DNA of 64,000 nucleotides from Dicyema japonicum (taxonomy: Eukaryota > Animalia > Dicyemida): positions 298,049 to 362,048 of the forward strand of contig RDEW01000016.1 of NCBI GenBank assembly GCA_011109175.1, written 5' to 3'. This document shows positions 1 to 64,000 of the stretch, in pieces. A model generated the notes under the pieces. It ran no database searches and was not told the DNA's origin. It was given only the letters and a program-made list of their open reading frames with translations. The position numbers were made by a program, and so were the translations under genes. Numbering within the stretch: the stretch's first letter is position 1; each line of letters starts with the position of its first letter.

Positions 1-94
1 TGTTCTCATAGTGACAATACCAGAGTATACGGATTCTTTATCATCTGACATTTATGTAATATAAATTACTTTGAGACACGTTCGCCCAGAAAAA

Positions 95-375
95 TCTTCA
101 CGAGAGTGCTACAAGGGCCTGTTCAGCATCCGTAAAGGCGGAGAAGGCCAAACTCGTTAAATACGTCGACCTTCCAGATGATGTCAAATTTGTTCCCCTT
201 GCTGTGGAGACTTCCGGATCCTACTCCCCCTCTACACTCGAGTTTTTCGGACGTCTTGGAAACCGGATCACCTCATGCACTGATGATCACCGTGAACGCC
301 GCTGACTATTTGAGCGAATTTCGCTCGCAATTTTGAAAGGGAACAGCCACGCAGTGTGGGCGGCAACTACCTGAC
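95..375 (+). mobile_element. 3' remnant of CRE-clade non-LTR retrotransposon (RLE endonuclease C-terminus)
   Basis: Translates AEKAKLVKYVDLPDDVKFVPLAVETSG...R*LFERISLAILKGNSHAV, the K-KY / F-PLAVET-G / R-SLA--RGN tail of CRE RLE domains; in-frame stop. Confidence 0.8.
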
Positions 376-1749
376 TTCTATTGTTTAAATTATATAATTA
401 CTTTGCATCATTCATAATAATGTTGTAATGAATTCAAAATGTGAAAGTCAACATCCAAATACTATTTCGTAAGTTTATGAAGAGAAAATATTATCATTTG
501 AAGCAACACACGGGCATGCGTAAAACAGATTTAGACTGAGAACAATAGATGAAATTGTAGAAAACTTATACTTCCAGTGACCTTTCTCGAGTTCATCAAT
601 TTTTTTTGTAATGCCAAGTAGGAACTAAATGGAAAAGTTTTGAAAAAGGTTATAAAAATAAATTAAATATCATATTTTTGCTAAAAATACATTTTTATGA
701 TAAAAATTGAAAACCGATCGTTATAAGTACCGAAAAATCAAATAGTGGAGAGTTGTCCATATTTATAGGTTACCAAAATACACATACAAGACATTTTGAT
801 AACATCCTTCGACACTATTTGATAATCCAATAATAAATATACTATTGAAGAATAAAATACGAAAATATAACAACAAAAATCAGGATGAAATAGAGAAAAG
901 ATAAACCAACCACAACAACTATTTAACCATGTGTTAAACATATATTAATGTATTGAAAGGTCACCATATTGTAAATAACAATTTTATAAATATTAAATTA
1001 ATTTAAAGTCAAAATTCGACGATAATCAATTAATCTATTATTATGCAGCCTACCTCTCATGTGAGCTCTGATCGCAGAAGCAAATAAAATGCTGATATTT
1101 CATTATATGCAGTTAATATACTATGCCTCCATTTTTTTCATTATATTTGTGGAGATTGTTGTACCTGAAAGGTAAATGGACTTGAGTGCTTTCGGAATTT
1201 TGGACATTGGTCGGTTATTAAACACGTTTCAATAACTGGCGGAAAGATTCATGAGGAAGATTACAACTTGGAAGATTGAAACATGTTGCTCAAATTCTAT
1301 TTTAAAGTCAATCACAAAGACCATATAAGGTCATCCGTACTCTCATTTGCCAATAAATCCAAAAAGTAACCAGAATCAACATATTTTACCGAGAAATGAC
1401 GTAATAAAAGTATTGAAATAAATTGTAATCACTTTCACTGAGTCTGACGGGGTTCCCATTATTTTACTGAAAGAAATCTCGGAGTATTAGCTTTCACCGA
1501 CAAAACAAGGCCATTCAACATATCAGTAACAAATTCAGTTATACGTAAACAACCTTACATACGACCAATCCTGAAACATGGAAGACTGAAGAACAATCCA
1601 TCCTCAGACGCCCAAGGCATACTCACTCGCAGGAGTAATGTGTAATCGAACGTTGATTATAAAAAAAAGCTGTTATTAAAGAAAATCTACAGTAACTCTT
1701 TACTCCTCGTAACTCTTGAATAACGTTAACTAAAATTAGACTAAACTAA

Positions 1750-1985
1750 CATATCCTTCTTTTTTATGATTGTCTTCACCGGCCATCTACATGACTTCCA
1801 CTTCCTCTTCGGACTGAGGGTCCGCCGATTCGCCAAAATAATGAGTTGTCCGCTCTTCCAGTCGCCTCGACACGTAAAGGATTTCGTTAATTAGTGATCC
1901 CGTTCCATGTCAAAACCACAGAAATAATTATCACAGGAGCATCGTATAGCGACCTCAATTCTCCAGCGAGCAAGTCATATTTGTG
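1750..1985 (-). mobile_element. 3' remnant of R2/NeSL-like RLE retrotransposon
   Basis: HTEVEKLHKYDLLAGELRSLYDAPVIIISVVLTWNG matches EVEKKRKYDFLANEM...IPIVMTWEG of the element at 31.5-35 kb. Confidence 0.7.
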
Positions 1986-2249
1986 TAGCTTTTCCACCTC
2001 TGTATGCTTGAGTGCTTCGTGAGTGTCTATAATATATTGATAATTATTATTCTTAATAAATTACAAGTTAATAGGTGGTAACATTGTTGTTAGTTTTACC
2101 CCATTTTCCAGAATTTGTACTAAGTTAATAAAAATTAAAGTCAATGTCTTTTATAATAGCATTAAAAGTTTTTCAATTTTTAGGACGCAAAGTCTTATCT
2201 GATCTCTAGAGGACATATGATCCTGGCAGGCATCCCAATCATAAATCGA

Positions 2250-3070
2250 TTGCAGACGTATAAGTCTAAATTTCACAAAAATCTGGCAAGTATTGGTAAA
2301 ACCTGCATAATTCGTATCCTTTAGCCATTCGGAAAGTTTTTGTATTAAAATAATTCAGGAGGGATATCTGCGGCCTTGACTACATGGTTAAAGATCAGAC
2401 TCGTCCGATGGCATTTGATGTTTCCAAAGCGAGAGGGAAGAACATCACGTAATGGGGGATGTTAACATATTTCGGCCGTTATAGGTTTTTCGTCTATTTC
2501 TGAGGCTGAACAGGCTACGGACTGATTCATGAATAGATTCTTTGTTGAGATGTGTCCGGCAGGTGACGTCCCAGACTAATGCCTCCCATTTTCAGACGGA
2601 AAAGTAATTATTCCATCTGGAGATGTTTCCGTATCCGACATTATCCGTACGGCCTCACCAGTAAATGATGTACTAGCAGCATCCATTGGCCGCTAACAAC
2701 ATAGTTCATGGACTTGGAGACATCCATTCGGATTGAATCGTCGTCAAAAAGTTCCCTAAATACCGTTTTGAATGGCATTGAACCATACTCCACTATCGGG
2801 AGATTCTCCCGGAACAGACATGCACGACTGTGTTAGAAGTTTCCAGGAGCTTATCAATAGCCCTCGATGATACAACATCATCCATGCTACGTTTCAATCC
2901 TGGAAAGTAGAAGTGAAGAATATTGACGAGTTATATATCTCCCATTGGTGGCGAAATTCTGGGAAAGTGTGCAGAATTCTCCTGACCAGGGAATCAAAAG
3001 CCACGAGATGAAAATCTTGTATTCAATACCTGACGTGAGTTTGCGATTTGACCATCCTAGTAAAACATTT
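2250..3070 (-). mobile_element. Degraded CRE-clade retrotransposon fragment
   Basis: Frameshifted motifs DSGVWFNAI..GT, PDGIITFP, ALVWDVTC, FFPLALETSNAIG. Confidence 0.7.
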
Positions 3071-3419
3071 TACTGGTAGGAGCTTTCCTAAAATAAAAAA
3101 AAAATTTAATAAATTAACAGCGAAAAGTAAAAAAGCCGACTATGATATGAAAATACGAGCACTTAGTCTATAGATAACTACTAATTTAAATCCTCCATTT
3201 TAAATTAACACAGACTCCACCAACGTTAAAACTAGCTTTATAATGATAGCAGGAAGACATACTCTATAAGAGAGATAAGGTCAGTGATGTTTTACAATCC
3301 CTAAAAAGTATATTAAAAAATGTTGCCGATCTCTTTACAACCATAATACTGGAGTAATGTTACTGATTTGTAATATTTAACTATTAAGAAATAAATACAA
3401 TGAAACACACCAATATTAA

Positions 3420-3804
3420 AGTTAATTAGCAGGCACTTCCTTAGGTTTTTTAATGGAAGAACCAAGTTTCTTTAACAATTTTGTGTTCTTCAATGAAGAA
3501 TGCCCGTTTTATGGTATTCTTGACACAACTTGTGACATCTAATTCCCACCATATATGCGAGTGACTGTCTTGGCCTTCATTGGGAGACGGGACTTCATGG
3601 CAGGGCGTGCAGGAGTTATTCCTTTCAGTTTCTCTTTGCAAATAGCACACTTTAACTACTGACTTTCTCTTCTTTTAAGTACTGTACAGTAAGGCGACAC
3701 CAGGAGTACGTATTCTAATAATTATATTATAATTAATAACATCTTCTTTCTGTTTGATTTGTGTTGTATGGCTTTTTTACGGGTTAATTGGAACTCGTGA
3801 ACAT
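3420..3804 (-). pseudogene. RPL34: 60S ribosomal protein L34, frameshift-riddled (pseudogene or unpolished assembly); one 26-nt intron at 3715-3740
   Basis: Across frames: KKPYNT.SNRKK/IRTPG.RLTVQYL/KCAICKEKLKGITPARP...KTVTRIYGG/CVKNTIKRAFFIEEHKIVK, colinear with eL34; roughly 8-10 single-base indels, mostly in homopolymers. Confidence 0.85.
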
Positions 3805-4079
3805 TCACACTAACAACACGTTGGAAATTTAAATATTTAATTTTATATTATTAATAATTTTATTTATATTATAATTTTCAGATGATTTTATTATTTTAAT
3901 TTCTGATTTGTATAATGTTAAACTTCAAGATTACTGAATATTATCAAACTCTACTAAAAAGAAGACCAGGGCATAGTTGTTTGTGCTGTTGAGATTAGTT
4001 GTGAAGTGATTCGACAACAATATTTACAATGTCATTTTGGCTGAGGTGGTGACGTCCTTCTCATCTCATGTCGTATACG

Positions 4080-5290
4080 CGTTTGAATGATTCTTCCTGC
4101 AGAGGTCGAATACTTAAAAAACAACAGTGCAACATTTCTGGCTATGCGACTTATGCGGAGGAAAAACCTATAGGGAAGCTTCTTTCGGACGACAGAAATG
4201 CAAAAACAATTGGAATTGCTGCCAAACAGACAGAATTTGTCACATCGCACTTTGAACAACTGTTATTGTGAGAGGAGAGATATTGGATTCCAGACACCAA
4301 CGGATCATCATACCGGAGGATGTCTCCGGAGTTATAAGAAGCTCAAGATCTGTAGACATTCTTCGAAAAACTCATTGAGGTGCTGAAAGTTTCATTGAGG
4401 ACTAGGTCATTCTAATACTGATACTCCCATCAAACACAGGGTTACGGGTGCGTATTGAAAACTGTATGTCGTAAGAATCGGCACATCTCACGGAGACTCC
4501 TTTTCTCCGATATTGTTCGCTATAACTTGAATAGACTCTATGAGGTCTCCGAAGTATTACAGAGACGATATTATGGAATTTTTTACGCCGATTATATTGA
4601 CTTGTCTCAAGTAACGAAGAAGCACTTTGATATCTCCTGGAGGTAGCCAAATGGTCTCTATTAGTGAACACTTCGAAAGCGCATATAGTCGAGATCATGC
4701 GCACCACGCTCTATCGAAAACTGGAGGAAGACCATAAAACTTTTTTCTCGGAGACTCCGAAGACATTGCGAGAAGGAAATTGTTATCTACGATTACCATG
4801 CAAAAGATTATGAAAGGATGATCCAAAGACTGCCCATCACATGAGGCTTTCGTGAAACCATCCTTACGTAAAATTCTGGAACATGGAATCTCGAAAACCG
4901 ATAGACAAAAGCTCGACTCTTTTCATAGTAAGCAGTTTCGGTCTCTCTTGGGATTAAAGTGACTAATGTTTGTAAGAAGTGAAGCATTGTACAAAATATG
5001 CTCTTCTGACCTCTGAGTACCCTGATCATGAGGACGCGTTGGAAACTGTTTGACACATTCTAAGAATGGAACGAGACTTGCCAGTTAACGTCATCATACA
5101 AGAATTCTTCGAAACATCTGAGGAAAATTTTCGAGGTCGTCTACGTACAACGTTTCACAAAATTTTTAACGGTGACTTATGACCAGTCAACAGAACACTA
5201 AGGGACGGTGAAGACTTCAGTAGTCTGCTAAGTCTGGCATTGAACAGGAGAGGGTGGGAGAGACTAGTATCGAGGATCAGTTAGTATGAT
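4080..5290 (+). mobile_element. Degraded RTE-like APE-type LINE (RT and C-terminus)
   Basis: Fragments such as ADYIDL, KWSLLVNTSK, RQKLDSFH, MRTRWKLF..IL; same family as 15210-17380. Confidence 0.75.
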
Positions 5291-5999
5291 TTTATGTTGT
5301 TGTTAATAATAATATCTACTTTGTCTAAGAATTCCTTATTGGTCTCTGTTTTCTTCTAAGAGGCATCATGTGATCTACATGTTTCAAAAGACCTCCAGTA
5401 ATTCGGGCTTTTTAAGATGGTTTTGGATTATCACATTAAATAAAATTCCTGAAAAGCTTATTGGTAAGTTAACAGAAAAAGATTTATAGAGTGATAAGTT
5501 CTCAGAGAAATATATGTCAATTGTACAAAATATGAAAAGAGTAGTATCAAGATTCGATGGATTTGATAAAACCTCTTCTTATTCAAGAGACGATGGGATA
5601 TCTGTTTCAAGATAAGGAGCATTACAAAAAGGTTGCAGCTATCATAAATCACAGTGATTTAAGACGTCTAACAGAAAGTAGACCTTTAAAAAGCAACACA
5701 ATATTTCTTCATAACTATTTCTTGAAAAAATAAACTCGTAGGTAGAAAAATCAGATTTGAATTGACTTTAAAAATAAATTGTGAAATGGAAATACAAAAC
5801 GGAAAAATTATAGTTCTTAGGGATTTCATAGATATTTTGATTTATTTTTGATAGCTTACAAAAATACTACTTATTTCACTCACGTGGGGAAATGCGTTTT
5901 TAATTCTGAGAGCTGCCAGCTTTGATAAAAAAACTCTTAGTAGTTGTTAATCGATATTATTATAAGATTTCTTGATCATAAACTCACTTAAAGTTTCCT

Positions 6000-6380
6000 A
6001 TAACAACGTCATCTCCCTGTCCTAACGAATACTGAACTTAGTAAGAACACTTATTGGATACTAAAAAAGCTGCTTATACTCAATGTTATGCTCACTCTAT
6101 AAAACAACCGACAATCAGCTATGGCTGTGCTGCATGAAGGATAATCCTGTCCAATACGAATCTAAAGAAGATCAATATATTTCAAGCAACAGTCACTAGA
6201 ACTCTACAAAGGTTTTACGTGCCGCTAAGACTAGCTCTTTTCTAAGCACTTGTCAGGAGAACGGGGACCCTATTGACACCCTCAAAGTTTCTAAAAGTAA
6301 CACATGCATACAGGAAGTGCGTCGGATCTCGGGACAAACACTGAAAAAAGATGAGATGGCTGGTTAAAGAAGCTGGGATA
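6000..6380 (+). mobile_element. Degraded Ingi/Vingi-like LINE C-terminal fragment
   Basis: QPTISYGCAA..LSNTNLKKI resembles EPTIGYACAAWGSNLSATNL of the 25.5 kb LINE. Confidence 0.55.
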
Positions 6381-6758
6381 AATTGAAGGCTACGTATTTC
6401 CCTTTTAATTTGTTAGTGATTCTTGGTTTTAAATAAATTTACAAATAATAAGCTATTACTTTTCAAAAATTGAATGTGAATAATTAGTTAATTAGTCAAG
6501 CTTTACTAACTGGTAGGCTCCGTCGTGATTGCTGGGTTATTTAACTCTCTTGTAAGACATAGTTGACAAAGTTATTATATCAATGAATCTCATTATGTTT
6601 GTCATTCTTCACAAAGATCTTATAAAATTACATACTAAAATCAGTTGATAAGAAAAGTATTATAACCTCGAAATTAGTTTTCCATAATTCCCATCAAGAT
6701 TTAGGTGACTCTTTTATAGACGTCGACACTTCATTAGTTCTTAAATTAGTTTTTGCAT

Positions 6759-7045
6759 GGCAAGTAATGGCGCAGTGTAACGGTTGCCGGGGAAAAGGCC
6801 TAAAAGTCTCTAGTTCGAGTCCCGATACTGTACATTTCGGTTGAAGACTCCACGCATCAATATCTTCTAGCTTGAGGAGTGACGCTGTCATCGGTGAACA
6901 CTTTACTGCGGAATCGGATCGTCTTTATAGGACATACTCACAATAAAAAGAAAACAAAGTGAAGAGCATTCCTGGATTCTCTCTCGTCGATTAGCTATGA
7001 TAAATGTTCTTTGCTTAAAATAAAGTATATATGGCTCTCGTGAAA
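6759..7045 (+). mobile_element. tRNA-derived SINE, diverged copy
   Basis: A-box-like TGGCGCAGTG and B-box-like AGTTCGAGTCC, then body homologous to 50950-51271 and 61520-61852 (e.g. gtgaagagcattcc, gattag, tgttctttgcttaaaataaag). Confidence 0.65.
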
Positions 7046-7338
7046 CTGCTTAAAAATGGCAAGAAATCAACAAATTAGATTCATGAGAGATTAGACATTT
7101 TAAAAGAAAATGAAGGATTTTCAAAGAATTACTTAATATTCTGTCAAATAACCGATTTCCAGAATGAATATTAACAAACAAAAACAACCTCCAACAAGTC
7201 TTATTACATCCGCCCACATAGACTGCATTAAATGGTTAATAATTAGAGTAGGTCGTGGGAAACTAACTCTCGGCAGAATCAAAGAATAACTCTAATGGAG
7301 AGATAAAGCATATAATCAAAGACCAATTCATTAATAAT

Positions 7339-9634
7339 TTAATACTTTTCCAATAACTTAGCCAATAATTCATTAATCTGTGAAACCATCATTTTGGGGT
7401 CATCACACAGTCCAGCATTGGCTAAAGCATTATCATACAACTGATTCAACAACATCACTGATAATGTCTCATCCTTGTCCCTCAATCTATGCATACTCAT
7501 CACTATGGGATGTCTTGGAGTCAATCTTTCAACAAATACTTTGGATTTATCTCCAACACTCCTTGAGTGAGCTGTTGCTTCAGTACAGTGTCCTTCTCTG
7601 TCAAGCTTGTCTTCAAAAAATGTCTGATAGCTCCCAAATCCTTCACATTAAGGACCGCTGGGTGGCTTTCGAGGACATTGGTAGTCCTGACATCTCTGAC
7701 TTTGTTTCCTAGGGACTTTTTCATCCACGTGGTCAAGGAAGTTGACTCCTCATTCGTCAATCTACTTCCATCTAAGGATAATTCTAATCTCAACCAACAG
7801 TCTCCACGTGTTTCCTATCGAAATTGTCCTCATCCACGATGCTCTCAACTGATTTCAGTGTACACGTGTCGAACTGAGCCAAATTCATTAAAACGAGTTC
7901 GTCATGCTGTTCTGTGCAAAGAAGAACCTCAGAATCTTTTCTTCGCATAGCCTCCATGTAAGGCGAGGATTCTGCTACAGTCCGACTAATTTTACACATG
8001 GATTCACTTTGGAGCCAAAAAATAGTAGATAGTACGAGATCCCCCAGTCATTCGATTTCTGTACTCTTCAAGACTTGTCTTTTGGCCGGCTGGTAGTTTG
8101 GAAGACTCAAATCTGATTAGTTTTCCGATCTCTTCCTACAAGAGAGTCAAATAATGAATTCTACTCGTTCAGTCTGGTCAGAGGAAAGCACTAATCCCTC
8201 CCTGATAAACATCCCAAAGTCTGAGTAGAACTGCAGGTAGTCTTCTGGTTCTTCCTTCGACTTGATCTGCAAGAACTTAACAATCTTCATGGCCAATGTT
8301 GACTTGATCTTCGAAATGAGCACGTGGTCCTGTAGCATCTCCCGGCTGATGTTCAGAGGAATGTCTTCACAGTTGACCACGCCTATAAATAACGACCCCA
8401 CGTGGATACCTTTGAGAAATCTTAGCCAACGAGGAAGAATGTTCTTGGCCTTCTCCATAATCATGACCTTTCTGCAGTATAGACTTACAGCAACGTCTCC
8501 GTCACGTGCCAAATCCACCAAGGCTGAGAATTAGTTCAGAACAAACTAGGTTTGTATTTGGGTACATAAAGTACAGCACTCATGCACGTGGGTGCCTCAG
8601 TTCTGAACTGATAGGTAAACCTAGGTCCCAGACTCTCAGAGGTCCCTCCAGAAATGTAGCGAAAGAAATTGGTATGGTCGTCCATAGAGACTTTCTTAGG
8701 ATCGGCCAACCAAATGGGCTGAAATTAAATAAAATAAAGAACTTCAATCAAATCAAGTCTTATCGTTCACGTAGATCGGAAATGTAAAGAAATTGCAGTA
8801 CTTTTTAACAATTTCTAACAAAATATCAAATCACAGCAACCAATTATCTTCTCTGGCTTGGAGAACTCCAAAGCTGTGTCCCTTAGTTCGATGTTGACCA
8901 ATGTTCCCCTGTTGACCCCCTCAGCCTCTGCCAAACTGAACTCTCCTGTCCTAAGGAATAAGTCCTATCAAATACCCGTCGGATTGCCAGCAGTAAGCGA
9001 CAGATCCCGGCTTGTAGGAGCGGGAAAAAACAGAGACCCGAGACCCGGTAATAAAGGAAGAGTAGAAACCGACGCCAAACTGACCAATCAGCTTTTCTGA
9101 GGAGAATGAGTCGAGTTTTTGAGCAAATTCTTGTGACCCCGATTTAGCGATGACTCCAAGATTCTTCATAAGCTCATCTCTGGTCATTCCGATGCCAGAA
9201 TCCTGATATTGACTCAAACGAGTACTTGTATGCTCAAAGTCTTCTTCTCGGGGTCACAGAATATGTTTATTTGGAGGGGAAGTTCGGGATTAGTCATTTC
9301 TTCACCAGAAGAACTCATAAAGCGCAGTTTTTCTAGAGCATCACTGGAGTTGGAGATGAGTTCTCTGAGGAAGACCTTAATTTACTACATTTATGACCTC
9401 TTTGTCTGAATAGAGTGAATTTGCTATTATATTGAGGAGTTTGGTTGTTTCCGTTTGAAATGGGTTATGTTCGGGTTGGCCTACCACTGTTGGAGATGAG
9501 TGGACTGCACGAAAAAGTGTGAGGGGATAAAATGTTGAAGGTAATCTTACTGTGATGATAATAAAATTGCTACTCCTTGAGAAATTTCGTGATAGTAAAA
9601 ATAGTCTCTTTGAGATTTCACGTGTTGAAAACAT
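7339..9634 (-). CDS. TRAP1: Mitochondrial Hsp90 TRAP1/Hsp75; 12 exons, 11 introns of 22-29 nt; one apparent 1-nt deletion near 8757
   Basis: N-terminal presequence-like segment then [21 protein letters not shown]|[84 protein letters not shown] introns at 9376-9397, 9203-9225, 8951-8975, 8815-8840, 8719-8742, 8524-8546, 8383-8409, 8136-8164, 7986-8007, 7772-7794, 7514-7539. Confidence 0.95.
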
Positions 9635-9719
9635 TGGAAATTTTAAATATAATTTATTTTTGTGACTTTAAATTTTAATTAAATATAAATAAAAATTGTT
9701 TACTTTATTCGATTCCCAG

Positions 9720-9945
9720 AATGGATTTTTTTAGGCATGTTGTCCGCTCTGGTTCCCTGGAAAAAGCAATATTACTGGGAAGAAAAGACCTGGCCGACCG
9801 AGGACTCGGTGGCTGTCTACGGTGGAAGACGTAACGGGAATACTTATATCAAGGCTACTCCAAATTGCAACGGATTGGGGAGAGTGAAGGAAACTCCTTC
9901 ATGAGATCTCCAAGGGTCGGACACGACTTAATTGGACAACATAAC
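9720..9945 (+). mobile_element. 3' end of RTE (BovB-like) LINE
   Basis: LEKAILLG.KRPGRPRTRWLSTVED...ISKGRTRLNWTT, typical RTE C-terminus. Confidence 0.75.
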
Positions 9946-10304
9946 TTAACATTCGATTCCCGCACCACTACCTTCTGTTCGAAGGATTTCGTACTTTTCT
10001 GTCCTTTCATAAATCCTCAGAGTCGTGTGTTGATCTACCTGTCTCAGGAGACGCCAAATGCCCGGCCAGCATCCAAAAAGGATCAATCATCTCACTATTT
10101 TTCCAACAATGGCCAATTATAATAAATAGAATAAGTTTCCCTCCAACAGTGGGAATTGGATATACCTCAATTATACGTTAATCACTCTTTATTTTGTTCG
10201 GTAAATAACCAAACTTCATTTTAATATTTCAGTGCTTTCTTGGGTTTATTAATTTTAACTTATCATCAAAAAAAACCTCATTCTATAAGTGAATGAAGAA
10301 GCCC

Positions 10305-10560
10305 CTACTTCATGACTATTTCCTCTCAAAATTACTAGCAAAACTCGCTCAAATAACCAGCGACACTCGCGAAGATCATCACAATGTCGGGAAATATGAC
10401 TCCCAAGTCGATTCAGAAATTTCAGTGTAGAGATCCCATAACACCATTAGTCTCTATAGTAAGAGGAGTTTAAGTAAGAGTATCACTCCATCGAATAACT
10501 TAGCATAGTTCTTGTTGCCGACGTTTCGGGTCTCATAGTGGCCGAGTAGTATATGGAAGA
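10305..10560 (-). mobile_element. 3' remnant of CRE-clade element, related to 95-375
   Basis: ..DDLRECRWLFERVLLVILRGNSHE; nucleotide similarity to 270-360. Confidence 0.7.
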
Positions 10561-11199
10561 AGCCTTAAAATTAATATTGTTACTACTAATAATTATCTCT
10601 AATTACTACGATGTTGTTTGAGTGGTTGATAATTTTAATAATGTCGATGTTCTTATCATACTCTCAGTCTGTCTAGTCTACACCGTGCACGACCTCAGTA
10701 AACTACGGAGACGTGCGAGGAGGAAAGTTATATAGAGAAAACTGGGAGAACAGATAGTGAAGACTCTAAGTATTCATAAACTTATGGGTAACGCGGGAAT
10801 ACATTTAACTTATCTCGTTCTAGAAAAATTTAGATCTTGTTCTACCATAGAATAGGCTTACGAGTATTAAGAGTTTACTTAACAAAATGCTTACAATATT
10901 AGGTAACCTCATCACACAGTCACAACTAATCAAAAAGGAAACCATCTAGTGTCCAAAAATCACTCATTTTTAGACGCAAGAGTTTTCACAATCTTTATAA
11001 GTGGATTATTATTATAACCCCAGGATCACTGGGTCAAAGAGAAAGAAATAAGAGTTCTCATAACTAAGTGATTCCAGACCGACGAGGGAGAGGACGAGAA
11101 AGCGGAGTGGAGAGTCAAGCACTGCTCTTCTTAACGCACAAACATTTTACCAATGGATTTAATATAAATAAATAAAATTATTCCAAAGACCAAGGGTGA

Positions 11200-11475
11200 A
11201 ACCAAACTAACTAATTCCTTAATCCTGATGAGTTCATAAAAACCTTCACACAAGATCAATGATTCAGAAGAATGTTTGGGGAGCTGAAGTCGATTCTAGA
11301 ACTCTTAGCCGGACAACGAAATTGTCTCACGGTGGAATAAATAATTAGATTCTTTGGGACGCCAGTGGACATCGGGCGTCTCTTTAGTAAAGTGGATCCA
11401 ATGACGCCATTAGAGGGAAAGAAGATAAACTTTTAGCCAATTAGTCACATAGCACTACATGGTGCCACGCAGCTT
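11200..11475 (-). mobile_element. LINE 3' end with (TTAG)-like tail, homologous to 49865-50075
   Basis: Shared aaccaaactaactaa tail and gggcg..tc...aa.gtggatcca core. Confidence 0.55.
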
Positions 11476-11589
11476 TGGCCAGACAGGAGTATCAAGTGTA
11501 GATACTTTCACTGATAATCTTTTTTTGATAATTTTATATTATAATTCTACTTATTGTTTTTTTTTAAATTATAATTTCAAATTTTCAAA

Positions 11590-12011
11590 ATGAGTGAGGT
11601 GGCAGAACCGCGTTTCAGAATAAATGGCTCAATGATAGACAATTTCATAGGCAAACAGATATGTCTAATAGGCAACGTGATTAGAGTTATTCCTTACATG
11701 TTCACTGTAGACTGCTGCTAATCAGAGATCATTCGTTATGAAAACCTCCGACAACTATGACGTCACAGTTTTACTTCAACAACCAGTATATTAGTGTGAT
11801 CACACAGCTGAGTGAACCATTGGATGGCATTATTGAGTTATGGGGAATAGTCAGCAGTGAGAGACACGTGGTCTGTGATAATTATGTAGTTTTCCCCAGA
11901 GAAGATGTCGAGAAATTTGGTAATGATTGTGTTTACTGAGATGTTAAACTGTATGACCAGGTTGTGGGAATGTTGGTGGACAACAGTCAGTTCTACTACG
12001 CACGTGCTTAG
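11590..12011 (+). CDS. RPA3: Replication protein A 14 kDa subunit; introns 11686-11710 (25 nt), 11786-11807 (22 nt), 11920-11940 (21 nt)
   Basis: Spliced product MSEVAEPRFRINGSMIDNFIGKQICLIGNVIR-TAANQRSFVMKTSDNYDVTVLLQQP-LSEPLDGIIELWGIVSSERHVVCDNYVVFPREDVEKF-DVKLYDQVVGMLVDNSQFYYARA*, colinear with RPA14 OB fold. Confidence 0.9.
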
Positions 12012-12089
12012 TTAATTTGTAAAGTTTGTTTATTGGCTTTGCTTTTAAGAAATGACTTTATTGCTGTATTTGTAAATAAGAGACAAATG

Positions 12090-12800
12090 AGTTGTTAATG
12101 TATCCTCAATAATGCATCCATCTCACTGTAACCCACGTGTCCATGTCAGACATGTTTGTATAATATCGAAATACGTCTAAATCTGTAACAAAGTAGTTCT
12201 ACAACGTAATTATCCACGTGGCTAAGTTTATAATTATCCATAGGATGACGTACAGTATAAATACCCACGTGTACATATTTGAATTATTATAATGTATTTT
12301 TCACAATTCCCTATTGAAGTAACTGAATTATCGCACGTGCCTATACTTTATGCAAGATATCGACTCCATTGTGTAGTCTTTTCCCGGATAAAGGGATCGG
12401 AACAGAAAACTTTCATAAATCGTGTATGTTCATCTTTAGAGTATTACCACTTGACATATAAGATTTAAATTCCAGGTTTTTTGCGCTTATGCAAAGAACC
12501 AGGAAACCCACTTGTGGAAATGGTTACACCTGCAGAAATGAACGGGAACTAATTAACACGTGCAAAGTCACCATATCAAGCTGAGAGGAATATTAGCGGA
12601 TGTAATGTAGGCTTACTACCACTTATATTTGAAGGACAGTAAGCTAAGGTACTTCTATGTTTTGTAATCAGCATAATGATTTAATTACACAAAACATGAA
12701 TAACATTGAGGGACTACAACATTAATGAGAATACTACAAGGAACTATTATGCACCACTACTGAACTGAGGCTGCACAACTGTTCGTTATGGAGACTGTCA
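12090..12800 (-). other. Possible unannotated micro-intron gene
   Basis: Candidate 22-24 nt GT-AG introns join an open stretch EHTRFMKVFCSDPFIREKTTQWSTCDNSVTSIGNCEKYIIIIQICTRG; no complete model or homologue recognised. Confidence 0.3.
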
Positions 12801-14879
12801 TAAAATTATTAAAACTAACCTTTTTTACTTTATTTCACAGTCGACTGTACAATAATGAGAAACCACAAATTTTACCAAATTTTCAATTATAGAACTTTGT
12901 TAAGTTAATTACCCCCGAAAACATCGAGGAGTTTATATTGGCGATTTGAGACCGATAAAAAGAGCACTAAGAAAAAAAAAATTATAGTGATCCGTGGAGT
13001 CTTATAGGGAAGTGAAAACGATTGTTGACAGGATCATCCGAGCGCGGAATATATAATTGTAGAGTACACGATTACATGTTTGTCGCTAATAATACAGAGT
13101 AAGGGATAACATTAACTGTACCCAGTATTCCAATCGTAGACAAGGATAGAAAGTCATCCCAAGATCGCACACATATTTACAGAACCAGAGGATGGACATA
13201 AATCCAGTTTTTGCAGTTGCAGAAAACCTTCAAAAAAATAAAAAATGGAGTGGAGGTTTAATATTTCAAGGATCTCATGTATGGATAGACTAATTAAATA
13301 TTTAGTTTCGATAACATGTAGAAAACTGGCAATCGTCAAAAACGCCCAGTAATACATGACCGGATCTTTTTGGTCCAGAGCAAGCAAAAAGATGCCGAAC
13401 TATCCTCCAACCAAAACAGATGAAGTCCACGGTCCTCGGAAGAAGCAGATCTAATGCACTCATCTAAGGATGTCTGCCCTCCAGTATCTTGTTTTCTTTG
13501 AGGGTTCGTAGACACACTTTTGGTCTAATTAGGCGTTTTAGTGGTTTTTATGGTTTTTTTAAGTTATTATTATTATAATTTATTCAGTAAATAAAATGTA
13601 GTCTTAAATATAATATCCACAATGATTATATATTTGCCATAGATTCATGGTCTATTGTACTTCACACACATGACAAAAACATAACTTTAATTTGTTTATT
13701 CGTGCTGATCTTGTGAGAAGGCCACTGGTCGATTACAAGCAATATCGTTTCCTTTTGACAACTTAATGTCCCACTCAATCAGACAGAATCGAGGTTCCGT
13801 TTCATCAATAACATCATTACTACCACTACTTCTGGATGATAAGTTCCAAGATTAGGTGACGTTTCACAGAGAAGGCTCAGCTGGACTACAGAAGCTAGCA
13901 CATGACAGGAACAAGTGGAGGATGATGACGTCATTGTTAGTGTTTCGGGGTGAACATGCATAATATAGAGTAACCAGAAAACCAACTCCAAAATAGGGGG
14001 TATTTATTAGACATTAATATTCTGATAAAACAATACTAATAAATTACTTATAATTCTTCATATAAGAACAATCCAATTTTCCAACCAATAAAAACAGCTG
14101 ATTGGTAGTAAGGTATTAGAAAATGTCTAATATAACCCCTTTGTCTCTTCTAACTTGGTGGATTAAATGAAGAATTAAAGAATAGTGGTGTTAGAATCTC
14201 AATTGTGTAGATTGGGGAAATAATGGAAGAGTATTACCATACGTGGTTATGTAATTATGACTAATCTTTTTTCAGTTTGATTGATGGGAAATGCTTACAT
14301 TTGAAAATTGCCTACATTTGTAGTGAACAATCCAACCTCTCTCGTTTACCAAACAGCTACCAAATAGTTTGGTTGGTAGTGGTTAAGTGTATAATAATCA
14401 ATAATACAGTAAAGACTCTCGAATCCGCCAATTTCGGGGATCGGCAAAATCTGGCTGATTCGAGAGACTTATTGATTTTTTCATCCATTAATAATGTAAA
14501 TCAAAAAAAATTATTTATAAGATAAAAAATATTAAGTATTGATTTTTTTCTTTTTAAAGTTCGGATCATTGATGATCCAAGCTATTCAACAGACTCAAGA
14601 TTTTCGACATTAAAGAATTCTTCTTGATTATAGAATTCTTATAATTTATTTAAGGCTAAAAAAGCCTCGCTAATAGTTACACCTTTCTGACTTTCTTCAA
14701 GGGGTTCTTCACTATCAATTTCTTGTTCTAATTTCTTTGTATCATTCAAATCAAGTTCTTCATTTTCATTGTAGTCAATTTCGATATAGTCTCTTTTCTA
14801 AAGGATCACTTATGTTCATTTTGTCTAGAATATATTCGTATTTTCAATAACAGAGTTTTCATAATTTATATTTTCAATG

Positions 14880-15210
14880 TTTTTGAATCCACTTTGCGTG
14901 TGTGAAGCATTTGAATATTAAAGAACTATCTATCTTCCTCAAATGTGGACTCGCTCTATGTGCAGTTTATTCAACCGTCTCTAACTTACGGGTGTGCTGC
15001 ATGGGAACCAAACTATCAAACGCGAACATGGAAAAATCAATACATTCCGAAAAATGGCCAGTAAGGCTCTGCAAAGGCTTTCCCAGACACCTCTAAACCC
15101 TATACCATTTGAGGAATTAGTGAGAAAAACTGGAGCCTTACGTTCGCGAGGGCATCTAGGTCCAGTCGCAGAATATGGCCGAAAAGCCTCCTTCGTGTAT
15201 CTAGAATCTC
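14880..15210 (+). mobile_element. Ingi/Vingi-like LINE C-terminal fragment
   Basis: YVQFIQPSLTYGCAAW / KLSNANMEK. Confidence 0.65.
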
Positions 15211-17380
15211 ATTAGAAATTTCTGAGGTCTTCGTCCTCTTATAAAGAAGATTAGATGACATCCTCGTATCACTTCTTTCGAACATCATATGCCGTAGTTG
15301 GTCTCTATGAAACACATTAAGTCTCTTCATTTCATTTCTTGAGCAGGCACAGGTACCAGCGTTATACAGTAATATGGGTTTCATTAACGAGTTGTATAAT
15401 CGAGTTTTTGTTATAATGTCAAGACCCTTTTTGTGGAGCCAGGTGTGTTTCAGTCTAGAGAGGGCAGTTTGTGCTAAAGTTTTCCTTCTTGTAATGTCTT
15501 CATGGTCTCCAAGGAGGGAGCCAAGCTTTTTGCACTTGCGCCAGTGCTCCTCTGTCCTTGTTTCTTCCCTCTTGAGTTCAGTTACCTCAGTCTTGTCAGG
15601 AGTTACTGTTAGGTACCATTCAGCTAGTCTTCCAGGCACTTCTTCCAACAAGCGGGTGAGCGATATTTTGTCATTTGAAATAAAGTCTACGTCATAAGCA
15701 TACGCAATAATGTTTGTCTTTTCACCCATTATCGGTTTTGACTCCCGTAGAGCAGCTTCAAGGTATATGCCAAAAAAATTGGTAATAATGGATCTCCCTG
15801 TGGAGTGCCAACAGTCGTCTCAAATCGGCGAGACAAGGCTCTCCCGACTCTTACAGTGAACCAAGTATCAGCTAGGAGGGTGGTGGCCATTCTGACAGTA
15901 GAAGCGTCTAGAAAACTCCCCAGAACCAGTATTAGCATCCGTCTGTCGACGGAGTCGAAGGCCCTCAAAATGTCGATTCCGAGGATATTTGAACTTTCGA
16001 ACGGCCGCAGATCTCCACTTGTATGACCGATCTTCCTTTTCGGAATCCGCTGTGGTATAGCGACAGAAAAGTATCTAGGCATCCTTCCATTTTTTGTAAT
16101 GTTATGTTCGCCAGAATTTTCCGAAGTGAATTTATTAATATGACTGGACGGAGGTTCTCCACCTTAACTCTTAGGTTTATTCGCCTTTTGTACAGCTATC
16201 AAGATTCTTTCTCCCAGGGTAAGCGTGTGACCATAATAGTACATTTCATTCAGGATCCTAGCGATGCATTCATAAAGTTTTTGGGTTTCATATTTAAAGA
16301 ATTCACCACCAAGTCCGTCGGGGACAGGAATCCTGTTGTTTTTTAATATGGAACTCGCAAGTTCAACTTCATATGGTATGATTTCTTCGTCCAATTTTCT
16401 TTGTTCTAGGATGATAGTGTCGTTCCTTGGATTGAAAAGCTTTCCAAAGTGGGCAGAGATAATTACCGCAACTTCTTTTTGGTCCACAATCTGCTTTCCT
16501 TTGTCATCTCTTATCATTATCGGTTGACGGAGTCTCTTTCCTTTTATCTTTTTAACAGCCTCGTAGAATTTAGCGTTGTCCTTGAGAGATTCTATCTTTT
16601 TAATCTGGTCCAGTGCTCTATTTCTGTTATGCTGACGTATAGTTTTTATTATTTTTGCTTTGATAGTCTTTTTTTCTAGCCCCAATTTTGATTTTACATT
16701 CGAATCGTCAGTATTTTGATAGAGCATCCAAATGGTCTTCTGCTTATTAGAAAAATCCTTCACCGTGTACATGTCATTGTGCGATGAGATTTTCTCATGT
16801 TCTTTCAATAGATGCAGGCTGGCTCCTTTGTGTATTGACTTCTTTACAAAATCCCATCATTTTCCGGGCGGTAAATCTGTAGGCATGTTTTTTAGTTCTG
16901 TATCCAGATATTCTTTGAATGCTAGGCCCCTTTTGACTGATTAAGGATTCCAAATTATAACGTCTAGAGTTGGGCTTTGTGGTTCCAATGTGTTTCCAAT
17001 TCGATCTTTGTAGTATCATAAATCTCTTTAGAGAAAGTCTAGAAATAACTTTTTTGTGGTCAATAATCAATCCACCATAAGCTCGTGCATCAGGTATAAT
17101 CCCTATATCCCGACCACGTTGATTTATGTCTGGCTGGATGCATGAAGGCTGTATTGCACACAAATAGGTTCTTCGTTTGACAGAAGTTAGCTAGTACAGT
17201 TCCCAGGAGAATTCTTTTCCCCCTACCGTGCCTTCCCATGAATGTCTCATTGGTCGTAACTTGCCATTTTTCGCATTTAGGTCTCCTGCGATCATTACTA
17301 ATGTTGAGAGAGCATACTTGGAGAAGATGGTAGAAAGACTGGTGTAAAAGTCATCAATCTCTTCAGGGTTTTTATTTACC
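15210..17380 (-). mobile_element. RTE-like LINE (APE + RT), fragmented
   Basis: AGDLNAK (APE), LRPVILINSLRKI, LGIDILRAFDSVDR, GTPQGD, AYAYDVDF, RLYNSLMKPILLYNAGT, RRRLFGHILR; several frameshifts. Confidence 0.9.
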
Positions 17381-17599
17381 TATAAAATTATTTAAAAAAT
17401 TATTTTAAATTAAGAGACATGGTGGATTCATTAAAAAATCTGGCAGATTCGAAAAATTTTGTTAGAAAAAATGGCGGATTAGAGAATTTATTAGTTATAA
17501 TTGGCGAATTCGAGATACTTTACTGTACTTATATTTTACAATTTTAAGCAAATTGATTCAATTGATTTAGTATGCATTAAAGATCTAAGCCCTCGTGTA

Positions 17600-18600
17600 G
17601 TTATGATCAGAGTTTAAATGAACACATGGAAGGCGCTCTCGATTGGGAGAAGACATAAAAGTCATCAATTGGGCCTCATTCAAAAAGAGAGTAGGATCGA
17701 ACGGGTATCTGTATAGAGTGTATCTTCTTGAGGTTCTCCAAAGACATGTGATCCAGTATAAATATTTAGAGTAGAAGTAATTTCATTTCATTCGTTGATA
17801 TTGTTTTTTAATATTATGTCAATACGCTTATTGATTTCAGAAAGATATTCGATTCTCCTTCGCCAGAGTTCATCCATTTGATTCTCTTAATAAGATTAAT
17901 AATGTCGGGAGGTCATAAAGGACATAACATCAAGCATCGATGGCGATATTTTGAGAACAGGGTGTGATATCGAGGGAAGTATTAGAATGATCTGAACGTA
18001 AATCACAACGAGTATGTAGAACAGGGTCATTTAGAATATCTAATTCCTCCAAATCAAACATAATTTGCACTCCACGTTTATCAGGTTTGCTAGAAAATAG
18101 TCAGACAGGATGATCATTAAAATCACCACTAAGATACAGTTCTCAATATAAAAAGTGGAATTTCGACGTATAGTTAGGAAGACACGAAGAAATCGGTGGA
18201 TTTGTAAATTGACAAGTGAAACGGGTATTATTGATATTTACTTTGATAGACACAACTTCCATATTGGAATCGTATGATTGGAGGATGAATAGACCCATTA
18301 ACAAGAATAACAAGTCCACCCCCAGCTGCAGAAAAAAGACGATCAGAGGAGATAATGGAATCGTTTTTAAAACAAGGGCAATTAGACTTTGGAGTTAACT
18401 TGGATTCTTGGATGAGTGCAATGTCCATAGAAAATTGTATAGAAAGTACTTCATATTGCATTTCTTGGAAATCCCATTAATGCTTATTTGGAGGACATTC
18501 AGCTTTCGAACAGTGGGTTTAGGGTTTTACGCAACATCTCTGAAGAGGATCAATAGAAAGAACTGGGAACGTAAGCTTGCATTTGCTCTGTAGCCACTAC
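17600..18600 (-). mobile_element. Ingi/Vingi-like LINE 5' part (APE) with decayed 2A-like motif
   Basis: FFLLILFRDVA*NPKPTVRKLNVLQISINGI then DIALIQESKL..GGGLVILV. Confidence 0.75.
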
Positions 18601-19022
18601 TAAGAAAACTATAAAATAATCGCATACCAAGGAGAGAAGGGGTCGTCAGTTACCACTGTAGGCAGTGTCTCCAAGAGTAGATGACCCACATGAAAACCTC
18701 AAATATCAAATTACAGTATTGTGGTTATTATTTCAATAGGAAATATGAAATTATTGTGACCACGATTATTTATAATTTTAGAAACTTAATTTTCAATTAT
18801 TATATTACACAAGTCCACAGTTATACTATAAACATACAACCGACAGTAACCTATTTTAATTATTATAGTTAAATTCCCGACAAATTCACATTTTATTAAA
18901 TAATTGATAATATTAATAAATTTAGTTAAATTATTTAATGAATATTAAAAATAATGATTTTAAATTAAAAAAAATAATTAAAATTTGATTCAATAAATTG
19001 GCCTAATTGTGTGTTTTCCGCT

Positions 19023-20267
19023 ATGAGTTTATATCTGCTAATTTTGCTGTGTTTAACAACCAGCATATGTGATCTGTCAATTTTCGACGAGAATAGGACT
19101 ATTCTTAGTATTGTGAAGTCCCAACCAGCTTCCTTTGGTTCATCTTATACTCAGGTTGTTGGATCACTAGTGATACCTTCCAACGTCTACTTTTGTGCAA
19201 AAATCCCTTACAATAAGTTGAACGATCATTCCATCTCCTTGATTGAACGGGGCCACTGTGATTTTCTGGATAAGGTTATCTATACCTAACCTACGTGTAG
19301 GTCTTGAACGCACAGTTGGCTGGGTTTGTTGGGGCTATTATTTATGATCCCAACTCCATGGACCTATTTGAAATGCATTCTAACAGTCCCTATGCTTTCC
19401 TGGTGAAAATTCAGTCTTTTTTTGTTGGACACTATGGCTATAAGGACCTACTTATGTACAGTAACAGCACTAAGTTAGTCTGGCATAGTTTAAGCGCGAA
19501 TTTGTCTGTCTTATTGATTTATTAAAATATTTTCTTATTTATGATTTTAGATATTGGGTTATGTCTGATCCAGAGGGAAGGTCACAGTTTGAGTATTATA
19601 TATTTGTGTTCGCCTGTGTGGTTGCCGTTTGCATATTAGTCTTTATAGCGTTTCTGGTGGGTTGTTGGTGTAATCTTTTAGATCACCAAGCTTATTCGTT
19701 ATTACTACGAACAATGGAAAGCGAAACTTCCCGCCAGACAGATTAAGAAACTGCCTGTTATATTATACATGAAAGGTATTTATAATTTTTCCCATCCTTC
19801 CATTTTTATAGTGTTAGAATTACCTTTATTTCCCGCTCTTTTCATTTTTCCATTGTTTTAGTCATTTTCTTTTTTATTTCTTTGAATTAGTCATTTTTAT
19901 TTCTCTTTGAAGTAGTCATTTCCTTGCTAATTTGCTTTAATGTTTTTAGTTGAAGATCAGTATTTTGACAGCTGTGCTATCTGCTTGGAGGAGTTTACAG
20001 AAAGGACTAAGGTTCGTGAACTACCCTGCAGACACAGTAATTAATTTCTTAATGGTAGTATATCATGTTAAATGCATTGATCCTTGGCTTATCAAAGTCC
20101 ACAGACTGTGTCCCCTTTGCAAACAAGATGTGTTAGAACCAAACAATCGTCTGACTTCCAATGTGTCCGTTGATATGACACCCACGTGTCCTGTTACTAC
20201 CAACAGTGAAGTTGTTCCATCTACTATCATTCTACTAGAAAGTACATCCACAAATGAAGAACCGTAG
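19023..20267 (+). CDS. PA-TM-RING-H2 E3 ubiquitin ligase (RNF13/RNF167 family); introns 19275-19300, 19474-19550, 19657-19681, 19776-19949, 20037-20058
   Basis: Signal peptide MSLYLLILLCLTTSIC; PA domain (PASFG, ISLIERGHCDFLDKVLNAQLAG); TM YYIFVFACVVAVCILVFIAFL; RING-H2 CAICLEEF..LPCRHIYHVKCIDPWL..CPLCKQ. Confidence 0.92.
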
Positions 20268-21179
20268 ATTATATTTTACTAACAATTATTATTTCGTTAT
20301 TCAAAGAGTTTTATAGCTCATTTACTCATTCTTACTAGATTTAACAACCACGTGGTCTAATGGCTGGTTTACAGTAATGTGGGTGGAAAATATAAGTTAT
20401 ATTACAATATTTGAGTTTTATTTTGATTGACCTTAATTATGACCTTGATATTTTTAATTCTCTTCCTTGTAGTATTAATTAATGGATTATAAGCAGTGAC
20501 CCTCTATTGGACTAATGCTCATTAACACATTATAATGTATATTCAAGAGATTCCTTTACGAGGGAATTCGTTATGCTCTAAACATTCCGTCAAACTACAA
20601 AGTTATGCTGGTGTAGTATACCATCATAGCCGTCCATCTGGTGTTTTAATAGCCCTCAAGTGGACGTGTCCTCATTATGGAAACATTACAAGACAACTAC
20701 TTTTATGTGGACATACAAAGCGGTGTCCGTGCTGTAACCAAAAAATAAAAATTAACAACAAAGTAGTGCAGTATGCTCAATCACGACTGTGTTGGGCATA
20801 CTGAGGTTGTGAGGTTTATTCATTTACTTTTGTTCGTCAAGTAGGGGATATCACATTCAAAAAAGCTGTGGATTCGTAAAATGCAGTCTGTTAATGAGAA
20901 TGCAAATATGTGACAGTAACATAGTAATAAAAACCTCAATTGTTGTACATCATAATAAACTAAAAATTATGCTTGTGAATTGTCGTTAGACATATAACTA
21001 TCATAGAACTTTACTCACCAAGAGTGCTTGCAAATAATGGAAGTAGATAAGAAGTGGATGTACTCTTTTTTCTCAAACTGAGGATGATTGACATATGGAA
21101 AATATATATTATTCCTTATATTATTAAATTGGATTTTATCTTCAATGAATTCACATACCTGAGACTGTTGGAAGTAAAT

Positions 21180-21395
21180 AAAAATATCTACTCATAGATA
21201 CAAACAACTGTACTAGAGAACTCATGAGAGTGACGATTTTTTATTATTCTGCCCTTTCTTTAAAAGAACATTTAATGAGTTGATTTTAATAAATGTCTTA
21301 ATGTTTCTCATGTTTATCATAATTGACGCGGTGTTGTCCATCACAATATCTATAAGGATAAACTAGATGAGCCATTGGGTCTCGCGGACATCATG
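21180..21395 (-). mobile_element. pogo/Tigger-like transposon fragment
   Basis: Shares ccatgatgtccgcga..caatggctcatctag.ttatccttataga with the DDE_1 fragment at 40185. Confidence 0.55.
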
Positions 21396-22870
21396 GTTTC
21401 TCAGTGATAATTCAGTTCACATGTGGTTATGTTGTCTGATCCTTTGGCCTCTGAGTTGTAGGCCTTAGATATGGCTCTGCGAACATCCTGACTAGTAAAT
21501 AGGATCCAGTCATCGGAGCGTTTCGGTTCAATCTTTTTCAGGAATACTTGGTGTTCTTTTGAAAACTTCTGTAGGATATAGACGTGTAATATTTTATCAT
21601 AGTGTCTGGTTTTATGTAGACTTCGACTTTTCTCTCTGGGGAGGATCTTTTGATGTTTTTGATCCACTTCCACACTCTCTGCATTGGAGGGTTTTGTAGA
21701 GAGCTTTCGATAGTCTTGTCCATCTATTTGCATTTTCTGTCTTTATGTTGTTGTCGATCTCTCTGTTCAATTCTCGTATTTTCCTGATGTTCTCTTCTGT
21801 TGGCGATTTACCATCTTTAGATTATTTCGTTCTCTTATCAGATGTTTCGTCGTTGTGTTGAAACGTTTTGATGACGTAGGTTGTCTCCCCATATGAATGT
21901 ACTTCTTTTTCGCAGCGTTTATAATGGAGTTGAATCATTTCACTAATTGTTCGACGGAGGGAAGAGTGGGGGAATTTAATAGTCAAATACACTTATCGAC
22001 GTATTCCTTGAATCCTCTCCAATTCGCAAGGCTGTAGTTAGTTATCGTTGGGCATTGTCCTTTTATCCGTGACCTTGTTTTGACCTCCAAAAGTATTGGA
22101 TTGTGGTCACTCCTGGTGTCATACTTCACTGACCAGTCAATAAGAGGGGCCAAGGACGGTGATGACAATGAGATGTCGATAGAAGGTTTATCGTTACGTC
22201 GAGTAGGTGTTCTTGTATGAGATGCAAGATCGTTGAGTATACATAGTCTGTGGAGGTGCTCAATTATCATCTTCCTCTTTTGTCGTAGGTTTGTCCTGTC
22301 AGCCACAGTGGGTGCTTCGCATTGAAGTCACCACAGATAATCACATCCTTCAGTGATTTGAGAGAAGTGAGTCTGGGAGCTCTGGACGAGCAGGAACTCA
22401 GCGGTGGGATATATGCGTTGACAATTATTATTGATAGTCTTGGGAATCGTACTTTGGTAACCAAAAGTTCGAGATTCCCATATCCTTTAAGCATAGTGTA
22501 AGCACTGTTAGTTAAGTCCTCAAACGGAATGCCGTTGAGGATAACTGTAGAAGACCCCCACCAAGTTTGCCAATTCTGTCACTGCGAATTACTGTGAATC
22601 CCGGAAATACTGGTGTTGAATTCTTTGGAGAAAGTTTAGACTCTTGAATTAGCAACAGATCAATGTGATTTTCTTTCACAAATGTCCGAAGTTCGAGTAT
22701 TGTTCTTGATTCCATTTATGTTGAGTTGGACTATTCTGGATGGTCCAGGGTTTGCCTCAACGTCTCCGCAGCGGGGCAGGCCTTCCTTATTGGTCCACCC
22801 GTGAAGATAGGGGAAAGTGTGGTTCTTTTTTTCCAAATGCCACCACGTCGTCGGCGAGCCACATGACATT
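21395..22870 (-). mobile_element. Ingi/Vingi-like LINE 5' half: short N-terminal peptide + 2A + APE + linker
   Basis: MSCGSP..GDVEANPGP-SRIVQLNINGI, IDLLLIQESKL, IICGDFNAKHPLW, SIDISLSS..DTRSDHNPI. Confidence 0.88.
22741..22764 (-). other. 2A-like ribosomal skipping motif DVEANPG|P
   Basis: gac gtt gag gca aac cct gga cca, exact D(V/I)ExNPGP consensus directly before the first APE motif. Confidence 0.85.
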
Positions 22871-22878
22871 TTTAAGGT

Positions 22879-24912
22879 ATGCCTTCCTCGCCTCCTGTTC
22901 GCCAGCCTCCTCAGACAGGTTCTATTCTGATTGCTGAAACAACTCCGAGAGCGCCTTGTCCAATAAAAACCTCTCCCCATATGTCATCTCCGGGCTCTGC
23001 CTCCTATACTCAAGTGTCAGGCTCTCTATGGTCCGCTTTAATACAGTAGTCTGTAGATAGGCTTGGAGCTTCCTATCTACCCTAACTGCTTCAGATAACC
23101 ATTGTGTACTTTGTTGCAATTCTTTCCCACGTCATTACTTTTGGAATAACGAGGACCTTGCAACCAAGCATTTGCCCCATCTCGTTTGAAAGCAAGTCAT
23201 ACTTCCTTTTTTTCTCCACCTCCACAGTCTGCAAACGGTCTTGAGACGCAATGCCAACCTCTATGATATGGACTTGGCCAGACTTCCTTATCGTGTACCA
23301 CAATGTCCGGTTTATTGTGCTTGACTAGCAGCGAGGTACGGATAACACTGTCTACCTTAATTTGGACCCTGGTGTTCTCTACTACAGATTGCACTTTTGA
23401 GTCCGCAAATTTCTGGTGTGGCGAATACCATACTTATTGCATAGTAGATGAAGACTCCTTACTACCTCGTTATGCCTCACACACATAGTCGTGGCAGAGC
23501 ATGCATCCGCACAAAGTGGCTAAATGATTAACCAACATGCTCCTTGACTTACAATGGAGACATGTATTTGTTGATCGACACCAAAAAATATTGAGGTCTT
23601 GCATATGGAGTGCGGAAAAAAGGTCAAGCGGAAAAAAAGTCAAGTCGTCTTTTTTAGTTTATATCGTATTTTTATAGCATTAATAGCATCTTTTAATTTT
23701 TAACATTTTTTTCAACACTTGACTTTTTTTCCAATTATCTTACATTTTCTCTTTTAAATTTTCGAATTTTAGCGCAAAACGGAAAAAAGTCAAGTCCGCT
23801 AACGAAATCACGGACTTGACTTTTTTTCCGCTTTGGTATAATCTTTTTGACTAAAGCAATTTAAGAATTTCAAGGTAATAATAAAATTGACTTGACTTTT
23901 TTCGCTTTAGTTTAATCTTTTTGACCTTGACTTTTTTTGGTTTAACGATTGATAGACAAAAAAGGCTTTTAAATATATGTCTGGATCGCCAGGACGGAAA
24001 AAAAACAGTAGGAGAAGCCCTAAAAGCAATTGCATGGAAAATTAAATATTCTTTTGATTCACATTAAATAATCCCTTGATTCACGTTAAATAAAAATCAT
24101 ATGTGTAATTTCGTTAACGGACTTGACTTTTTTTCCGTTTTGCGCTAAATTTCGAAAATTTATAAGGAAAAAATTTTCAAAAATGGAAAAAAAGTCAAGT
24201 ATTGAAAAAAATTTTAAAAATTAAAAGATGCTAGTAGTATCACAAAAATGCGATATAAACTAAAAAAAGACAACTTGACTTTTTTTCCTACAACCCTTGC
24301 ATATACGTGTACAGCGCCTCCGATCGAGGTGAGTTGTCACTGTATTTTACCATATTGTCGACGACTTAAGGTCGACATGTTGGTTGTCCAATGCTCTGAA
24401 GAAGACCTTATGAAGGCTTTTAAGTTGATCTTTTCCATCAAATTATTATATTGTAATTCGATCAACGCCTTCACATTTACTAGCCCACCACCACCATCAT
24501 CAACACCATACAAAAAAGGTCTGATAGTGCCTAAGGTGAGTTGCCCGTGTTTTCTCGGTCGTTATTATGGCTGCTTCCTAGGAGACACACTTGACCCATC
24601 TATTGAGGTGTCGTGCATTCGCATTAGGATACGCTCACTTAGTTGACTACTCCACACAGTCTACGGCCGAATTTATCACGGGGTAAATATAGTCTCTCCT
24701 TATTGGCTGCCAACACATGGACATGGTTCTCTCTGAGTACTCCACGGATCATAACATCCATCTCATCATACTCTTTGGGTTCAAACTCCACAACACCTAT
24801 GTAGTAGTTTAGCAGCGAGACAGCATACTCATTAAATGCTAGGAACAAATTCCTTGCATTTAGAGACGTCTTACACAACAACTCTGCTCATTTACGGATG
24901 CCTTCAGTAATT
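22879..24912 (-). mobile_element. 5'-truncated R2/NeSL-like RLE retrotransposon, interrupted by a Mutator MITE
   Basis: Close copy of 31563-32910 (LCKTSLNARNLF, KHNKPDIVVHDK, IEVGIASQDRLQTVEVEKKRKYDLL) with frameshifts and a deletion. Confidence 0.9.
23607..24295. mobile_element. Non-autonomous Mutator (MULE) MITE with ~200-bp TIRs and 9-bp TSD CTTGCATAT
   Basis: TSD at 23598-23606 and 24296-24304; ends ggagtgcggaaaaaa / tttttttcctacaacc; internal aaaaaagtcaag subrepeats inverted; uninterrupted target seen at ~32284 in the sister LINE. Confidence 0.92.
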
Positions 24913-25029
24913 GTGTTTTTTATTAATAATTTCTTCCAATAAAATGTTTTCTGAAAAAATATTTTTTTCGTATTTTGAGCATTGACCTAGCAACTCTGGC
25001 GTCTCGCAGCTCTGGAATGTGACATTATT

Positions 25030-25435
25030 TAATCTATTTTAGTTAATTATTAATATACATTATTTGGTCATAGGTCATATTTGAAGAGGATTCGTGTGAT
25101 ATCAATTTATATCTTGAAAAAAGTACAAGTAATTGACATTAAAAGATGTTAAAAATTTGAAATTAGAGAGTTTTGTCTAGATTTTTTTAAAACTTATAGA
25201 AGCATCCTGGAACAACTATTTTGGTAGCAAATAAAATGCTTGAAAAGGATAGAAACTTTAATGATGAAAAATTTAAAAATTATTTGATGCTTTATTTCAA
25301 TAAATTTGATTAAAATTAGTTTAAAAACATTAACTTTACGAAATTAATAAGGTCATAATTAAGGTCATATTTAATTTTTTAGGTCTTAAAGTTATATTTT
25401 TAAGGTCATATTTCAATCATTTTTCAATCATTTGT
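25030..25435. repeat. AT-rich dispersed repeat with aaggtcatat subrepeats (likely DNA transposon end)
   Basis: Closely similar block at 34970-35110; short matches at 31465-31500 and ~20430-20450. Confidence 0.55.
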
Positions 25436-25454
25436 GGTGCTCTAACGATTATTA

Positions 25455-27190
25455 TTATTATTTAAGCCAAAGAAACACCGTCTTAACCAATAACTAATAT
25501 TCAGATACTCCCGGCATTTCACAATAATCGGGCCATTTTTTCTTGATGCTCCGACAGTGATCCCACGCATTTTCTACACGGACGGGGGGTCTTTTTTCTT
25601 TCCTCTTCTGAAATTGCCTCCAGTTGCCTCTATGATAGATCTCGAGTGCTCTGGGGGCAATTTCTTTATCTGTATATTTTTCCAGTAATTTTTTTGCTCT
25701 TGACTGGATCGCTTGAATTTTTATCAGGTTCGTTGCTGACAGGTTAGATCCCCATGCAGCACATGCATAGCCTATTGTTGGCTCGACATACTGCCTGTAG
25801 AGGGTCCCGATACCTGGGGGACAAATTCCTCCACAGCTCCAAAGGAAGGCCTTTACAAAATTGATCTTCTTTGCACAGGTTGATATGATAGATTCCAATG
25901 ATTACTTTAAAAATAATGTTCTTTTTGATTATTCATCAAGCTATATGGAAAACCTCTGTTTTGGGGAAACCTCTAATTGGGGCACGTAATGCCACTGTAT
26001 ATCCTTCCACACGTTCTCAGCTCCCGATGATAACATAGATACATTCAGTCCGTAATAAGAACTGAAGACCGCAACTAGACTGTATAACCTTTTTAAATTG
26101 AATTAATTTCTTGCTTACATATCAGCGTTTCTCAACCTTTTTTGGGGAGACTTAATTTTAATATTAAATTTATACTCCACTAAAGTTATTTAACTAAATT
26201 TCGGAGCGTCTTTTAGGCTATAATGAGGCCTTCTTGGCTGAATGCAACTTGCGATGACATCGGATCTGGCTGTAGTGGTTTCGAAAGTCAATTCTTGTCA
26301 AACAGATCTCACCCATGAGGCCACTGTTCCTTCTGGTACGACACATGATCTTTCTACTTTCTCGCTAACTAACTCCACAAATATTGTAAGGAGAATTGAA
26401 AATAATATTAATTAAATGACTAATCTACCTTCCATTGATAAATTACAAAAGCAACCTATTTTCCAACTTCTCAAACACAATATTCTAGGAGAAAAGTATA
26501 TAGTTACTGTTTAGTAATGAACGATATTTTTATTCCAAAATTTAAAAATTAATGAATTATCTAATGTTTAGTTCAATGTCAGTTTCATAATCACGATTAA
26601 TGATTAAGGAATATTCATTTCTTTTGAAATATTTATTTATCAGTCTAAAGATTACTACAATAAATACATTATTAATATAATTATAATCACTACAATAGAG
26701 AATACTACAGTAATAATAATTCCTTTAGGATAGACTGTTTCTTTGGACAGCGATATTGTTATTGAAATAGATGTTAGGGGAATAGATATTATTGGAGTTG
26801 ATTTGGAGTAGTCGTTAGAGTGGTCGTAGTTGCTGCTGTCGGAGTTGATTTCTGAGTTGTCCCTAGAGTTGTCGTAGTTGGTTGTGTCATAGTCGGTAGT
26901 GTCGTAGTTAGTGGTGTCGTAGTTGGTTTGTCATATTCAGTGGTGTCGTAGTTAGTGGTGTCGTAGTTGGTTGTGTTCATATTCAGTGGTGTCGTAGTTA
27001 GTGGTGTCGTAGTTGGTGGTGTCATATTCAGTGGTGTCGTAGTTAGTGGTGTCGTAGTTGTTGTGTCATATTCAGTTGTTGGTGTCGTAGTTGGTGTGTT
27101 CATATTCAGTGGTGTCGTAGTTAGTGGTGTCGTAGTTGGTTGTGTCATAGTCGGTGGTGTCGTAGTTGGTTGTGTCATAGTCGGTGGTGT
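25455..27190. repeat. Segmental duplication unit 1 (LINE 3' end + spacer + mucin-like gene)
   Basis: Near-identical to 28905-30670 over ~1.75 kb. Confidence 0.92.
25460..25900 (-). mobile_element. Ingi/Vingi-like LINE 3' fragment with (TAA)n tail (second copy 28910-29350)
   Basis: KKINFVKAFLWSCGG..TLYRQYVEPTIGYACAAWGSNLSATNLIKIQ; tail ggcttaaataataataa. Confidence 0.8.
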
Positions 27191-27257
27191 CGTAGTGGTG
27201 TTGGAGCTGTCGTTGGAGAGCGAGCAGTCAATGATACTGATTATATTAATAAAACAT
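26655..27257 (-). CDS. Thr/Pro-rich mucin-like membrane protein, copy 1 (two 1-nt homopolymer frameshifts)
   Basis: Corrected: MFINIISIIDCSLSNDSSNTTTTPPTMTQPTT..(repeats)..KSTPIISIPLTSISITISLSKETVYPKGIIITVVFSIVVIIIILIMYLL*; extra T after ATG (27251-27254) and one T missing near 26802 relative to copy 2. Confidence 0.65.
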
Positions 27258-28039
27258 TTTACATGATTGACATAAATATCCAGTTCGTTTAGACTTTATT
27301 TCTGGTGAACAAGAACATGGAGTCCATTTCCAAGAAAGTAGAACCAGTATATTTTGTACACAAATACAATTGTACCCAATTTAGAATAATAATTCGCTGA
27401 AATTACTATATTCCATTATATTTCCTAAAAGTAAAATTTATTGGTTACCGTCAAGAATCCAATTCTTATTTTCATATTTCCCAGCAACAAAAAGCATACA
27501 AGGACCTAAATCGTGTAAATTTTGTAACATATGCTGAATAAAGTTAAACACATCTTCAGAATAAATTTTTACCTAAATAACTAATTTAACATACCAATTC
27601 TCCTCCTTTATCAATACAACTATCCATAGCTTGATTATATGTCAAAGTTCCAAAGAAATAGTTATAACAAATTCCTCCTAATTCATTTTCACTACGTTCA
27701 TTAAAATTTTCAGGACACGTAGAAATAACTAAAATGATTATTAATATTTACCAGAGACAATCAATCCAAATATGACAATCATATGAATTAACCTATATTC
27801 TAATTATTTTATTATAAAAAGGGTCGACCATTATTAATTTATATTATAAAAATAAATAGATATTTCCTTGTGGTGACGTACATGCTTGTTTCTACTGTTG
27901 ACAAAGAAGCATTTTCATCGGACCTATCTACGAAAGATTTTGATAGAGAAATTAATTTTAACGTGACCAAGTGATCCATTGCTGTGTGGGACTTTAGAAA
28001 AAGGACTACCTCCTAATCTCTCTCAATCTACGAGAAAGA

Positions 28040-28895
28040 AGAGTCAGTGGGTTGAACGCATGCAAGGAAGACTTTTTAAGTTGAATAAACAGCTCAAGTA
28101 AATCTCGGTGCTTGTCGAACAGAAGGTAAATAAGAGGTTCGATGACGATAGGTTCGAGTTGATCGACAGTCTAAATATTTTTTGAGTAAGGATTTTTCTG
28201 GATATAGAATCGAAGGCTTTTTGTAGGTCGAGAGAGCATAAAACAGATTTTAGATGTGGTTTTACAGAAAAGCTTTCAATAATGATTTTTTTAATGAGAT
28301 GAGGTGTGTTGATGTAGACTGGTCTCTCCTGAAACCATGTTGGAGATGTGCAAGGGGAAGGGCAAGGTAAATGATGCGTAGAACGAGTTTTTCTAAGAGT
28401 TTCGAGGATAAGCATAATAGTGCAATGTGTCTGTACGAAGAGAAGTCGCTCTTCAGCCTTCCCGGCTTGAGAATTGGGCGTATGTTGGACTGTTTCCAAA
28501 TGTCTAGAATTTGTTCATGGTTTAATGAAAAGTTAAAGATGTTCCGGAGCGCTTCTATTCCGCTTAGGACAAGACGTTTAAGCAGAATAGCCGGATTCAA
28601 ATCAGGATCGCAGGAGAGGAAAGATTTTGAATTTTTGATTTCAGTCCAAATATCGGAATGTGATAAGCAATATAATGAAGAATACATTTTTGGCTTCGTG
28701 GTCGTAAAGGAGGGGATGGTTTTTAGGAATTTCTTGTGGCTGATTCCGACATAAAACTTCATAAGGTTGTTCTTAAACATTCGGTTGGCCTGTGTTGTTA
28801 GGTTTCGTATATGGTCCGAGCTTTTTAGTGGTCCCCTCACATGTATTGGGTAGATTTATGCTTGCAAAGACCTCTGATTCTGTTTTCCCATTCAT
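28040..28895 (-). mobile_element. I-group LINE reverse transcriptase fragment
   Basis: WKQSNIRPILKPG..SYRHIALLCLSSKLLEKL..QHGFRRDQST; SLDLQKAFDSI. Confidence 0.85.
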
Positions 28896-28904
28896 TCCTT
28901 TTTT

Positions 28905-30670
28905 TATTATTATTTAAGCCAAAGAAACACCGTCTTAACCAATAACTAATATTCAGATACTCCCGGCATTTCACAATAATCGGGCCATTTTTTCTCGATG
29001 CTCCGACAGTGATCCCACGCATTTTCTACACGGACGGGGGTCTTTTTTCCTTTCCTCTTCTGAAATTGCCTCCAGTTGCCTCTATGATAGACTCGAGTGC
29101 TCTGGGGGCAATTTCTTTATCTGTATATTTTTCAGTAATTTTTTTGCTCTTGACTGGATCTCTTGAATTTTTGTTAGGTTCGTTGCCGACAGGTTAGATC
29201 CCCATGCAGCACATGTATAGCCTATTGTTGGCTCGACATACTGCCTTGTAGAGGGTCCCGATACCTGGCGGACAAATTCCTCCACAGTTCCAAAGGAAGG
29301 CCTTTACAAAATTGATCTTCTTTGCACAGGTTGATATGATAGATTCACATGGGCTGAGGTTAATATGATAGATTCCAATGATTACTTTAAAAATAATGTT
29401 CTTTTTGATTATTCATCAAGCTATATGGAAAACCTCTGTTTTGGGGAAACCTCTAATTGGGGCACGTAATGCCACTGTATATCCTTCCACACGTTCTCAG
29501 CTCCCGATGATAACATAGATACATTCAGTCAGGAATAAGAACTGAAGACCGCAACTAGACTTTATAACATTTTTAATTTGAATTAATTTCTTGCTTACAT
29601 ATCAGCGTTTCTCAACCTTTTTTGGGGAGACTTAATTTTAATATTAAATTTATACTCCACTAAAGTTATTTAACTAAATTTCGGAGCGTCTTTTAGGCTA
29701 TAATGAGGCCTTCTTGGGTGAATGCAACTTGCGATGACATCGGATCTGGCTGTAGTGGTTTCGAAGGTCAATTCTTGTCAAACAGATCTCACCCATGAGG
29801 CCACTGTTCCTTCTGGTACTACACAGGATCTTCCTATTTTCTCGCTAATTAACTCCAAAAACATTGTGAGGAGAATTGAGAATAATATTAATTATATAAC
29901 TAATCTACCTTCCATTGATAAATTATAAAGGCAACCTATTTTCCAACTTATCAAACACAATATTCTAGGAGAAAAGTATATAGTTAATGTTTAGTAATGA
30001 ACGATATTTTTATTCCAAAATCCAAAAATTAATGAATTATCTAATGTTTAGTTCAATGTCAGTTTCATAATCACGATTAATGATTAAAGAATATTCATTT
30101 CTTTTGAAATATTTATTTATCAGTCTAAAGATTACTACAATAAATACATTATTAATATAATTATAATCACTACAATAGAGAATACTACAGTAATAATAAT
30201 TCCTTTAGGATAGACTGTTTCTTTGGTCAGCGATATTGTTATTGAAGTAGATGTTAGGGGAATAGATATTATTGGAGTTGATTTTGGAGTAGTTGTTAGA
30301 GTGGTCGTAGTTGCTGCTGTCGGAGTTGATTTCTGAGTTGTCCCTAGAGTTGTCGTAGTTGGTTGTGTCATAGTCGGTGGTGTCGTAGTTGGTTGTGTCA
30401 TATTTGTGGGTGTCGTAGTTGATGGTGTCATAGTTAGTGGTGTCGTAGTTAGTTGTGTCATAGTCGGTGGTGTCGTAGTTAGTGGTGTCGTAGTTGGTGG
30501 TGTCGTAGTTGGTTGTGTCATATTCAGTGGTGTCGTAGTTGGTTGTGTCATATTCAGTGGTGTCGTAGTTGGTTGTGTCATATTCAGTGGTGTCGTAGTT
30601 GGTTGTGTCATATTCAGTAGTGTCGTAGTTGGTTGTGTCATATTCAGTGGTGTCGTAGTTGGTTGTGTCA
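28905..30670. repeat. Segmental duplication unit 2
   Basis: Copy of 25455-27190 with a different repeat-array composition and an extra ~29 bp at 29347-29375. Confidence 0.92.
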
Positions 30671-30833
30671 TGTTGTAACGAGGGATACAATGTGCCAATG
30701 TGGATATCGAAAGTCGAAGAAGGGTGAATTGGGAAGAATAATTAGTTGCATTCAAGATGAGATAAAGATAGTGGAAAAAACTCAGAGTATATGGATCCCG
30801 GAAGGAATTCAGGAAACAAAATTGGTGTTTCAA
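30135..30833 (-). CDS. Thr/Pro-rich mucin-like protein with C-terminal TM helix, copy 2 (5' end uncertain; first ATG at 30671)
   Basis: (MTQPTTTPLN)n repeats then IIITVVFSIVVIIIILIMYLL*; frame open to a TTG at 30833, no signal peptide equivalent to copy 1. Confidence 0.7.
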   Translation of the reverse strand: MKHQFCFLNSFRDPYTLSFFHYLYLILNATNYSSQFTLLRLSISTLAHCIPRYNMTQPTTTPLNMTQPTTTLLNMTQPTTTPLNMTQPTTTPLNMTQPTTTPLNMTQPTTTPPTTTPLTTTPPTMTQLTTTPLTMTPSTTTPTNMTQPTTTPPTMTQPTTTTLGTTQKSTPTAATTTTLTTTPKSTPIISIPLTSTSITISLTKETVYPKGIIITVVFSIVVIIIILIMYLL

Positions 30834-31092
30834 CTCAATCGGAGGCTTTCTTTACAGAAAGTTAAATGGAGAAACCAGGGATGCCATATTCTGTTTTAAT
30901 GAAAGTGAATGTCGCGCTTTATGTAGGTTACACCAATTTTAGGCGCTACACTTTGACCTTGGATTTTTTGGATATTGACATCTAAAGTCAATATGCCACA
31001 ATTAATTCACTATTTATTCATAAATAGAATTATCCACGTTATAAAAATGCATATTAAAAGTATTATCAGGACTAGCCAAGAGTACACTGATT

Positions 31093-31480
31093 TTGTTTCT
31101 TATCTACAAGATCATCAACCATTATTTTAATCGAATGCAAAAATTTCGGTTTATTAAGAAAACCAATTTTTTCTTGTTGGAATATTCTAAACTCTTTACA
31201 AATGATGAGGCTCATAAACGTGTTATTGCTCAGGACGATATTCAAACTATGAAGATAGAATGCATGAAACAGCATTTGACCACTCATTATGGAATCAATA
31301 AACTGAAGGAATTTTGCGACAATTATTATTTCACCATCAAAAGATCCATTATACGTGATGTATGTTCCGAATGCACAGCATGTGCACGAAGGCAACCTTT
31401 ACAAGCTCAAATTCCTATAATTCACATTAAAGCAAAGTTTCCTCGAACAAGATTGGTGGATTTAAGTCGAAAGGATAGAA
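31093..31480 (+). mobile_element. Integrase zinc-binding (HHCC) fragment, Ginger/KRBA2-like DNA transposon
   Basis: HLTTHYGINKL..YYFTIKRSIIRDVCSECTACARRQP..IKAKFPRTRLVDL; truncated before the DDE core. Confidence 0.75.
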
Positions 31481-31562
31481 ACTTTAATGATGAAAATGTT
31501 AAATATAATATATATTTAATTTAACAAACAATAAAAAAGTTAATATATTTAATAATCAACAA

Positions 31563-34500
31563 CCTTCCTCGCCTGCCTGTTCGCCAGCCTCCTCAGGCAG
31601 GTTCGATTCTGGTTGCTGAAACAACTCCGAGAGCGCTTGTCCAATTTAACCCTCTGCCCATATGGCATCTCAGGGCTCTGCCTCCTATACTCCAGTGTCA
31701 GGCTTTCAAGGGTCCGCTTTAACACAGTGGACTGTAGATAGGCCTGGAGCTTCCTATCTACCCCCAACTGCTTCAGATAACCCTTGTGGTACTTTGTTGC
31801 AATTCCTTCCCACGTCATTACTATAGGAATAACGAAGACCTTGCAACCAAGCATCTGCCCCATCTCGTTTGCAAGAAAGTCATACTTCCTTTTTTTCTCC
31901 ACCTCCAGAGTCTGCAAACGGTCTTGAGACGTGATGCCAACCTATATGATAAGGACTTGGCCAGACTCCTTATCGTGTACTACAATGTCCGGTTTATTGT
32001 GCTTGACTAGCACCGAGGTACGGATAACACTGTCTACCTTAATTTGGACCCTGGTGTTCTCTACTACAGATTGCACCTTATGAGTCCGCAACTTTCTGGT
32101 GTGGCGAATACCATACTTATTGCATAGTAGAAGATGAAGACTCCTTACTACCTCGTTGTGCCTCCACACATAGTCGTGGCAGAGCATGGATCCACATCGA
32201 GTGGCTAAATGATCAACCGACATGCTCCTTGACTTACAGTGGGGACATGTATTTGTTGATCGACCCCAAAAAATATTGCGGTCTTGCATATACGTGTACA
32301 ACGCCTCCGATCGAGGTGAGTTGTCACCGTATTTTAGCCATATTGTCGACGACTTAAGGTCGACATGTGGGTTGTCCAATGCTCTGAAGAGGACCTTATG
32401 AAGGCTTTTTAAGTTGATCTTTTCCATCAAATTATTATATTGTAATTCGATCAACGCCTTCACATTTACTAGCCCACCATCATCAACACCATACTTAGCA
32501 GACAAAAAAGGTCTGATAGTGCCTAGGTGGGTTGCCCGTGTTTTCTCGGTCGTTATTATGGCGTGCTTCCTAGCAGACACACTTGACCCAGCTATCAGGG
32601 TGTCGTGCATTCGCATTAGGATACGCTCACTTAGTTGGACTACTCCACACAGTCCACGGCCGAATTTATCACGGGGTAAATATAGTCTCTCCTTATTGGC
32701 TGCCAACACATGGACATGGTTCTCTCTGAGTACTCCACGGATCATAACATCCATCTCATCATACTCTTTGGGCTCAAACTCCACAACACCTATGTAGTAG
32801 TTTAGCAGCGAGACAGCATACTCATTTAATGCTAGGAACAAATTCCTTGCATTTAGAGACGTCTTACACAATAACGCTGCTCTTTTACGGATGCCTTCAG
32901 TAATTCGTCGCTTTGTCGCAGGCATTTTAAGGGACTTTGGAGATTCGGTAACACCCAGATACTTATATCCTTCGTGTTCCTCTAGGACTCTTACTAACTC
33001 GCTACATACTTGCGTGTTATTCGCAGACTTTGAATAATTCAAATCTAGTCCTATACTCTTAAAGAATTCACTGGCACAGACCCCCATGGAGTAGAGCTCC
33101 TCGGCTGTTCGAGCATACATCTTCAGTCATCGATAAAGAGAAGGTGATTTGTACTGAAACAACCCCCTCACAATGAACTGGTATTTGCTCAAACCGGTCA
33201 TTGAGGCGGCGACTCAATGGCTCCAAACAGAGAACAAAGAGCAGCGGAGACATGCTATCCCCTGAAGGATTCCCCTCTTGAGTTTTGCCTATTATTATAG
33301 TTCAGATGAATACTCCACCTATTCATCACAGCCATTACAAAGCTGATGAACCACACAGCCATACACAGACTGTGTAGGCACTCGACAAGGTAAGAATGAT
33401 CAACTGAATCGTAAGCCTACTTTACATCCACCCACATAGACAAAAGTGAGTTTCCGTGAGACACATAAAGGCATTTTTTAATCAAAGCCTGCTCTTTTTC
33501 CCCCTGACAATTTCGCACAGTACCCAACTGATTCTCAGAGAGAATCCCATTTGTCTCTACAAATCTCCTGACCTCATTAGCCACCAATTTGGTCATCAGT
33601 TTATACAGGGTTGGCATGCAGGTTATCGGTCGATAATCTGCAGCAGACTGGGGGTTGTCCAGCTTTGGGATCAAATAAGTTGTCCCTGTGCATGCCCAAT
33701 CAGGAATCGTTTCCGGGTTAGTGATGCTTTTCTGTAATACACGACACATAGACTCGTGCAATGAAGTGCATCTTTTGATAAAGAAATTATAAACTTTATC
33801 GACCCCGGTCGTTTTCCAATCAGGGAGATGTCTCACAACCGCCTCAAATTTCTTGCGAAAATCGAAAATTCCGCCAAGAAAGGAGCAGCGCTGTACGGGA
33901 CATTCCACGCATTTCCTCTGCGTGGTTTAGCCTCCCACGTACTACCCCATGTGGAAAGCATTTCCGCGTCCTGCTGGGAACATACACTATGGCCAATTTC
34001 GTGTAGGCGACGGTAAAACAATCTGCGATTGAACTCAAACAGATTATTTTCTCTCCTTCTCTTCGCCGACTTTCATGTGTATAGAGTTTCCTCTTATACA
34101 CCATTATTGCCCTTTCTAACTCCACCTTTGCACTCCTCAACTCTTTGAGGTCCCATTTGGGAACACGGAGTTTACTAATTAACCCCTTTACTATAGGCGG
34201 TGCTTTTCCTCTAACACCTCTCGCCACACTACTTATGTGCCCCTCCAGTTCTTCCAGCTCAGTCTGTCTCCAAGCAATCTTGGCACAGATCTGCTCCCTC
34301 CATTTACTGGGTGGTCTGGGCTTGTAAGTCAACTCTTCATAGGTGATCTGTGCTGCATACAGCACTAGGGAGATGTCACCCAGTGACCCTACTGGCTTAG
34401 CCTCCACTGCATAAGCCACAGCCTTATTGATACAGGTTAACACTACTTTGTTAACCATACAATGAAGGATCTTGCGGGTAAATCTACGGTCTTCAAGTGG

Positions 34501-34960
34501 ACATCTGCCGCTGCAGCGAGATTCCGCGCGAAGACCTCATAAACATGCTTGAACTGCAACGTATCACAGCTCTGGTGCTCGTGCTCTCTTTGACAGTTGT
34601 GGTCATCTGGTCTCCGCCCCTTTAGACCAGTACCCTATTTGCCTACAGCCATTTTCTTGAGTTCACTCACAGATATAGCAGTACTGAATCTGCCACTGCA
34701 GAGCTCCGCCAAGTATAGCCAACCATTCCAGGGCATTCGAGATAGCCTGCTACGTACCTGCAGGACTACCTGCCTCGCCCATTCTTTTGGGTCATCTGCC
34801 ACAACGCTCTTGGATATGGCAAGAATTACATTCATACCATCAGGTAACGCAAGTGACCCTTCTCCTTTTTTCCTTTCAACATTTTTGCCAACTCGAGAGT
34901 TTTTTAACGCCACCGAATCGAAAGCACGTTGCATGTTTTTATTTAAAATGTTAAATATTA
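31563..34960 (-). mobile_element. Near full-length R2/NeSL-like RLE non-LTR retrotransposon (~3.4 kb, frameshifted)
   Basis: RT motifs (WKTTGVDKVYNFFIK, YRPITCMPTLYK, SPLLFVL, YKYLGVTE), CCHC (CPHCKSRSMSVDHLATRC), RHNEVV, PD..D, EVEKKRKYDFLANE. Confidence 0.95.
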
Positions 34961-35829
34961 TTTGATACTTAACAAAATTTGATTAAAATTAAGTTAAAAA
35001 CATTAAGTGCACGAAATTAATAAGGTCATATTTAATTTTTAAGATTTTAAAAGTTATATATTTAAGGTCATATTTTAATCATTTTTAAGTCATATTTGTG
35101 GTTGCCATAGATATCAGTATTGAAATATCCTCCAAATAGGCGTCATAAAGAATAGTTTTTTTGGTGGCGTCGGTGATACTTAAACGAACAAGTCTGATAA
35201 CCCATCCCTCATTCTTTCCATTCGAATGGACAAGTATACCTTGAATCAAAAAGTAGGTCCCGAAAAGGATAGTCAACCTTTTCCAAAATGCTTTGTCACA
35301 ATTTTCACTCCGACTGACGTCAACTAAATATTAAACCGAATATTAAACACTGGGTTCTTCTAGTCTCTAAAACCCCAAAAATCCCTGTGGCTTATTTACG
35401 ACCAATGCTTGACATTTTCCTCTCACGTGTTCCACGTTGTCGCAACGGCAAAAAGGAAATTGAAATCATTTTCTGAGCTATAATGTCTTCATTAATTTAT
35501 AATAGATCTAAATTGAGGATACTCAACCCTGTATCAAAATATCTCACGACAAAGTATCAACGAACGTGATCAGGATTTTTAAAAGTGGATTCGACTTCTG
35601 GTGAGTAGTTTATAACGAAAAACCAGCAGTTTGCGCATTAAATTATGAAAACTCAACGGAATCGCCAAATATCTCGTTCAAGAATCTCTGAAAATACAAG
35701 AATTGATGTTTTGCAAATGTGTTGTAAATTGTTATAAAAATAAGCATTATTAGCCCATTTTATAAATCCACACTAAAATTGAAGTTTTATTTTTTATTTT
35801 TAAAATCCCAAAACCACCAAGAAAGAAAG

Positions 35830-36320
35830 TATTAACTCATTAATTAGATGATCCCAACCTCCAACATGAATTCTTCTCGAATGCTACACCAGCCATCCAA
35901 CTGCACTCCGGGAGTGTCTTCTTTTATGTCTGGGGAGGAATTCTATCGAAGTGCACTTTTTATTGTCGATCTGAATTCCTCCTTTGGGTCGCCCTTTCTC
36001 TGAATTGGTTTCCTAGTTCCTTTCAAGATGCGTAAGAAGCCCTGACTATTTCTCAACGTCGCCGCCTCTGAAAGGAGACTGTGGATGGATGTGGTGTCTG
36101 ATTGTATATGACTCATGAAGTGTCATCTAAACAGAGTCGAAAGTATATCGATAGACACCAGAGCCGTCCGTAAATGCGTCTTCATGTTGCAGCCGTCTGT
36201 GATGATCTGGGAAACAAATTCCAAATGAGTCGTTGTAGAACGGCCTGCTCTAAAGCCACGTTGAAAATTGGGCAATTGTAGAACAGGAGAAATTAGCATT
36301 AATGAAAACTTATCCAACAC
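35830..36320 (-). mobile_element. Internally deleted I-group LINE remnant
   Basis: FQRGFRAGRSTTTHL..TALVSIDI joined to a LINE 3' end. Confidence 0.65.
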
Positions 36321-36390
36321 TCTTGAAAAGGCGCAATTTTTTTTTTAGTTTATAGGCGCAAGTTATGGAGACAGAGCGGTAAGAAAATGG

Positions 36391-37390
36391 GGAGTGCGGA
36401 AAAAAAGTCAAGCGTAAAAAGGTCAAGCAAAAAAAAGTCAAGTCATCTTTTTTAAGTTTATATCGCATTTTTATAGCAGTAATAGCATCTTTTAATTTTT
36501 AACATTTTTTTCAACACTTGACTTTTTTTCCAATTATTTTAAATTTTCGAAATTTAGCGCAAAACGGAAAAAAAGTCAAGTCCATGATTTCGTTAGCGGA
36601 TTTGACTTTTTTCCGCTTTGGTATAATCGCTTTGAAATAAATCAATTTAAGAATTTCAAGGAAATAATAAAATTGACTTGACTTTTTTCGCTTTGGTTTA
36701 ATCTTTTTGACTTAATCAATATACGGATTTCAAGGTTATAATTAAGCGTATTTTAAAAATTATGCTTGCCGCAAAAATAGTGACAAAATGGAGATAACAT
36801 CAACTAACAAAGGAGGAAAGAAAATTTGTTTTAAGTGTTATATGTATACAAAGCACTCAGTGACAAAAAACTATATAATTTTTAAATGTGTGAAAAAATC
36901 TTCACAAGGATGCAGAGGAAGCCTAGATCATAATTTTGAATTTCCCAAAGAAGGAATTTCTCACAATCACGAATTTGACAAAAGTCAAATAAAACTGATG
37001 AAATTGTGCAACGAAGCAAAACTTATTGCTAAAACGAGTCAAGAAAATCCCTTACAAATCTATTCAAAGGTTGTGTCTCAATGTGAAACAGCAACCAGAG
37101 ATTATTCTCCCTTCTGCAGATTCTTTCAAGCGAACACTAAGGAATCAACGCTTGTCTCTACATATTCCAAAAAATATTTTCGATCTCGGAGATATTCCAT
37201 CGTCTTTAACTTTAACTCTTGGTCCAGATTCAGAAAATTTTTTAATTTATGATAATCATAGAAGAACCGATAGAATATTAATATTCAGCACTAAAACTAA
37301 TTTAACGTTATTGGCGAATTCAAAATCATGGTATATGGATGGAAATTTCTCCATGGCACCATGTATCTTCAAGCAAATCTATAACTAAAG
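36391..37390 (+). mobile_element. Mutator (MULE) element: left TIR + FLYWCH-MULE transposase (frameshifted, 3'-truncated)
   Basis: TIR nearly identical to MITE 23607-23930; ORF 36788 (YMYTK..FKC..C..HNH zinc finger) and RILIFST..LLANSKSWYMDGNFSMAP. Confidence 0.9.
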
Positions 37391-37599
37391 AAATATAATT
37401 TCCTCAATAATAAATAACCTATTCGAATACTATTTAGTTTGCACTTTGCCTTCTTGAAGACCAGAGGACACCTCCGAGTTCTGCACAGAACAAAATAGAC
37501 CAGTCAGATCTCTGGGAGCGTCCGCTCTTGGCTGTGACGTTCTTGTTAGTCATCGGTTTCTTTCACATGAAGAGACAGTGGTAAATAAAATTGACAATA

Positions 37600-38770
37600 C
37601 TTACTTATCATCGGCTTACTCCTCCTGTCAAGCTCCTACATTCTCTTTATAGCGGGAGACTGGAATTCAAAAGTGGGGAAAAAGCGGGACGAATCAAATT
37701 GCTTAGGCAGTCACGCTCGAGGGATCAGATATCTGTCCGGGGAGGCCCTTATACTTTTCTGCGAGTCAGTTGACTATTTCTTTGTAACACAAAAGAGTGA
37801 GGGGACTATCCTGAGATACATTGGATAATCTGTCAAATGACGCCGAACGGTACAAACATGGTGCAGGAATGTTTGCTGCTGTTAAACAATTATCCCGCAA
37901 AACCAGACTGGAAAGAATCACAGTTCTTGATGATACAGGAAAAGTAATAATCAACGGCCAGGAATCAGCGAATAATAACTGCCGCTTTCTAAAAAAACGA
38001 CTAAATCTCAATGAACACTTGGAACCGTTCGAAGGAATTCCCAGATACTTGAATCAAAACATCAGGCATTACGAAGTCGTTTCAGCCTCAAGAACGGCAT
38101 AGCCCCTGGACCGGACAACGTGAATGCCTACGGCCGATTACACTAATAAGGAAAAACCTTTGTTATGATGGATCGTATTTCAAGCCCTGTAAATGATTTC
38201 CTGCACCCGAGTCAAAGTGGATTCAGACCTGGAAAGTCGACAGCAGACGTTGCATGGAGTCACAGGTGGATGTGTGCAATGCACCAGAAACACAAAGAAG
38301 AAATCTAAATCCTTGGAATTGACTTATCCCGTGCTTTCGACACTATCAACCGCAAAAAGCTAATGCACGTACTGGAGAGTATTCTAGACGAGGATGCATC
38401 ACGTATGATCAAATTTTTACTCTCCAACACATCGCCATCAATGTGCGTGGGAAATTACAACTCAACAAGATTTAAAACCGACACCGGCGCACTACAGTGA
38501 GACATATCCCCGGTCCTATTCATAATATACCTGGAGGCAGCTCTAAGACCTTTCCGGAAAAAGAATTGTTTCTCTAACGTGATAGAAGTAATCTAAAGCT
38601 GATTATATTGATTTCGTTTGCCGGGATACGCTGGAAACTATACTATAAGTGATCCCTCAAGGCTTAGAGGACTGGTCCCTGGTAGTAAACCCAAACAAAA
38701 CGAAAAGAACTAGCATTTCTCGTTGCACGACGAGAACCGAGGAAAAGTGGAGAACATGCAAGAAAATTGT
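37600..38770 (+). mobile_element. RTE-like LINE RT fragment
   Basis: PSQSGFRPGKSTADV, ILGIDLSRAFDTINRKKL, SPVLF.IYLEAAL. Confidence 0.8.
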
Positions 38771-38789
38771 TGCTCAATGTGCTTCAAAA

Positions 38790-39060
38790 TAGTTCTAAAA
38801 AAGGTAATTTTGATCGTTTATTTATAGAGGGCGATTTTTGTCAATAAAGTCAAAAATTTGATATGTTCTTTAAAATTGTTTAAAACTTAAAAATGTAGTT
38901 CTTAGTCAAAAATATTATAATAATCAAAAGTTATAAGTCAAAAAAGTCAAAATTTCGGGTAATAAAAAAGGTCAAAATTTTATCAAAAAGATCAAAATTT
39001 AATTTTTTGGTCAATAAAGTCAAAATTTTTATTGATTTTTATTTTTAATTTTTCTAGTTT
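38790..39060. repeat. Remnant of TIR-like DNA with aaagtcaaaa subrepeats
   Basis: Iterated gtcaataaagtcaaaa; related inverted remnant at 51860-51930. Confidence 0.45.
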
Positions 39061-39339
39061 TTTGATAAAATACTAGCGTGGGATTAATTATCATCATTCA
39101 CTATGTTGCCGCGTTTAATCAAGAATGACATTGAAATCACCTCATCACTTGAAGACCTTATCCGACAAATGGAAAGGGTTTTGCATCCTTGTACAGGCAG
39201 TCCAACTCCCAACAATGCCAGGACGTTTCTTATGAGAAGAATACATCACCCTTTTTTAATTTCTATTCCCCGAACCATCCCGCCCACACCACGTGAGGAG
39301 CACCTAAATAGAAGTTGGACTTAACATCTTAATACTCCA

Positions 39340-40085
39340 GAGGGCAGCACTAATCAGAAAGCGTATTCAAACGTGTCTTCGAAAAGAAGCTGCTCCTTGA
39401 GAGCATTGAGGATGCGAAAAGACATGCATGTCTAAAAACGGGTAGCTGCCATTCAGTAGGTGCCTGGAGGAATGCTTGAAATTTGATCGCTGCCTCGCTC
39501 TGTCTTCGACATATAGTGTGTGCTGAGCGAAATCTCGCTTTGGACATTTGATCAATCCACATGGTTACCATCCAATGTCGTACAGGTTGAGCGCGGGTCG
39601 TTTCTCAAGGCATGCCTGTCTCAACATGACGTTAAAAAACGCACTTTCCTCTGCTGGCCACTAATTCACTTTGAAGCCGACTGATCTCACTAGGAGAGAT
39701 GACAAACGCCCCACGGGATGACAACATCATCTTTTGCTAATGGTCGGAACCTGTTTTGGAATGCTAAATGTGTTGATACATACTCTCCGAAGAATTTGGT
39801 CGCTTATGTCTCGGATCCAGGTCATGCATCTGAGCAAGTCGAGGATCAGAAAGAAGAAATTACCGAAGCATTTCAGATGAACATTTGTTTGTCCCATTTA
39901 TTATTGAGACGTCAAGAATCCTTGTCAAGAATGTCAAGAATGTTCCACAAGTTAAAGACCTAGTTCGTCGGATCGGCTCAATGATCCAAAGAATCAACAA
40001 GAATCCAAGTGTGATTGGATGGCTTCGAGAGCGCATCTCGAAAGCTATTTTCAGAGGAAACAGCCTGGTGATTCAAGCTCTTTAG
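39340..40085 (+). mobile_element. CRE-clade element 3' part
   Basis: RHACLNMTLKNAL, NGRNLFWNAKCVDTYSP, WLRERISKAIFRGNS; same family as 51955-52448. Confidence 0.85.
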
Positions 40086-40184
40086 ATTAAGTGTTCTTTT
40101 AACAGTTTAATATAAAATTAAATTTTTATCACCACAACAAATTTTTGTTCTCCCTGACCAACTCAAAAAGTGAAGATTATTACT

Positions 40185-40560
40185 AAAAAACCATGATGTC
40201 CGCGAATCTCAATGGCTCATCTAGATTATCCTTATAGATATCAAAATCTTATTGTTATTGGATAACGCTGCCTACCACAAATTACCAACGTTTAGTAATA
40301 TCGATTTTTTTATTTTTGCCAAAAAATACGACGCCATTTCTTCAATCATTGGATGCTGGAATCATTAAAAATGTCAAAGACAATTTTTTAAACTGTCTAC
40401 CGAATTCTTATAAACATCAAGACAACTAGAATTTGAACCTCTATCCAATTTAATTTGCCGCAAGTGGTGACAATAATCTCAGATGCATGGAGTAATGCTG
40501 AAATTATCTCTAATTGCTGGCAAAAAATTTTTCGACAATCTCTATCTCACTTTGATTGCA
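40185..40560 (+). mobile_element. pogo/Tigger transposase DDE_1 fragment
   Basis: ILLLLDNAAYH..FLPKNTTPFLQSLDAGIIKNVK..DAW..NCW. Confidence 0.8.
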
Positions 40561-40974
40561 TAAATGAATAATCAGAAGAAATATTTAATAATGCTATTAA
40601 TGAAATTGAAGATATCAAAATCTTTAAGGATGGAAGACATAGAGGCAAACATTTTTGATTCCAGACTATCTTCATGATTTTTATAAATTCAGAAAGTGAG
40701 GGTAGAAATAAATATAAATATGGAGAGAAAATAACTGTTACTATGGCAACCAAAAGTCATATCTTACTTGATTGGTCATATTATTGATTTTTATAAATAT
40801 AATTATTATTTGTCACAGAGACATCCCATCGGAATTATTGATTGAATGTTGCGTGTTTTCATTTATTAAAAAATTCACGGAAGTGGTTGACCAAACTATT
40901 TTTAACAATAAAATTTATTTAAAAATGTTATTTTTAATTTTTTAATTTAGTATTAGTAGTATTTCTCAAACAAA

Positions 40975-41720
40975 CTGTGGAGTCACTAATTAACGTCTGC
41001 TTCGACGAACTTGGTTGAAGTAATGTAAGCTTTCTTCTGGATTTGGGGGTGTCGGTCTATGATCGGCGCTGGAGGTTGCGTACCCGGCGTATCTATCGTC
41101 TCTCTCAAGCTGCAGCTATTTGACACGGCAAGTCCTTCAACGAAGCAAAGTATTTGGAATAACATTGTCTGCTCCAAAATTTTGGAAGACCTTAAAAAGG
41201 AAGCAAATCAACATCGTCTGGCATGTTTGGTGTCAGCTTCAAGTGGAGAGTGGAGCATGGCTTAGTGCAATACCTTGCCCAAACCTAGGGACTCATTTGG
41301 ACGACAATTCTTGAGGATTGGAATCGGACAAAGGCTAGGATTAGTCGTTTGCCAAGAGCACCGATGCCGCTGCGGGAAAATAGTTGATGCGAAGGGATAG
41401 CACTCGCTGTCCTGCAGAAGAAGCGCCGGAAAAAGACCACGTCACGCTGCTCTGAACGATGTGATCGTCAGAGCTCTGAAGGCTAAAGGCTTCTCATAGC
41501 TTGAACCAGTGGGTCTCGATCGAGGAGATGGAAAGAGATCTGACGGGATGACCCTTTTCCCTTTACATCCGAAAGATCTTTGGTCTGGGACGCAACTTGT
41601 GTTGACACATTTTCAAGCACGAATCTTTTCAAATCGGTTCAGACATCTAAAGCAGCTGCTTCAATTGCGGAAAAACTAAAAATCAAGAAATATTCTTGCC
41701 TCGGGGACCAGTACCGATTT
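40975..41720 (+). mobile_element. CRE-clade element 3' part (distinct subfamily)
   Basis: ESGAWLSAIPCPNLGTHLDDNS, CRCGKIVD..HSLSC, RHAALNDVIVRAL, VWDATCVDTF; cut by a 38-bp direct repeat at 41722-41759/41765-41802. Confidence 0.88.
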
Positions 41721-41864
41721 ACTAGCATATTCTCTCGATTCGAGACTCAATAAAATCCGGTCTTCTAGCATATTCTCTCGATTCGAGACTCAATAAAATC
41801 CGACACTCATTGCTGAAAATTACATTTTTCCATTCGAAGAGTATTTTAGTTTTGCACCACAATT

Positions 41865-42173
41865 TTATTTTGTTTTTTGAGGCTCTGTAAGCAACAGTTT
41901 TTTGACCGCTGCTCGTCCGAAAAGATTATTTTGACTTAATATTCTTTCGATGAGGAACATCACAGTCTGTTCAGATCTTATTAGATGTTTTTTTTGGGAT
42001 GCACACAAAATTTCGGACGAGAATTCTTTCATATCGTGCCGACAAAATTTTTTTCCGGCCAGATTTAGGTCTATCATTGCAGTCATATCCTTCAATATAG
42101 CGCTTATTGATTTCACGAACTGTACTTCTGCCAATTCCGAGAGTGCTAGCAACTTTAGAAATCGAAATCCCAT
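41865..42173 (-). CDS. Hypothetical protein (~102 aa), orphan
   Basis: ATG-initiated ORF in AT-rich DNA, no family recognised. Confidence 0.35.
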   Translation of the reverse strand: MGFRFLKLLALSELAEVQFVKSISAILKDMTAMIDLNLAGKKFCRHDMKEFSSEILCASQKKHLIRSEQTVMFLIERILSQNNLFGRAAVKKLLLTEPQKTK

Positions 42174-42492
42174 TTTCAATTTAAAAAAATGATTTTATAA
42201 CGATTTTCAACTTAAACACGTGGCATTTAACGTTTTTTTAATTTTATTGTACATTTAAAGTATTTAAAAATAAAATAATTAATACTTGACTTCAGATATA
42301 TCTAATTTTTTACGTGGCGGTAACATATGCACGGCTTAATTTTCATTATAAAAATAAAAAGTGGAAAAATCCCATTTTTAATGGATGAAATAAAAATATA
42401 AAAAATTGATTAGGTTGGCTAAAATTTAAAAAGCATGTTTGCTTTTTAAAATAACAAAAATTATCAAATAAAAGTAACATTTTGCTTATCTT

Positions 42493-42894
42493 ATGAATTA
42501 CTTGACCCTGGCGGTAACATTTGCACGAGGCTGTATATACAACAAGACATGTAGACATGCATTAGATGTACATTTTATCAAACATAAGCAAATAATCGAC
42601 AGAGATAAAATCAAGTGGAATACCTCTCTGCAAATTTTGTTGAATAAAATAATAAGAATTTCTGATGTGAAGGAAGAAAGTAACAATCCACAGAAATGTA
42701 CTTTTGTAATAGAAGGATTGCTGGGAATAATCCACTCTTGCCAAATTGTAGAGCGTGCGGCTGTGATCTACACTTTCTTTATTAAGAAGATTACGTCTCT
42801 CCATGATCATATATACCAAGAAATAGAAAAGGTGATAAAAAATTTATTTGATAAAAGTTTGATAAATCGTACACTTTCAATAATAAAGAAATAA
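42493..42894 (+). CDS. Hypothetical protein (133 aa), orphan
   Basis: 133 open codons in very AT-rich DNA are unlikely by chance; no family recognised. Confidence 0.45.
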   Translation: MNYLTLAVTFARGCIYNKTCRHALDVHFIKHKQIIDRDKIKWNTSLQILLNKIIRISDVKEESNNPQKCTFVIEGLLGIIHSCQIVERAAVIYTFFIKKITSLHDHIYQEIEKVIKNLFDKSLINRTLSIIKK

Positions 42895-43009
42895 AACGAA
42901 TATATAGAAATACAAATAATACAACACAGCCCCAAAAAAGGCTTTTATAGCGTGAGTTATAATTTTTATTGATGATGGTTAACCACGTTAAAATATTATT
43001 ATTATTGAA

Positions 43010-44030
43010 CCAAAAAACACCGTCAAATCCAAAATAAACAAAATTCAGGTGATCCTTCCATCAACAGTCTCCGCATCTTTTCTCGGTGTTCCGACTGCGT
43101 TCCGGTGCATTTTCGATATGGACGGGGTCCGCATACTCGACTCCTTCGCAGGGGCACTGTTCCAGTCGCCTCTATCGTATTTTCTAGGTTTCTAGGCAGG
43201 ATTTCCACTCGGGAATATTTCCTTATGAGGTTTGCTGCCTTCACTTGAATGTTTCATATCTTGTCCAAATTCGTTGCAAAAAGGTTAGATCCCCAGATAT
43301 TACATGCGTATCCAATTGTAGCCTCGATGAACTGTTTGCATATGACATCCAGACCACTCAGATCTTTTTTGTCTCTTAGGTTTCCCAAGAACGCCTTCAG
43401 GAAGTTGATTTTCCTCGTACATGTCAATAACACATTACCAATTGTTTTGTAAAGGTTAAGAAAGTGTCAAAGTAACTCCTAGGATCTTCTGACATTTGAT
43501 ATATCTCCCATCCAGTGTGACGTCAATTGATACTTTTCCTAGTCTTCTGTTTGTCGTGAATAGGGTCAACACCGACTTCTCCGGGCTAGCAGTCAATTGA
43601 TTTTCCCAAAGCCATAAACTTAATTTATTCAGATTGTCCTGTATTCTTTCGTTGCTTCCACAATACTCATATACCTCGAGGCAATGACTACATCATCAGC
43701 ATACGTTAATAATATGTCATTGTCCCACTGAGGGAATGGCAAGTTATCCATACAACGATAAACAAGAGAGGAGATAATGGGGAACCCTGGGAAACGCCAT
43801 TTACTAATAGTCTCGATACGGAACATCGATTGCCATAGTGTACTGGTCGACCACTCAAGAAATTTCCCATCCACAATTTCAGGTTCGCGTCAATGTTCGA
43901 CGAATATATTTTGTGCGTGATAATCATCCTCGAAACCGAGTCAAAAGCCTTCTGGATATCAATTGAGCATACAATTCGTCTTTTTCTGTCCTGGTTTTTT
44001 GTTAAGACCATCTGTTATGAACTTCTTTAA
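43010..44030 (-). mobile_element. Ingi/Vingi-like LINE RT and 3' end, degraded
   Basis: SIDIQKAFDSV, NGVSQGSPLSPLLF, TYADDVVI; 3' end resembles 25460. Confidence 0.85.
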
Positions 44031-44299
44031 TGTATTTAGGTGTGTTATAGTTAGGGGTGATGAAGTTAATTTTAATTTATTACCCCAAAAACACCAATAG
44101 TTAATCTCTTGAAATTAGGTGATTCCGACAATCCTGATGAGATTTCTCAGCTTCTCCTGATGTTGGACTTTTGACCCAACACAGTCAGGGTACGGGCGGG
44201 GGACAGTGTTCGTGAGTAGACCAAATGGGGTGATGNAAATACAACCGACAATCAGTTATGGGTGTGAAGATATTAATATTAATACAATAAAATTCAAGT

Positions 44300-45080
44300 T
44301 TTGTTTGAAATGACTTAATAGCCTCCTTGCAATGATTGATATCGATATTTTTTATTTGTAATTTCTTGTTTGTTTAATTTCTCAAAAATATCAGCCAAAT
44401 AAATATATCAGTTTTAGCAGTAATAGTTTTTTCAGTGAAACCTTTATCTTTCATAAACATAACTATTGAGTTCCAAAGAAAAACCATCTTAAAGTTTTAA
44501 AATCATCAATTTCTTCAAATAATATTCGAAAAAACGATCCTGAAGTGAATGAAATTTTATATTATTGACAGCATCAATAACCACGAAAAGAGAAATAAAA
44601 AGACGACCTCTTAACTTTTTAGTAATTAAATGTTATGACACAGTGAATGGGAAACAAACATCCTCTGTATTTCCCAACCATAGAAGCAGTCAGTGGCACA
44701 TGCAATTATGTTTTCAAGAGGAATATTATTCAAACAAAAATATGCTTCAACTTCATTAAAAAGTAACACTCCTTTTGTATCACTTATATTTCTTGCAAAA
44801 AAACATTTCTTCAATAATTTCACTGCCATTTCAAAACCTTACACATGTCATAAGGAGAGAACCGTCTATCTTTAATGAATAGTTTGTATTTCTTAGCAAA
44901 CGTATTAATTGAGACTCGATTTCTTGTGCCATATTATCGATCCTTCTGGTAGATCTACTTAACTGAATTGAATATTTTCATTTGATTCCTCATTAAGAAC
45001 TTAAATTAGTGATTCTCCAATATTATGATAATTCCCCGACTTGGATGATTTGATTAAACCTAAATAGAATGTGAAATTTA
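44300..45080 (-). mobile_element. hAT (Buster/Charlie-type) transposase remnant
   Basis: DTKGVLLFNEVEAYF..NIPLENIIACATD, HCV..HLITKKL. Confidence 0.8.
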
Positions 45081-46656
45081 TTACCTAAATTCTGTTTTTG
45101 TAGAGTTTCAATAAACATTGGAGAAAAAGTTTTGCTTTCGTATCTACTTATCTTTCATTTTTATAAGAAAAACTCCAAATGTTTATTTTTTTATTTTTAT
45201 GTGGAGTATCCGAATGAATTTTCTAACATTTGTTGACGGTGTAATTATTGTAGCCGAGACAGTTACGTGGTTATGGAAAAATCAGAAGTCTGTTTCAATT
45301 ATAAAATTATTATTCACAAAGCATATTGTACATTAGTGGCTTTGGAAACCATGATTAATGTTGGACTCACAAATATTCTGTTACATTAGTCGACACAATT
45401 GCATCAAATAGTTTTTAACTTAAACTGTTTTGAGGGGAGTTGCTATACATTTGTTGTTGACAGGGAATAAATGAAATGATAAATTCCTTAGTGAAACTAT
45501 AATTCCGACAGATTTAACAGAAACACTTTCTTCTCCCAATGTTCCGACCGAGTCTACACAAGTACGTGTTTGAAAAAAAACCAAACTAACTCATCCTCAC
45601 GTGTTGCAGTGTAACCTTCATCCAAACACAGTGATCCAGAAGCTGAGGTCAAAACAATAACTCGTTGGCAGGGAACAAAATAGTTTCTCAGTGGAATGAA
45701 GAGATGGATCAGGCATTTGGTGTCTACTGAGTAAGGTAGATACAGAAGGAATCAGTAGCCACATGGTACCACGAGGAATGTATAGTAGAAGAACAAAGTA
45801 TTTTATTTTAAAACCAAGAATCACAGCCATATTAGATGGAATACGTAGCCGTCAGGTGATCCAGTCTTTCTTCGTCCTGAGATTCGATGCACGTGTTAGT
45901 AATTGGATCCGCCTATTAATAATTTAATTTTGTGACAGCACGTATATTTTAGTGGTACAGTTTAGTGTGTCAATTCTGTCGGCTGCCTTTACCTCATATT
46001 TATTTGATCAATGAAAATCACAATTGTAAAATGTATGGATTTATTAGAAATGAGTCATTATAGCAAAAGCGAAAATTGTTCATTGTTATATAAGATTTTG
46101 TCATTCTCAGAAATTGCTCATTAAGACTTTTATACTCAAATGGATAAACTACCAAATAAATGAAATTTAATAAAATTCTATTTGTACATTCAATTGGTGC
46201 ATGGACGATATTCTCACTTTGAACGAAAGACTGATCTCCTGATAAGAATGACTGATTTATTAACCTCAGACCTGTATTTGGCTGATAATGCTTCGTCTGA
46301 ATGTTTCAACCCGACTAATACTTATTTTGGGAATTTTTGATTCAATCATGAACGACATTCTCACTTTGTGCAAAATTGAATAATTCTTTCATTTAGCAGA
46401 TTTTCAGACACCGCGCGCCCAAGTCTGGACAACATTGAATAATCTTAAACTCATTATTGACAAGGCATTGGAAGTTCTTTTAGGATTACTCTATCAGATG
46501 ATGTTTCTAACCATAAAATCTTTAGATAATTGTAGAAAATAATCAGATTTCTTTAATGTTAACGAAATAAACAACTTGCGGTTTCCTAACACTTAATTCA
46601 AGCATATCTTGAACGCACAGGTTTGATACTGAAGCAGGATTATGCAAAATTAGTCC

Positions 46657-46730
46657 CACGTGCTTTACTACCAAAGCGAGCGAAAAAAATATTCGCTTAT
46701 CAATGACGTCATTGTTGCATATAAATATAA
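46657..46730 (+). promoter_or_regulatory. Candidate promoter: E-box CACGTG (46657), perfect palindrome CAATGACGTCATTG (46701-46714), TATA-like (46719-46730)
   Basis: Three canonical elements within 95 bp upstream of ATG 46750. Confidence 0.45.
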
Positions 46731-46749
46731 TTTGCCGCAGTTTCCCTTG

Positions 46750-47094
46750 ATGGATGGTTCGGACTCATCGACAACTAAGACTAATGGAGGCTCCCCAAAC
46801 AGTATGTTTGAGACCCTACTGGCAGCTGCAGCTCTAATAGAAGATGACGAAGATTTCGCGAGGCGGCAAATGGCCAAGATACCGAAACGTGAGTCTTCCC
46901 AATCGCCGACTCATCCACAGGAGGAGTCTCCCACTGAGTCACAAACTCCTAAGAGAGATGAAGCTCAAGCGATGACAGTTGAAGTACCTCGGCCTTTAGC
47001 CTTTTACGAGTTGCCCTTGTTTACAGGATTGGAACACCCGATCATGTATTTTGCTTATTTACTGGTAGGATCCCAGAATCTAGACACTGTGTGA
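46750..47094 (+). CDS. Small intronless protein (114 aa) with Sin3-interaction-domain-like helix
   Basis: SMFETLLAAAALIEDDE resembles the MNT/Mxd SID (MSIETLLEAARFLE); Ser/Pro/Glu-rich remainder; GC-richer than flanks. Confidence 0.6.
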   Translation: MDGSDSSTTKTNGGSPNSMFETLLAAAALIEDDEDFARRQMAKIPKRESSQSPTHPQEESPTESQTPKRDEAQAMTVEVPRPLAFYELPLFTGLEHPIMYFAYLLVGSQNLDTV

Positions 47095-47779
47095 ATGAGA
47101 GAATTAGGTTCGTGAATATTTGAATATCATTTTACGATTGCTACGCACGATATCATTTATTTAGATTTCACAGTTTACTTGTCAATACTTTTAATTTGCT
47201 CTAAGAGTTTTCTCTTAACTTGTTAAACAATAGTTTTGTTATTTAATATCTTACGTAATATTTTTGATTATTATTTAGTTTAATTGGATTACAATTTGAT
47301 TATGTCGTTTGTACTACTTATTCTATATTGCCACGCAAACTAAGTATTTTTTCCGCATAAATTTTATTCATTTGAGGGTTCAACCACGACTTACATTTTT
47401 ACCACAATTCTTACCTTGATCATGGGCAAACTTTTCTCGCTTTAATTTTATTATTTGTTGTTTAGCAGTTAAAACTTACTTTTACATATTTGACACCTAA
47501 AAATTATTTTTTCTGCTAAAATGTTATTCTTTTTGCAAACACATCAACCTAAAATCTTTTATGAATTTTGCCTAAACTTATATTCTGGTATAAAAATATA
47601 ATTTCCACGTTCTTAATTTATAATGAATGTTATCCTAATCTATTATAATTTTATGGTGATTTGTAGACGTAAAAAGTTAAAATATCAGCTTGATAGGGTT
47701 AGAGAGTTTATTCCTAACTCTCGACCATTTAGACCACGAACTGTTCTATCACTGCTTAATCATGCCAGGATGCACATCA

Positions 47780-48050
47780 GAGTATGTCAATCTATAAATT
47801 GTAGGATCTCTCTATGAATTTGTTTAATCAAGCTAGAGATTTGATTTGCCTAAAGAGATTATACAGTCAAACATGTAGAAACGCTCTCCACGATCTTGAA
47901 AACTTTCAGACAGAGAACCCATCTATTGAATCCGTGTTTTCTTCTGTTACTTCAAATTCTTGATTTATCTTTTTAGCACGTGCATGCTTTCTCTGCTGTG
48001 TTGTGCTTGGTTGCTCAAGCTTTGCTTATATCATCTTTCCTTACAATCAT
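47780..48050 (-). pseudogene. Decayed bHLH transcription factor (H5-E9-R13, E-box type)
   Basis: ISKA*ATKHNTAEKAC[fs]RAKKINQEFE followed by a 28-nt GT-AG intron; TGA and TGC are each one C>T change from Arg codons. Confidence 0.5.
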
Positions 48051-49149
48051 TTACCACTTATTTTTTCACATTCCTACTCTCTCGTAGTCTTTGATGTGTA
48101 TTCCACATCTTTTCTAATTAAGCGCATTTTGATAAGATAACCTAAACAAACATTTTTCCGCTTAAATTTTGTTTATCTTAAGGTTGGCCACCTTATCAAA
48201 GGTTTTGTAATTTGACTAACTTTATCACGTATATAACGATTTTTAAATTTTATATTGATTTCTAGTATTCATGTGTTTTACATTATCACTTTTCTGCCAA
48301 ATGTCCTTATAGGTCACTCATGTGTAAATATAGAGCTATCGACTCAGCCTCAAATAGTCTCCTTCGAATGTTGGCATTTTTAATGTTTTGAAATTTATTA
48401 ATATATAACATTCTTTCGGAAAAATTATATAATATTTATATCTTTTGGGTGGGTAGATTACTCTGATATTCTGTTCATTAGCAGGATTCTATGTTAATTT
48501 TGTTAACCATATTAGGCAGTCTTTCTGTGGCTAATTAGGTGAGCTTTTTTACCGCTTTACAACTATTTGGCTTATTAAAAGGATTGTTGATATATTTTGC
48601 AGGCTGATAAGTGGACTATTTTGTTTGATTTATTGACCACATGTTCGCTAAGTTGACCTTTCTTTTATTTAATGTTGCTAGCTCACTTGATTGACATTAT
48701 AGTTGTCGTGTCAATATTATAATAGATTAAAAATATTTGTGAATACGTTTGTCGTGTGTCAATGGGGGAAAAGAATTGGAAACTTAAAGGTATTACCAGA
48801 ATGTGAGACTGACCATTATAGTAATTATATTGTCGTGGATAATGTGATTTACTATTGTCAATTTAATCGTTAATAATTGATTTGTCACAAACTATGTACT
48901 GTATCATTGTCTTATAGACACTACGAAGGTTGAGTTTTACACATATGTATAATTTTATAATATTACTTATATTCTCTGAGTTTGGTGATTCTCTCTAGTA
49001 ATTCAAAATAATCTGTCAATATATGTTTGATATCAGTATTTTACAATCTGGTGACTTTTATATGTCTATTATTAAAAATGGATTTATAATCCAGTCGTTA
49101 AACGGATTGGGAATCGGAAAATAGTTTTCGAAAGTAGTACTAAATTTTC

Positions 49150-49850
49150 CAGGTGTTGATCGATCATGTTTAAATTTGAAAGATCTGGGAAATCATTCCC
49201 AGGTATAATTCAAGCAAGGGAAACATTGCAATAATAGATTTATAAATTATCTTTCTCCATAAAACAATTTTATACTTAAATGCGGCGATCTTTTCATTAA
49301 CGAGAATTGAGCATACATTTTTACATAATAATTTTAATATACATTACAATTCCACAACTCTTGCTAGAGCTCTTCCTTTCAAAAGCCATCTTACCTTTGT
49401 GCGGAACAGTATTTTCTGAACCAAGTTCTTCACGTATACTCTGGAAAATTCTATGATTCAATGGCAATGTTTTTGAAGTAAGAGAAAATGAAGAACGCAA
49501 TGATTCGTGTGTATAGAGGATTAACTTTTTAGATATGAAAGACAAATCCTGATAACAAAGTATTGAAGAAGCTCCGTCCATACATATTGAACCAACTTTA
49601 CTCCATTCAATTTTATTTAATTTCATGAAACTATCCACGACATCAAAAACATCTTGACCACGTTTTCTTCCTGAATGTTCCAGCAAAGAAAAATCCTCAA
49701 TTACATTGTCGTTTTCGACAAAACGAACATGCGAAACCAGCTGACAAACGCATGTTATGTCAGTTAATTCATCAAACTGGATATTTATAGGAAACCAGCA
49801 AGTTTAAATTTGATATAATTTATCCTTTTGGATGGATGTGTTAAAATTAA
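49150..49850 (-). mobile_element. hAT (ZBED8/SCAND3-type) transposase remnant
   Basis: FDELTDITCVCQL..VRFV, GQDVFDVVDSFMKLNKIEWSKVGSICMDGA. Confidence 0.8.
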
Positions 49851-49864
49851 ATTCCAAAGACCTA

Positions 49865-50075
49865 GGGTAACCAAACTAACTAACTCCTTGATCCAGACTC
49901 GTTCCTGCATTCCAGAAACTGTCTCCAGGTAACGACGTTGAACGGAGAAGAATTGTTGGATCCTCTTGATGCCTGCCAGGCATTGGGCGCCTCCTCATTA
50001 AGGTGGATCCATTGTCGGAAGGAAGGAAAATAATTTTGACAAACTATCCACGTAGCACCAGATGGAGCCACGCGA
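49865..50075 (-). mobile_element. LINE 3' end with (TTAG)-like tail
   Basis: Homologous to 11200-11475. Confidence 0.55.
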
Positions 50076-50149
50076 AATTAAATTATTAATTATTTCAAAT
50101 TTGTATAACAAATGTTACTTAATATGGACAAAACATATTATTATACGAT

Positions 50150-50700
50150 GCCTAGATCATTACAAAGCATGTGAAACAACAAAAGTTAACAATCTAATAA
50201 ACATCGCCCATCTTTTTCGAACCTTTGCCATGCTCCGTAGCATATCTAGATCATCCCCATCTAGATCAAGGCACTTTCCAATCCTCCTGAGATCTTCATC
50301 TAAGATTACCGGCAGTGTTGCGGAAACGCAAAGCTTCTAAGACAAAATACACCTCCATTGCTATGTTGGCATGGGTCCCCATATAGTGGCGGAGTATGTA
50401 TCCAAACAGCCTCCATCTTAAATCAGTAATATCAAACGATATTGGCTCAGTTCCTGTTCTCTTGTATAAGATTTCGGACAGCATTTTGAAAAAGCTTTAG
50501 GAAGAAAGAAGTGCTCAGAGATGATTTCTGTGAAAAGAATTTAACTTTTCGAGTTCCCTGTACATGCCCATGTACCGGTATTATATAATAGGATTGGCCT
50601 CACTAAGGCATTGTATAATCTCATTCGAGTTTAAGGTCAAGCCCTTTGTGCAGAAGCCAGGTCTTCTTCATTTTGTTGAATGCCAATGTCTTCCTTAGTG
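50150..50700 (-). mobile_element. RTE-like LINE 3' fragment
   Basis: LYNALVRPILY, DLRWRLFGYILR. Confidence 0.75.
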
Positions 50701-50949
50701 TTATATCTTCGGTGTCTATATTCAATTTAATAGAACATTTATAATTACTTTTCTTTTCTCCTGTATAAAATGAATCTTTCATTCTAAAGTTGTATAAAAA
50801 TATTAAAAAATACGACTTTATTACCTAAAATGTCGAGGACATTAGTAAACTGTCCCATTTACTAATAGAACCCAATTTTAATAATATGTCGCGCGCACTG
50901 TGATCAACCATGCACTACGAGCAACCAATCATGTGTCAATATCACGAAT

Positions 50950-51271
50950 AATAATAATAACAGCCTTTTTCACGGAGCCGTGGTATTAGCTCCGCATAAG
51001 AAGGACACACACTTTATTTAAGTAAAGAACAGTTAATTTTAACTAATCGTAGAACCAAGGAATGATCTTCACTTCTATTTTCTTTTTCTTGTGTGTGGGT
51101 CCTTTTTTGACAATCCAGTTCCGCAGTGAGAGTCCACTGATGACGGACTCACTCGTCAAGCCTTTTAGCATCGTAGATGCGTGGAACCTTCCACCAGGTG
51201 AACAGCAGCGAGAATCGAACCCGTAAGCTAAGTCACTTAAGCCCGACACCTAATCACTATGCCATCCGGCT
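50950..51271 (-). mobile_element. tRNA-derived SINE (~320 bp)
   Basis: Head AGCCGGATGGCATAGTGATTAGG..GGGTTCGATTCTC (A and B boxes); 3' hairpin CGGAGC-N10-GCTCCG (50973-50994) and (TTA)n tail. Confidence 0.8.
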
Positions 51272-51420
51272 ATGTATGAACAAATATTTTCAACACTGAA
51301 AGAGAAAAGGCCACAATTGAATGCATTTACCATAGATTATGAGCGAGCAGCGATCAATGCTATCAACAGAATTTTTCCAAATGCAAATATGTATGGCTGC
51401 TACTTTCATTTCCAATATGT
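51272..51420 (+). mobile_element. MULE transposase fragment
   Basis: MYEQIFSTLKEKRPQLNAFTIDYERAAINAINRIFPNANMYGCYFHF. Confidence 0.75.
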
Positions 51421-51954
51421 ATGAGATAATTTATTACATCAAAATTAATTATTTTTTCTTGACCATGTGCATTGGAATAATTTTTTTCACCAGTTGATGA
51501 ACAAACCTAAAAATATATTTTCTACATTCTAACCTCTACACGATTGTTCGATAATAAAATTAAAACTTCTACATTCTCACTGTATGGACTCTCAAATTTG
51601 TTCAGCCTTAGAGAAGGATTAATTCCATAATCTTTTATAACTCGAACCTACATTAATTATTTAATAAAAACTTGATCCCCTATAGAAAACATGTATTTAC
51701 CATAATGAACATCTTTTTGTTTATCCACTTAAAATAAGGTGAATTAAATTTGTTTTAATGAACTTAAGTTGAAAGTTTTCTATCTTTAAAATCATTTTTG
51801 TAACCCATTTTACAAGCAGACTTTGTGGCTTAATTATTTGTTTCGTCTAACGACTCATCAATAGGCGATTTTTATTTTGACTTTATTGACTTTAAAAATT
51901 TAAAATTTTGACCTTTTTTGACTTTATGAAAAATTTATATAGAAAATATGAAAA

Positions 51955-52448
51955 AAACATGCAAGATGAGTGCGGGTCGTTTCCCCAGGCACTCCTGTCT
52001 TAACATGACATTAAAGAATTCCCTTGCCTCTGCTGGACACCATTGCCTGTTAGAACCTGCTGGTCTTTTCCGAAACGATGGAAAACGCCCTATTGTGATG
52101 ACGACTTTTCCATTCGCCAACGGACGAAACCTGATCTGGGACGCGACGTGTGTTGATACTTATTCCCCGTCTAATTTGGTTGCTTCTGCTTCAGACCCAG
52201 GACATGCTTCGAAGCAGGCCGAGGAACGAAAGAGGAGGAAGTACCAGAGAATTTCGGAGGAGTATCTTTTTGTTTCATTCGCGGTGGAAACGTCAGAAAT
52301 CCTTGACCCCCAAGCAGATGAGTTGGTTCGTAAGATCGGTTCCATGATTCAAGCTGTGACCAAGGATCCGCTAGAGACTGGTTGGTTCCGAGAACGTATC
52401 TCGTTGGCTATTGTTAGGGGAAATAGCATGGCCATTCAGATGCCTTAA
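51955..52448 (+). mobile_element. CRE-clade RLE domain, open for 166 codons
   Basis: RHSCLNMTLKNSL..LEPAGLFRNDGKRP..LIWDATCVDT..KRRKY..FAVETS..RERISLAIVRGNS. Confidence 0.9.
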
Positions 52449-54075
52449 TTTAATTTTTATTAATTACCTTAATAAATTTGATTATTTAAAAAAAAACTAA
52501 TCTAAACTTTATTAAAATATAGAATAATGTAATTAAAAACTTTTTCTGGTTAACAATTTCGGTCTTTAATAATTTTATTAATACTAAAAATATTTTCTGA
52601 ATAAATAATAATGTGGAAGGTATTTTTTTCAAATAGTTGTATATGTCAGGATCCATGGATGGAAAAATATGTTGTTTTTTTTCCATTTTTTAATAGAAAA
52701 AAACTTATTAACAGAAAATCTAGATTGCAGATACTTCTTAATTCTGCATAAATTGTTATCGAAATACAACATTTTAATATGCTAGCTTCGTCTTTTACTG
52801 TGAAGTAAGTTTTCATTGTCATCTTTATCAATTTATGAACTAATATTGATGTAGCTGATAAATTGTTCCGTAGTTCATTTTAATAGATTACTTCCAAACA
52901 TCTTTATATTAAAATTTCATTTCCATCAAAATTATAGTTATTTTTCCCTCAATAAAATTTTTACAATAATATTCAACAATTTCCACTTCTGACCAGAATT
53001 AGGGAGGATAGCCAATTTCAATAAAATTTTCTATTTTTATGCAAGAAATTTATTAGTGTATTCACAAATATTTATATGGATTCCTTAGATCAAACCAACA
53101 TTTCCAAATTTATAATAAATCATCAGTGATGAGATTCTACTACCAGTTCTTGGGGTTATTGAAAATCTGACAAATTTCAGTGACTTTCTTCCTCTGGTTA
53201 AGAATAGTGGACTGATTATCATTTGATGTGATCTCTGGGTGAATTGATAAGGGGTGTGTTAATTACAAAGATCTCTGACGTGTATACTATAGTGTCTGCA
53301 ATACTCCGTGCTACCAAATTAGTGATATAATCGAGGACCTGGACAATTATCTTGGTAATCGGTGTTTACATGAGAATATTCATGATACAGTGGCTGAGTT
53401 TGTCGCTGAATGCGAATAATTTGGATATAACAAGTACCACAAAGGATTCTGTGTCTTACTAAAAGTCGATTGACTCGTTCATCGGTCGCTTTGATGATCA
53501 GTTGGACCAGAGGATATGGCTTTGGGCTATTTTTGAGTGTTCCAATATGTTCCGCGTGTTCAGTAATGATTAATTGGTTAAGTAGCATCCGTATACATAC
53601 CGTTGATGATTTCTAAGGATCCTTTAAAATCTCCTTGTAAAACAACCGGGAGGGTTGTTCTTGGTCTTCCACGAAATCGTTTTACATGGAAGGAGTATTA
53701 ATCTTCCATGTATTAATTAGGGGGGATGTCAGGTCCAATCTCACGACGTGTCCAAAGAGTCTCCAATGAAAAAGAAGATTTTTAAATTAAAATATGAAAA
53801 AATATGTAATAATTTAATTCAAAATAACAAAAAATAGAATCTACATACTGTATAGTCTAAAATATATATAAAAAATATTTTCGGAGAAAAACATTATTTT
53901 TAAAATGTTTTTATTGGAGATTTGAGTAATCATTTGAGATAATTAAAAGAGCCACATCAAAAATTCAAGGAGACACAATGGCTCTAAGATCCACGGTTGC
54001 TGACCCCTGACCTAGTTGTTGCCCTTTCCATATCAGAATCAATATCCTCACGGCCAATACGTGCAGTACTACAAA

Positions 54076-54210
54076 TTAGTTTGAAAGGAACGACATCTTC
54101 GTCGGAGACTTTAATCCTAGGTTTTTTTCGACCACCATACTTTCAAGGGTTCTCTTCAATATGAATGATTGAATGTATGTTACTTGTCTACCCGTGTTTT
54201 TAAAGTGTTT
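54076..54210 (-). mobile_element. 3' scrap of R2/NeSL-like RLE element
   Basis: TYIQSFILKRTLESM matches AYLQSTVLKRTLESL. Confidence 0.55.
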
Positions 54211-54329
54211 TGGGGGAACAATATACGGATCATATCCACCGGAATAATCTTTATAGAGAAGCAAGAACTCTTGCAACATCATTAAATTAATTAAATTTAT
54301 TCCAAAGAGCACTGTTAAACCTAAAAAAA

Positions 54330-54990
54330 CTAAACTAAGTGATCCCGACGAATTGGATCAAGGCTCTCATCTTTTCTCGGTGTTGATCCCTTGAGCCTAC
54401 ACAAGTTCGTTGCGGACGAACACTTTCTATTTGGCATTGGTGTCCATTTTTGTTTTTTCGAAAAGTTTCTCTATGGGCGTAGGTGATTTAATGTTTTCCC
54501 CTGTGTACCATCACTCCGTTAGTTTGAAGGCCTTTTTCTGGGTTGCGGAGATTTTCTGGATGTTCGTATAAGAGGCCAGTGATCCCAATGAAGTACACGC
54601 ATATGAAATGCATGGTTCGATGTACTGTGAGTAGAGCGTTCTAAGTATAGGGTTGTGATTTTTTTCCATAGACCAGTTAGGCATTTCAGAAGGTTGATTT
54701 TCTTCTCACACTTGTTCAGCACATTAGCGACATGTCTCGAAGAGTTCATGTGCGTATCAAAAGTCAGACCCAATATTTTTTGCCATTTGCTGAACGCCAA
54801 TTCTCTTCCCTCCGCAGTAACTTCTATTGTCCTGTTCGACAATCTTTTGTCAAAGATATAGAGAGTTGTAACAGATTTTTCGGTATTGATTGACATCCGA
54901 TTTTCATTAAACCACTCGAGTAGTCGATCCATGTGGTGTTGTATTTTTTCCGTTGCTGTTTGGAAGTTCTGATCCCGTCATAGTTGTGGT
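54330..54990 (-). mobile_element. Ingi/Vingi-like LINE 3' half
   Basis: WFNENRMSINTEKS..KILGLTFD..KKINLLKCLTG; (TTAG)-like tail at 54330. Confidence 0.8.
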
Positions 54991-55176
54991 ACTTCTCCAC
55001 CTCAACTTAATAAATATAAAGTACTTGATTTTTTCAGTATTTTGAATTAAACTAAAAATTGATATTATTAATGATTATTTGTCAATTATATCGGTGGCTA
55101 ACCTAAATAAAATAAATTCTGACCTTAAATATAAATTAGAATTTGTTCGCTTTTTGGCAATAATCGAGCATTATCA

Positions 55177-55764
55177 ATGAGTAATCCGATTGTTGAAGGG
55201 AAATATGAGTTCACGGGGGACATTGAGACTTCAATAAACAAGCAAATCAACAATGAGTGCTTTCTATTTATACATGAATTTGGTTGGAATAATGAACTTA
55301 TAGACAGAGCAATTACTTCAGCCAAGTCACCGTAAGCTACCCGGGGACCTGCAAAGTACTTTGCGAAGAAATCCGCGGAAGAGTTGGAACATGCCAAACG
55401 TTTCATGGAATTCCAAATCAGACGAGGTGGAGCTGTTTTACTAAAAAAATTAATGTCATTTTGATTGCTGATATAAATAGGAAATTCAACGTAATTTTTT
55501 TACTATTCACGAAGCCTTGATGATCGCTTATAAAGCTGAACATCAAATCACTTCTGAGATTTATATGTCGATTTTGGCGAAGAATAACAATGACGTTGAC
55601 GTTTACTTGACGTTGACGTTAATTTGTAGTTTGAAAATTTCATTGCTGAATTCATTAAGGAACAAATTGACGATATCTCCCAGCTTAGTGCAGTAGATGC
55701 AAAACTGAAGCGGATTGGATGTACTCCGATAAGCATCTCAGTTAATTCTGGACTAATTCTCTAA
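55177..55764 (+). pseudogene. Ferritin, three frameshifts (pseudogene or assembly error); introns 55283-55307, 55455-55480, 55601-55629
   Basis: IETSINKQINNE..YMNLSNYFSQVTVSYPG..AKYFAKKSAEELEHAKRFMEFQIRRGGAV..EALMIAYKAEHQI..FENFIAEFIKEQIDDISQL..KLKRIG. Confidence 0.85.
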
Positions 55765-56639
55765 CCTAAACTTTACCAACATTTCTTTATTTTTCTAACT
55801 TTACTTGTTTCTTAGTCTCCAGCTTACTAAACTTCCATTTGAGGATCACAAGGAAACTTAGATAAGGCTTTAACGTTCTTACAAGATTTGGAAGATTGTA
55901 GTCTACAATTAAACACGCTTGTGGTCTTTGTTGACCTCTGTTGAAATCATGAGAGGAAAGCAAATTTTTAATTTCCGTTTAAATTAGGAAAAGGACTTCA
56001 GCTTGACAGGCGTTATCATCAAATATTGCTAATACTCAAAGTCTCATTATCTTGTCCCTAGAGGAGATAAGTTCCAGACAAGTATCCCAGTCTTTAAGGG
56101 GTAACATGTGTGGAACTGTGTACCCTAAAACAGTTTGGGCTTGTGGGTTTAAAGCCAAAGAATTCAGTTCTCAAAGCCACTCAGTGCATTGAAACGGTAA
56201 TTTTAATAATTTTGTTGTGAAAATTAAAAGTAACTTAAAATTGATTTAATTTGATTTTAATATTTCAATGGAGACAAATAAATTTCATAATTATAAATGT
56301 AGCGCGATTTATTTTGATTATCCACATGTATTATGTTCAGGTAGACCAGAATACGTAGGTAATTTATAGTGTCTTTTATTCAAGTTGTTGAGCATGCCCT
56401 TTCAGAAATCATATTTTAATGGCTATTTAGCTCTCATATTGTAATATAATTGGCGACCAAACCCTGGTTAACTGAGATTTAAGTTTTTAATCCTCTAAGG
56501 AGAAATAACAAATTTTAAAGCATATTACTATTCTCGTCACTTGTGACAAATTACAACTTCAAGATTATACATCTGACTTAATAATAAATAATAGTAACAA
56601 ATACCCATTTATCGCCAAAAGCACAAAGTAAATAACAAT

Positions 56640-57420
56640 TCTGCTAAATTCCAGGAATCCTCTGTTCCGTCACTCTGCATGCTTTTTTCCGTGCAATCGC
56701 GATCTTCTCAGAATTGGTCAAAAGGATCCCTGGAGTAAAATGCCACACAATTATAATTGTTAATTTAACATTCCTTCTCAGGATAGCGAGCGAGATTCTT
56801 TCGAATAACCAGCAGCGCTCACAAGGTCTCTAATCGTGTAGAAATACGATTCCCAGACGCTTCAAGAATACCGCGTCCCAAACGCAATGGAACTAAACGT
56901 CTCAATGGTTAGTGGAACGAAAAAAATTATTGGGTAGGAACTCGTACTTTGCCCGTTTTAAACTTTCACTCTTCTCAGCGGCAGAACAGGCTCCAGAGGC
57001 ACGTGTCGGTGCAAGCTAGGTCTTAGACAAGAGGTTTCCTGTCTTTAGAATGGAAAATTGTAATCCCATCTGGTAGTTTCACGTCATTCCTGCAAAGAAC
57101 GACTAGTTTGAGAATAAAGGAGTATTCGGCGGCGTCAAAAGATCTCCTAACGGCTTCGTTCAAGGTCATATGTCCTGGAAATCTTCCCGTACTCTTCCTG
57201 CAGGAGAGAAGGTGTAGGCTCTGGTCTCCGCATCGGCACAGATGTGGAGTGGAAGACAGACTTTTAATCCCAGTCGTATTGAGATCCCAATACGGATGCA
57301 TTGATCATTCAGAAAGGTACTTAAAATTCCATTCGAAATGGCGTTGAGCCAGGCACCGCTATCGAAAGACGCCCCCCAAACAAACAGGCATGGCGATGTT
57401 ATGTAAATAGCACTCGCAGA
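56640..57420 (-). mobile_element. CRE-clade element 3' part (degraded, two abutting tails)
   Basis: CRCGDQSLHLLSCRKSTGRFPGHMTLNEAVRRS, KLPDGITIF, FFVPLTIETF, LFERISLAILRRN. Confidence 0.8.
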
Positions 57421-59064
57421 CTTTTTTATTTTTTAAAAAGAAATATTTATAGAGACAATGAACATTACCGTTAATTATAGAGATTTCAAGGTACTTAAAA
57501 AACCATCTCCGTTCACAGGGTGTCAAAATTAAAGCAATGGAATGACGGAAATGCAAAACGCGGAGCGGTGAATGTGTCGACGCATGTCCCAAACAAGAGA
57601 TCTTTATATGAAAATGTAAAAATGGTCATCCCATCTAGTTTCTTCCCGTCCCCACGGACAAATCTCTTCCCAGGTCGGTCCGAAAAGGAAATCCAGCTTA
57701 CTCTAGTTCACATTTAACGTCTTGGTTTAGGACGATGTGTATGTGGAACTTTCAAGCATTTACTCAAAGGAAAAAAATAAATCCCCAACCTGCCAAATAA
57801 AACTCCAGACTAATTAACCGTTTGCAGAATGCGCTCTCAATAATAAGAAATATACGTCAGTTTTAAAGTAATTTAGGAATTAGCCGATTGGCTAAGAATT
57901 ATTTATTATTATCTGATCCCGAATAAGCAACACCAAGAAAGAAGGAGTTAAACCATCTAATTAAGTGATCTCGGTAGACCTCAACCATATCGAAAGGTTT
58001 TAGTATTAAAAACCGAAAAATTAAAAAATAAAAATCAATACATTTTTTTGATTTAATTGACCTAAAAAATTAAATTTTGACGTTATAACATTTGTTTTAT
58101 TATATTATAGAAGTGGGAATTAGATATCAGGATCAAAGTAGAAAAATGTCACATGTAAGACTTTTTTGCAAGTGGGCTTTCTCTTCTACGATTTTCAAGT
58201 AAAAATTGACCTGGATAGAGTTGTCTATATGGATAAACTATCTGCTAAAGTAGCAACGAGAGAAAACTTTTGAACAGACAAATCACTGTAAGAGAAGTGA
58301 GCCACATCTTTGCTCACCCCACCTTACAGTCTTTCGTAAGCCCGGCACAAACAGTCATAACTAATTAATCAAAGAAAGGAACCTACGGGAGAATTGCCTG
58401 TGCCGCCCAAATCCATCCTCCACCCCAATCGTCCATTACAGGCTTCCGAATAGATATGGAGAAGTAGGTCGCCATCTTACATTTTTGTCACACGACCTAC
58501 TGTCGTGCGCATCACTCCATTCTTAGGTGGAAAAGTTTTCATAATGGTAATCCTAATTAGTGGAGTTGGTCAGATATAAGGTAGGAAGATCAGCGTACAA
58601 GAATGACACATCTCCTTACGGATGGGATCTGTTTGACGAGAATTGACCTTAATTGAAAACTCCATCTTTCGGATCCGAACCCAAGACAGTCAGATCCTAT
58701 GTCATCATACCCACAGCAAATCTCGACATGGGAGACCACTAAGCTCTACAGTTTATTTAAATTAATTTAAATAATAATAATTTAAATTGTTTTTTGTCAT
58801 ACACGTAGCTTACTTAAAAACAAGTGGAACTACTCAATTCTACCATCAAATGAAATTTATCATTGGCGAGATTTCAGATAATATAATCTTGTTTAAAACC
58901 AAGTGTCGTAAAGTTATATCAAAAGCTTTGTTTATATCGATAGAAATGAGAATGGATATTTCTTCGATTGGTTATCAACCTGATGGAAATATTGAAAACA
59001 CAGTGTCTAGTGGGTAGTAACACATTTCCCCAATGAAAACACTTCCTTTAACAAAAAAATAAAA

Positions 59065-60084
59065 TCAATCATAACTTTTACGAATTCCAATATCAGTCAT
59101 AACCAATCGTTGACATATTTCACTGTTTTCTCCATATTTAGTTAAAACAAATCCGTATGTCTTATCTCCATTAACTTTACTGAATTTCCCTAGAAGGTTG
59201 TAATCCATAGTTTCCTTTAGTACACAATTCTTGTATAGGTTCTCTCTTGTGTTTTTTATTTTATCTAAATCATCATTTAATTCTTTTTCATTAATTTTTG
59301 AAATTTCATTCCGAAAGTCTTTAAGGAAAAATTCATATACCGCAAAATCAACATCGTTCCATTTTAAAATTAATTCCTTTAAGGTTTCATTAACTTTGGG
59401 GATTTTTTGTGCATTTAACTGAAATGATATCAAATCTTGGATATCCCAATGAAGGTACTTTTTTAGAAGAAGTAGAGATAAGTCAAAGAAATCAGCAATC
59501 AATATCAAATTAAAACTTTTTTTTACTTCCGATAGAAAATCATCAATGTCCTTCTGTGAATAACCATAACGTGAGTTAAATCCAAGCATATATGACATTG
59601 GGTTCCTCATTCTATCATCTAGTTGGGTTTGATAATAAAATTCTGGATTTTTGAAGAATTCTGATATTTCACGTGTTTTTGATACGTAATAATTATAAAA
59701 TGAAATATATTGACGAAAGGGATTCCTCAAAATTGTAAAGAAAAATGCATTTGGTTTTACAATTTCCTGAATACTTGTTTTATTAAATCTTGTATGAAAG
59801 AATAACATGTCAAATGGTTTCATTTCCACATGTCTGACATTTTTTGCACTAAAAAATGATGTTGATTTACCAAAATGAGTTCCTTCATTCGATGGTACAG
59901 CTATTGCCAAATTATGACTACGAGCATATCGGTCGAGAATGTTGACGATAGAAGAGCTCGCACATTTTAGAGTCTTTAAAAAGACAATTGTGGACCTTTT
60001 GTTAGGTTTATATCTTTCTGAGATCTTCAATACAAGTAGAACTAATACAAATAGAATTACAAGACAGAATATACGATTCCTCAT
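59065..60084 (-). CDS. Galactose-3-O-sulfotransferase (Gal3ST/cerebroside sulfotransferase family), 339 aa, intronless type II membrane protein
   Basis: N-terminal TM (IFCLVILFVLVLLVL), IVFLKTLKCASSS (5'-PSB), FHTRFN, FTILRNP..QYIS.YNYY (3'-PB), FNLILIADFFDLSLLLLK..L.W, WNDVDFAVY.FF. Confidence 0.92.
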   Translation of the reverse strand: MRNRIFCLVILFVLVLLVLKISERYKPNKRSTIVFLKTLKCASSSIVNILDRYARSHNLAIAVPSNEGTHFGKSTSFFSAKNVRHVEMKPFDMLFFHTRFNKTSIQEIVKPNAFFFTILRNPFRQYISFYNYYVSKTREISEFFKNPEFYYQTQLDDRMRNPMSYMLGFNSRYGYSQKDIDDFLSEVKKSFNLILIADFFDLSLLLLKKYLHWDIQDLISFQLNAQKIPKVNETLKELILKWNDVDFAVYEFFLKDFRNEISKINEKELNDDLDKIKNTRENLYKNCVLKETMDYNLLGKFSKVNGDKTYGFVLTKYGENSEICQRLVMTDIGIRKSYD

Positions 60085-60371
60085 TACTGTGAACGATCAA
60101 CAATGGGATATTTAAATATTAACAAACATCAATCAATAATTTTATTATCAATATGCCTTGATTAATTTAACATTACTGTTCTTAAAATAAAGTGATTTCT
60201 GCCTAAGGTGGATTTAAGTTATAGAAACAGTACTTATTCCTTGCCGGAAGGTCTGTGTTTTTTACTATCAAATATATTTGTTTCATTTTTTACTTTTATT
60301 GTTATGTCCATTCAGATGTGTTCAAATAATTCAGTCACATAGTCATAACTCATTATCTGAAAATAAATATA

Positions 60372-60521
60372 CTGTTACTATGAACTTTTACAGTTACTAT
60401 GAACTTTTACAGTTACTATGAACTTTTACAGTTACTATGAACTTTTACAGTTACTATGAACTTTTACTGTTACTATGAACTTTTACTGTTACTATGAACT
60501 TTTACTGTTACTATGACCTTT
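60372..60521. repeat. Minisatellite, ~8 x 19 bp (CWGTTACTATGAACTTTTA)
   Basis: Head-to-tail copies with no spacers. Confidence 0.95.
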
Positions 60522-60579
60522 CGTTAATGAAAAATTCAAATAATAATTATGAAATGATGAAAAACTGGAATAATAGTCA

Positions 60580-61135
60580 TGGAAACGTCTCAGTTGTGTT
60601 AATGTTACAAATAAAACACTTGGAAATATTAAGGATGCAAATATAATATCTGGCTTGAATTCTGCGACTGTGGCCAGTGTGACCCGACGTTTTACGGAGG
60701 ACTTTGTATTCTGCTTTAACAACCCAGAAGATGCTAGCTTATTTGAAAAGGATCTTAATGCAAAGTTGCCTTTTGGGGATAATGGACACAAACGTCACGA
60801 ACTAAGTTACCACATTCGGAAATTATATTAAAAAATTTACTAACGTGGGTAGAATGAATACCTCGCTACTATTATTAAAAAACGTGGCAAAAACCATGGC
60901 AAAACTAATAATAGAAAACCGTGGAGAAGCTCAGTCTTTAATTAGACTTGGTTTTAAAATTGTTTTCTCACAAGTTACAGCTGAATGGTTTAAAAAACCT
61001 AAAATTCAATGCTTTCGCTGCAAGTTATTCGGTCATATTGCTCGTTTCTGCAAAAACGTTGAAAAACGCTTTGAAATTGTCATTGTCCACCACAATGCTC
61101 ATTGTTTGACAGTCGTATCTGATTTGTTTATTTGA
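60580..61135 (+). mobile_element. LINE ORF1 (gag-like) remnant with CCHC zinc knuckle
   Basis: KIQCFRCKLFGHIARFC. Confidence 0.7.
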
Positions 61136-61519
61136 TAAAAATTAATTTAAAAAATCACAAACGACCAATATTGATTATCTACAGAGACGACGAGCATTAA
61201 CCAGCACGTTTAATTAATTTATCAAACAGAATTTTGTTAACATAATGAACAACATCCTCCAATAGAATGGATTTCGTCAATCGTTTCAGTGTGGATGTCA
61301 TTTTCCCGGGAGTCGTCTGGTCAGACTAGTCCATATTTATGTTTTATTCACGTTATGATCACAAAGTCCGAATTATTTGTTTATTTGCAGTTTATGGTGG
61401 CATGTGTTTATTATAGTAGTAATCTTGTTATTGGGTTGGTGTCAAAGATGTAAACACGGAGGACATCTGGATCACATGACACAGTGGTTTGAAACTAACA
61501 CTTACTGTCATTCTGGATG

Positions 61520-61852
61520 GGCATAATAATGTTCGCATTTTCCGAGGAGCCATATCCGTTATAGCTTCCCACAGGCAGAACACACACTTTATTTTAAGCA
61601 AAGAACAGTTATTATAACTAATCGTAGAGGGAGAACCAAGGAATGCTCTTCACTTTTTGTTTTCTTTTTCTAGGTTGTGTGTCCTTTTAGACAATCCAGT
61701 CTCGCAGTGAATCTCCACTGATGACGGCGTCACTCGTCAAGCCCTTTTAGCATCGTAGATTCGTGGAACCTTCTATTAGGTGAACAGCAGCGAGAATCGA
61801 ACCCGTGACCTGAGCCAATTTAGCCCGACACCTAACCACATTCCATCCGGCT
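61520..61852 (-). mobile_element. tRNA-derived SINE copy
   Basis: Colinear with 50950-51271; head AGCCGGATGGAATGTGGTTAGG..GGGTTCGATTCTC. Confidence 0.8.
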
Positions 61853-62229
61853 GGATGGGCATGATTGTACAAATTAATTATATTCAGGACAATTTTAGTA
61901 TTTATTATTTTTATTCATAGTTCTACCAATTATAGAAATCGGTGATTCATTATTTATATAATAATAAAAAATAAACGTGTGTTTCTTGTGTGGTTGATTG
62001 TATGTCTGCTCTCTCAAGTACGGAACAATTCTTGTTGCCCTTCCTACTTATTTGATGGAAGAAAATACACGATCCGAAGTAGGACATTTGGCTTCAGGGC
62101 TGCATGAACACTCTGAGGTTAAAAAATGTCAAGAAATTGCTTTAGAGAGGGATTTCTAAAAACGATAATGTTAAAGTTGTAAGTTCCCCACAAAGTAATT
62201 TGTTCTTGATACTCCCACAAAAATTCTGT

Positions 62230-63060
62230 ATATAGATAGTGTGTGGAGTTGAAGATTCATTCAGAATTGTTCGGATGATTGCACGGGATGCAAGGGCTCC
62301 GACCCGGAAAATCCCTTTCAGGATAGTCAGAACCGATGTGCTTACTGCATTTAATGCAGCCATTGCAAGTTATATTGCTGTTCAACGACCCAGGAATCTT
62401 AACGAAGTAACAGACATTATATATGAAATATGACGTTTTACGTGGAAGTTACAAACATCAAGTGAATGGAAGGTGAATACTGAATAGAAAATAGCCGCAC
62501 TTAAGGAAAATTTGTGTCTCTTTAGTGACTTTGAGACTAAAAGAGGATAAAGAAAGAATGATGAATATACTTGCTTCTTATGGATATAAGAAAACACAAA
62601 AGGGAGAATTTACCATAGTAGTTGCAGCAATTATAAAAAAAATTAGAGTACTGGAAAAAAGACTCACAATTCATGAGTCGAGGATAGCATTCAGGAATTA
62701 TGTGTTCGAATTAAACAGAAGGGGATTCTATCGAAGTCTTACCGGTGATACTCAGCATACTGTGTGTGAAGTGGGAAAAGATGAGTGTTTATCTTTTTGG
62801 GAACCGTGTGGGAAAAAGCTGAAATCCAGAGATCTTTCAACGTTGTCGAAAAATGTACAACTGGAGTGGAAGAGTCCCTAGTGGATATAACACCTGACTT
62901 TATCAAGAACATAATTGAATGTTCACCTAATTGGAAATCATCTGGCTGCGATGGTGTCTATATTTTTTAGTCAAGAAATTTGAGGCCCTTCACGATATTT
63001 TGTGTGATGAGCTATTGAAAATTGTTGGTGGGGAATATTCACCGGACATGTGGTTTAACA
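62230..63060 (+). mobile_element. Diverged R2/NeSL-like RLE element 5' part
   Basis: VLTAFNAAIA..LNEVTDIIY, HESRIAF..FELNRRGFYRSL, PNWKSSGCDGVY parallel the 33.4-34.5 kb segment. Confidence 0.75.
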
Positions 63061-63649
63061 CCTGAGTTTTTTATTTTCAAGTGCGTGTTTTTATTAATAG
63101 TATAGATATGAAAATATTATGTAACGTTATGTAATAGAGATTAACATCATTGTACTTAGAAACTGGTTATGCAATAATCAAAAATTCTCCTTTATCAGAA
63201 ACCACCATTGATACTCAGTCCCAATTCCTTGACTAATATTAAACGATCCACCGTCTTTGGCTTTCATCAAACAAAGGAATATCATGTTTACGAAAAAAAT
63301 CGCTCTTCTCATTAAACTGAAAAAATCTCAACTTGGTCTATTTAAATAGACCTGTTGCTTGGAAAAGAAAGACACTTCTAATTCCGACTGTGAAAAATGG
63401 ATATACCTTAATTAGACGCTAATTCATTCTCTTTCTGATATATCCGAGGTTATTAAATAAATTAGTTGTACATACACTTCCAAATAATACGAAACATTGT
63501 GTCGTGCCAGGATGAATCGTTGACTCATAGGTGACCTGTTTGACGTGAACGTTCAGCTAGAAGGCCAATATTTGTGTTATTAAATAAAATGACTACATAA
63601 ACCTCCAAATAATAAGAAGCATAAGGACGAATCATATATTTATTAAATT

Positions 63650-64000
63650 TAAATTATGTGATGTTATTTTTAATCAATGCATTCCATCCATTGATTTCAC
63701 TTGATAAACAGCCAAATATTTGTTTCTGCTTTGCTCGCTTGCTAAAATAGAATAAAGCTTTCATTTCCTCTACGGGTTCCCATTTCGCATTCCAGTCCCC
63801 GGCAATAAACAATAAGTATGATGAACAGAGGTCTGTTAATGTCATTACCAATTCCTCGTTAGAACAGGTCATGTTCTTCCGGATTTTTTAGAATACGTCC
63901 ACTGTGTGGTGCGTAAACGTTTTCAAATGTGATTAGTCTCCTCGAATTTCTGCTTGATCTTGTACGTATTTGTAAGACACTGATTCTGTCATTGCCAGTA
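63650..64000 (-). mobile_element. APE-type LINE endonuclease fragment
   Basis: LFIAGDWNAK. Confidence 0.55.

Follow-up and report, generated by a model that had tools for sequence, protein, structure and literature searches.

The palindrome CACGTG is the class-B E-box, the cognate site of transcription factors of the Max/Myc/Mlx/USF type. The known targets of such bHLH-Zip factors have a single site or a small number of sites close to the start of transcription, and variants of the motif are tolerated. Myc/Max binding is biased towards CCACGTG and away from TCACGTG, with CCACGTGG as the optimum, and USF/TFE prefer a T flank. A USF-bound CACGTG in HS4, the barrier insulator of chicken beta-globin, recruits activating histone modifiers and stops the spread of heterochromatin. 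The periodic An/Tn clusters (PATCs) of C. elegans germline genes set resident genes apart from foreign DNA and prevent their silencing (PMC4947018). In cyanobacteria, the highly iterated palindrome HIP1 (GCGATCGC) is of debated function; proposals include selection, biased repair and a connection with DNA methyltransferases (PMC5861425, PMC4390886).

The window analyzed here, a 64-kb stretch of DNA of the octopus-kidney parasite Dicyema japonicum, contains 27 CACGTG sites, of which eight belong to TRAP1, seven lie in or after RPA3 and 12 are found elsewhere, 14 of all sites being located in unclassified DNA (Table 1). All 27 positions match those given by an earlier sequence-only reading exactly, and the excess claimed there was confirmed: dinucleotide-preserving shuffles (n = 100) yielded 5.7 ± 2.5 sites with a maximum of 13, and 27 was reached in 0/100. 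Between 7726 and 12562, 15 sites were counted where order-0 to order-2 models predict 0.5–0.9, and 15 sites in 4.9 kb were reached in none of 20,000 random placements (scan statistic for seven sites in 900 bp: P = 5e-5). The excess is uneven, amounting to 17–30x in two islands and ~2x elsewhere, and ~1 kb of TRAP1 is free of the motif. Island 1 holds seven sites versus about 0.15 expected (gaps of 79, 58, 458, 78, 104 and 82 nt) and island 2 seven versus about 0.16 (gaps of 136, 133, 81, 51, 68 and 223 nt). TRAP1 and RPA3 are host genes that diverge from each other in transposon-rich DNA, and each island lies on an outer side of this pair.

Table 1. CACGTG sites and the features associated with them (positions counted from the first letter of the window).
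Feature	Position	Strand	Details
CACGTG	5881–5886		unclassified DNA
TRAP1 (mitochondrial HSP90)	7339–9634	-	model: 12 exons, 11 introns of 22–29 nt; 8 CACGTG
Island 1	7726–8590		7 perfect CACGTG: 7726, 7805, 7863, 8321, 8399, 8503, 8585
TRAP1 intron, GT..AG, 27 nt	8383–8409	-	contains CACGTG at 8399
CACGTG near predicted TRAP1 start	9619–9624		codons 4–6 (T-R-E), 10 nt past ATG
RPA3 (replication protein A 14-kDa subunit)	11590–12011	+	4-exon model; 2 coding CACGTG
Island 2	11865–12562		7 perfect CACGTG: 11865, 12001, 12134, 12215, 12266, 12334, 12557
Non-coding stretch 3′ of RPA3 stop codon	12012–12700		single-copy depth, 34% G+C, 5 CACGTG
CACGTG (P-T-C)	20183–20188		inside RING-H2 finger ORF 19950–20264 (+); zf-RING_2 E = 7e-4
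CACGTG	20349–20354		about 90 nt beyond RING-H2 ORF
CACGTG	35424–35429		unclassified DNA; about 460 nt past 5′ end of R2/NeSL-like element
CACGTG	39290–39295		unclassified DNA; 78-aa open frame, no Pfam match
CACGTG	42217–42222		just outside 3′ side of degenerate reverse-transcriptase element
Degenerate reverse-transcriptase element	about 42300–44100	-	RVT_1 E = 6e-10 at 43709–44014
CACGTG	45598–45603		unclassified DNA; first of loose 4-site group in 2.4 kb
CACGTG	45890–45895		unclassified DNA
CACGTG (H-V)	46657–46662		start of 146-aa open frame; no Pfam match
CACGTG	47977–47982		unclassified DNA
CACGTG	57000–57005		unclassified DNA
CACGTG (T-R-E)	59670–59675		single-exon galactose-3-O-sulfotransferase gene 59065–60084 (-)

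The TRAP1 model matches solved TRAP1 structures with E-values of 1e-8 to 1e-29. It is also covered by a transcript contig from 2017, which is 1851 nt long and spans 7431–9549 with 272 gapped letters. Relative to the DNA runs, the window sequence has a 2-nt frameshift at 8757 in this gene. Six sites of island 1 are exonic and one is intronic; under the gene model, the exon sites of TRAP1 fall into phase 0 (H-V, twice), phase 1 (T-R-E and A-R-D) and phase 2 (P-T-C, D-T-C and T-T-W), so that all three phases are occupied, as had been claimed. The intronic placement of one copy also held up: the intron corresponds to an exact 9-residue gap relative to the zebrafish TRAP1 structure, after RFLKG, and depth is missing there in the 2017 transcript contig bins. 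Exon 1 of RPA3 matches Pfam Rep_fac-A_3 with E = 0.002, which is below the curated cut-off, and its coding sites lie at 11865 (H-V, phase 0) and in the last codons at 12001 (A-R-A, phase 1). Island 2 begins in the last exons of RPA3 and continues into the DNA downstream, where five sites in the 0.7-kb non-coding stretch (0.105 expected) make CACGTG tie for the commonest hexamer; this stretch contains no ORF above 58 aa and showed no Rfam match.

The sequence-only reading had argued that amino-acid or codon use cannot account for the excess, and our tests agree. In a codon-preserving shuffle of the TRAP1 model (n = 20,000), 0.57 sites were expected with a maximum of 4, compared to seven observed (P < 5e-5). 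CACGTG was the top outlier among all hexamers in this test (z = 8.8) and the sole clear outlier among the 64 palindromic hexamers (next CCTAGG, uncorrected P 0.035). Across four host genes, 61% (11/18) of the motif-compatible positions carry CACGTG where 1.2 were expected, including 1/3 in the galactose-3-O-sulfotransferase gene (Pfam E = 1.8e-52), whereas transposon ORFs carry it at 0/15 (1.0 expected; Fisher P = 1e-4 with a slightly different tally of compatible positions). Since codon-preserving nulls are rejected and compatible positions overfilled, a coding by-product is excluded. In addition, TRAP1 offers ten motif-compatible amino-acid contexts where its own composition predicts 3.8 (P = 0.004), and at 5/6 body exon sites (leaving out the start-codon site) the vertebrate TRAP1 residues are incompatible with the motif. 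Thus, CACGTG pressure has shaped the TRAP1 protein as well as synonymous sites. It acts on exons in three phases, on one intron and on non-coding DNA, and in host genes the motif occupies most of the places that the protein permits.

Enrichment is restricted to the full palindrome. CACGTT, CACGTA and CACGTC occur at about 1x, and all one-mismatch variants pooled number five in the islands versus 7.6 expected (not significant), giving 15 perfect to five one-mismatch sites where chance predicts a ratio of about 1 to 26. This specificity argues for recognition of double-stranded DNA by a dimer. Of the bases adjoining the core, T is avoided (7/54 half-sites, P = 0.002) and C favoured (19/54, P = 0.002), both post hoc values from 27 sites; CACGT outside the palindrome shows no T/C flank bias. 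The smallest spacing between any two sites is 51 nt (P about 0.006 for this minimum, again post hoc on 27 sites). The flank preferences mildly favour a bHLH-Zip reading.

Compared to the described systems, the locus resembles HIP1 statistically, as had been proposed: a short palindrome occurs far over expectation within and between genes and in any reading frame. Unlike the 8-mer HIP1, CACGTG is a 6-mer and belongs to the nuclear genome of an animal, which has introns and transposons, and it is arranged in islands of about 0.8 kb with no measured long-range periodicity. Its excess is 4.7x in the window and about 20x in host genes compared to 15–300x genome-wide for HIP1, which is tied to methyltransferases, whereas no methyltransferase is known for CACGTG here. 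With homotypic clusters of class-B E-boxes or G-boxes (Myc/Max, Mlx, USF, TFE; yeast Cbf1, Pho4), the sites share the core and a dimer-read palindrome; they also share the flank bias of Myc/Max (CCACGTG up, TCACGTG down), and TRAP1 and RPA3 are growth/housekeeping genes. In contrast to known bHLH-Zip targets, each island has seven perfect sites, which are located in coding exons, in one intron and in 3′ flanks, variants are not enriched, and the motif overrides codon choice and some amino acids. PATCs are the closest precedent for self-marking, but these consist of intronic A/T tracts with a 10-bp period, act by DNA shape and constitute neither a discrete palindrome nor an exonic signal. The position of the islands, on the outer sides of a host gene pair amid transposons, recalls HS4; HS4, however, has a single site within a compound element.

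We tentatively favour, at somewhat less than even confidence, perfect E-box arrays recognized by a dimeric protein of the bHLH-Zip type, which would mark or activate host genes. CACGTG would be a double-stranded DNA signal read whole by a two-fold symmetric protein, most likely a bHLH-leucine-zipper dimer such as Max/Myc/Mlx/USF-type factors form. Host genes hold dense arrays (~7 per 0.7–0.9 kb, spaced by at least about 50 nt), placed wherever tolerated, i.e. at synonymous positions, weakly constrained amino acids, introns and flanking non-coding DNA. The many bound dimers may keep resident genes active or licensed in a half-transposon genome with very few transcription factors. The reader protein, its occupancy and the effect of binding are what we infer from these arrays. 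Against this reading, usual E-box targets have one or two promoter-near sites and not seven perfect ones in coding exons and 3′ flanks, weaker variants are commonly part of arrays that selection maintains, whereas here none is enriched, and no bHLH gene lies within the 64-kb window. D. japonicum has 14 HLH-domain genes, its second-largest transcription-factor family (PMC6736024, supplementary table), and therefore candidate readers exist.

The sequence-only interpretation is supported in part, but its idea that the motif marks self genes versus transposons is not established. Identified host genes are dense in CACGTG, with 13 sites over 5.2 kb. Transposon DNA, which had been described as nearly devoid, carries the motif at the chance level or slightly below it (none in 20.6 kb versus 2.6 expected, not significant), and 14 sites are in unclassified DNA. 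Young insertions would have no CACGTG under any slow process.

Less probable, though a serious competitor, is a HIP1-like palindrome driven by a CACGTG-specific enzyme or repair bias that creates or preserves perfect sites. The agent might be a methyltransferase (possibly bacterial in origin), a nicking/repair factor, or biased mismatch repair or gene conversion; old resident DNA would saturate, young transposon copies would lag, and a role in transcription would be unnecessary. We know of no such enzyme in animals, and none was seen in the 64-kb window. The all-or-none sharpness in the islands argues for this explanation, as do the occurrence in non-coding DNA and the transposon ORFs at chance, as young DNA should be. 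So do the saturation and the amino-acid change, which are hard to reach via weak selection on redundant sites; drive is favoured because selection on many redundant perfect sites is hard in a parasite with a likely small effective population. Conversion, however, predicts a depletion of near-cognate sites in the islands, where the shortfall is not significant. The excess also differs strongly between islands and remainder, with part of TRAP1 empty, and the lack of closely spaced sites suggests that bulky complexes are bound. HIP1 has matching statistics and a link to methyltransferases (PMC5861425, PMC4390886), but its conservation was argued to reflect selection and not biased repair (PMC5861425).

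It is improbable that mobile elements with their own bHLH-Zip protein account for the arrays, as targets, decoys or landing pads in host-element conflict or as by-products. The site at 42217 adjoins a degenerate element, but no element in the 64-kb window contains a bHLH ORF, the ends of the R2/NeSL-like element do not adjoin any CACGTG, 0/15 island sites lie at a transposon junction, both islands occur in single copy, and uninterrupted sequence aligning with orthologues surrounds the exon sites of TRAP1.

Even less likely is an RNA-level signal, with CACGUG read by an RNA-binding protein or its copies pairing, either for marking of own mRNA or for exon definition around ultra-short introns. 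All TRAP1 sites (8/8) and both RPA3 coding sites are in transcribed sequence, the five sites downstream of RPA3 could be 3′ UTR, and a palindrome is identical for genes on either strand. However, RNA needs no palindrome, yet only the full palindrome and not strand-specific half-site words is enriched; moreover, the flank bias is roughly symmetric, and intron, exons and probable non-transcribed DNA all carry the motif.

We regard as very unlikely that the sites are junction scars, i.e. joints left after excision of germline-limited segments or transposons from somatic DNA. Perfect sites are present in all sequence classes and all codon phases, as at ciliate excision junctions. Dicyemids are reported to eliminate DNA during development, and the reference list of PMC6543705 includes papers on DNA elimination and circular DNA of D. 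japonicum. Nevertheless, none of the TRAP1 exon sites that align to solved structures has a 2-residue insertion, so nothing was added there, and cutting at pre-existing sites would not push their number above expectation. As weak evidence, no loose ends occur at CACGTG among the best-supported listings from the DNA runs, although contigs drop rare forms; the only listed joint touching the motif (11745 to 11872, abutting 11865–11871) is not site-to-site.

Explanations by local fluctuation, by codon or amino-acid use, by a repeated element or by a sequencing artefact are refuted for the window, despite the modest excess outside 7726–12562 (12 sites in 59 kb versus about 5), since all nulls are rejected by a wide margin, the flanks have nothing in common beyond 1–3 bases, and the sites are unchanged in independent 2019 DNA runs and the 2017 transcript contig.

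Our literature search found no paper on an iterated CACGTG excess, or on such a DNA-level signal or drive, in animals. The CACGTG pattern of D. japonicum would represent a DNA-level signal or drive of a kind known from bacteria.

All 27 CACGTG sites that the sequence-only reading had placed in the window were recovered by pattern search at exactly the same coordinates. In 100 dinucleotide-preserving shuffles, 5.7 ± 2.5 sites were expected, with a maximum of 13, and no other palindromic hexamer of the window is as over-represented as CACGTG (4.7 times the dinucleotide expectation). Between positions 7726 and 12562, 15 sites were observed compared to 0.5–0.9 expected under order-0 to order-2 models. 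When 27 sites were placed at random, 15 sites within 4.9 kb were reached in 0/20,000 placements, and seven sites within 900 bp had a probability of 5e-5; an excess by chance is rated much less likely than either a bound factor or an enzymatic drive. Such a many-fold surplus of a short palindrome over the composition expectation is a feature of HIP1, the highly iterated palindrome of cyanobacteria, to which the sequence-only reading had likened it.

The excess concerns the complete word. In the window, the half-site extensions CACGTT, CACGTA and CACGTC (both strands) occur at 1.0–1.2 times expectation and are not enriched, and neither ACGT (0.9) nor CpG (observed/expected 0.84) is in excess, which rules out a general CpG, ACGT or half-site surplus as the cause. 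Within the islands formed by the sites, one-mismatch variants numbered 5 compared to 7.6 expected and perfect sites 15 compared to about 1, so that no decayed or weak variant sites were present above chance. Since one-mismatch words are not enriched beside abundant perfect sites, recognition appears to be all-or-none. The counts in the window are those of a palindromic core requiring both half-sites, as expected for basic helix-loop-helix leucine-zipper (bHLH-Zip) binding. Across the whole window, GACACC, CGACAC, CTCCAC and CACCAC are also frequent (44–51 copies, each 3–4 times the order-0 expectation), a surplus for which recurring coding units or copies of transposons are probably responsible.

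Genes, CACGTG islands and neighbouring features (window positions)
Feature	Coordinates	Strand	Remarks
TRAP1	9634 to 7339	minus	open frames and GT..AG introns
Island 1	7726–8590		seven sites
Single site	9619		ten bases past TRAP1 start codon
TRAP1 intron containing site 8399	8409–8383	minus	27 nt
Alternative TRAP1 introns near site 7805	7794–7772 or 7837–7815	minus	23 nt each, GT..AG
Two bases (TC) missing from window	8757	plus	masked with N in TRAP1 model
Transcript contig (2017)	7431–9549		1851 nt, 272 gapped letters
High-copy repeats	9653–10014; 10920–11462		about 70–700x flank depth
Numerous variant joints	11185–11396		inside second repeat
RPA3	11590 to 12011	plus	three introns
Joint in a contig of run X1	11745 to 11872		depth 93 vs about 900
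Island 2	11865–12562		seven sites
Reverse-transcriptase ORF	31942–33120	minus	R2/NeSL-like element

Gene models are our own and were built on the 64 kb, and all statistics rest on 27 sites. The TRAP1 model agrees with solved TRAP1 structures (E-values down to 8e-29), and the bin-by-bin depth loss of the transcript contig fits eleven introns of 22–29 nt. The intron containing site 8399 can be read through in frame and corresponds exactly to a 9-residue gap in the alignment with zebrafish TRAP1. Near site 7805, either of two introns restores the frame; homology favours the first, which would leave the site exonic as H-V, and depth fits both. Relative to the 2019 DNA runs, the window lacks the bases TC, causing a frameshift in TRAP1; they are carried by all contigs of runs X2 and X3 and by part of the X1 depth, and once they are restored the frame stays open and the protein can be aligned with its orthologues. 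The likely source of this loss is an error of assembly or polishing, or else a rare allele. Exon 1 of RPA3 matches Pfam Rep_fac-A_3 (E = 0.002, under the curated cut-off). The two genes are divergent, and their starts are separated by two very high-copy repeats, neither of which contains CACGTG; variant joints are numerous within the second. The single X1 joint within RPA3 skips 126 nt including the 22-nt second intron, thereby losing 104 coding bases and breaking the frame, and its right edge abuts CACGTGG at 11865–11871; it could stem from a minor allele, from a paralogue or from the assembly. With 36% G+C, introns of 22–29 nt and many LINE-like elements, the window resembles the Dicyema japonicum genome as described (36.7% G+C, 49% repeats, ultra-short introns; PMC6736024, PMC13644364).

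Island 2 extends beyond RPA3, with five sites in the 0.7 kb downstream of the stop codon compared to 0.105 expected under a first-order model. This stretch is single-copy with 34% G+C, and CACGTG ties as its commonest hexamer. Neither a protein-coding gene (no ORF above 58 aa) nor a non-coding RNA gene (no Rfam match) was found beneath this island. Any two sites share only 1–3 flanking bases, both islands lie at single-copy depth, and CACGTG was not found to be carried by any repeat, tandem unit or duplication. Only site 9619 lies near a start codon; the other sites of the span lie either towards the 3' end of TRAP1 (in its last 40%) or from the final exons of RPA3 onwards, and thus outside the promoter or enhancer position of a classical E-box. 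About 1 kb of the TRAP1 5' half is free of sites; of three compatible positions there (amino-acid contexts able to encode CACGTG), one is used, and as this gap is partly explained by the few compatible positions, the term “island” is descriptive only.

The sites are unchanged in four 2019 runs and in the 2017 transcript contig, which excludes a sequencing or assembly artefact. Among the variant positions listed (about 22 in 3.6 kb of unique DNA), none lies within a site, with only 0.55 expected. Excision scars or transposon footprints are much less likely as an origin: at the aligned exon sites there are no added residues relative to the solved TRAP1 structures, none of the loose ends listed for the DNA runs falls at a CACGTG site, and the only listed joint touching a site (that within RPA3) does not run from site to site.

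Independence from reading frame, as claimed by the sequence-only reading, was borne out. The seven exonic TRAP1 sites are distributed 2/2/3 over phases 0 (H-V twice), 1 (T-R-E, A-R-D) and 2 (P-T-C, D-T-C, T-T-W), with one further site in an intron. Together with the five non-coding sites, they occur within and between genes regardless of frame and peptide, as HIP1 does. A codon-preserving null, proposed genome-wide with the earlier claim, left the excess in TRAP1 standing: seven sites were observed compared to a mean of 0.57 and at most 4 in 20,000 synonymous shuffles (P < 5e-5). Under this shuffle, CACGTG is the strongest outlier among all hexamers (z = 8.8) and the sole clear outlier among the 64 palindromic ones, the next being CCTAGG with an uncorrected P of 0.035. 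Codon usage and amino-acid composition are excluded as the cause by these shuffles and by the expectations per position.

Compatible positions, positions carrying CACGTG (used) and number expected from codon usage
Sequence	Compatible	Used	Expected
TRAP1	10	7	0.61
RPA3	3	2	0.22
Galactose-3-O-sulfotransferase	3	1	0.27
RING-finger ORF	2	1	0.11
Four host genes together	18	11	1.21
Ten transposon ORFs	15	0	1.01

The protein itself appears to be affected. TRAP1 offers more compatible contexts than the 3.8 expected from shuffling its own composition (P = 0.004) and than unrelated proteins, which have 3.9 per 676 residues. At five of the six exonic sites in the TRAP1 coding body (start-codon site excepted), the residues of the vertebrate orthologue cannot encode CACGTG, with D-H-V, D-T-C, T-T-W and P-T-C standing in place of E-S-A, D-K-K, M-A-W and P-L-N, respectively; site 7805 lies outside the aligned stretch, and its comparison uses what we take to be the human sequence. 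The use of 11/18 compatible positions and the altered chaperone residues argue for a force at the DNA level that competes with selection at the protein level.

Identified host genes (5.2 kb) contain 13 sites compared to 0.62 expected, and unclassified DNA (38 kb) contains 14, five of which are the post-RPA3 group. Transposon DNA had been described as nearly devoid of the word; indeed, reverse-transcriptase-bearing or high-copy DNA (20.6 kb) has no site, but as only 2.6 were expected, a depletion is not demonstrable and transposons are at or slightly below chance. Young insertions would be without CACGTG under any slow process. Beyond this genome, the nearest TRAP1 DNA found (L002, with 48% identity in the segment used as query), from an unrelated organism with short introns, contains no CACGTG in 2.3 kb, and a contig of Octopus sinensis to which the transposon ORF had led shows no excess (3 compared to 2.8 expected in 21.7 kb).

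The reverse-transcriptase ORF of the R2/NeSL-like element in the window shares 70% identity along its entire length with an O. sinensis “uncharacterized protein” (P0001) on a 294-kb contig, and it has five more matches in that species (39–79% identity). Dicyemids live in cephalopod kidneys, which together with this match makes transposon transfer between host and parasite possible. The octopus locus carries Pou/homeodomain and DEAD-box fragments and no CACGTG excess, and therefore has the appearance of octopus DNA, not of contamination by the parasite.

Taken together, we conclude with high confidence that this is a DNA signal, recognized in its palindromic form; a signal in RNA is much less likely. 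Because CACGTG is the cognate site of bHLH-leucine-zipper proteins, a dimeric protein of this class would be the best-supported reader. Next to the core, T is depleted (7/54 half-sites) and C enriched (19/54; P = 0.002 each), in a small sample that is partly codon-constrained, and CACGT outside the palindrome showed no avoidance of T. This bias would fit sites of the Myc/Max type and differs from the USF and TFE sites, which are T-flanked. The smallest distance between sites is 51 nt (P about 0.006 for random placement in islands, by a test chosen post hoc), a spacing that suggests bulky bound complexes; by eye, the spacings showed no helical phasing. D. japonicum has 14 HLH-domain genes, the second-largest transcription-factor family listed (supplementary table, PMC6736024). 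The 64-kb window contains no bHLH gene or bHLH-bearing element, and a link of CACGTG to retroelements bearing bHLH-Zip is much less likely.

The main rival explanation is a palindrome of the HIP1 kind, driven by an enzyme or by repair (PMC5861425, PMC4390886). Such a drive would account for the all-or-none sharpness of the word and for the 61% saturation of compatible positions, and it is also favoured by the small population that a parasite is likely to have. However, the excess is strongly uneven, the spacing of the sites argues against it, and no enzyme is known; the 64-kb window contains no methyltransferase gene. The CpG ratio (observed/expected) of TRAP1, 0.60, is lower than those of the transposon block (0.76) and of 35–64 kb (0.91), and 8/60 TRAP1 CpGs are located in CACGTG. 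A gene-body loss of CpG that spares the motif would fit protection by a bound protein as well as a modification-linked process. In the explanation that we favour, arrays of bound bHLH-Zip dimers would hold resident genes in an active or licensed state within chromatin rich in transposons. Parallels in spirit would be the barrier sites of USF and, in C. elegans, the PATC tracts (PMC4947018).

Bacterial genomes can be saturated with short palindromes indifferent to coding, such as HIP1 and uptake sequences, which have been unexplained for decades. Text searches found no paper pairing CACGTG with dicyemids, orthonectids or myxozoans, and no comparable palindrome excess in coding regions of animals; an animal case would be new. 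A tentative and still rather doubtful reading is that CACGTG is such an animal counterpart: one CACGTG-specific protein would have placed perfect sites in resident DNA by the thousands, overriding codon choice and reshaping proteins, as a hard-wired mark of “self” by which host genes stay active, or are retained, in a genome full of transposons with minimal regulators. The protein could be a bHLH-Zip that licenses genes globally, or else an enzyme of foreign origin that modifies or repairs DNA. CACGTG must be allowed for in gene finders, codon-usage models and selection tests on this genome. A drive would make CACGTG one of the few documented cases among animals of a motif directing a bias in mutation or repair; a bound factor would reveal the means by which a parasite, despite its very small set of transcription factors, separates about 5000 genes from a genome that is half transposon.
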